A stretch of DNA of 38,641 bases from a virus (Duplodnaviria; Caudoviricetes), in the IMG/VR virus record IMGVR_UViG_3300046318_000254, positions 1 to 38,641 of that record. One strand, given 5' to 3'. Below are positions 1 to 38,641 of this stretch, one piece after another. The position numbers and the translations under genes were made by a program. Under the pieces are notes generated by a model. It saw only the letters and a program-made list of their open reading frames with translations, was not told where the DNA came from and made no database searches. Position 1 is the stretch's first letter. Every line of letters begins with the position of its first letter.

Positions 1-1205
1 TCGTCGTGCTTGGCGGTCTTAGCTGCGTCCTTGAAGTCTTTGGCCGACGGCGCACCCTTCTCGCCGGGCTTCCGCATCTTCTCGCCACGTTCGCGCTTGG
101 CATTGATGTTGGCATACAGGCCGCCACCATTTTTCAGGCCCTTCATGGAATGCTGACTGTCGTGCTTTTCGTCAGCCTTCGAAGCTTCCCATTCCTTCAT
201 GGACATGCCACGCTTTTTGGCCAGCTTCTTGTCCTGCATCTCGTCCTTAGCAGAACCTTCCCACTTCTTTGCCATGCCGCCCTTCTTGTACCCGGTGGCA
301 TTGCCCATCACGTCAACGTTAGGCATCCCTTGGGGTCGGCCAAATGCCTTCATAGCTGCGGCAGCCGTATCTTCCGGCAGCGGTGCCGAAGTGATCTTCG
401 GGGGCTGCATGACGTTCGTCACAGGGCGCTTCGGGGGCATCGGGCTGGTGCTGGGTGCCATTGATGCGGCAGCCTTCTTGGGCGCAACGGGTGCGGCAGC
501 GGGTGCTGGCGCGGCCATTGCAGCCTTTTCAGCCTTGGTGAAGAAGTGCCGGGTTTTTGCGTTTGTGTTTTCGCCCTTGACCCATTTGTAGTCTTTGCCC
601 TCGACGTACTTGTCGTCAGAACCGCCGCCAACTGCCTTTTTGGTGCGGCCACCAGATGCACGGCGGGTCATGTCACCCTTGGCGCGTTGTTCGGCTTCCC
701 ATGCAGCTTGCTGCTTTTGGGCTTCGGTAAAGCTTGCTGCTTGCTTGTCGCTGACCTTGCGACCGTTGATGGTGCCTTTGGGCTCCATGTCTTCGCCAGT
801 TTTGGTGGGCCCAACGGCATCCAGCTTTGCGGCGTTCATCTTGTACTCTGGGCTATTGGACAGCAAGCCGCCACCCATCTTGCCAGTGCGGCCACCGTTC
901 TTCATGCCGCCGACGTGCTTGACGCCTTCGCGCTCTTCGTTGGCGTCTTTCTGGTTGGTGTTGGCCAGACCGACCTTCTCTTGGAAGCCACGCGGTGCGC
1001 GGGACAGGTTGGTCTTGGCCTTCTCGCCCTCGACCTTACCACCCGTCTTAAATGCGCGGCGCGAGATCGGGCGCATACCCGTCTTGGCATCTGCGTTTAA
1101 GGGTTCTGCGGGGGTCCAAGTGGAGCTGTCCACTTTTCCGCCAGAGCTTTCGATCAGGCTGCGGGCCTTATCATTCCGTTTGGCACGAAGTGCTTTGAAA
1201 TCCAT
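1..1205 (-). CDS. Lys/Ala-rich modular protein with repeated x-[KA]-x-GG motifs, probably virion-associated (3' end outside window)
   Basis: Not in ORF track because no stop occurs before the window edge. Manual translation from ATG at 1205 (GAGGA RBS) is open to base 1: [25 protein letters not shown]...AFKTGG...MKNGG...RASGG...[17 protein letters not shown]...[43 protein letters not shown]. Confidence 0.85.
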
Positions 1206-1222
1206 GTTACGATCCTCTGAGG

Positions 1223-2836
1223 TTATCCGGCGTCCCGGTCGTGACCAAGAGCATACAACGAAGTAAGAGACATTGCACGTTCGATGTTTTTGTTCACGCC
1301 TTGCGCTGGAACATGGTTGGCATATCCAGTTCCTGTTCGACCGTAAGATGTTCTGGCGGGTGGCCGTGGAACTCCAAATCCAGATACGCCTTTCGCGTCA
1401 ATGGCACCCCCGTGCGCCGCATGAGGCTGATCAGCGCCTCCTGTAAACCACGTTGGCGGGCGGATGCCCCCTGCTTTTTTGACGACCTGATTTCTTGCTT
1501 CATCTTGGCTAATCTCCCCGTTGCGGTATTTGGACCAAACGCCGTCAATGTCCTTGGCGTTCTTGGCCGTTTTGAAGGTATCTGGGAACAGGCCGCGAAC
1601 GGCTTCCCATGTAATGGACTGCATTTCTCGCGGATGGATACCACGCGCCTTGGCTGCCCGCCTGTAGGCTTCAGAGTATAACGGATATGTGCCCTGAATG
1701 CCAGAAATAGCTGACCCGCCAGCGTTTGGCTGGCCCTTTCCGGCATAAGACCCAAAGTTGTGCGCCACCTCAACCGAATTGCCTGACAGTGGGCGCATCA
1801 AGGCGGCTGCTACGGCGTGGGTGTCGATTGTAACATCGCCCTTGGATGAGTTGGGGTGCAAGATGTTGTTGTAAAAGTTCCGAACCTTATGCTTTTCACC
1901 CATCAGTTCAGACAATTTTTGTGGATCGTGCGCCGTGTCAAGCGCCTGAACCGCTTTAGCGATCTCAGTAAGGGAACCCCAGCCCGCGCCAGCGTTTGCG
2001 CCGCCCTTGGTCTTGACGAAATCCCCCATTGTGCCTTCTGGGTTTACAATGTGGAAGCTTTTTGGGTTGTAAGTTTGGTCGTGAAGCCTGATCCACATGG
2101 CTTTGGCAATAGCCTTTTCGTCATCTGGGATATTTGCGCGGTCAATATCGCCCAAAGACTTGCCACGGATCATGTTGTGAAGGCCGCCATATTCCGGCTT
2201 GTTGAGGGACTTCGTGTTTTGAAGGGTCTTTTCCATTTCTGGGCTGAACGTGAAGCCACGATAGAAGTTTTCGCCCATGCCGTGCATGGTGTGGATGACA
2301 CGGTGTGCCAGAGAGACGTTTTGATACCAGTCTTTTTGTGGCGACATGGCGGCCAACACACCTGCGATGGCGTGATCAGGAAGATTGTATTCTTTTGCCC
2401 ACTTTTCAGTGATAGCCCGCGCTCCATCGTACCATTTTTTACCGCGCTCCCGAATTTCCGGCGGTACAGCATCGTGCAGCGCCAGAAGGTTCTGCGTGGC
2501 ATGGTCAATAAAGTGTTCAGCAAGCGCATCGTCATTGGCATTCGCGGCCACATCAGCCCGAACATTCGGATAACCACGCACGATGCCGATGTGCTGATTG
2601 AAAAGCTTAGGCGTAGACTTGAGCGCCGCAAGGTCAACCGTGTTGGCAGTGGTGTTGGTGTCCAAAAGCTTCTTAGAGGTGATCAACCTCTGTGGAATAA
2701 GAGCAGGATTGTCAGGGCCAACCGCTGGTGTGCCAGAGCGAAACGGGCCAAGATATGGCTCCATGTTTTGAGAGATGACAGGATTGGCTGGTGTTGCTGC
2801 CGTCATCCTCAACGCACGTTTGACAAGATCAGCCAT
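1223..2836 (-). CDS. Phage protein with HhH-GPD DNA-glycosylase-like (DUF7178-like) motifs
   Basis: 537 aa; motifs [44 protein letters not shown]; abuts upstream gene with GGGGAAG RBS. Function inferred. Confidence 0.7.
1294..1503 (-). CDS. Small out-of-frame gene nested in the 3' end of the 537-aa gene; candidate immunity/partner protein
   Basis: GGGGAGA RBS 9-10 nt before ATG at 1503; 69 aa [10 protein letters not shown]...[46 protein letters not shown] is protein-like, while the host frame here is G/A/P/R low-complexity. Confidence 0.6.
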
Positions 2837-2837
2837 A

Positions 2838-5243
2838 TCACTTCCCCTTGGATTTCAGCGCCATTGTAGCACCAGTGCCGTCTTTGGAAAAGCGGCGTGT
2901 TAGGGCGAGGGCAGCATCAACGGTGCCGCCTGATGCTTTGCCGTGAACCTTACGGATCGCAGCCATAGCGTTGACCTCTTCCGGCCCCATGAAATCTTCG
3001 GCACCCTCGTGGTGAACCCAGTGGGGCAGAACCCCGACCTTCTGTGGTGCGAACGTGCTGTCTTTCGTGCGCGCTTTGCGGTTTTTCTCGCCAAACGGGC
3101 CGTAGTTGAGCCAGCTATTCTGACCGCGCGTCTCTGTGGTCATCGCCATGCGGGCGAGAGGGGAAAACATGGATGCGTGTGCGCGCCATGCGTTTTCCTC
3201 GCCATCATCGCGGAACCCAACGCCCTCTTTGGCATGGCCGAAATAGTCGTGAACGGCACGGAAAATGTCGTTTACGGTCACAGGGACGCCGTTCCATGTC
3301 TCGCCGGAAGGCTGAAGCATGGGGTTGTTTTTGATCTTCTCTTCTGTAATCGGCCCATCGCTGCCGTAACCATCTTCGGTCGGGTAGACGAACATATGGT
3401 GGTTGTTGCGGATGTCCTCGGTCGCAAGGCGCGGGGAAGCGTGGTAGGGGTCTTCTTCGGTTTGCGGGTTCCAGAACTCAGCTTTGAAGCCAGCAGCCTT
3501 GGCCGCACGGTACTGCGCCATCGTTTCCTTGATCATTGCATCGTACGAAGCTTTGGTCAGAGGATCGCTGGCATCGTCCTTCATCGCCTCGTAGGCATCA
3601 CTGATGCGCTCGGAGCGGGACGGGTCAACTCTGGCATACTTCTTGGGCGGATTGTACGGCAAGCCAGTGCTGGCCATGTAATCACGCGCAACTTGCCGAA
3701 CGCGGGGATCGGGGCCAGCGTGGATGACCTGACCAGTCATCGGGATTTTGACGGGGGTTAGGAGGCCCTCAAGAGGTGCTTCGTGCGGTGCCGGAAGAAT
3801 GCCAGCGCCTCCTCGTATTCCTCCTGCGTCTCGAAGTTCTCCCGCTTGGGCGCGTGGCGCTGGATTGATGGGTGCAACTCCAGCTTCTGCTTGTGTTCCG
3901 ACATTGAAGTCTCCATTCTGATTGTTGCCTAATACACTATTCATTTCACCACCACCAGCCTTGCCAACCATTCCGCCATCATTGCGGCGGATGCGGGGGT
4001 CATTCGGGTCGAACACCTCGGCATCCTTGTGCTTGATGGTATTTGGGTTGAACGCCACCACCTCGGAAACGCGGGATGGCTGGTCGCCCTCATGGTCTTG
4101 CGTCTTCACAATCACCCCATCGTGGCCCCGCTTCTGCATCTCTGCCATAAATGGTTGGATGTGGTGCCGCTGGAGGTTGTCCCACGGGTTAAGCTCGTCT
4201 TTTTCGCGCATGATCCCCATGGACTGAAGATCACGCAGGGTGCTGTGGGCCTTCATGTCGTTTGACACGTCCCAGACGTAGGGGTTCTTCAGGGCGGCAT
4301 GAAGCGGCCCGATGACGGTGCCACGTCCCATTTCGTCTGGATCGGCATAGCCCTCGGCGTTGCCCTTGATCGGCGTCAGGTAATGCCCACGGCCATAGAA
4401 GCCAGCATCCCGTTCGCCAAGTTTGGAGTTGTCGAATGCCTCGAACTCTTTGTCCTGTCCCGACCCGTGGTACAGATCAAGCGGCGAACCGCCCTCGCCT
4501 TGAAGGTCTGGGTGGATGCCTTGGAACATAGGGGCTGTGGCAGCGCCACCCTCGGCCTTGGTGATGTCGGGGTCGTTGGGGTCGAAGGTGCCTTGGTTGC
4601 TGATGGCGCTTTTCACTTGCTCAGGCTTGAAAACTGCCAAGTTCAGCGGCTTCCCTTCGCCTTCAGTGACGAAATAGCTATCGTGACCACGGCGCTTCAT
4701 CCACGACCTGACGTTGTCGTTTTCGAGCAATCCAAAGTCACCGCCGCGCATCCAATTGATCGCGGTCTGCGGGCTATACATCGCCCCAGAAAACCAGTTC
4801 TTAAAGTTCTTGGTCAAAGCCCCCTGAAGCGCGTCGATGTGGTCAGGGTTGCGGAAGTCGAACGGGTTCTTGGCGCTGACGTGCGCCGGAATGATGCGCG
4901 GGCTTTCACCGTAGTTGGCAAACGTCCCCGCAGTTTCAGGGCTAGTAGAAAGGTAAATTGCGTTCCCGCCAGTCTTGCGATTGGTCTTATTGCCGGGCAA
5001 CGAGAACGACGAGAAGTCTTTAGCCGCCCCTGTCCCGTGATACATGACAGGCGGCACGTCTGGGTGGTTGCCCTGCATGAACGCCACTTTGCCACCATCC
5101 GCATGGACCTGACGAGGGACATCAGGCAGGTATTTGGACGGGGCCATCTGGCCGCCAGCGCGGGTGACGGCGGTGCGGGCGCGGGCTTTGTCTAGGATGC
5201 CTGCCGCCGTCAACATTGCCGCCCGTGCCGCCTTGTCCATCAC
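2838..5243 (-). CDS. Polyvalent protein: two ART-PolyVal ADP-ribosyltransferase domains plus a C-terminal HDxxGH domain
   Basis: 801 aa; ART1 YHGT...IYLS...KNPFD...GHDSY...AVFKPEQVKS; ART2 YHGS...GRGHYLT...AEGYA...KNPY...GHDGV...EVVAFNPNTIK; third domain NDIFRAVHDYFGH...GEENAW...TETRGQNSW; start overlaps portal stop. Confidence 0.85.
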   Translation of the reverse strand: MMDKAARAAMLTAAGILDKARARTAVTRAGGQMAPSKYLPDVPRQVHADGGKVAFMQGNHPDVPPVMYHGTGAAKDFSSFSLPGNKTNRKTGGNAIYLSTSPETAGTFANYGESPRIIPAHVSAKNPFDFRNPDHIDALQGALTKNFKNWFSGAMYSPQTAINWMRGGDFGLLENDNVRSWMKRRGHDSYFVTEGEGKPLNLAVFKPEQVKSAISNQGTFDPNDPDITKAEGGAATAPMFQGIHPDLQGEGGSPLDLYHGSGQDKEFEAFDNSKLGERDAGFYGRGHYLTPIKGNAEGYADPDEMGRGTVIGPLHAALKNPYVWDVSNDMKAHSTLRDLQSMGIMREKDELNPWDNLQRHHIQPFMAEMQKRGHDGVIVKTQDHEGDQPSRVSEVVAFNPNTIKHKDAEVFDPNDPRIRRNDGGMVGKAGGGEMNSVLGNNQNGDFNVGTQAEAGVAPINPAPRAQAGELRDAGGIRGGAGILPAPHEAPLEGLLTPVKIPMTGQVIHAGPDPRVRQVARDYMASTGLPYNPPKKYARVDPSRSERISDAYEAMKDDASDPLTKASYDAMIKETMAQYRAAKAAGFKAEFWNPQTEEDPYHASPRLATEDIRNNHHMFVYPTEDGYGSDGPITEEKIKNNPMLQPSGETWNGVPVTVNDIFRAVHDYFGHAKEGVGFRDDGEENAWRAHASMFSPLARMAMTTETRGQNSWLNYGPFGEKNRKARTKDSTFAPQKVGVLPHWVHHEGAEDFMGPEEVNAMAAIRKVHGKASGGTVDAALALTRRFSKDGTGATMALKSKGK
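3758..3904 (-). CDS. Small out-of-frame gene nested in the linker of the polyvalent protein; candidate immunity protein
   Basis: Below ORF-track size cutoff. GGAGA RBS 5 nt before ATG at 3904; 48 aa MSEHKQKLELHPSIQRHAPKRENFETQEEYEEALAFFRHRTKHLLRAS; AT-rich patch upstream (3920-3947). Confidence 0.6.
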   Translation of the reverse strand: MSEHKQKLELHPSIQRHAPKRENFETQEEYEEALAFFRHRTKHLLRAS

Positions 5244-7561
5244 TTCTTACCTTTCTGGCCTTGGACCTGCATGGCTAGTTTGACCGCATCGGCGGCGTGT
5301 TGCTGGGCCTGCATGTCCTTCTCGTGCTGCATACGAACCGCGTCGTTCATGCTGTCGCGGTCCATCTTCATCTGCTCCAAGCGGATGTCGTTCTCACGGT
5401 CCAGATCGCGGTTTTCGTCGTTGGCCATATCGCGCTGGGCCGACAGTTCCATCTGGCGCTGCTTGTTCTGCTCCGTCATCATCTTGATCTGAAGCTCTTG
5501 CGGGTCTTTGCCAGCGGGGCCAGCAACGCCTGTGGGGGCTGCGGGGGCCTGCGCCTTGATCATGGCAGCCTGTGCCCGCATCGTGTCGGCGTCAGCCTTC
5601 TGGTGGGCAATCTTAACGTCTTCCATGCCCTTCATCATTTCGGCGCTGGGCTGGTTGCGTTGGTCTTCCGGCTTGAGGAACTGTTCGGGGTTCGACCAGC
5701 CAATGGAACGCAGGGCGGCCTTGTCGATGGCAACCTCATCGTAAAGGCCGGGGTTTGCGGCCTGCAACTGCTTAAGCGCCATGATCTTCATCACGCGCTG
5801 GCTGTGCGACGACGTGTTCGGGTCGGCTTGCGGCACCAGTTCCACATCGGTCAGGGCCTGCAAGAAAAGCTCCTCGTTCCATGCGATGGTGGGCTTGCGG
5901 TTGCGTTCCCAGAAGCTTTCGGGGTGTTCGCGGAAGCATTGCACCAACAGCGCGAATTCTTCGGCCTGTGCGCTGTGCATCCGCTTGTGGACGGCGTTCA
6001 AGATTTTGGTCGCCTGTTCGATCATGGCCAGCGTGGTGCCAACGGGCGCATCGGCGCGGCCCTCGCCCACTTGCAGTTCGCTGGTACCACCCACGCGCAT
6101 ACCAGTCTGGGACATGTTCTCCACCAGCGACATCAGCGCCCCCGAGGGCTCCTTGTACGGCAGCGGCATAATGGCGTCGCTGATCTTCTGGCCGCCCGTC
6201 TTGACCTGTGCCCCACCACCGGGCGGGACGCGGAAGATGTTGGTGTTCTGGCGGGCCCCAACGTCGCTGATCAGGAAGCCGGGGAAGTTGGCGTACATGC
6301 CAGCGTCCAACAGTTCGCGCCACGCTGCGGTGATCGCGTTAGTGGTGTTGCCGAGGATGTGCAGCAAGCCGATGTCGTAGAAGCCCAGACCCGGCACGAA
6401 CGTGTACTTGACGAACGTCGTGCGGGCTTCCGGCAGCATCCCATTTTCGGGCTGGTCATAGTTGCGCGTGATGGACAGGATTTCGCGGGACGACACGTCA
6501 ATGGTCACGCGGTAGGGGATTTCCAGTCCAGTGACCTTGCCCTTGAACTTGTGTTCGAACCCCTTGATGTCCAGTTCGCAGTAGATTTCGTAAATCTCGC
6601 GGTCGCGGTCTTCCGGGTTGGCCGACGTGGTGGTGATGCCCTGCTGAGACGCTTTCGCCTCGGCGGCGGCATCGGGCATAACTTCCATCGGGGTGGACAG
6701 GTCGATGTCGCGGTACACGCCAAGGATTTGCAGGCGCTTGACCGTGGACGGCTTAAGCATCACCCGGTGCGTGATCCGCATGGCGGTGGACAGGTCGGTG
6801 GCGCTGTTGTTGACGATCAGGTTGTCGGCATCCACGCTGTCGCTGGCCGGGCGGTTCCGCAGCGGGCAGAAGAACACCTTCTTGAACGAGGTGCCACCAA
6901 AGCCCAACAGCAACAGCATCCTGTCGGTGTCGGGGTAGTATTCGCGGGCGGTCGAGGTCAGGAAGTGGTTCATGTCCTTCTCAAACGCGTTGGCGATCTC
7001 ATCGCGCTGGACGGTCGTGCCATTTGCATCGTCGCGGATTTTGACGGGGCCATCGGTCGGCAAAAGCTCTGACCGTGCGTTGGCCTGAAAGCGCAGCACG
7101 GCCTCTTGCAGCAACGGGTGCCGGACCTTGGACATGCCCTCAATGGGTGCGCCGTCGCCAGTGCCTTGGATGCCCGGCAGTTCGATCTTCAGGCCCAAAA
7201 GCTTGATGCCCTGTGCGCGGTCTTCGATCCATTCATTGCGGCTTTCCAGATCGTCTTGGACGCCGCGAAGCAGGTCTTCCGCGATCCGCGCCAGTTCGCT
7301 GTCGTCGATCTTGTCGGACAGGTTGTCAAACCAGCCTTCGGGCTGACCTTCAACGTCTTCGGCGTCCGCGATGGGCTTGCCGTCCAGCGACAGGGTGATG
7401 GACCCATCGCCGTGGTCGATTTTCAGGATCGCGCCGTTCTCGTCGATTTCGGGGACATCGCCTAGTTCTTCGCCGTGGCTTTCGATCTGGACATCCATGT
7501 CGCCCAGTTGGTCTGGTTCGCTTTCGCCAAGCAGGCGGATGTTTGGGTTCAAGCCCGACAT
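5240..7561 (-). CDS. Portal protein (P22-like, with long Q/M-rich helical C-terminal tail)
   Basis: ~773 aa from ATG 7561 (GAAAGGG RBS); motifs HPLLQEAVLRFQA, ELLPTDGPVK, GFYDIGLLH, LPYKEPS, APVGTTLA typical of this portal class; downstream of terL. Confidence 0.85.
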   Translation of the reverse strand: MSGLNPNIRLLGESEPDQLGDMDVQIESHGEELGDVPEIDENGAILKIDHGDGSITLSLDGKPIADAEDVEGQPEGWFDNLSDKIDDSELARIAEDLLRGVQDDLESRNEWIEDRAQGIKLLGLKIELPGIQGTGDGAPIEGMSKVRHPLLQEAVLRFQANARSELLPTDGPVKIRDDANGTTVQRDEIANAFEKDMNHFLTSTAREYYPDTDRMLLLLGFGGTSFKKVFFCPLRNRPASDSVDADNLIVNNSATDLSTAMRITHRVMLKPSTVKRLQILGVYRDIDLSTPMEVMPDAAAEAKASQQGITTTSANPEDRDREIYEIYCELDIKGFEHKFKGKVTGLEIPYRVTIDVSSREILSITRNYDQPENGMLPEARTTFVKYTFVPGLGFYDIGLLHILGNTTNAITAAWRELLDAGMYANFPGFLISDVGARQNTNIFRVPPGGGAQVKTGGQKISDAIMPLPYKEPSGALMSLVENMSQTGMRVGGTSELQVGEGRADAPVGTTLAMIEQATKILNAVHKRMHSAQAEEFALLVQCFREHPESFWERNRKPTIAWNEELFLQALTDVELVPQADPNTSSHSQRVMKIMALKQLQAANPGLYDEVAIDKAALRSIGWSNPEQFLKPEDQRNQPSAEMMKGMEDVKIAHQKADADTMRAQAAMIKAQAPAAPTGVAGPAGKDPQELQIKMMTEQNKQRQMELSAQRDMANDENRDLDRENDIRLEQMKMDRDSMNDAVRMQHEKDMQAQQHAADAVKLAMQVQGQKGKK

Positions 7562-7581
7562 AGATGTCCCTTTCAAGGTAA

Positions 7582-7620
7582 TGGCCGCGCCATTGTATCA
7601 GGCGCGGCCACCCTTGTCAT
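7582..7620 (-). promoter_or_regulatory. Putative promoter for portal operon with -10 in the loop of a 10-bp inverted repeat
   Basis: ATGACA-17 nt-TACAAT with TG extension; arms TGGCCGCGCC (7582-7591) and GGCGCGGCCA (7601-7610). Confidence 0.5.
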
Positions 7621-8156
7621 CAGTCGGCGTTCTCATCCAGAAACAGCACCGCAGCCGCCAGATAGTTGATCGCCCCAAGCAGTTCGCGCTTGGCTGCATC
7701 GGTGTCCATGCGCTGGCATTCTTGGATTTTCTTCATGGCCTGCCCCAGCGGGAAGCCCAGCCCCACGGCGCGGGTGATGGTCAGGACGGGTTGGTCCGTG
7801 AACGGCTGATCATCGGCGCTGGCATGGCGCTCGTGGCCCTTGCCATCCTGCGCTTGCCACAGGGCTTGCTGCAAGACGATAAACAGGTCGTGATAAGCAG
7901 GCCGAACGGGAACTTTGAGCCACTCTTCATCAACGTTAAAATCATCCGTTGGATCGCCTCCCATTTCGTCCACCCAGACATGATCCGCCGGATCGCCGTG
8001 GCGTTCGTCTTGCTGTCGGTGCAGTTGGGTGCGGCAGTTCTGGTGATGCTTTTGCCAAAATTCTACTTTGCCACAATCGCAATCATCCACCGCCGCCATC
8101 GGTTGGGCTGCCGCGCTGCCACCTTGTGCCATTGCTTTCTCACTCAACTTAGCCAT
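7620..8156 (-). CDS. Conserved phage protein with helical C-terminal domain (possibly MazG-like)
   Basis: ATG 8156 after GGAGG; motif GKGHERHA...PFTDQP...GFPLGQAMKKIQE...RELLGAINYLAAA. Confidence 0.6.
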   Translation of the reverse strand: MAKLSEKAMAQGGSAAAQPMAAVDDCDCGKVEFWQKHHQNCRTQLHRQQDERHGDPADHVWVDEMGGDPTDDFNVDEEWLKVPVRPAYHDLFIVLQQALWQAQDGKGHERHASADDQPFTDQPVLTITRAVGLGFPLGQAMKKIQECQRMDTDAAKRELLGAINYLAAAVLFLDENAD

Positions 8157-8724
8157 TGATCGCCTCCACTGGTTTTCTGCCATGATTAACGTGATATTTC
8201 AACTTCAACTCAGCATCCCTTCTTGCCTCAATGGCGCTGCCCTTGTCGGCAAACCAACCAATGTGTTGATCTCCTATTTTGACATTCCATAAGTTATGTC
8301 TGCGAGAGTAGCTTACACCCATAGTGCCGGATGTATTGTTTGATGACATTTCCCTATTCTGCATATTGTCCTTCCTACTGACGGACCTCAAATTGCAAAT
8401 GCGGTTATCATTTCTAACGCCATTGATGTGATCAATGTCATGTTCTGGCCAATGCCCGTGGTGCATAACCCACGCGATGCGGTGAGCGTAAAACGCAACA
8501 CTGTTCACTGTACCACGCAGATATTTGTTTTTTGCTACAGAAGTGAACGCCTGATTTCCTGCATTTGCAGCATTCCATGCGTTTGCCATGTGAGACGGGG
8601 TCCGTCCGTCCCTTGGCAAAAATGTTTCTTCACTTCTGCGTTTCCATGTAAAAATCCCAGTGTTGCTATCGTATTCTAAGATTTGACGTAACAGGTCAGC
8701 CGATGGTAAGTAACGTTTTGACAT
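8149..8724 (-). CDS. HNH homing endonuclease with AP2-like C-terminus
   Basis: AHRIAW...IDHINGVRNDNRICNLR; NNTSGTMGVSY; visibly more AT-rich than neighbours. Confidence 0.9.
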   Translation of the reverse strand: MSKRYLPSADLLRQILEYDSNTGIFTWKRRSEETFLPRDGRTPSHMANAWNAANAGNQAFTSVAKNKYLRGTVNSVAFYAHRIAWVMHHGHWPEHDIDHINGVRNDNRICNLRSVSRKDNMQNREMSSNNTSGTMGVSYSRRHNLWNVKIGDQHIGWFADKGSAIEARRDAELKLKYHVNHGRKPVEAING

Positions 8725-8753
8725 GATTGATCACCCCTATGATCAGTTGTGAA

Positions 8754-8812
8754 GGCCCAGAAGCGTTGCAGCGCTCTGGGCCTAACTGTATCAGTTGCAA
8801 AAATTCAGTCAA
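8754..8812 (-). promoter_or_regulatory. Putative HNH promoter and leader hairpin
   Basis: TTGACT-16 nt-TACAGT (8812-8785) followed by GGCCCAGAGCG...CGCTTCTGGGCC stem (8782-8754). Confidence 0.4.
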
Positions 8813-9285
8813 CCGTCAATGGCAGGCTGCGGAAAATCCCCAGCATTGTTATATTTTCCATCGTACGATGCGCTGTCTGTGGTGTAGTGGAAAAGCACCT
8901 GCGCGATGCCGCTGCCCGCCGGAATGTGCAGACGGTCGCGCCCGTGGTACACAAGCTCAAGGGTCAGGAAGCCAGCCCACCCATTTTCCACCACCGTGTT
9001 GAAAACGCTCAGGCCGCGCCTTGCCCATGTGCTTTTGTCGTGGACCACGCCGCACAGGTGGTCAGGCATCTGGAACTCTTCAATGGTGCTGGCCAGCGCA
9101 AAGGTGCCGCTTTTCCGGATGCCATCCACCTCGACGCCCAACGATGTAAAGACGATGTCTTGCTTCACCCGCACATCGTATCCGGCTTCGGACATCCCGT
9201 GGCTGGTAACTGGACCACGGACCTTGTGGTCCAGCATATCCTTGATTGGAGCGGCCTTTAGGAGGGTTTGCCCATTGACTATCAT
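8809..9285 (-). CDS. dcd: dCTP deaminase (trimeric dUTPase superfamily)
   Basis: EAGYDVR, HDKSTWARRG, ENGWAGFLTLEL, GIAQVLF, YDGKY; ATG 9285 overlaps upstream stop. Confidence 0.88.
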   Translation of the reverse strand: MIVNGQTLLKAAPIKDMLDHKVRGPVTSHGMSEAGYDVRVKQDIVFTSLGVEVDGIRKSGTFALASTIEEFQMPDHLCGVVHDKSTWARRGLSVFNTVVENGWAGFLTLELVYHGRDRLHIPAGSGIAQVLFHYTTDSASYDGKYNNAGDFPQPAIDG

Positions 9286-9584
9286 TGCTTCACTCCTTCC
9301 CGCGCCATGTTGCAAATGCGCTTGACCGTGGCATTGCTGGTGGGCTTTTCCTCGGCAATGATGGCCAGCAAAGCTTCTTGCAGTTTGTTGGTGCGGTCCA
9401 GTGTGGCGTGAAGCAGGTTTTCTATTACTTCGTGCTTTTCGATCAATGTGGCCATCCTGCCTTGCAAGACTTCTTTGTCGGCTTGAAGAGAAGACGCCTT
9501 CCGCCCCTCTTCGATTGCCATGTTGACATGAAGGTCAAGCTGTTCACGCAGGCGATTGATCTCTTTCCACGGGGTCCAAATCAT
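9282..9584 (-). CDS. Hypothetical coiled-coil protein
   Basis: ATGA-coupled start at 9584, MIWTPWKEINRLREQL. Confidence 0.65.
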   Translation of the reverse strand: MIWTPWKEINRLREQLDLHVNMAIEEGRKASSLQADKEVLQGRMATLIEKHEVIENLLHATLDRTNKLQEALLAIIAEEKPTSNATVKRICNMAREGVKQ

Positions 9585-9850
9585 ACCATTGGTCCTTTCG
9601 TTGCGGCCTTGACTGCCCACATCGCGCCGTCTTCAATGGCGGTCTGGGCCAAGGCTTGAAGGCGCTTCACTTCGTTGAGGTGCGTGCTGGCATGTACCCA
9701 CTTCTCTGAGGTCATATCGCCGTTAATCTTTGGTTCAGGGATTGCCCCAATCAGGTCGATCAGGTCAGCCGCTGCGCGTTTGATCTTCCCGATTATATCG
9801 TCATTGCTGGGGTTGAACGTGATCCCCACACGGTATTCGCCTTTGGTCAT
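9581..9850 (-). CDS. Acb2/Tad1-like helical hairpin protein (putative cyclic-nucleotide sponge)
   Basis: 89 aa; EYR...FNPS...KIKRAAADLID...RLQALAQTAIEDGAMWAVKAAT fits the R-x2-ALA-x-T-x2-E-x2-xMW-x2-KA pattern of the family. Confidence 0.6.
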   Translation of the reverse strand: MTKGEYRVGITFNPSNDDIIGKIKRAAADLIDLIGAIPEPKINGDMTSEKWVHASTHLNEVKRLQALAQTAIEDGAMWAVKAATKGPMV

Positions 9851-10152
9851 TGCAGGCCTACCTCAGTTTCTTCAAGGTCAGCCCACGGCGTATCCACGGC
9901 GCTGAAAAATGCGCTAAACATTTGCTGCGTGAAACGGTGGGCCGCATCGGGGTTTTCCATGTAGACGATGGTGCCGCCAGCGGCTTCAATGCCAGCGATC
10001 ATGGTTGCGCTGTCTGCTTCGCCTTCAGAGAACAACGGCTTATCCCTGATCTTGTCGCTATCCACAAAGGCAAAGAACGGCGTGGGCTTGTCGCCTAAGC
10101 CCGCCACGCCAACTGCGAGGGTCGTCTTTGGGTTGCCGTAAACGATCTTCAC
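9847..10152 (-). CDS. Hypothetical protein
   Basis: 101 aa, 4-nt overlaps on both sides. Confidence 0.65.
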   Translation of the reverse strand: MKIVYGNPKTTLAVGVAGLGDKPTPFFAFVDSDKIRDKPLFSEGEADSATMIAGIEAAGGTIVYMENPDAAHRFTQQMFSAFFSAVDTPWADLEETEVGLQ

Positions 10153-10394
10153 GCTGGCACCATGCCGTTGGCAATGCCACGCGCCATGCTGTCGATTTCC
10201 TCGTTGACCGCCAGACGCAAGACGGTCAGGGCATCGGCCCGCATCCCCTCGTTCACGCAGCCCAGCCAGAACGCCACAGCGCCCTGAAACGTGCCAAGCA
10301 GCACATCGGGCGGGGCAATCTGTTCGTCGTTGACCATTGCGCCAAGCGTTTCTGCCACGCGGACTGCAACGCCCTTGATGTTTTCATTGGTCAT
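10149..10394 (-). CDS. Hypothetical protein
   Basis: 81 aa, GGAGA RBS, coupled to neighbours. Confidence 0.65.
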   Translation of the reverse strand: MTNENIKGVAVRVAETLGAMVNDEQIAPPDVLLGTFQGAVAFWLGCVNEGMRADALTVLRLAVNEEIDSMARGIANGMVPA

Positions 10395-10548
10395 TTACGA
10401 TCTCCATTGCCTTGAAGGCTGCTTCTTTTTCACTTGGGGCTTCGATGGTGTGAACCGTCTCGCTGCCCGTGTCCCAGTCGGTGACCGTGACGATCCACTG
10501 GCCATCCTTGCCGGACTTGTCCACCACGGCCCTAAGCTTTTTCTGCAT
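10384..10548 (-). CDS. Hypothetical protein
   Basis: 54 aa MQKKLRAVVDKSGKDGQW; GGGGGA upstream; fills operon. Confidence 0.55.
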   Translation of the reverse strand: MQKKLRAVVDKSGKDGQWIVTVTDWDTGSETVHTIEAPSEKEAAFKAMEIVNDQ

Positions 10549-10768
10549 CACGCATCCCCCGCAGGAAACCAATAGACTGCTCGACGCAGTAGACCAAGCT
10601 TTCCTCCATCGTGTCGTCGGTAACGGTGGGAACCTTAAACGCAAACCCGTAGATCACAAAAGTGTGGGCCAAGGCGTTCATCACATCGTTAAGCGTCAGT
10701 TCATGCTTGTCAGCGTATTCTGTGACAAACTCGCTTAGGGCGTTTGTCAGCCCGTTGATCTTATCCAT
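10532..10768 (-). CDS. Hypothetical protein
   Basis: 78 aa from ATG 10768 after GGAGG. Confidence 0.6.
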   Translation of the reverse strand: MDKINGLTNALSEFVTEYADKHELTLNDVMNALAHTFVIYGFAFKVPTVTDDTMEESLVYCVEQSIGFLRGMRDAEKA

Positions 10769-10781
10769 GCCGATCCCTCCA

Positions 10782-12419
10782 TCAGGCGTTGTAAAGTGGC
10801 GCGTTCTGGTTTCCGTGGAAGACGCGACTGTCTTCAATCTCGGCCATCCGTTCCGGCGCTCTTGTGAGCATACCCACATCGCGAAGGTGTTTCAACCCCA
10901 TTGAGACGGTATCGACCAGATCGTCATGGGCACCACGGGGGAAAGACGATGTCTGCCGGATCACCATTTCGGCCCAGTCTTTGTTGGGGGCGTAGACCAT
11001 GCCTTCGCTGAAAATATGCTGGATGGAATAAAGCCGCGCCACCTTGTCGAGGGTCTTGGGGTCGTACATCTGCACCCCGAACCGGGCGTGGTTGAACACC
11101 CGCCGCAGTTCCTGCGCCACGCTGTGCCCGGCGGCCTTGTTTTCGATCAGCAACAGGTCAACCTTCATCCGCGAACATATGTCTTCAACCTTGACCACCA
11201 GATCGCCGATTTCGAGGTGATCCTGCCATGCGTACATCAGCATGACCTTGGCGGTTGCGCCGAGGGCTTCGGACTGGGTCGATGTCGCGGTTTCGATGGT
11301 GCGCCCGTAGCGATCCACCATGCGGGTCGATGCCTGATCGGCAGACGCGCTGAACACGCCCCAGATCGTCAGGGCGCTTGGGTCATTCTCGGCCTTGGTG
11401 GTGTAGGCGGTGTCGAGCGATGCCACGATGTATTCGATGGGCGGGTATTCGCCCTTGTCCCACAACTGCCACCATGCGTCTTTGACGATCCCGCCGCCAC
11501 GGGGCTCGGGGCTTTGCTGGTATTGCCCGGCGGTCGCATAGGGGCCCATCGCCGCTTCGTCGCGTTCCACGACGTGCAGAGGGAAGCGATCTTCAAACAG
11601 CAATTCGCCGTCGTCTTCCCGGGGATCGGCATAGCCCAGCCGGGTCACGCAGGCGCGTGATGGGTCGAAACGCATGGGCAGCATGATGTGGTCATAGCCC
11701 ATGTCTTTGTCGAGGATCACGCCGGACACGTCGCGCTCGTGCAGGCGCTGCATCACCACCACGATGGCTGACCGGTCAGGATTGTTCAGACGGCTGGTCA
11801 CGGCCTCCTTGAACAGGTTGGTGACGCTCTCGCGCTTGGCGTCGCTGTTGGCGTCGTCCACGCTGTGCGGGTCGTCCACGATCACCCGGTCGCCGCGATA
11901 GCCTGTGATCCCGGTAAAAGCGCAGGCCTGCCGCGATCCCGTGGCCGTGGTTTCGAACTTTGCCTTGGCGTTCTGGTCGCCCGTGATGGTGACGCGGTCG
12001 CCCCAGTGGCCCTGATACCATTCGTCGGTGACCAAGCGCCGCATCCGCAAACTGTCGCGGATCGCCAGTTCCAAGCTGTGGCTGGCGCAGACGTATCTCA
12101 TATTTGGCATGTTTCGCGGGCCCCATTCCCACGCTGGCCAGAATACGCCGATCAGCAGGGATTTCATGGTGCCGGGCGGGACGTTGACCAGCAGGCGGTT
12201 ATAGAACGTGCCGTCGTCGTTCAGGTCGCCATCCGTGATCGCTTCCAGATGGGCGCAGATGAAGTCGATGTGCCACCCGTGGATGTAGGGCTGGCCCGGT
12301 TCGATCACCGCCCACGCAGCCTTGACGAACGCCGCCAATGACATTTCGCACTTGCGCTTTTCGATGGCCCGCAGCGTTCCAGTGCGGTCCACCGGGCGCG
12401 GCAGGGTTATCACGCCCAT
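10782..12419 (-). CDS. terL: Terminase large subunit
   Basis: NVPPGTMKS (Walker A), VIVDDPH (Walker B), VMQRLHERD, LDTAYT, HDDLVD nuclease motifs. Confidence 0.95.
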   Translation of the reverse strand: MGVITLPRPVDRTGTLRAIEKRKCEMSLAAFVKAAWAVIEPGQPYIHGWHIDFICAHLEAITDGDLNDDGTFYNRLLVNVPPGTMKSLLIGVFWPAWEWGPRNMPNMRYVCASHSLELAIRDSLRMRRLVTDEWYQGHWGDRVTITGDQNAKAKFETTATGSRQACAFTGITGYRGDRVIVDDPHSVDDANSDAKRESVTNLFKEAVTSRLNNPDRSAIVVVMQRLHERDVSGVILDKDMGYDHIMLPMRFDPSRACVTRLGYADPREDDGELLFEDRFPLHVVERDEAAMGPYATAGQYQQSPEPRGGGIVKDAWWQLWDKGEYPPIEYIVASLDTAYTTKAENDPSALTIWGVFSASADQASTRMVDRYGRTIETATSTQSEALGATAKVMLMYAWQDHLEIGDLVVKVEDICSRMKVDLLLIENKAAGHSVAQELRRVFNHARFGVQMYDPKTLDKVARLYSIQHIFSEGMVYAPNKDWAEMVIRQTSSFPRGAHDDLVDTVSMGLKHLRDVGMLTRAPERMAEIEDSRVFHGNQNAPLYNA

Positions 12420-13015
12420 AACAACCTCACGGGGCCGCCGGGCACGTCGTCGTCAAAAACGCCGCAGCAAAGGTCACGCATCCCGGCGTCAAGGCAGGTG
12501 CGGTTGGACAGCGTCAGAACGCCCGGCGTGTGACCGTGGACGACGTGCTTATCGCGCCATCCGATGTCGGCCCCTTCCGGGTAGCGAAACCATTGGGTGA
12601 CGCTTTCCGGCTGGTCGGCAAGATCAAAGGCGGGATGAACCCCGGCGTGAACGTAAACCCGGTGGGCGTCGCTGTGGGTGCGGGGCAGGCTGAGAAACCA
12701 GTTCATGTCGGCTTGCAGCGCCACAGGGTCCAGCGTCCCGGTCAGCGGGTGCTTGTAGGACAGGACCGTGCTTGCCCCACCATTTGACAGCCACATATGC
12801 GGATCAGGCGCACACAGCATGTCCTCATGGTTTCCACGCAGGCACACGGCATCGGGCAGGGAACGCACCAGCGCCACCACTTCGCGGCTTTCGCTACCAC
12901 GATCCACATAGTCGCCGAGGAACACCACCTTGGCACCATCGGGCACCTGCGCCAGTATTGATTGCAGCGAAGCCAACCTGCCATGCACGTCGGTGATGAC
13001 GTATGTTTCAGGCAT
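12410..13015 (-). CDS. PPP-family Ser/Thr protein phosphatase / metallophosphoesterase (lambda NinI-like)
   Basis: DVHG, GDYVDRG, GNHE, HAG, HGHT all present. Confidence 0.9.
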   Translation of the reverse strand: MPETYVITDVHGRLASLQSILAQVPDGAKVVFLGDYVDRGSESREVVALVRSLPDAVCLRGNHEDMLCAPDPHMWLSNGGASTVLSYKHPLTGTLDPVALQADMNWFLSLPRTHSDAHRVYVHAGVHPAFDLADQPESVTQWFRYPEGADIGWRDKHVVHGHTPGVLTLSNRTCLDAGMRDLCCGVFDDDVPGGPVRLLWA

Positions 13016-13451
13016 TTCCCAGCGCCTTTTCTAGCGCGTCCAGTTCTTCCATTGACAGGTTTGACACGTTCAGGGTGTGCGTCACCGCCACGGTCCCGGT
13101 GTTTTCAACCTCAATCTTTTCGCCGTACCGCTTAGGCCGACGCTTGCCAGCCGACCATTTGTATGCGTCTATGGCCACACGGGCTGCGTTGGGGTCTAAA
13201 TTGCCATCCAAAACAGCCTGCGCCACGTCCGCAATTTTGTCTGCGTCGGCGTCCGCCATATCCTCTCGCGCCTGCGCGTAGCTTGCAGCAAATTCAGGGT
13301 TTCCCCTAATCCAGCGCATCACGGTTGGATAGGACGGAAAGCTTTGGTCGGACTTCAAAAAGGTCACAAGGCCGATCCCGGATGAGATGGCTTCTAGGAT
13401 TTTATCTGCGATGTCTTGGTCGAACGGTAGCGGCGGACGGCCTGCGGGCAT
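13008..13451 (-). CDS. terS: Terminase small subunit (Sf6 gp1-like)
   Basis: GRPP...IADKILEAI...PSYPTVMRW...YAQARE...IDAYKW...PKRYGEK; upstream of terL. Confidence 0.85.
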   Translation of the reverse strand: MPAGRPPLPFDQDIADKILEAISSGIGLVTFLKSDQSFPSYPTVMRWIRGNPEFAASYAQAREDMADADADKIADVAQAVLDGNLDPNAARVAIDAYKWSAGKRRPKRYGEKIEVENTGTVAVTHTLNVSNLSMEELDALEKALGNA

Positions 13452-13524
13452 GTGATGGCACCCCTTTCATGGATAGGATGCCATCAACATAGCACCGCGT
13501 TCCCGGAAATGATAGATGGCGACC

Positions 13525-13728
13525 TCACCAAGGGATTTCGTCGTTGAGATCGCGGTTTGCCTGTGCGGCTATGGCGTAGCGGTCAACGCGGCGCTTGGCA
13601 TTCTCTGCCTGCCATTCCTCGATTGTCGGGACAGGCTGGCCTTCGCGCTGTAGATTGGCCACATCGTCATAATAATCGTTGAGGTCTTGATCAATCGCCT
13701 CTTGGTACTGTTCGTTGTAGGTCAGCAT
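13525..13728 (-). CDS. Hypothetical early protein
   Basis: 67 aa with CAACCAC-GGAGAC leader. Confidence 0.75.
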   Translation of the reverse strand: MLTYNEQYQEAIDQDLNDYYDDVANLQREGQPVPTIEEWQAENAKRRVDRYAIAAQANRDLNDEIPW

Positions 13729-13779
13729 TTTGTGTCTCCGTGGTTGGGGTTGGTGGGGGCCGCAGCCCCCGTTTCTTAA

Positions 13780-14001
13780 TCAGCCTGCGACATCGTTGTC
13801 AGCAAACCATTTGCAAATAGCGAAGTCCTCGCAGAAGCACAGGTTGGACTCAAGGATCGCCAGAGGGTCACCGCCCAGCGCCACTGAGCTTTCCTCGGCG
13901 TCGATCACCATGCACTGGATCGCGTTGTGGAGGTCGATGCGGGCAACGTCTGGCAGTGCGAAGGCGAGGTCTTTGATCTGGGCGAAGGTTTGGGCGGCCA
14001 T
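13780..14001 (-). CDS. Hypothetical early protein
   Basis: 73 aa from ATG 14001 after CAACCACGGAGAC. Confidence 0.75.
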   Translation of the reverse strand: MAAQTFAQIKDLAFALPDVARIDLHNAIQCMVIDAEESSVALGGDPLAILESNLCFCEDFAICKWFADNDVAG

Positions 14002-14029
14002 GGTAGTCTCCGTGGTTGGTTGATGACCC

Positions 14030-14058
14030 TTATTACATCGTACTAAGCACACCGTCAA
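14030..14058 (-). promoter_or_regulatory. Sigma70-like early promoter
   Basis: TTGACG-17 nt-TAATAA then GGGTCA. Confidence 0.65.
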
Positions 14059-14070
14059 CAGTTAATTTAA

Positions 14071-14102
14071 TAAAAAAGCCCCCACCGTTTCCGGCAGGGG
14101 CT
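14071..14102 (-). terminator. Rho-independent terminator
   Basis: AGCCCCTGCCGGAAACGGTGGGGGCT followed by a T run on minus strand. Confidence 0.75.
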
Positions 14103-14145
14103 AGTCGGGCAGGAATGCCAAACAGAGAGGCCCCCAAGGTAGCAC

Positions 14146-14277
14146 TTAGAACGGCGGTTCGCAATCCTTGTACCATGTGCCTGCCCAGTTAATCGGCGGT
14201 CGGGTCTGGGCTGCCACCTCCAGCAGCCCGATGAACCGCATGAACGCCACCAGATCGGCGGGGATCACACCTTCCAT
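14146..14277 (-). CDS. Small hypothetical protein
   Basis: 43 aa MEGVIPADLVAF...CEPPF, GGAGA upstream, ends before terminator. Confidence 0.45.
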   Translation of the reverse strand: MEGVIPADLVAFMRFIGLLEVAAQTRPPINWAGTWYKDCEPPF

Positions 14278-14447
14278 CCCATATCTCCGGCCACCTTTTT
14301 CAGCGCCTTGATCAAATCCCGGACCTCCTTCGCCTTTCCAAGCTGGATGCTCTCCGGCAACAAGTGCATTGCCGTTTTCTGATTGATCCAAATCGCTTCA
14401 CAATCAAATTTCACTTTGATCGGTTCGCCTTTGCATTTGACCTTCAT
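14265..14447 (-). CDS. Small hypothetical protein
   Basis: 60 aa directly after SprT-like stop. Confidence 0.55.
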   Translation of the reverse strand: MKVKCKGEPIKVKFDCEAIWINQKTAMHLLPESIQLGKAKEVRDLIKALKKVAGDMGWKV

Positions 14448-14448
14448 C

Positions 14449-15069
14449 TCACTCTTCCCCTTCCATGTGTTCCTGACAATCGCCGCACATCAGGTTTGCG
14501 CCCTGCTTGGCCCAAGCTTTGAAACCGCAGCACGGGCAGGTGTGCTTGACCTTGGACAGGTCTTTCTTTTTCTCGGCCTTTTCGCGGGGCTGGGTGAAGT
14601 AGGGGATGTCAAACGGCATCAGTTCTTCGAACGCCACGTCGAACGGCCCGCCTTCGTCGATCATGTGCGTGACCTTGCGGCCCGTCATCTTGCCACCCTC
14701 GGCCCCCGTGTCGGTGGGGGTCAGGCCGACCTTCAGCATCATGTTGGCCCATTCCATGTTGTGGTGGCCGCCCTTGGACGGGGTGCCATATTCTTGCTGT
14801 TCGAGGTGGGTCATCTCATGCACCAGCGTTCCCAGCACAGCGCGGATGTCGCGGTCCATCGTGTTGGGGTTCAGGGCGATCTCGTGCGTTTCATCCCCAT
14901 CGCGATGCTTGAACTGCTCGGCGTGGAAGTAGCCGTGGGCACCAGTGCGGCGTGTCAGGGTAAACATCACCGACGGCAGGCGCTGGGCGAACAGCGTCTT
15001 GTTGAAGTGATTGAACGCCTTTTCCAGCGCGGTGTAGGTTTCGGCGGTGGGGGTTTGGTAGTTGGTCAT
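14449..15069 (-). CDS. SprT-like zinc metalloprotease with C-terminal zinc ribbon
   Basis: LVHEMTH (HExxH), GGHHN, CPCC...CGDC; ATG 15069 after GGAGAC. Confidence 0.85.
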   Translation of the reverse strand: MTNYQTPTAETYTALEKAFNHFNKTLFAQRLPSVMFTLTRRTGAHGYFHAEQFKHRDGDETHEIALNPNTMDRDIRAVLGTLVHEMTHLEQQEYGTPSKGGHHNMEWANMMLKVGLTPTDTGAEGGKMTGRKVTHMIDEGGPFDVAFEELMPFDIPYFTQPREKAEKKKDLSKVKHTCPCCGFKAWAKQGANLMCGDCQEHMEGEE

Positions 15070-15097
15070 GTTCGTCTCCATTGTGGTTGGTGACCCC

Positions 15098-15126
15098 CTG
15101 ATACGCCGTACGCAACAGAGGGTCAA
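15098..15126 (-). promoter_or_regulatory. Sigma70-like early promoter with dyad symmetry
   Basis: TTGACC-17 nt (contains CGTACG)-TATCAG then GGGGTCA. Confidence 0.6.
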
Positions 15127-15135
15127 GAACTATTT

Positions 15136-15318
15136 TTAGTTGCGGTAGGCGTCCGAAATCTGCGCCATGACGGTTTCTGCCTCGGCGCGGGTGGCGTATG
15201 ATTTGAAGGGATAACGCTCCCCAGTTACAGCCTGCACGGCATCGCGCAGCTTTTCGTTGTGCAGGCTGCTGGTCAGGATTTCCAGTTCCCAGCCCGATGC
15301 GGATTGATAGACATACAT
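15136..15318 (-). CDS. Hypothetical early protein
   Basis: 60 aa, CAACCACAGGAGAC leader. Confidence 0.7.
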   Translation of the reverse strand: MYVYQSASGWELEILTSSLHNEKLRDAVQAVTGERYPFKSYATRAEAETVMAQISDAYRN

Positions 15319-15339
15319 GTTCGTCTCCTGTGGTTGGGG

Positions 15340-15600
15340 TTATGCGGGAACTGCTGCGTTTGCTTTTTTCAGGCGACCATCCCAGTAGGCTGCGCCCAAG
15401 ATGCTGTGCTTGACCATCGGCTGAAGCTTGTAGGTCCACTCGTTCTGGGCGCGGAGCGTCACGTTGTCGGACGGTTCGTCGCCTTCGTAAGACCACCACG
15501 GCAGGTTGTCGCTTTCGTCAACGATGAAGGAAAAGCCTTCAAACGTGAAGTGCAGGTCAACTTGCTCGTCGTCGCCGTCATCGAAAATATAGGGGTTCAT
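15340..15600 (-). CDS. Hypothetical acidic early protein
   Basis: 86 aa from ATG 15600, CAACCACTGGAGAC leader. Confidence 0.7.
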   Translation of the reverse strand: MNPYIFDDGDDEQVDLHFTFEGFSFIVDESDNLPWWSYEGDEPSDNVTLRAQNEWTYKLQPMVKHSILGAAYWDGRLKKANAAVPA

Positions 15601-15625
15601 GGTCGTCTCCAGTGGTTGATAACCC

Positions 15626-15654
15626 CGTGTAACGTACGATGCACACGGGGTCAA
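15626..15654 (-). promoter_or_regulatory. Sigma70-like early promoter with dyad symmetry
   Basis: TTGACC-17 nt (CGTACG)-TACACG then GGGTTA; ACCCCGTGT/ACACGGGGT inverted repeat. Confidence 0.55.
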
Positions 15655-15663
15655 GCACTATTT

Positions 15664-15936
15664 TTAGTAATATTGATGCGCCTTGATCTGCCACTTGTCG
15701 ATCCAATCCTCATCGACCAGCATGGTCAGGACGGTCTTCAAGACCTTGGCCAGCCGGACCTCGCCATGTCCCACGAACACGACGTGGGGGAACTCCGGGC
15801 GGAATTCGGCGGGGAACAGCGCATCGGTGCGCTCGGCGTATTCGAAATGCAGGCCGTGATCCTTTTCGTTGAAACAGCCAAGGATGCGACCCTGATCTGC
15901 GGTGCGGCGGGCATTAATGTAAGGGGCAAACGCCAT
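15664..15936 (-). CDS. Hypothetical early protein
   Basis: 90 aa from ATG 15936, CAACCACTGGAGG leader. Confidence 0.7.
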   Translation of the reverse strand: MAFAPYINARRTADQGRILGCFNEKDHGLHFEYAERTDALFPAEFRPEFPHVVFVGHGEVRLAKVLKTVLTMLVDEDWIDKWQIKAHQYY

Positions 15937-15989
15937 GATGGCCTCCAGTGGTTGGGGTGGTGGCGGGGGCCATGAAGCCCCCGGCCAGA

Positions 15990-16214
15990 TCACGCTGCGA
16001 CGATGTCGCTGAAGAAGTCCAACACCGCATCGCGGTTGTCAGCGGCGGTTTCCTCGAACGACAGGAAGATGCCATCCGTGTCGTACTTCTTGCAGACCAA
16101 GCCTGCCTTCAGCACGATCTGGCAGCCATTGCCCTCGGACCAGAACCGCCCGATCTGTGCTGCCCGGCGCTTGCCGATCCAGCGGTTGATTTGGGTTTGT
16201 GAGATGACTGCCAT
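15990..16214 (-). CDS. Hypothetical early protein
   Basis: 74 aa, CAACCACAGGAGG leader. Confidence 0.7.
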   Translation of the reverse strand: MAVISQTQINRWIGKRRAAQIGRFWSEGNGCQIVLKAGLVCKKYDTDGIFLSFEETAADNRDAVLDFFSDIVAA

Positions 16215-16261
16215 CTCGGCCTCCTGTGGTTGGCGGCCACCACCATCGGTGGCCGTAACCC

Positions 16262-16290
16262 TTCATATCGCGTTTCACCGTACGATGCAA
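16262..16290 (-). promoter_or_regulatory. Sigma70-like early promoter
   Basis: TTGCAT-17 nt (begins CGTACG)-TATGAA then GGGTTA. Confidence 0.6.
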
Positions 16291-16293
16291 CAA

Positions 16294-16518
16294 CTATTTT
16301 GTGGGTTTCTGTACTTTTATCCAGACCGATCCGCCATCGACCGCAATCTTTGCCTCGGTGATCCGATGATGCCACTGCCGAACATCCAGAGGAACCTCCA
16401 ATTGCCGCCAGCCATCCCTTTCCAGTTTTCGCCTTTCGCGCAAGATCGACAGCGTTTGTCTGGTCCAGTCAGTAACCAACACGGTCGCCCACTTCCAGCA
16501 TGGCATCGGCCATCGCAT
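16294..16518 (-). CDS. Hypothetical protein (start uncertain)
   Basis: Fills gap in operon; TDWTRQTLSILRERRKLERDGW...GGSVWIK. Confidence 0.5.
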   Translation of the reverse strand: MRWPMPCWKWATVLVTDWTRQTLSILRERRKLERDGWRQLEVPLDVRQWHHRITEAKIAVDGGSVWIKVQKPTK

Positions 16519-16690
16519 AGGCCTGATGCGCGATATGCCACACGTCGTTGCTTCCTGCCTGCACCAGCGCCTGCATGGCCAGCCCAGCCAGCCAAAGGCG
16601 GTCAGCAGCGCGATCTGCGCCAGTTACGGGCATCGGGCTACCCTGCATCATCTCGACGCTGTAGAGGCCCTCTTCGATGTCGTCTTTCAT
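16469..16690 (-). CDS. Small phage protein of the R-x3-AG-x-AMQ...AY-x2-ADAML type
   Basis: ATG 16690 after AGGAG; RLWLAGLAMQALV...AYAMADAMLE. Confidence 0.7.
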   Translation of the reverse strand: MKDDIEEGLYSVEMMQGSPMPVTGADRAADRLWLAGLAMQALVQAGSNDVWHIAHQAYAMADAMLEVGDRVGY

Positions 16691-16860
16691 TTCGTCTTCT
16701 CCTTTTTGAGTTCTTCTAAGATCAGGTCGGCCACCCACACGGCATCCAAACAAGAACGACGGCCACCACTTGCAAGGATACCCGCCGCAAGCGTTCCAGC
16801 CAACCACAGGCGCTTCATCTCGTGGCTGTTTTCTTTCAGCACTTCATCAGACCATAGCAT
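16687..16860 (-). CDS. Small protein paralogous to the downstream gene
   Basis: Manual translation, 57 aa MLWSDEVLKENSHEMKRLWLAGTLAAGILAS...AVWVADLILEELKKEKTK; ATGA coupling at 16687-16690. Confidence 0.6.
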   Translation of the reverse strand: MLWSDEVLKENSHEMKRLWLAGTLAAGILASGGRRSCLDAVWVADLILEELKKEKTK

Positions 16861-17038
16861 TGCTGGTTATCCTTATCCGTTTGAAGTCCGCCTTAAGCTC
16901 CCGCCGCAGGTCAGACATGTGTTCACCTTCATAAACGCCGCACGGCAGCTCCACTGTCCAGCGGTCGCTCGTGCTGTAATAGCGCACGGGGAAGCGTTCC
17001 CCCGTGGCCTCAAACAGCACCCAAAGATTGTCTCTCAT
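16847..17038 (-). CDS. Hypothetical protein
   Basis: 63 aa, CAACCATGGAGG leader. Confidence 0.65.
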   Translation of the reverse strand: MRDNLWVLFEATGERFPVRYYSTSDRWTVELPCGVYEGEHMSDLRRELKADFKRIRITSNAMV

Positions 17039-17125
17039 TCCATCACCTCCATGGTTGGTCCCAGCACCATATCAGGCCCGCGTCTGGGGGCAACAAAAAA
17101 AATGTCACCAACACACATTTTCTTG

Positions 17126-17154
17126 TTGCAACGTACGCAAACACTCTATAAGAA
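17126..17154 (+). promoter_or_regulatory. Sigma70-like promoter
   Basis: TTGCAA-17 nt (begins CGTACG)-TAAGAA. Confidence 0.6.
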
Positions 17155-17189
17155 TAGTTACATCGAAACCAACCACACAGGAGACTACC

Positions 17190-17471
17190 ATGTCCTTCCA
17201 ATCCGCCATCTCCCTCGCCGACCGTTACGCCGCCGCCAAGGGTGCCGCAGATGCCGCAGTCGCAGCCCTCGACGCCATCAAGGCCGAGATCAAGGCCGCT
17301 GGCATCGAACGCCACATCGGCGTCACCTGCGACGTTGTCCTAGCCCTGTCCGAGCAGCGCCGCATCGACAACGCCCTGCTTCAGGCCTTCTTGACCGAAG
17401 AACAGATCGAAGCCTGCAAGAAGCCCGTGCTGGTCGAACGCATCACCATCAAGCCCAAAGGCATCAAGTAA
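17190..17471 (+). CDS. Hypothetical protein, stand-alone transcription unit
   Basis: 93 aa from ATG 17190 after CAACCACACAGGAGAC; strong GC3 bias; own terminator. Confidence 0.8.
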   Translation: MSFQSAISLADRYAAAKGAADAAVAALDAIKAEIKAAGIERHIGVTCDVVLALSEQRRIDNALLQAFLTEEQIEACKKPVLVERITIKPKGIK

Positions 17472-17488
17472 GTCAGCAACACTGACCT

Positions 17489-17513
17489 AAAAAGCCCCCT
17501 CCGGGGGGCTTTT
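17489..17513 (+). terminator. Bidirectional Rho-independent terminator
   Basis: AAAAAGCCCCCTCCGGGGGGCTTTT. Confidence 0.8.
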
Positions 17514-17534
17514 CTCGTTACGCTACTCGGTTTT

Positions 17535-17831
17535 TGCGACGTTACTGGCACCAACTATCCCATTGATATTGATGGGCATTCGAGTAAGTAGAAGTTAAAA
17601 GTAGCGTCCCTTTATATAATACCTATTACCCATACAGAAAATCGACCCTTAACGCACCCCCCTTATAATGACTTTTAATAATCAAAACCAAAAAGGAGGC
17701 TTAAGAGAGACGCTACTTCTACTTCTTACTATATATAAAATATATATATATATATGATATATATATATAAAATGACTATTTTAAGTTAGAAAGTGCCGTC
17801 CCAAAGGCATTGTCGTAGCTGCGACGTTACT
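17535..17831. other. AT-rich non-coding region with TA tract and repeats; putative replication origin
   Basis: TA run ~17730-17772; TGCGACGTTACT direct repeat (17535-17546, 17820-17831); AAGTAGCGTC/GACGCTACTT inverted repeat (17599-17608, 17709-17718). Confidence 0.5.
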
Positions 17832-17911
17832 TTTCTACTTTTTGGCTGTTTACACACAAGCTCCAATCCACTACCAATGGCGACACGCAACCCAAATGGA
17901 GTGTCAGCCAC

Positions 17912-18274
17912 ATGGACAACTTAGTTTTAGTGAGAAAAAGAAACCGCGCCGAAGTTTTGGAGAATGCCCGCAAGGGACGGCCAAAGCGTGAAACCTTCGC
18001 CCTGCGCCGCTATGGCGACGCCTTCATCATCTGCCTGCCGCATGGTGTCACCGCCGATGGCGATAAGGTTGACTTCTACCTGTCCAGCGAAGGCTTCGCG
18101 GTCAAGATCGGCCCCGATTGCAGCCGCACCGTGTCGGGCAAGAAAAGCACCAAGACGGCAGCCGTCCCGATTGACGTACGCCAGCGCCTACAGTTGCTGC
18201 CAGAGGGGTCTAGAAGCCTCGCGGCGCAGGAAATGCCCGGCAACATGTGGTACTTCCCGTTCAGCACGATATGA
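17912..18274 (+). CDS. Hypothetical protein (possible AbrB-like swapped hairpin)
   Basis: 120 aa, GGAG RBS, followed by terminator. Confidence 0.7.
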   Translation: MDNLVLVRKRNRAEVLENARKGRPKRETFALRRYGDAFIICLPHGVTADGDKVDFYLSSEGFAVKIGPDCSRTVSGKKSTKTAAVPIDVRQRLQLLPEGSRSLAAQEMPGNMWYFPFSTI

Positions 18275-18277
18275 TAG

Positions 18278-18304
18278 AAAAAAGGGGCCTTTACGGCCCC
18301 TTTT
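18278..18304. terminator. Bidirectional terminator between convergent genes
   Basis: AAAAAAGGGGCC TTTAC GGCCCCTTTT. Confidence 0.8.
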
Positions 18305-18381
18305 CCCACGGTGGTCTTGAAACGCTGATCGGTATCCTTGGCAGTGCCCCGACCGACGCTGTGGTGTTCCTGTCCGGCACC

Positions 18382-18657
18382 TCAACCGTTTTCTTGGTCA
18401 TCCGGGTACACCTTTGCAAATGGGAACGGCGCGTCCATGCGGTTGTCCTTGATGTGCTTGTAGGTCAGCCGGGCAATGTCAAACGCCCGCTCCACGACAG
18501 CCCCGGCGGGAATATCGGTGGCATTGCAAAGGCGTTCGATCAGCACCATCGCAAAGCCCGCTTCCATGCTTGGCGTACGGTTTTTGACGGCCACGAAATG
18601 CTCATCGAAGGTATCAACGACCAAGGTGCTGTCGCCGTTTTTGATCAAGGTTTTCAT
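18382..18657 (-). CDS. Hypothetical protein
   Basis: 91 aa, ATGA coupled. Confidence 0.7.
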   Translation of the reverse strand: MKTLIKNGDSTLVVDTFDEHFVAVKNRTPSMEAGFAMVLIERLCNATDIPAGAVVERAFDIARLTYKHIKDNRMDAPFPFAKVYPDDQENG

Positions 18658-18992
18658 TCCAGTTCTCCCTTTTCGCGCTGGACTTCCCAGTCGCTTTTCA
18701 CTTTTTCCACGGTATATGGGGCGGCTATTCGCAACAGGTTGCGGCTTGCCGTCCCCTTCTTATTGATCTTGGCGAACTTTCTGGTGCCGACAAGAATGCA
18801 ATTTATTTCCACGCCGTCTTTCCTGACGATCACGGTGTCGTGCAGGCCGATCCCGGCGCTCCGCAAGATGGTATAGAAGGCCACGGCATCGGCCATTCTG
18901 TACCTGTCCAGCGCAACCTTTGCGGCCCTCTGCGCTGCAAGGTATTCCAAGCGGGTTTCCCCGCTTAGAACCTCGGAAATATGCACCTGCAT
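18654..18992 (-). CDS. Hypothetical protein
   Basis: 112 aa, tightly packed in operon. Confidence 0.7.
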   Translation of the reverse strand: MQVHISEVLSGETRLEYLAAQRAAKVALDRYRMADAVAFYTILRSAGIGLHDTVIVRKDGVEINCILVGTRKFAKINKKGTASRNLLRIAAPYTVEKVKSDWEVQREKGELE

Positions 18993-18993
18993 C

Positions 18994-19380
18994 CTACGCC
19001 GCCTGTTCGAGGATGTTGGACGACAGCTTGTCCATCATGGCGGTCAGCGGGTTCAGAAACTCCACCTCAACGCCGATCTCGCGGCCTTGGTCGATCAGGC
19101 GGCCCACCGATGCGATGAACGCCTCTTTCTGGATTTCAGCCACCGACTTCAGGCCGTTGATGTACTCCTCGGTATCTTCAAGCAGGCTGTCAAAGCCATC
19201 GGCGGCTTCGATGTGGATGAAGTGGTACTGGTATTCGCTGCCAGCCTTGTAGGCGATGTTGGCCGTCAGTTCGCGGGTAGAAAAGCCGACCGAAACTTCA
19301 ACCTTGGGGCTGTTGAAGCCCTTGTTGGTCAACAGATTTTCCAGACGGTTGATCTCGCGCAGGATGTCAGTAGCGTTCAT
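18994..19380 (-). CDS. Hypothetical early protein
   Basis: 128 aa, CAACCACAAAGGAGAC leader. Confidence 0.8.
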   Translation of the reverse strand: MNATDILREINRLENLLTNKGFNSPKVEVSVGFSTRELTANIAYKAGSEYQYHFIHIEAADGFDSLLEDTEEYINGLKSVAEIQKEAFIASVGRLIDQGREIGVEVEFLNPLTAMMDKLSSNILEQAA

Positions 19381-19413
19381 GGTAGTCTCCTTTGTGGTTG
19401 GGTTGGTTATTTA

Positions 19414-19442
19414 TACTTATGCGATTATTTCGGGTAGTGCAA
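19414..19442 (-). promoter_or_regulatory. Sigma70-like promoter
   Basis: TTGCAC-17 nt-TAAGTA. Confidence 0.55.
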
Positions 19443-19622
19443 CACAATTCTTGCGATTTCTTCTTTGCTGTACATTATGTCGGCATCGCGTATCGCCCGG
19501 CAGGCCTTGACCACATATTCCCCGGTCAGGCCAAACTTTCTCGCCACATAGGACGGCGGTTTGACCTTCCGCATCTTTAGGATGGCCAGCATCTGTTCAT
19601 CCTTCTGTCTTGCTGTAGGCAT
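19425..19622 (-). CDS. Small HTH-like protein
   Basis: PPSYVARKFGLTGEYVVK resembles an HTH. Confidence 0.55.
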   Translation of the reverse strand: MPTARQKDEQMLAILKMRKVKPPSYVARKFGLTGEYVVKACRAIRDADIMYSKEEIARIVLHYPK

Positions 19623-19932
19623 ATCGCGCCACCGCCTCCCTGATCCTCGTTTCGCTCCTCTTACTGGGACGCCGCAGCGCCCCCCTGATGTAATGCTCTC
19701 GGAAACCCAGCGCCAAGGACGCTGCCGTCATGCTCGGAAACTCGACCCCGTGCAGGACGATCTTGTTGCCGTCGTACCTGTCACGGGGTTTTCGCCAGTT
19801 TCCCATACCGATCCCGATACTATCCTGCCGCCCTTCGGTCATAAGTCTGTAGATGTAGCTTTCGCTGACACCATGCGCCTGCGAGGCTTCGCGCACCGTC
19901 TCGTAGGTCACGCCCCTGATCCTCACGCGCAT
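19597..19932 (-). CDS. NUMOD1-like tandem HTH DNA-binding protein
   Basis: IRGVTYETVREASQAHGVS and LHGVEFPSMTAASLALGF repeats. Confidence 0.65.
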   Translation of the reverse strand: MRVRIRGVTYETVREASQAHGVSESYIYRLMTEGRQDSIGIGMGNWRKPRDRYDGNKIVLHGVEFPSMTAASLALGFREHYIRGALRRPSKRSETRIREAVARYAYSKTEG

Positions 19933-20093
19933 AGCTGGTAGACCCCCAGCAGCACCACGATGGCCGCCGCGATGCCCAGTGGCACCGACAGCCCGTTCAG
20001 TTCAGGTGGTAGGCTTGCGATGGCCGTGATGGTGATGGCGAAGAACGCCGCATAGGCCACGATCACGATGGCCATGATTTGGATCAGCATCAT
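19923..20093 (-). CDS. Small membrane protein (two hydrophobic segments)
   Basis: Manual: MMLIQIMAIVIVAYAAFFAITITAIASLPPELNGLSVPLGIAAIVVLLGVYQLCA. Confidence 0.55.
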   Translation of the reverse strand: MMLIQIMAIVIVAYAAFFAITITAIASLPPELNGLSVPLGIAAAIVVLLGVYQLCA

Positions 20094-20224
20094 TTCCGCC
20101 ACCTCTTGTAATCGTCCACCGCCTCAAGCGCGGCGATCACCATCAAAATGGCTATGCACACAACCGCGCATAATAGGGAAAGCGCCCCAATAAAAAAGCC
20201 TATCACCATGATGATCTCCCACAT
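20090..20224 (-). CDS. Small membrane protein
   Basis: Manual: 44 aa MWEIIMVIGFFIGALSLLCAVVCIAILMVIAALEAVDDYKRWRK; ATGA coupled. Confidence 0.5.
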   Translation of the reverse strand: MWEIIMVIGFFIGALSLLCAVVCIAILMVIAALEAVDDYKRWRK

Positions 20225-20231
20225 CCCTAAT

Positions 20232-20516
20232 TCAAACAATCTCATCGCGTGTCTCCAGACTTAGGCTTTCCAGTGCCTTGATGCGGTTTTCGTGTGCCAG
20301 CATGATCTGGTGCATCCGCAGCCAGTTTTGGTGGCTATCGCCATGATCAAAACCCAGAAGGGTTTGGATACGCTTCTGCTCTTTGAACATCTCCTCCTGT
20401 TCTGGCGTCCGCTTGTCGGTGATGTAAACCTCCAGCTTTTCCAACTCCCTGAGATGTTCTTCGACCATGTCGGCGCGGGTTTGTTTCTTGCCTAATAGTT
20501 TTTTCAGCCACTTCAT
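20232..20516 (-). CDS. Hypothetical protein
   Basis: 94 aa, GGAGG RBS. Confidence 0.7.
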   Translation of the reverse strand: MKWLKKLLGKKQTRADMVEEHLRELEKLEVYITDKRTPEQEEMFKEQKRIQTLLGFDHGDSHQNWLRMHQIMLAHENRIKALESLSLETRDEIV

Positions 20517-20599
20517 TTCATTTCCTCCAGTTTATCCAGCCAAGCAAGAATAGCCTCCTTGGCCGAGTTGTAGGTTTTTCCCCGCACGGTAAATTTCAT
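20513..20599 (-). CDS. 28-aa minigene, single NUMOD1-like repeat
   Basis: MKFTVRGKTYNSAKEAILAWLDKLEEMK, ATGA-coupled on both sides. Confidence 0.5.
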   Translation of the reverse strand: MKFTVRGKTYNSAKEAILAWLDKLEEMK

Positions 20600-20838
20600 T
20601 TCATTTCCCCCAGTTCAGCCAGCACGGCGCGGGCAATAAGGCTGTCATCAGCGTCCCACGGCAGCGCCTCAACAGCGTAATACCGCAGCGCCTCCACCGC
20701 CTTGGCAAAAAGATCAGCGCGGACATATTCTTCATCCCCATCATGTTGATCACCGCCCCAAGCACCTGTATCCCACTCAGGTTCTCCGTCAGCATCTTTG
20801 CAGCTATCGACCCAAATTCTTTTTGGAGCTTTCATCAC
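20596..20838 (-). CDS. Hypothetical mosaic phage protein
   Basis: APKRIW...EYVRADL...AKAVEALR...ARAVLAEL. Confidence 0.7.
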   Translation of the reverse strand: MMKAPKRIWVDSCKDADGEPEWDTGAWGGDQHDGDEEYVRADLFAKAVEALRYYAVEALPWDADDSLIARAVLAELGEMK

Positions 20839-21290
20839 TTTCCCTCCAGTTTAGCCAGCGTGGTGCGGGCTTTATCGAAGGCGCAGCGGTAGCAATCACA
20901 GCCGTCATTATGCTGATCCGCAAAACGCAATGGGTTTACTTTGTCCCAATAAGGAATGATCCCACGCAGCGACTCCACCGCCTTGGCAAGTTTGGCTTCG
21001 GCCTTCATGCGCTTACTAACTTGATCCCTCGCAAGAGCAATCATGGCCGAATGTCCATCAATGCCAAAAGCTTTTAGGCCAGCCAGACCCTCTGCTATTG
21101 CGCGCTTTGTGACTGCTTCATCACGCTCCAGCTCCAACTGTTCGATGCGGTCTTCATGCAGTTTGCGTTCTGCTTCCATAGCGTTGGCATAGCCACGTTG
21201 TTCTGCTTTAGTCAGTTCATCCAGATCGTCACTCATTCCCAGCTTTTCCTTGACAGCGTTTAGTGTTTCTCTCGCAAAACTTTCACTCAT
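20835..21290 (-). CDS. Hypothetical mosaic coiled-coil protein
   Basis: ATG 21290 overlaps upstream stop; DRIEQLE and KLAKAVESLR modules. Confidence 0.65.
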   Translation of the reverse strand: MSESFARETLNAVKEKLGMSDDLDELTKAEQRGYANAMEAERKLHEDRIEQLELERDEAVTKRAIAEGLAGLKAFGIDGHSAMIALARDQVSKRMKAEAKLAKAVESLRGIIPYWDKVNPLRFADQHNDGCDCYRCAFDKARTTLAKLEGK

Positions 21291-21571
21291 TTTGGTTCCT
21301 CCTGCAGCAAAGTAAGGATAGCGTGTTGAATATCGACCGCAGCCATAAGCATTGATTGCCAATCACGCTTTTCTTTCTTGTCAGTCGCTGCCCGCATTTT
21401 TGCGCCGTAGGCTTCGATCCCGCTGTTAGCTATGGCTGATGCTTTGTGGATTGCAGCGTTCCATGCCTGATCCCGCTCACGCTCCAACTGTTCGATGCGG
21501 TCGGCGGAAGTTTTGGGCCGATGCGTAGCGCAGTCTGCAATGTCGCATATGGGGCATACTCGGACTGTCAT
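21287..21571 (-). CDS. Hypothetical mosaic protein
   Basis: MTVRVCPICDIADC...ADRIEQLERERDQA; ATGA coupled. Confidence 0.65.
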   Translation of the reverse strand: MTVRVCPICDIADCATHRPKTSADRIEQLERERDQAWNAAIHKASAIANSGIEAYGAKMRAATDKKEKRDWQSMLMAAVDIQHAILTLLQEEPK

Positions 21572-21741
21572 TTCCCGCACTCCCCATTCCACGCCCACTG
21601 CCCGTTTTCAGGGCAGTACATAGCAAGACCACGCTCCACCGTGTCTGCTTTCCAAAGGTTGTTTGTCACTCCCCAAGAGGCTACCGCCAGCAATAGGCCA
21701 AACCATATGCCAAGCCATAGGACAGCAATTGTTTCAGTCAT
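21568..21741 (-). CDS. Small membrane-anchored protein
   Basis: Manual: 57 aa MTETIAVLWLGIWFGLLLAVASWG...YCPENGQWAWNGECGK; ATGA coupled both ends. Confidence 0.6.
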   Translation of the reverse strand: MTETIAVLWLGIWFGLLLAVASWGVTNNLWKADTVERGLAMYCPENGQWAWNGECGK

Positions 21742-22067
21742 TCCTTGACCTCCACATACTTCGCGGCGGTGCTGATTGCGGAAAGTTTAGCCCATGCCAT
21801 TGCTTTTTCTTTTGCATCATAAGCATGGAAAATACCGTCTTTGTACTCATTCACCCAGATCGTCTTAGGTTCGACGTGGACCTTGGTTACCTGAAAGCAC
21901 ACGATGTCACCGTCATCGCCTTGATGACCCCACCAAAGCTGGTCAGCGGAACTGTCAGAACTTCCGACCGTACCTCGCAACCACACGTTTACCTCACTCT
22001 TAGGATGAACAGGACATTCACCGCCGTTCCAGCCCCAGATTTGTCCGTTTTCATAGTCGTTCATCAC
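21738..22067 (-). CDS. Hypothetical protein
   Basis: 109 aa; WNGGECPV...V.V.LR...DIV motif frequent in small phage proteins. Confidence 0.7.
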   Translation of the reverse strand: MMNDYENGQIWGWNGGECPVHPKSEVNVWLRGTVGSSDSSADQLWWGHQGDDGDIVCFQVTKVHVEPKTIWVNEYKDGIFHAYDAKEKAMAWAKLSAISTAAKYVEVKE

Positions 22068-22447
22068 TGCACCTCATCGTAAAAAATGTGGTTGCCGTAC
22101 ATCCCGACCATCTGCATGTCGGTGACCCAGTACGGCTTGGCGTCACGGGTGGCGTAGTGGGTCGCCCCAGTGCAAAACTCGCACCCGTAAAGCAGCGTTT
22201 CGTTGGCGATGATCTGGGCTTCCAGCCACGCCACGGCGTCCTTGGGGCGGTCGCTCTTGCCGTCTTCGGTCCAGCTAAACTGCCCATGCTCCCAGACAAC
22301 GCCGCAGACGGTCTTGGGGTACCCGTCCCGCTCGACGCGCTCCATGACGACCTCTGCGATAAGCTTCTGGCCGTCATAGCTTTCGCCGCGACCCTCAAAG
22401 TAAACGTTCATGGCCAAACAGGTGGCCGCTGCTGTTGTGATGATCAT
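22064..22447 (-). CDS. SleB-type cell wall hydrolase (Hydrolase_2)
   Basis: CLAMNVYFEGRGE, YPKTVCGVV, QFSW, GATHY, GNHIFY. Confidence 0.9.
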   Translation of the reverse strand: MIITTAAATCLAMNVYFEGRGESYDGQKLIAEVVMERVERDGYPKTVCGVVWEHGQFSWTEDGKSDRPKDAVAWLEAQIIANETLLYGCEFCTGATHYATRDAKPYWVTDMQMVGMYGNHIFYDEVQ

Positions 22448-22602
22448 TTCTTCACGCAAATCCCATAGACCCCGTGACCAAAGGTATCCAGTTCTTCAGC
22501 CGCAGCCAAAGCCGTCTGGCAGTTTTCGAGGCTGTAGAACTCGTAGCCCGCGCTGCTCGACGCATGGGAACCTGTCGTCAGCAGGATTAAGACGTAGATC
22601 AT
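22444..22602 (-). CDS. Small secreted/membrane protein
   Basis: Manual: 52 aa MIYVLILLTTGS...EFYSLENCQTA...GICVKK after CAACCACGGAGAC leader and a TTGACG box at 22660-22665. Confidence 0.65.
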   Translation of the reverse strand: MIYVLILLTTGSHASSSAGYEFYSLENCQTALAAAEELDTFGHGVYGICVKK

Positions 22603-22661
22603 TTCAGTCTCCGTGGTTGTGGTTGGTCGTTCTCAACTATTGCGACATTTCAACCCTTGCG

Positions 22662-24965
22662 TCAAGCTAAATGTATGAGCTTGTACCGCACGGTTTTTCT
22701 TTTGTTGTATTTGTGTTCGCTGGTTTCCATCGAAATCTTCTTGCCGTTGACCAGTAGGGTTAGGGCTTCTTCGATGTCCGGGCGCTTATATTTGCGCTCC
22801 AACCGCCGCATGATCACGCCTGCCGTTTCGCCGTCAGGCCCATCGACCATCTGCAACAGGGTCATCACCAGCGCCTTTTCCGGGTCAACCTTTTCGTTGT
22901 CGTTGGCCAACACCAGCCGCATCTTGCTCTGGATGTCGCGACGCACCAGCGCATAGGCCCAGCGCACATGCTCGACCGTGCGAACGCCTTCCGGCACCGC
23001 CAAGATCAGGCTGATCTTGCTGACCTGTTCGTAACCCCGCAGCGGCAGGGCTTCCAGCCCGGTGCTTTCCTTATGCTCATAGGCCATCTGGTCGAACAGA
23101 TCGACGATGTTGTCCAGCATATCCGCCGCTTCGGACGATGTTGGGATTTCGATGCGCTCCCCGTAATGCTCAACCCGGCGGTTATGCCCGTCCATTACAT
23201 CGTACGTTCCACCAGACGACAGTTGCTGTATGGTAAGCTTCAACGCCTCGGGCATGGGGGTCTTCTTCCAGCCCTTTTTGGTTGCGGGTGTGGTGTCCTG
23301 TTCAATGCACAGGATCGCCCGCCCGATGAACCCGGTGGTCGCGCTTTCGAAATTGACCAACTCGTTAAAGTTCTTCTCGGTGGTGTAGCCCGTCATGGCG
23401 AGGAAGGGGCGGTCGATCCCGGCATCCAGCGTGTCTAACTGGTAGATGATGGCCTTCTGCCGGGCTAGGAAGTTGGGCTTCTCGCCGTGTTCATCCATCG
23501 CTTTCTCGACCTGCGTCAGTTCCTTCAACAGGTGGCCCCGGATGTCTTCCTTCAGGTCGCCCGACACCATCAGCCGCCCGTCCGCCTTGGAATAGGCCGA
23601 CATCAGCAGGCCGACCACGCCTTCCAGATAAGAAGCCCCGCTTTTCTTGGCACCGCTGATCTTTTGGAACAGGAACCCGACCTCGTCCATCATGTAGGCC
23701 GCCATCTGGTGCCTTGTCAGGTTACGGGCGATCTCTTGTTCGGACTTGATGGTGCCGTGAACTGCCGCCGACAGGCCGCAAGCTTCCAACACCTCGGCTG
23801 TGGCGCTTAGGATACCGTCCTTGCCGCTGCCCGATCCGGCGACGTTGAAGACGAACAGGTTGGTGGTGGCGCGATCTCGGTCGTCACGGTAATGCAGCCC
23901 GAAAGCCACGCCCATCGCCCAGATCGCCGACATGGCGGCCAAGGCTTCACGTTTGCGTCTGGTCCTGCTTTCTATCCACGTCGCAAGCTTCCCGGCAAAC
24001 CCCGGGGGGCGCAGGGGGTCGAACGAACTGATGTCGATGGCCTTCGGTGCCAGATATTCTTCCGGCGTCTCGAACGTGAATTCTTTGTCCGGCGTGAAGG
24101 TCACGGGCTGGATGTAGCCGTTGCGCTCCGCGTAATGCACCAACGTCCCCAGCGTGACCGGGTTGGCCGATTTGCCAAAGCTATGCCACTTGTACTCCAT
24201 CGACGTGTCGTCATATTTGGTCGATTGCTGTGACCACCTGTCCCATAGGTCGAAGCCCGCGCCCCCGGTGGCATGGTGCAGGGCCATGCCGATCTTGATC
24301 CACTCGTCATAATCCAGATCGGTGTTGGGGACGTGGGACAGCATCTCGGCCAGTTCCGCGTCGGCGACATCCACCGTCCTGCCGCCCAGATCGGCACGGT
24401 GGCGCTCCGGCACCCGCAGCAGGTTAAGCAGCGTGTCCGGCACCATGTCGATGTCTTCCGGCGATCCGTAGGCAATCTCGTACTTGGTGCCGCTGGCGTG
24501 TTGCGATCCGGGCCCGACCACAAAGGCCGCGCCGCTTTTGAAATCCAGACCCGGATATTCGATCAGCTTGCCCACCAGCGCCACGCCCTCGGGGACGCGG
24601 AAATAGTAGTGCTTGGACCCGTTACCGCTGCCCGTGTTGACGATCATGCCAGAACCCGCCACCTCTGGGATCACGCCCAAGAGCTTTTGCAGGCTGGCAA
24701 CGCCGCCGTTCCGCGCATCCACGTCAACGACAAGCAGTTCCCGGCAGGCAATACCATAGCCCGTCGCGAACTGGCCCATCTCGACCATCGTGTCCAATTG
24801 CTCTTCTGACCAGTGCGGCGTGTGCTGCCAATTGCTGACCCGTGGGTGCTTGAACAGGCTTTTCTCAGGGCAAGCAGGGTTTCCGCATTCGCATTTCCCG
24901 TCCTTGTCGCGGCCATACAGCCCAAAGACGCGAAATCCAGCCTCCCATATAATGCGGTATTCCAT
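22662..24965 (-). CDS. Primase: prim-pol domain + PriCT-2 + C-terminal P-loop (DUF3987-like) domain
   Basis: CECGNPAC...KHP, LVVDVD, TGSGNGSKHYYF; YDEWIKIGMALH...WDRWS...WHSF; AGSGSGKD, MMDEVG. Confidence 0.85.
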   Translation of the reverse strand: MEYRIIWEAGFRVFGLYGRDKDGKCECGNPACPEKSLFKHPRVSNWQHTPHWSEEQLDTMVEMGQFATGYGIACRELLVVDVDARNGGVASLQKLLGVIPEVAGSGMIVNTGSGNGSKHYYFRVPEGVALVGKLIEYPGLDFKSGAAFVVGPGSQHASGTKYEIAYGSPEDIDMVPDTLLNLLRVPERHRADLGGRTVDVADAELAEMLSHVPNTDLDYDEWIKIGMALHHATGGAGFDLWDRWSQQSTKYDDTSMEYKWHSFGKSANPVTLGTLVHYAERNGYIQPVTFTPDKEFTFETPEEYLAPKAIDISSFDPLRPPGFAGKLATWIESRTRRKREALAAMSAIWAMGVAFGLHYRDDRDRATTNLFVFNVAGSGSGKDGILSATAEVLEACGLSAAVHGTIKSEQEIARNLTRHQMAAYMMDEVGFLFQKISGAKKSGASYLEGVVGLLMSAYSKADGRLMVSGDLKEDIRGHLLKELTQVEKAMDEHGEKPNFLARQKAIIYQLDTLDAGIDRPFLAMTGYTTEKNFNELVNFESATTGFIGRAILCIEQDTTPATKKGWKKTPMPEALKLTIQQLSSGGTYDVMDGHNRRVEHYGERIEIPTSSEAADMLDNIVDLFDQMAYEHKESTGLEALPLRGYEQVSKISLILAVPEGVRTVEHVRWAYALVRRDIQSKMRLVLANDNEKVDPEKALVMTLLQMVDGPDGETAGVIMRRLERKYKRPDIEEALTLLVNGKKISMETSEHKYNKRKTVRYKLIHLA

Positions 24966-24968
24966 GCG

Positions 24969-25178
24969 TCAGGCCTTCTCGCCGAACAGATATTTTTCCA
25001 GCTTTTCGATGGTCGTCAGCGAAAATTTCTGGTCGCTGCTTTTTGCGATATTCCTGACCGTATTGACGTGCAGCCCGGTGGCTTCCGCCACTTTAGAATG
25101 TACGCGGTCTTGTAGAGCTTCCCGTACACGAGCGATTTGATCGGCAATAGCTTCTCGGATGTTTGTTACTTTCGTCAT
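24969..25178 (-). CDS. Cro/XRE-like HTH regulator
   Basis: 69 aa; SKVAEATGLHVNTVRNI...LTTIEKLEKYL; GAAAGGA RBS. Confidence 0.8.
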   Translation of the reverse strand: MTKVTNIREAIADQIARVREALQDRVHSKVAEATGLHVNTVRNIAKSSDQKFSLTTIEKLEKYLFGEKA

Positions 25179-25209
25179 GTTCGTTTGTTCCTTTCGTGAA
25201 CATAGCCTG

Positions 25210-25241
25210 TTGACATTCGCACAAGCGGCCTCTAAGGTCAA
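25210..25241. promoter_or_regulatory. Overlapping divergent promoters
   Basis: Plus: TTGACA-17-TAAGGT; minus: TTGACC-17-GAATGT. Confidence 0.55.
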
Positions 25242-25267
25242 TGGTGTTGGAAAAGGAGATAAGCGGA

Positions 25268-26026
25268 ATGTCCGTACTAGACCAAATTGCGAAACCTAAG
25301 CCACGGCCCCTGACCGTGACGATAATCGGGGAGGCCGGGCTGGGGAAAACATCCCTCGCGGCGACCTTCCCAAAGCCGATCTTCATTCGGGCCGAGGATG
25401 GCCTTAAGTCGATCACAAACAGCCCCATGCCTGATGCTTTCCCGGTCCTTACCTCGGTCGAAGACCTGTGGCCGCAGCTTTGGGCGCTGGCCAAGGAAGA
25501 GCATGAGTACCAGACACTGGTGGTGGACACCGTGTCAACGCTCGACACGCTCTTCACCGATTGGGTTGTCGAAACCGACCCTAACAAGCCCAAGAGCATC
25601 AACCAAGCCCTAGGTGGCTGGGGCGCTGGCACCAACATGGTGGCATCACAGCACCGCCGCCTGCGTAAGGGGTGCGAATACCTCTTGGACAAGGGGATGA
25701 ACGTGGTGTTCCTGTCCCACGCTGACACGGCAACCGTCAGCCCGCCGGACGGGAACCAGTACACCAAGTACACGATGCGGATGCACGAAAAGTCGATGCA
25801 GCCCTATGTGGACAACGTCGATCTGGTCGGCTTCCTGCGCCTTGAAGTTTTCACCAAGGGCGACGGCGATGTGAAAAAAGCGTTCTCCACCGGGGATCGC
25901 CAGTTGGTGTGCCACGCGATGGCCGCTAACGTCAGCAAGAACCGCTTCGGCATCACTGAACCCTTGGAGGTCAAGCCGGGCGTGAACCCGCTGGCCGCAT
26001 ATCTGATTAAAGGAGAGAAAAAATGA
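25268..26026 (+). CDS. Sak4-like AAA ATPase (AAA_24) recombination protein
   Basis: GEAGLGKTS, AEDG, TLVVDT, FLSHA, KNRFG; ATG 25268 after AGGAG. Confidence 0.85.
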   Translation: MSVLDQIAKPKPRPLTVTIIGEAGLGKTSLAATFPKPIFIRAEDGLKSITNSPMPDAFPVLTSVEDLWPQLWALAKEEHEYQTLVVDTVSTLDTLFTDWVVETDPNKPKSINQALGGWGAGTNMVASQHRRLRKGCEYLLDKGMNVVFLSHADTATVSPPDGNQYTKYTMRMHEKSMQPYVDNVDLVGFLRLEVFTKGDGDVKKAFSTGDRQLVCHAMAANVSKNRFGITEPLEVKPGVNPLAAYLIKGEKK

Positions 26027-26655
26027 GCGATGATTGGGTAAAGAACCTCCTCGGCCTGTCCGACGGCACCACCGTAAAGGCGGATGAAAAGGAATACGAA
26101 AGTCCCACAGGTGGTGGCGGTTTCAGCCTTTTCCCGAACAACACTTCGGTCAAGGCCGCTATCGACGAAGCCAAGTGGTCCAAGGACAAGGAAAACCGCG
26201 AACGCCTGTCGATCCGCTGGACCATCCTCGCCCCGGAAGAATACGCCAACCGCAAGGTCTTCCAGAACCTCTGGATCAAGGGCGTTGACCCCTATGAACT
26301 GGAAAAGGGCGGCGAAGAAAAAGCCATCGCCAAGCGTGACCGTCAGCGCATGATGTTTGGTGCCATCGACGCGAACGCTGGGGGAAAGTTGGCCGAACTT
26401 CTTATGGATGGCGTCGAGATCAAAGACGAACACCTGATGAAGCACCTGACCAACAAGCCGATGGTGATCCGCATTGACCTGATGGTGCCACGGGGTTCGG
26501 GCGATCCGCGCAACTTCGTCGCCAAGATTTCCCCGAAGACTTCCGCCGTCTCGACCCCGGAAGAAATCGCCAAGGGCAATGCCGAGGTTTCCGGCTTGAA
26601 GAAGACCTCTTCGTCAATGGCCAGCCGTAACCTTGACGACGAAATTCCCTTTTAA
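26023..26655 (+). CDS. Single-stranded DNA-binding protein (DUF669-like)
   Basis: LSIRWTIL...YANRKVFQNLW; acidic tail LDDEIPF; follows Sak4-like gene. Confidence 0.75.
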   Translation: MSDDWVKNLLGLSDGTTVKADEKEYESPTGGGGFSLFPNNTSVKAAIDEAKWSKDKENRERLSIRWTILAPEEYANRKVFQNLWIKGVDPYELEKGGEEKAIAKRDRQRMMFGAIDANAGGKLAELLMDGVEIKDEHLMKHLTNKPMVIRIDLMVPRGSGDPRNFVAKISPKTSAVSTPEEIAKGNAEVSGLKKTSSSMASRNLDDEIPF

Positions 26656-26715
26656 TAACAACAAGGTAGGGGCTTCTGTCCCTACCTACCACCCCCAACC
26701 GCAGAGAGATATGAC

Positions 26716-27303
26716 ATGACACGACTGACCAATGAGATGCGCGACCACATCCGCATCAAGATTATGACGGGCCTGCCCAATGTGGACTATCTGGCGCAGA
26801 TCAAAACGCTTTTTCAGAATGCGGTCCTCGAGTTTGCCCCTAAGCAGGTTCAGGAACTCTACGCCCACGAAAACGAGAAGCAATACCTGCAAAAAAACAG
26901 CATCGAACTGCGCGGCGATTGGGGTGACGGAAAGCGGTATTTGTTGCTCAACAACATTTACGGCCTCAATCAAGACGTATCGTTCAACGTCGATCCCCGC
27001 GTGGAAGTGACGTTGAAAGAGGGAAGCCTTGTCCATGCCCTGTACACCCGCCTGCACGAGAGCGGTCTGATCAACAAGCACAAGGATCAAATCATCTTGC
27101 GCGACAGCGTGGTCAAACGCCTTAAGTCCAACTTGCAAGCGGCCACAACCATCAAGCGGCTTTACACTGTCCTTGAACCAGAACTGCATGGGTACATCCC
27201 AAGGGAAGCTGATCCCACAAGCAACCTGCCAGCAATGGTCGCGCCAGTGGTGGACGACCTCCGCAAGCTTGGCGCTAAACTGCCGGAAGGGGCTGTGAAA
27301 TAA
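26716..27303 (+). CDS. Nmad5-like protein (nucleotide modification associated domain 5)
   Basis: RLTNEMRDHI N-terminus and TTIKRL...PEL...NLPA C-terminus. Confidence 0.65.
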   Translation: MTRLTNEMRDHIRIKIMTGLPNVDYLAQIKTLFQNAVLEFAPKQVQELYAHENEKQYLQKNSIELRGDWGDGKRYLLLNNIYGLNQDVSFNVDPRVEVTLKEGSLVHALYTRLHESGLINKHKDQIILRDSVVKRLKSNLQAATTIKRLYTVLEPELHGYIPREADPTSNLPAMVAPVVDDLRKLGAKLPEGAVK

Positions 27304-28163
27304 TGGAACAAAGATCACCAGAGTGGTTTGCCGCCCGCAAAGGCCGGATCACAGGGTCGATGGTGGGTGCCATCCTCGGCCTAGACCCCAACACCACCCG
27401 CGAAGAGGCGATGCGCCGGATGGTGCGGGCCTACCAAGGGCTGCCAAGCGAGTTCGAGGGCAACATCGCCACAACATGGGGCACCAATCACGAGGAAGAG
27501 GCCCGCGAGGATTTCGAATATGATCAGGGCTGCATTGTGGACGACGCCACCTTTGTGGTGCATCCAACGCTAAACTGGCTGGGAGCAAGCCCGGACGGGT
27601 ATATCAGCGACTACGCCCTGCTTGAGATCAAGTGCCCCTTCGGCCTGCGCGACAAGCCCCAGCCTGTGCCCTTTAAGAGCATCAAGGACCAGCCGCATTA
27701 CTACGCCCAGATGCAAATCCAGATGTACTGCACCGACCGGGTGGCCTGCTATTTCTGGCAGTGGACCCCGTTCGACCACGACCTAACCATCGTCGATTAC
27801 GACCCGATCTGGATCGAAGTGAACCTGCCCAAGCTGGAAGATTTCTACAACGAGTTCTTGGCGATCTGCGAAGACCTGCCGGAAGAAAAGCTGGTCATCG
27901 ACACCCCGATCTTGCGCCAGCGGTTGGCAGAATACGACGACCTTGCCAAGCAGATCGAAGAGGCCGAGGCCCGGCGCAAGGAAATCTTGGACGCGATGGT
28001 GTTTGAAAGCGCGGGCCAAGACGCCGTGATCTGCGGTCGCAAGCTTACCCAAGTGCAGCGGGCGGGCAGTGTATCGTACGCCGCAGTGGTCAAAGAACAT
28101 TTGCCCAGCCTTGATCTTGAAAAATACCGTGGCAAACCCTCAACCTACTGGACCTTGAAATGA
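27303..28163 (+). CDS. YqaJ / lambda-exonuclease family recombinase
   Basis: QRSPEWFAARKGRITGS, LGASPDG, LEIKCP, YYAQMQIQM. Confidence 0.92.
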   Translation: MEQRSPEWFAARKGRITGSMVGAILGLDPNTTREEAMRRMVRAYQGLPSEFEGNIATTWGTNHEEEAREDFEYDQGCIVDDATFVVHPTLNWLGASPDGYISDYALLEIKCPFGLRDKPQPVPFKSIKDQPHYYAQMQIQMYCTDRVACYFWQWTPFDHDLTIVDYDPIWIEVNLPKLEDFYNEFLAICEDLPEEKLVIDTPILRQRLAEYDDLAKQIEEAEARRKEILDAMVFESAGQDAVICGRKLTQVQRAGSVSYAAVVKEHLPSLDLEKYRGKPSTYWTLK

Positions 28164-28573
28164 GCGAACAAATGGAAATGGAAGCCCCTGAACGCGCCAC
28201 CGTTTACGAACAGTATCCAGAAGTTTTTGAAAAGATCAAAAGCGGTGGGTGGCCGAATATCTGTGAAGTGTCGAAGATCGTCTACAGCCTGCGGGAGCTT
28301 GACGCGATTGTGTCAAAAAGCTTTGGGGCGGTTTCGCACTGGCTGGTCAAGCCCGTGGCAAGCTCCATCACCGAGAAACGCGCCAAGGCGTATCTCGAAA
28401 ACCTGAACAAGCCCGTCCTCACGGCGCAGCCCGTTCTTCAATGGGTGCCAGTGGAAAAGCCGAAGCCAAAAACTGCCACGTTCATGGTGAAGGTTCCGGC
28501 GGAATATCTGGACAAGTGGGCGAAGCTTGCAAAGCTTTTGACCGAAGCTGGTGGCGAAGTTGAAGACTTCTGA
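28160..28573 (+). CDS. Hypothetical protein
   Basis: 137 aa, ATGA coupled. Confidence 0.7.
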   Translation: MSEQMEMEAPERATVYEQYPEVFEKIKSGGWPNICEVSKIVYSLRELDAIVSKSFGAVSHWLVKPVASSITEKRAKAYLENLNKPVLTAQPVLQWVPVEKPKPKTATFMVKVPAEYLDKWAKLAKLLTEAGGEVEDF

Positions 28574-28574
28574 C

Positions 28575-28817
28575 ATGTCGATTGAAGACAAGCTTCAGCG
28601 CCAGATCAACATCAACATGCAACTGCGGCGGCAGCTAGAAACTGCCCGCCGCGATGCGGTCGAATACTGCGCCAAGTTCTGCGAGGAACATATCGAACAG
28701 GACGGGGGAGAAGGAAAATCCCTGAAGCCAGTTCGAATGGCAGACGGCTTTACACATACGGGCCAACTATACGCCAAGGGATTAAGAGGAATTATCGGGA
28801 ATGCGCGTGATGATTAA
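28575..28817 (+). CDS. Hypothetical protein
   Basis: 80 aa from ATG 28575 right after upstream stop. Confidence 0.65.
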   Translation: MSIEDKLQRQININMQLRRQLETARRDAVEYCAKFCEEHIEQDGGEGKSLKPVRMADGFTHTGQLYAKGLRGIIGNARDD

Positions 28818-29118
28818 GGGTGTCATCTACGAAACCGTGGAAGACGCTGCTAAAGCCTACAATGTCAAGCCAACCTGCATCCGGCGGGCGATCAACGAGG
28901 GCAGGGAAGACCGCCTAAAGCCAAAGCCGCCAAGCTCCAAGAGGGGCCTGCCGCAGCCCTTCACCGTCGAAGGCGTCACTTTCCCTAACCAGAAGGCCGC
29001 CAACGATGCGCTGGGGTTTGGCTTCAACTACGTCACGCAGGCCGTGAACCGTAACAGCGCCGTGTCACTGGCAAAAGTGGCCGAAGCCGCCCGGCGATAC
29101 AAGCAGAATTGTGGCTGA
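28801..29118 (+). CDS. NUMOD1-like tandem HTH protein, paralog of 19597-19932
   Basis: IKGVIYETVEDAAKAYNV and VEGVTFPNQKAANDALGF. Confidence 0.7.
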   Translation: MRVMIKGVIYETVEDAAKAYNVKPTCIRRAINEGREDRLKPKPPSSKRGLPQPFTVEGVTFPNQKAANDALGFGFNYVTQAVNRNSAVSLAKVAEAARRYKQNCG

Positions 29119-29134
29119 TGATACAATTTGATTG

Positions 29135-29163
29135 TTGCGCGCCCAGTGCAAGGCTGGTATTCT
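29135..29163 (+). promoter_or_regulatory. Promoter for helicase operon
   Basis: TTGCGC-17 nt-TATTCT with TG extension; CAACCACGAGG leader follows. Confidence 0.55.
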
Positions 29164-29193
29164 TCCGTCACCAGCCAACCACGAGGTTTTGAA

Positions 29194-30978
29194 ATGACCC
29201 TGCGCCCGTACCAGCAAGAAGCCCACGATGCCATCATCGCTTGGATCAAGAAGAACACCGTTCCATGTTGCATTGAGGCCGCCACGGGCGCAGGGAAGTC
29301 TCACATCATCGCCGAGGTGGCCGACACCATCCACGCCATGTCCGGCGGCAAGCACGTCCTGTGCCTTGCCCCCAGCGCCGAACTGGTAACCCAGAACGCC
29401 GACAAGTTTCGCCTGACCGGGGCGCAGTGTTCCATCTTCTCGGCCACGGTCGGGGAAAAGAGCTTGCGCCACCCGGTTGTGTTTGGAACGCCCGGCACCG
29501 TCATCAACTCCATCAAGCGTTTTGGCAGTCACTTCGCTGCGGTCGTCATTGACGAATGCCACGGGATCACCCCTACGGTCAAAAGCATCATCGAAGAGAT
29601 GAAAAAGGTCAGCCCAAACCTGCGCGTGATCGGGCTGTCGGCCACGCCCTATCGCATGGGCACCGGGTACATCTTCGGGTTCTGGCCGGACGGCAAGCCC
29701 GTGCCGCCGAGCAAGACCAAAGACCCCTACTTTGAAGCCTGCGTTTATCGCATCCAAGCGCACACCCTGATCGAACAGGGGTACCTTACCAAGCCGACCA
29801 TCGGCAAGACCGCCGTCGAGGGCTACCAGACGCTGGACATGCAGCTAAATTCTCGGGGCCAGTTTGACATGGTCGCCATTGACCGGGCTTACCACGGGCA
29901 GGGCCGCAAGACATCGGCCATCATCGGCGACGTGGTGAGGCAGTCGGCCTTCCTGCGTGGCGTGATGATCTTTGCCGCCACCGTGCGCCATGCCAACGAG
30001 TGCATGGCCAGCCTGCCGCCCGACATGTCTGCGCTGGTCACCGGGGAAACCCCCAAGAAAGAACGCGACAACATCATCGCCAACTTCAAGGCGGGCAAGA
30101 TCAAATATCTGGTCAACGTCTCGGTCCTGACCACGGGCTTCGATGCCGCCCATGTGGAACTGATCGCGATCCTGCGGGCGACCGAAAGCGTTGGCCTGCT
30201 GCAACAGATCATCGGGCGCGGCCTTCGCATTGAGGAATTCAAGGAAACCTGCGTGATCCTTGATTACGCCGAAAACCTGCCCCGGCACTGCCCCGATGGC
30301 GACGTTTTCAACCCCAAGATTGAGGTCACCAAGGGCGACAAGGAAGACAGTTCCATCTCCTGCATTTGCCCCCTGTGCAACACGGAAAACGAATTCACGC
30401 CCCGGCCCAACAAGGAAGAATACCCCATCGACGATAACGGCTACTTCGTGGACGGAGATGGACAGCAAATCCAGACAGAATGGGGCGGGATGCCTGCCCA
30501 CTATGGTCGCCGCTGTGGGGCCAAGACCACCATTGCCGGGGAACGCATCCAATGCACCTACCGCTGGACGTTTAAGCCCTGCCCGCACTGCGAAGCCGAG
30601 AACGACATCTCGGCCCGGTACTGCACCACCTGCAAGGAAGAGATCGTTGACCCCAACGACAAGTTGCGGCTGGAATTCAAGGCCATGAAGAAAGACCCCA
30701 CCAAGAAGCAGACCGACAACGTAATCACATGGACCAAGCGCAGCCACATCGCCCGCAGCGGCAAGGAAACGTGGAAGATCGACGTGGTCACCGAATATCG
30801 GTCGTTTTCCTACTGGATTATGAAGCACCCAAACAACAGCTACGGCATGAGCGACTTGACAGCGATGCAGGCGCTGGGTGATGAAATGCCAGAGACAATT
30901 ACTTATCAACTGAACCCCGAGACGACGTACTATCGCGTCTTCGGTTATAACAGGACCGCAGATGCACCTCCCCAATGA
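29194..30978 (+). CDS. Superfamily 2 DExH helicase with zinc ribbons (RadD/YejH-like)
   Basis: LRPYQ, ATGAGKS, IDECH, GLSATP, LTTGFD, QIIGRGLR; CPLC, CPHC...CTTC. Confidence 0.92.
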   Translation: MTLRPYQQEAHDAIIAWIKKNTVPCCIEAATGAGKSHIIAEVADTIHAMSGGKHVLCLAPSAELVTQNADKFRLTGAQCSIFSATVGEKSLRHPVVFGTPGTVINSIKRFGSHFAAVVIDECHGITPTVKSIIEEMKKVSPNLRVIGLSATPYRMGTGYIFGFWPDGKPVPPSKTKDPYFEACVYRIQAHTLIEQGYLTKPTIGKTAVEGYQTLDMQLNSRGQFDMVAIDRAYHGQGRKTSAIIGDVVRQSAFLRGVMIFAATVRHANECMASLPPDMSALVTGETPKKERDNIIANFKAGKIKYLVNVSVLTTGFDAAHVELIAILRATESVGLLQQIIGRGLRIEEFKETCVILDYAENLPRHCPDGDVFNPKIEVTKGDKEDSSISCICPLCNTENEFTPRPNKEEYPIDDNGYFVDGDGQQIQTEWGGMPAHYGRRCGAKTTIAGERIQCTYRWTFKPCPHCEAENDISARYCTTCKEEIVDPNDKLRLEFKAMKKDPTKKQTDNVITWTKRSHIARSGKETWKIDVVTEYRSFSYWIMKHPNNSYGMSDLTAMQALGDEMPETITYQLNPETTYYRVFGYNRTADAPPQ

Positions 30979-31363
30979 CATCAGGATTTTCGGTGACGTG
31001 GATTACCGTGGGGCCTGCCCAAAGGAAACTTTGGAGCAGGTCACTTTCTTCAACCGCCTGCGCCGCGAGTACCCCGACACCTTGGGGATGATTGCCTTCC
31101 ACGTCCGCAACGAGGGCAAGCGCGACCACCTGACGGCTGCCACGCACAAGGCCGAGGGCATGACCACGGGCGCACCCGACATCGTCATACCCGGCGCACC
31201 CACGTTCATCTGTGAGCTTAAACGCCGCGACCACACCCAATCAGAGCTTCGCACCGCACAGCTTGCCTATCTGAGGGCCGCACAGGCCGCTGGGTGCTAT
31301 GTTTGCGTCGCCCTAGGGGTAGATGCCGCGTGGGAGGCACTTCATGCCTACATGGCGCGGTAA
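30962..31363 (+). CDS. VRR-NUC domain nuclease
   Basis: EQV, FHVRNEG, GAPDI, ICELK, AQLAYL. Confidence 0.85.
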   Translation: MHLPNDIRIFGDVDYRGACPKETLEQVTFFNRLRREYPDTLGMIAFHVRNEGKRDHLTAATHKAEGMTTGAPDIVIPGAPTFICELKRRDHTQSELRTAQLAYLRAAQAAGCYVCVALGVDAAWEALHAYMAR

Positions 31364-31583
31364 GCGGCCCAGCGCCCGCATTGCCGCCGTGCTGTCTGGA
31401 AAGGCCCCGCTGGAGGGCGAAGACCCGGCGATCCAGTCTGTGTGCAGCAAATACATTTTCGATGGCGCAACGGCGGTTCTCAAGATAAAGACCAAAGAGG
31501 CGCGCCGTGCGGCACTGGATCGGGCACCCGCTTTGATCCGGCCCCACCTTGAGCGCGAGGTTATGAGGTTATTCCGCCGATGA
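31344..31583 (+). CDS. Hypothetical protein
   Basis: ~79 aa after GGAGG; ATGA coupled to next gene. Confidence 0.6.
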   Translation: MPTWRGKRPSARIAAVLSGKAPLEGEDPAIQSVCSKYIFDGATAVLKIKTKEARRAALDRAPALIRPHLEREVMRLFRR

Positions 31584-31822
31584 GGTTTTTGGTTACGTTG
31601 AACATGCCCAGCCGGAAGGGCGAACTGGTCCATCAGGTGATCTGCGAATACCCCGTCAACAGCATTGAGGGCTTCCATGACGCCCTTAACGACAGCGATT
31701 TTATCCTCGTCGAAGAGTTCTACCGCAAGCCCGACAACGGGGGCTTCTACAGCGTTGGCATGGTGATCCTGAACACGATGCACATCGGCAAGGTTAAGGC
31801 CGAGGTCAGCGCAGAACGATAG
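31580..31822 (+). CDS. Hypothetical protein
   Basis: 80 aa; 3' end overlaps convergent tail gene by 17 nt. Confidence 0.7.
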   Translation: MRFLVTLNMPSRKGELVHQVICEYPVNSIEGFHDALNDSDFILVEEFYRKPDNGGFYSVGMVILNTMHIGKVKAEVSAER

Positions 31823-32435
31823 CACCCATATACATGGTACCTGACCCCATCGCACATGATACGCTATATGCCCCAGCGGGCGTGTTTTCGCGGTAAGCCG
31901 ACGATGCGCCACGCGATGGCCCGACAGAAGTATCGTTGACCGTGCGGATCATGGGTGAAGTCCATGTAAAAGAATTGTTGTCATTGCTGGCGTAGAGGTT
32001 TGCAATGATGGCGCTGCCCTCTTCCATAACCACGACACCCCCTGACGGGGTTCCAGAAGCATCTTGGGTTCCTGAATGCGGCACAAGGTCTTGCAGGCCA
32101 GTGATCGTATACCACATGCAGATCGTTCCCATGCTCATCGAACACGAGACTGATGTGCCAGTAGGAACTCTCGTCACAATAAACTGAGTGTAGCTTGATC
32201 CGCTAGAAAGCACAGTGCCGTCTGCCTGCGGATGCCACACTGTCTGGGAAACGCCGCCAATCGAAACCGTGCCTGTGGTAAGGCCGCCAGAAGATATTGC
32301 CAGAACAACGACACGGTTAGGGTTGTTTGCGCCTAAGTTTGTCAGGGTTGTGGGCTGACCGAAATAGTAACCGCAGAATGCCACCGTGGGGACATCTGAT
32401 GTCGGCTGATAAACTGGCATGACGGGGAATGACAT
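31806..32435 (-). CDS. Putative tail fibre / receptor-binding protein
   Basis: 209 aa S/T/G-rich beta protein, last gene of tail cluster. Confidence 0.55.
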   Translation of the reverse strand: MSFPVMPVYQPTSDVPTVAFCGYYFGQPTTLTNLGANNPNRVVVLAISSGGLTTGTVSIGGVSQTVWHPQADGTVLSSGSSYTQFIVTRVPTGTSVSCSMSMGTICMWYTITGLQDLVPHSGTQDASGTPSGGVVVMEEGSAIIANLYASNDNNSFTWTSPMIRTVNDTSVGPSRGASSAYRENTPAGAYSVSCAMGSGTMYMGAIVLR

Positions 32436-32893
32436 TACAGCGCCACTACGTTCGCAAAAGTGAACCCGTTGACCTTGGTGACGTACACAAGAAAACTGCT
32501 TCCAACCGTTGATGTAAGGGCGGACCCTGTCGTCTTGCTAAAGCCGGACAGCGTCATTGTGCCAGCGCCAGTTACGTTGGTGATCTGGAGGATCATGGTA
32601 TAGTCGCCAGAGGCCGTGGGGGCCGCAATGCTGAAGGTGCCCGCATTGGTAATATACCTCATGTTCCCGCCGATGGGGGTCAGAGTATATGTGCCAGAGG
32701 AGATGACCCCATCACTGGTTGCGGTTGTGGTCATGCTTCCGCCAGCAGCCATTGAGCTTGCCCCGCTGACAGCAATCGGGACGGTATAGGTGACCACGGT
32801 GTCGGAAATTGTCTGACGGTCCAATCCGTTTGTCGCCAGCCCAAAAGTGGAAGACCCTGAAATCCCAGTGGTGCCGTTTATCGTAATCGCCAT
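32435..32893 (-). CDS. Putative tail fibre protein
   Basis: MAITINGTTGI..., T/G-rich. Confidence 0.6.
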   Translation of the reverse strand: MAITINGTTGISGSSTFGLATNGLDRQTISDTVVTYTVPIAVSGASSMAAGGSMTTTATSDGVISSGTYTLTPIGGNMRYITNAGTFSIAAPTASGDYTMILQITNVTGAGTMTLSGFSKTTGSALTSTVGSSFLVYVTKVNGFTFANVVAL

Positions 32894-32895
32894 GT

Positions 32896-33240
32896 TCAGA
32901 CCTCCTCTGGGTAGCGGGCTTTGATTTCAGCGACCTTGGCCAGCCATTCGTCGATCGCGGCTTCCCCGCGCTGCGCCTTGAAGAACAGGGGGTCGGCTTC
33001 GTTGCGGTAGGCCAGACCTCGCAGGAAGAAAGTCTGTTCTTGGGTAGGCTTGACGGGCGGCACATAGACGTATGGCGCTGTGTTTGGGTCGGCGTTCATC
33101 GCTTCATATAGCGCGACCACATCGAACAATGCCCCAGTGTCAAATGGGTCACAGGTAAATGGTATCCACCCGTAGGTCGGGTGATCAATCTCGCAGTCGA
33201 TGCTGCCGTTTTCGTTACGTTTTGCGTTGCGGTATTCCAT
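32896..33240 (-). CDS. Tail fibre assembly chaperone-like protein
   Basis: IDCEIDHPTYGWIPFT...AYRNEADPLFF...EIKARYP; start overlaps upstream stop. Confidence 0.65.
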   Translation of the reverse strand: MEYRNAKRNENGSIDCEIDHPTYGWIPFTCDPFDTGALFDVVALYEAMNADPNTAPYVYVPPVKPTQEQTFFLRGLAYRNEADPLFFKAQRGEAAIDEWLAKVAEIKARYPEEV

Positions 33241-33689
33241 CACGAAATCCTTAGCCAAAGGGTAATGGTATATTGGCCACTGCCAGCGAAAACTCGGTTC
33301 CCCATGCAACGCCACGTTCCAGATTGCGCTGGTCCATACGACTGCGATGATGCGTTGCCGGATGTTGCGTCATATGTAAACGATCCGCCCGGCAAAAGCA
33401 GGCTTCCAGCAATGGTAGCCCCAGTGGTATAGTTTGTCGTATTGTTGGGGTATCCAAATATGTAAGTCCCAACATCGCCAGCGGCCAAACCAGCCGTTGC
33501 AGCACCCACCACCGTGGCCGTGGTCAGCGCCGTAATTGCCTGTGAAGTCCGCAGCGGGGTCATCATGGTCGTGTTGTCAGCGCCAGCCTCTGCCTGCGCC
33601 TGTGACGAAAATGCGGGGGTGATCCCGTTGACCGTGGCCGTGTTGCCACCAGCGGCGTCTAGGATCGCGTTTGCTTTTATCGTGGACAT
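33240..33689 (-). CDS. Short tail fibre protein
   Basis: SQAQAEAGADNTTMMTPLR, GDVGTY, GTWRCMG, LWLRIS. Confidence 0.7.
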   Translation of the reverse strand: MSTIKANAILDAAGGNTATVNGITPAFSSQAQAEAGADNTTMMTPLRTSQAITALTTATVVGAATAGLAAGDVGTYIFGYPNNTTNYTTGATIAGSLLLPGGSFTYDATSGNASSQSYGPAQSGTWRCMGNRVFAGSGQYTITLWLRIS

Positions 33690-33703
33690 GGATCAGGCCC
33701 CTT

Positions 33704-34246
33704 TCAGCGGAACACGGCAATAGAAACAATAGCACAATCTGCAACGATATTTGTGCTTGTTCCATTTGCCGATGTGTAAATTGAGAACGATCCGGCAGAT
33801 AGGTTGTTTACGCCAGCTTGGTACTGGATCATGGCACCAGTTGTGCTTGTCACGGCATTTGCCACCACTACATAGTTCGCATCAGGCATCGCTGTGGTAA
33901 AGGTGACGGTGTACGTTCCGGCAGAAGAGCGTGACACAGACGCCACGTTCCCAGAAGCCCTAATTGTAGCCCCGCTCACTCCATTAAAGTTCACCCAAGC
34001 ACGGCAAGCATAGATGGGTGCGGACCCAGTAGCGTTCAGGGCTGTGGTGATCCGTTCAGCCGCTACATCGCCCGTAAGCTGTCCAGCGTCGATGCTCTTA
34101 TTCGTCAACGTCTGCGTGGCGCTGTCGCCCACCAGCGTTGCGGTGGCATCTGGCAGGGTGAGCGTCTGGTTTGTGCTGGTACCGGGCGCTGCGACCGTGA
34201 AGATCGCGGTGCCGGATGCGTTGGCGGATAGGGTGATCTGCGACAT
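33704..34246 (-). CDS. Short tail fibre protein
   Basis: ATG 34246; TLTLPDATATLV, TQTLTNK, CRAWVNFNG, GTYTVTFTTAMPDANY. Confidence 0.7.
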   Translation of the reverse strand: MSQITLSANASGTAIFTVAAPGTSTNQTLTLPDATATLVGDSATQTLTNKSIDAGQLTGDVAAERITTALNATGSAPIYACRAWVNFNGVSGATIRASGNVASVSRSSAGTYTVTFTTAMPDANYVVVANAVTSTTGAMIQYQAGVNNLSAGSFSIYTSANGTSTNIVADCAIVSIAVFR

Positions 34247-34806
34247 TAGATGATGCTCCAGACTGAACCAGTCGGTATGGTGACGGTGACGCCTGCGTTG
34301 ATCGTGATGGGTCCGGCGGTCATGGCGTTCTTGCCGGACGGGATGGAATAGGACGTGGTGACGTTCTGGCTGTTTTGGAAGAACACCTGATCGGCCCCAC
34401 CACCCGTAGCACCGCCGCCGCCCGTCAGGTAGATGTTGGTGCCATTGGAATAAGCCGTGACACCCGTGATGCTGGGCGGCACTAGGACCGTGGTGGCACC
34501 TGACACGTTGGTGAAGGTGATCGTGTAGGCCCCTGTGGCGGCGTTGGTCAAAATCCACTGGCCGCCGACACCATTGGGGATGCGGTAGGTCACGTTGGCC
34601 GTCAGCGTCCCCGTGAAGGCAATGATCAGGCTTTGGTATTGCGCTGCGCTTAGGTTGACGGGCGTGGCGGTGATGGCCGTCACGTCGATGGTGGTGGTGG
34701 AACCCAGCGCCGCGTCAATGACCTCAAAGTTGCTGTTCAGCGGCACGTTCCAGTTCAGGTCGCCGCTGGCTGGTTCCGCAAGAGACTTGTTCGTTGTGGT
34801 GACCAT
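34246..34806 (-). CDS. Tail fibre base/adaptor-like protein
   Basis: ATG 34806; WNVPLNSNFEVIDAA, GATGGGADQVF, AGPITINAGVTVTIPTGSVW. Confidence 0.7.
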   Translation of the reverse strand: MVTTTNKSLAEPASGDLNWNVPLNSNFEVIDAALGSTTTIDVTAITATPVNLSAAQYQSLIIAFTGTLTANVTYRIPNGVGGQWILTNAATGAYTITFTNVSGATTVLVPPSITGVTAYSNGTNIYLTGGGGATGGGADQVFFQNSQNVTTSYSIPSGKNAMTAGPITINAGVTVTIPTGSVWSII

Positions 34807-36740
34807 CAGATGCTCCTGTTCGCGACTTCGAGGGCGTGGGCTACGGCGTCGTCGCTCTGGTTCAGCAAAGGTTCCGTCTCCTTGCCCCACCCCTTCTTAG
34901 CACGTTCTGCGGCCCGCACCAACTGGTCTGCATCAGCTTCATGCGAAGACACGCGGCCACCGCGTTTACGGCCCATAGGGTAGTTCTGCTGATAATCCCC
35001 GGCGGCAGACGTGAAAGCGGGGGCCAGCAGCGGGGCATATGGTTTCCCCACATCCTTGGCAAGGTTTCTCATAACCGACTGCCCGACGTTGGTCATGGCA
35101 AGGGGGTGCAGGGCACGGCTGAAAGCGGAACCAGCTTTTAGGCCCGCTTGAATATTTGCCATCAGCGGGGAACCCATACTGAGCATCCCGTAGTTGCTTA
35201 GGGCATTGGTCAGCCTGTCAGCGTGACTGGAAACCCGGGCCGCCTGATCAGGGGAGTGCTGGAGCATATAGGACACGGCGTCGTCAATTACCGTCTTCAA
35301 TTCTCCGCTTGCGCCGGGCACTGTATGCGATGAGATGGCCAGATCAGCCGGAGAAAACGTCATACGCGACGGAACGCCTGAATTCTGGATTGCCCCATCT
35401 ATCAGCACAAAGTTGGCGTATTTGCCCCGCGCCGCTTTATATGCGTCAAAGGCATCAGAGAACCCGGCGTCCTTAAGCCTGTTTTCAATGACGTTATCGA
35501 AGAATTTCCCAAACTGGATCGCGGCGGCTTTGGCGGGCATGTTTACGCCCGGCTGAACCGACAGTTCCCAAGCGGCGCTTCGCATCTTGTTGATTTCTGC
35601 GGCGGTAAGCGGGGCGCTTGAATTTACATGGGCCGCCATGTACTTCAGGCTGTCTTTTACGCTTGGATCGCCAGCGTGGTCTATCGCGGACATAAGCCCC
35701 CGGTTATTGATGATGGTGTTCGCTTCCGATCCCTTGATGCTGTAAAGGGGCACCGTTGAAGCAATGGCTTCAATGTCCGCCCCTGCGGCGTTCTTTGCCG
35801 CTTGGTACTCTTGGACAGACGGAACGTCGTCAAACCCAGCTTTCTTATAGACAAAGCTTTTCAGTTTTTCCTGTTGCTGCTTGATTTTGTTTGAAAAACC
35901 AAAGGCAGAAGCTTCGCGTTGTAGCGTAGGAAGATCGTGCGTCATTTGACCAACGGTCAGGTCAATGTCTGCCGAGGTCTTCAGATTTTTTGCTGCGTCT
36001 TCAGCTTGACGGGTTACCTTGCTTCCCGGTGCGCCAAGCATAAACTTGGCACTGCCGGGTGAAGCGATTTCTGCCAGAAACTTAGCCCCGGTTCCATACA
36101 TCTCCGGGTTATCTAGGTCCATCTTCTCGGCCAACACCGTGGCACCCTTTTCGGCCCCAGTTCCCAGCACCCCCGGGATAGCTGCACCATACAGCAATGC
36201 CCTTGGAATTGCGCTTGCGCCACCTGTCAGGGCTATGCCTGCCGCTGTGGGGGCAAGGTTTCCAATTTCCTTAACCGCCGATCCAGCAAAGGTTTGCGGC
36301 GTGTATTCGGTATAGCCACCTGTCAGATCGGACAAGGCCTTGGTTACGTCACGAGCTTCAGGGCCATTTACCAAGACGTTTGCAACGGGAACGTAGCTTG
36401 CAGCGGTGTGAACGGCGTTACCGATGCTTTTGCGCCACGGTTCGGAAACGCCAGCTTTCTCCATCAGGTAGTTGCCAGCTTTGCCGCTAAGATCGCCAGC
36501 CATGCGCGGAAGGCCGATAAGGCCCGCAGTGCCCTCGGCAAGACCCGATGCGCCACCCCGCACCACGTCTTTGAGTACGGACGGGTCTGCGGCATAGTCA
36601 GCCCTAGACCTAGCCTCGCTTATTGCGTTTTCTTGAGAAACGCTTTGGTTAGAAGCTTCTTGCTGTGCCTGAACTTCTTGGGCTGCTGCCCGCGCACGGG
36701 CATCTTCAATCGCTTGAATTTGTTTTGCAGTAAGCGTCAT
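34806..36740 (-). CDS. Putative ejection (DNA injection) protein
   Basis: 644 aa, A/G-rich helical with glycine-zipper-like hydrophobic N-half; located before tail genes; C-terminal RKRGG plus helix. Confidence 0.6.
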   Translation of the reverse strand: MTLTAKQIQAIEDARARAAAQEVQAQQEASNQSVSQENAISEARSRADYAADPSVLKDVVRGGASGLAEGTAGLIGLPRMAGDLSGKAGNYLMEKAGVSEPWRKSIGNAVHTAASYVPVANVLVNGPEARDVTKALSDLTGGYTEYTPQTFAGSAVKEIGNLAPTAAGIALTGGASAIPRALLYGAAIPGVLGTGAEKGATVLAEKMDLDNPEMYGTGAKFLAEIASPGSAKFMLGAPGSKVTRQAEDAAKNLKTSADIDLTVGQMTHDLPTLQREASAFGFSNKIKQQQEKLKSFVYKKAGFDDVPSVQEYQAAKNAAGADIEAIASTVPLYSIKGSEANTIINNRGLMSAIDHAGDPSVKDSLKYMAAHVNSSAPLTAAEINKMRSAAWELSVQPGVNMPAKAAAIQFGKFFDNVIENRLKDAGFSDAFDAYKAARGKYANFVLIDGAIQNSGVPSRMTFSPADLAISSHTVPGASGELKTVIDDAVSYMLQHSPDQAARVSSHADRLTNALSNYGMLSMGSPLMANIQAGLKAGSAFSRALHPLAMTNVGQSVMRNLAKDVGKPYAPLLAPAFTSAAGDYQQNYPMGRKRGGRVSSHEADADQLVRAAERAKKGWGKETEPLLNQSDDAVAHALEVANRSI

Positions 36741-38641
36741 CAGTTTTGCGCTCCCGTTGCGTAGTCTTCTCTAAACTTTGGGTCCGTTTCCCAAAGACGC
36801 CTAAACTCTACTGGGTCTTGGCCGTCAGGAACTGGCGGCATAGGCGGCGCTGGCGGGTTAAGAATGGCTTCTTTGTAGATCGGGCGTTGCTCTTCCACAT
36901 ATTTGGAAAGCGGATTTGCAGCCTTAAAGTCGAGTTCAGCCTGATACAGATCGGCGTTCGGGTCTGTGCGCTTCAACTCTTTTGCGTAAGCATAGAAGGC
37001 TTTGTTGTATTCGTTGATGCCAGCCCGCACGGCAAGGATTTCCGCAATAGCGGGCTTTGTCATTGCGTCAGAGAATGTGGCGTTCGCCTGTTGTTGCAAG
37101 AAGCTTTGAGTTGCAACATCCCCGCCCATTGATTGCAGTTGGGTAAGAGCGTCTCCGGCCAAACCTTTGCGAAGTATCTCTTGGCTTGAAATTGATGTGT
37201 TGGCGGGATCAACAAGGCCAAGTTCATAGGCAACCTGCTTGAACGGCATCAAGGCCGAGGAGATTACACCAGTGTCACCCATGCCGACAACTGCATGGCT
37301 AAGTTCGCCAAGCTTTTGATCTTCGGCCTGCGTTCTGGATGCACCCGTAGAGATGTCTGCCAAGATTTGCTGAGTACGTTCAGCCGCAGTTGCCAATCGG
37401 CCAGCACCAAATGCTCCCGCTTCGACCGCCGGATCGGTGAACACGCCCCCACTGGTATCGGAAAGCTGACCAGAACCAGCTTTTGCGGCTTCAATGGCGG
37501 TGTCAATCGAAGAAACAAGACTGGGGTCCACCAGTCCAGTAAGGGACTGTGAATTGAGCCAGTTCTTGTAACCTTGCAGCCACGCCAAGCTTTGACCAGC
37601 GTAAACTTCACGCCCATCAAGCATGATCTTTTTCCGCATCCCTGTTCCCGCGAAATCAAACGGCGCACCAAACATCCCGTTTTGGGTAGGTGCTGGACCA
37701 GTATTGCCATTGAACGGGCTGTTCGCCCACCCCTGAGACTTTGCAAACTCCTCAATGGTGCCAGTGTAGCCATTAAGCTGCTGCGCCCGCAGGTAGGCTG
37801 TTTGCAGGGCGTTGGTGTTTTCGATGTTCGCTTTGGTAACTTCAGGCGTTTGCTTTTGAAGCTGCTTATAGGTTTCCATGCCGCCGCCAAGGCCGGACAG
37901 GATGCCACCAAGGGGCGAGATCGTCTGCGCTTCAGCGCCCTTGGCAAGGCCACCCAGCAACGACATCACGGCATTTGAGTTCAAGGAACCATCGCGGTTG
38001 TGGAAGAACTTGCCGATGAAGTTGCGGTCTTCGTAGGGCTTGACGCCCGCAGCAACGCCGTCTCCTATAGTGGAAACCTGCGTGTTGAGGTTAGCCCCAC
38101 CTGCCACACCATTGCCTGCCGAAGCGGCCCACGGGCTTTCGCCGTAGTTGTTGTACAGGTGTTGGGCGATCTGCTCTTGAAGTTCAGGCGTCATCACCTC
38201 GTTGCCCGTCAAGCCCATAGAACGCTTGGCGTCAGCAAGAGTTGTCCCGACAATTTGATATTCCCCCATCGGGGTGGCAACGCGACCAACTTGTTCTTTG
38301 CTATAGTTTGCATACGGGCCGCCCGGCTTGGCAAACTCAATTGCCTGATCAACGGTCATATCGGTGACGTTGACCCCAGCAAACGGGCCGCCTTCGCGGT
38401 TTGCAAAACCCAAAAGTGCGTTGGGGTCGCCACCGCTTTCGCGCTGAGACACTTGGGGCCGGAAGGTATCCCAGCCTGTCGGGGTTGGTTCCGGGCGGCG
38501 CGTCACCGGGGCAACAACGCCCGTAGCCGGGGGTGTGGCTGGGGCCGTAGCGGCAACAACGCCAGCGGGGGGTGCCGGAGCCGCAGGAGGTGTTGCGGGC
38601 GCAGGGGCGCGGGCAGGTGCTACATCTTCCCAGTCTTGGGT
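36740..38641 (-). CDS. Putative ejection protein with lysozyme/transglycosylase domain (5' end outside window)
   Basis: Frame stays open from 38506 to 38641 (TQDWEDVAPARAPAP...); QRESGGDPNA...MTVDQ...GEYQIVGTTL...TPELQEQIA resembles lambda-lysozyme-like muramidases. Confidence 0.7.
   Translation of the reverse strand, partial: TQDWEDVAPARAPAPATPPAAPAPPAGVVAATAPATPPATGVVAPVTRRPEPTPTGWDTFRPQVSQRESGGDPNALLGFANREGGPFAGVNVTDMTVDQAIEFAKPGGPYANYSKEQVGRVATPMGEYQIVGTTLADAKRSMGLTGNEVMTPELQEQIAQHLYNNYGESPWAASAGNGVAGGANLNTQVSTIGDGVAAGVKPYEDRNFIGKFFHNRDGSLNSNAVMSLLGGLAKGAEAQTISPLGGILSGLGGGMETYKQLQKQTPEVTKANIENTNALQTAYLRAQQLNGYTGTIEEFAKSQGWANSPFNGNTGPAPTQNGMFGAPFDFAGTGMRKKIMLDGREVYAGQSLAWLQGYKNWLNSQSLTGLVDPSLVSSIDTAIEAAKAGSGQLSDTSGGVFTDPAVEAGAFGAGRLATAAERTQQILADISTGASRTQAEDQKLGELSHAVVGMGDTGVISSALMPFKQVAYELGLVDPANTSISSQEILRKGLAGDALTQLQSMGGDVATQSFLQQQANATFSDAMTKPAIAEILAVRAGINEYNKAFYAYAKELKRTDPNADLYQAELDFKAANPLSKYVEEQRPIYKEAILNPPAPPMPPVPDGQDPVEFRRLWETDPKFREDYATGAQN

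Follow-up and report, generated by a model that had tools for sequence, protein, structure and literature searches.

Can a short reading frame hidden inside the gene of a phage polyprotein be a gene in its own right, and what would its product do for the protein that surrounds it? This question is raised by a virus of the Caudoviricetes (IMG/VR record IMGVR_UViG_3300046318_000254), whose 38,641 nucleotides (38.6 kb, 65% complete) were analysed at full length and are referred to here as the window. An initial annotation, made from the letters alone, had placed a 48-residue gene in an alternative frame of the polyprotein gene and had proposed that it encodes an immunity protein. Here, the reality of this gene is considered first, followed by the domain to which it belongs and the function that its product may have.

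The host polyprotein gene

The minus strand of the window carries the genes for the terminase large subunit (10782-12419) and the portal (5240-7576), followed by a gene for an 801-aa protein (2838..5243), a gene for a 537-aa protein with a DUF7178 domain (1223..2836) and a G/K-rich gene, in this order. The 801-aa gene is located directly after the portal gene. Its product contains two stretches matching ART-PolyVal (PF18760), a linker and a C-terminal domain. The first ART-PolyVal domain lies at 4569..5048 on the minus strand (bounds approximate, from the translation), and the second, ART2, at 4017..4493 (host residues 251-409). The C-terminal domain of about 263 aa (2967..3755, minus strand), which is named HDxxGH after its motif, has phrog_3170 as its sole match. 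No MuF domain was found by a domain search of the 801-aa protein.

With its two ART-PolyVal domains and its C-terminal domain, the 801-aa protein qualifies as a polyvalent protein as defined by Iyer et al. 2017 (PMC5512222), having several conflict-type domains in a single chain within a portal-terminase context. Passages of that paper propose that polyvalent proteins are packed into the capsid. By analogy, and in view of its position behind the portal gene, the 801-aa protein of the window may likewise be loaded into virions and injected.

A 48-residue gene nested in the linker

The overprinted gene, termed PKRE, occupies 3758..3904 on the minus strand and is described here from its sequence, conservation, fixed position, dN/dS and AlphaFold2 model. 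It is located entirely within 2838-5243(-) in the +1 frame, over host residues about 448-495, which form the linker between ART-PolyVal domain 2 and the HDxxGH domain. On the minus strand, a GGAGA motif (3914-3910) and a 5-nt spacer (3909-3905) precede the ATG at 3904, and the frame closes with TAA at 3760-3758. These observations agree closely with the initial annotation. The GGAGA-5 nt-ATG arrangement and the 48-aa frame are both present, the translation is identical to the one claimed, and the host frame, which had been described as a G/A/P linker after the second ART domain, is G/A/P/R-rich. The AT-rich patch reported just upstream is also found, since the GC content of 3900-3949 is 0.36, the lowest of 50 segments of 50 nt each in the gene.

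The patch and the Shine-Dalgarno GGAGA (3914-3910) together make up the predicted translation-initiation region of PKRE (3905..3949, minus strand). Among 57 relatives, the A+T excess is maximal at -20..+20 around the PKRE start codon, which fits such a region. An internal sigma-70 promoter in the AT patch was also considered and rejected. No sigma-70-like promoter was found in the patch of the window, and in relatives such promoters are at most occasional, a score of at least 9 being reached in 5 of 57 relatives against 4 of 236 controls and a score of at least 10 in one of each. No structured RNA was detected at the PKRE start (z +1.0). A further in-frame ATG is present 4 codons upstream (3916), from which ORF lists give a product of 52 aa. 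The Shine-Dalgarno motif belongs to the second ATG (3904), and the relative L009 has a stop immediately before this second ATG.

The PKRE peptide is composed of a P-x-R-E-x-F loop followed by a single amphipathic helix (residues 27-46) in the AlphaFold2 model, which has a mean pLDDT of 80. Its charge pattern is acidic first and basic after. Pfam, NCBIfam, PADLOC, phrog and BFVD contain no significant match to its family or fold (best PADLOC E 0.01). In addition, no DNA-binding domain was found in the peptide, and no second copy within its own genome.

Relatives of PKRE and selection on its frame

Relatives were collected in two ways. A scan with the PKRE peptide alone identified 21 viral loci with 69-92% identity, and in 20 of them PKRE lies inside a long ORF, its relative frame being the same. 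The exception is L021, where the host frame meets a stop shortly after PKRE. Loci were also gathered by the downstream HDxxGH domain, which avoids selection on the peptide, using the best 80 of 509 viral matches, 53 of 53 genome matches and the best 80 of 564 metagenome matches. As the best-scoring matches were taken, close relatives are over-represented in this domain-selected set. It contains 214 loci including the window, of which the 196 with enough upstream DNA fall into 143 clusters at 90% domain identity. A PKRE profile built from 10 close peptides and 48 of 51 representatives finds the family in 89 of the 196 usable loci, corresponding to 57 of the 143 clusters. PKRE is also carried by the GenBank entry MW202675.1 and by the cultured cyanophage Pag-Yong1 (OL906435.1), with E values of 1.5e-23 and 1.5e-9, respectively; the annotation of both entries lists the host gene alone at this site. 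For the domain, MinM2 gave a match identical to that of Pag-Yong1.

A comparison of dN/dS in both frames, which the initial annotation had suggested as a check, reveals purifying selection in the PKRE frame. Over a 28-codon core in 21 disjoint pairs, dN/dS is 0.25 for the peptide frame, compared with 1.57 for the host frame and 1.26 for the third, and the differences at the three peptide codon positions number 98, 90 and 181. The start signals are conserved as well. An ATG is located at most 40 codons from the invariant Pro in 52 of the 57 PKRE clusters. In 27 of the 57 the nearest ATG has a Shine-Dalgarno word before it, and in 42 some ATG does, compared with 165 of 2067 (8%) other +1-frame ATGs used as controls. 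The initial annotation had taken loss of the ribosome-binding site among homologues as grounds for abandoning the gene; the site is kept.

The host frame remains open across PKRE, and the gene is nested within the host ORF in 55 of 57 clusters. A synonymous T that would create a host stop occurs at none of 529 sites in these 55 clusters, whereas about 81 are expected; with L152 and L083 excluded, this test partly restates that 55 of the 57 host frames are open. The third frame is interrupted by stops in 48 of the 57 clusters. Together, the frame tests indicate that both frames are kept, PKRE for its sequence and the host just for its openness. Both the claim of a real overprinted gene and the claim that the polyprotein reads through it are therefore supported. 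On this comparative sequence evidence, PKRE is a real overprinted gene with its own start signals and with protein-level selection in its own frame, and is not a product of chance.

PKRE is tied to the HDxxGH domain

The initial annotation had left two possible partners for the peptide, ART2 and the HDxxGH domain, and co-occurrence distinguishes between them. In all 41 peptide-selected loci, near-copies among them, the HDxxGH domain lies directly downstream of PKRE, which favours it as the partner. ART2 is ruled out, since the 270 aa upstream of PKRE contain ART-PolyVal in just 6 of 51 loci; DUF7178 is found there in two, InPase and prohead protease in one each, and the remaining upstream regions are mostly unnamed. 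In the 214 domain-selected loci, all PKRE matches of at least 12 bits lie 98-163 nt before the HDxxGH start, and none occurs elsewhere in the 2.1 million residues of this set. The surrounding scaffolds vary. Among 40 host ORFs picked for diversity, PKRE and HDxxGH are found together in polyvalent, MuF-fused (L210) and LPD1/23/37 proteins, and the host proteins of relatives also carry GNAT, M15 peptidase, InPase and LPD domains.

One of the 57 clusters has the two-gene, separated form. In Paraburkholderia sediminicola (L152), the TAG of PKRE is followed by one base and then by the ATG of a stand-alone HDxxGH gene, which is located behind GGAGGA. PKRE stands here in another frame, and the two are separate adjacent genes. 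Judged from its ORF list, the 6.8-kb locus contains no long virion-type ORF. An in-frame fusion of PKRE with HDxxGH was found neither among the 51 representatives nor in a search of longer proteins, which is weak evidence. The three long matches, P0150, P0163 and P0164, were set aside as probable false positives from repeat proteins.

In the HDxxGH tree, the window belongs to a 29-row branch (support 99) in which every row has PKRE. In a 19-row branch (support 100), the slot is taken by another acidic-then-basic +1 peptide, of the ETEEDG type, which is in register in 14 of 17 anchored rows. This second-type peptide has a dN/dS of 0.41 compared with 2.02 for the host frame (just 5 pairs). A third set, of peptide-negative rows, gives 0.57 against 0.58 in the same frame test, which does not tell the frames apart. 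On the tree, the distribution of PKRE calls for a minimum of 4 and as many as 16 gains or losses. The PKRE family is absent from 86 of the 143 domain clusters. A Shine-Dalgarno-ATG ORF of some kind occupies the slot in 33 of these and was not detected in the other 53, by a test that picks up 47 of the 57 positives and 25 of 297 and 15 of 139 controls. HDxxGH domains lacking PKRE include the stand-alone L138, mycobacteriophage Rizal gp102 and one of an Octadecabacter phage. As the catalytic-looking residues are intact in the PKRE-negatives too, the domain is evidently able to occur where no partner can be recognised.

The HDxxGH domain as a candidate enzyme

The residues H169, D170, H174, E186, H193, E208, R210, Q212 and N213 are invariant in the HDxxGH family. 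This set of polar residues suggests that the domain is a metal-binding enzyme. The domain is predicted with confidence on its own (pLDDT 96). The family has no match in Pfam (including the LPD and MPTase models), NCBIfam or PADLOC, and no sequence relative in the PDB (best E 0.44). A Foldseek search of the PDB with the model gave tryptophan hydroxylase as its best row (E 0.29, TM 0.17). A VIA structure comparison reached a best Z of 2.5, and a second look found none at Z of at least 2. The metalloprotein matches were 4jiu and 1oz9, at Z 2.3 and 2.1, with rmsd of 4.4-4.8 over 94-98 aligned residues. The ESM Atlas returned unnamed clusters only, and predicted viral structures returned HDxxGH relatives only, including head-morphogenesis fusions and mycobacteriophage proteins.

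Zincin-like metallopeptidases combine an HExxH helix and a downstream Glu with the zincin fold; the motif of the present domain is HDxxGH, and E186 and E208 are invariant. M49 peptidases have the motif HExxGH. Identification of the domain as an aromatic-amino-acid hydroxylase or as an M49 peptidase is unsupported by the fold and sequence searches. The absence of a fold match does not make the fold new. The domain may be non-toxic, given that none of these searches assigns it an activity.

A sister gene follows the DUF7178 domain

The 537-aa DUF7178 gene reads through a second overprinted gene, a sister of PKRE that encodes 69 aa in the +1 frame (1294..1503, minus strand) directly after the DUF7178 domain. 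In the DUF7178 set, made up of the best 80 of 599 loci, the sister gene is found in 76 of the 77 usable loci and always in the +1 frame. In 31 of them the host stops first and the sister gene is an ordinary, overlapping downstream neighbour, while in 45 it is read through. The lone miss, L321, contains by eye a diverged sister copy. Immediately after it comes a second-type peptide of the HDxxGH domain, with that domain next in line. The occurrence of both separated and nested sister forms is what the read-through idea requires; we infer the direction of change between them.

Each peptide remains with its own domain. All 6 sister matches in HDxxGH loci follow DUF7178, and all 10 PKRE matches in DUF7178 loci precede the HDxxGH domain, so by these matches the two peptides never swap domains. 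Both partner genes lie in tandem within one linker in L091 and L321. In addition, P0161 is a natural fusion of the PKRE and sister peptides, as would be expected where their domains are neighbours.

A putative inhibitor of the HDxxGH domain

As PKRE always lies directly before the same HDxxGH domain, it is likely to be an inhibitor of that domain. The reading that we favour, with somewhat better than even confidence, is that PKRE is the cognate inhibitor, or immunity protein, of a likely virion-delivered effector, and that its gene became nested when modules were fused into polyproteins. Like an immunity gene, PKRE is a small gene that adjoins, and is co-inherited with, one effector domain. 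The downstream position typical of immunity genes is found for the sister gene and not for PKRE, which is always upstream of HDxxGH. This upstream position and the 86 of 143 clusters without PKRE are caveats to the immunity reading, and tight physical linkage by itself also yields co-occurrence.

Under the favoured reading, the unit shuffled among phages would be a cassette of partner gene plus effector domain. In a polyprotein that takes up such a cassette by fusion, the host frame would have to continue through the partner gene, with the G/R/A-rich 'linker' as the out-of-frame shadow of the acidic-then-basic peptide. Free PKRE peptide would bind and silence the HDxxGH domain in the producing cell while virions assemble, and the packed polyprotein would enter the next cell without the peptide. 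A broader proposal, which we put forward tentatively and hold at slightly less than even confidence, is that polyvalent proteins are strings of toxin-antitoxin cassettes in which the inhibitor gene of each effector is overprinted in the neighbouring linker. In such strings, the linkers would look low-complexity because inhibitor genes are overprinted there.

Alternative roles for the peptide were weighed against inhibition. An unlikely one, though the best of them, is that PKRE is a cognate helper of the domain, namely a folding chaperone, an activator or a procapsid-loading adaptor, possibly mimicking a scaffolding motif. The linkage between PKRE and HDxxGH applies equally to a helper, and the host gene directly follows the portal gene. 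Moreover, 10 of the 57 PKRE members weakly match phrog_8865 (head scaffolding; best E 0.007), and the highest-ranked BFVD rows include scaffolding proteins (E about 1 over 29 residues). However, this resemblance does not reach significance and would be expected for a short acidic helix, and the modelled HDxxGH domain folds confidently alone (pLDDT 96). The L152 pair, two genes in a locus without a long virion-type ORF, and the many HDxxGH copies without PKRE also argue against a helper.

Still less probable is that PKRE is an independent small phage protein, with for example an anti-defence or regulatory role, that is linked to the domain merely through a shared recombining DNA block. PKRE is selected in its own right, is missing from many domain clusters with 4 to 16 gains or losses, and occurs fused to other small modules, all of which would suit such a protein. 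Against this, PKRE is never found apart from HDxxGH, though domain identity drops to about 48% and the scaffolds differ. The separated two-gene form also retains it, and DUF7178 shows an equal one-to-one pairing.

We give little credence to a translational device, in which a functionless peptide would serve ribosome restart or shift into HDxxGH, producing a short isoform, or would protect the mRNA. In most loci, no more than about 35 nt separate the end of the PKRE ORF from the HDxxGH start; the window has an in-frame ATG 16 nt after the PKRE stop, and in L152 stop and start are coupled. Yet the amino-acid sequence of PKRE is under purifying selection, the internal ATG is not conserved (present in 3 of 20 loci that could be anchored, of 57), and the lack of in-frame peptide-domain fusions adds weak evidence against it. 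A chance open frame is highly improbable: G/R-rich linkers do tend to read E-rich in the +1 frame and the ORF is short, but chance is already refuted by the own-frame dN/dS (0.25 against 1.57), and it is opposed by the conserved Shine-Dalgarno-ATG, by the constant position and frame and by the separated gene in another frame.

Relation to known systems and implications

In type II toxin-antitoxin operons, the antitoxin gene comes first and the larger toxin gene second. The L152 locus has the same arrangement of a small gene and a larger enzyme-like gene, coupled at stop and start. PKRE differs from these antitoxins in having no DNA-binding domain, no detected promoter in the window and no family match, and in being usually nested in a virion-type protein. 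In the Rz/Rz1 spanin pair of phage lambda, too, one partner gene lies within the other in the +1 frame, and phages differ in having the embedded or the separated form. PKRE shares both the +1 embedding and the occurrence of nested and separated forms. The spanins, however, are membrane subunits of one machine, whereas PKRE, which is predicted to be soluble, goes with a single domain of a polyprotein whose parts are shuffled, and a genome can contain several genes of this kind.

Among phage effectors, the MuF toxins are similar in being head-associated proteins encoded beside the portal gene, with an effector domain paired with a small ORF. In passages of Jamet et al. 2017 (PMC5576092), a small adjacent ORF accompanies 89.4% of 191 muf toxin genes, small ORFs adjoining phage toxin domains are proposed as immunity genes, and the immunity ORFs of polymorphic toxins are placed downstream of the toxin. 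The likeness extends to L210, where HDxxGH and PKRE occur on a MuF scaffold. In those passages, the partner is a separate ORF downstream of a C-terminal toxin, whereas here it is upstream and nested out of frame within a polyprotein; in addition, HDxxGH is not a known toxin. The host protein itself resembles the polyvalent proteins as described in passages of Iyer et al. 2017 (PMC5512222), being multi-domain, with ART-PolyVal and within the portal-terminase module. The word 'overlap' has no match in the main text of that paper, and passages in it that concern immunity, antitoxins and inhibitors mention no partner genes for individual domains. A full-text literature search, with most subscription papers outside its scope, returned neither the PKRE family nor nested partner genes in phage polyproteins, and gave 0 papers with 'DUF7178'.

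PKRE is thus a real, unnamed gene family that appears to represent effector-partner pairing in a new form, with a function that we infer. The pairing offers a testable answer to how a phage could build virion effectors without poisoning the producing cell, a question on which the polyvalent-protein passages (PMC5512222) are silent. The two gene pairs, each seen in both states, illustrate how read-through fusion can turn an ordinary neighbouring gene into a nested one. Genes of the PKRE type go unannotated where the host gene is called whole, and the search for a paired out-of-frame gene provides a rule for spotting effectors among unnamed domains. If the broader cassette proposal is true, these hidden peptides would be a large group of inhibitors, unannotated and each specific to its domain, whose presence marks the active effectors among unnamed domains, and the first case would be a 48-residue inhibitor of a metal-dependent enzyme without a matched fold.

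An overprinted partner gene after DUF7178

A second overprinted gene, encoding 69 residues, is located after DUF7178 at 1294-1503 on the minus strand of the window. Among the best 80 of 599 DUF7178 loci, 77 were usable, and this sister gene is present in 76 of them, nested in 45 and following as an ordinary downstream gene in 31. In some relatives, a single linker between DUF7178 and HDxxGH contains two partner genes in tandem (L321:2420-2800, L091:2642-3001, and L317/L318).

The PKRE peptide (the predicted 48-residue partner of HDxxGH), or another peptide occupying its slot, is also joined to other small modules, both among the peptide matches (P0134, P0141, P0145, P0146, P0153, P0161, and P0171) and in loci L140, L162, L170, L172, L221, and L236. 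The module types include 'DDPI/F' and 'DDPxVKxL'. These fusions suggest further hidden partner families, which would serve upstream domains.

Features of the host frame

In one group of loci (L117, L141, L215, L220, L222, L232, L233, L243, L246, L255, L258, L267, and L273), the host frame itself seemingly retains an S-x-x-E-A-x-A stretch, located ~70 nt 5' of the HDxxGH domain. Short genes lacking the +1 peptide seemingly show this stretch before the domain as well. In this group, dN/dS is about 0.57 in both frames. The stretch is possibly an in-cis substitute.

A short [KRH]-x-x-G-G motif recurs near the domain borders of the host (2838-5243, minus strand) at residues 47, 229, 420, 428, and 769, with a further copy at residue 89 within ART1. 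By eye, the motif is also found in the G/K-rich gene (3-1205, minus strand). Such motifs are possibly processing sites.

In one contig (L021/L083), the host frame contains an in-frame TAG just past the peptide, where the HDxxGH domain begins. This stop could be an error in sequencing, could mark a gene that is broken, or could be read through.

Occurrence in named phages

A distant HDxxGH relative of about 31% identity occurs in mycobacteriophage Rizal (gp102, L284), and this relative is common among mycobacteriophages (199 Mycobacterium phage records). The PKRE peptide was looked for in one such record, that of Rizal, and none was found there. Unannotated copies of the peptide are present in two GenBank records, MW202675.1 (L282:5798-6013) and OL906435.1, cyanophage Pag-Yong1 (L283:2011-2328). 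Pag-Yong1 is a cultured phage suitable for experiments.
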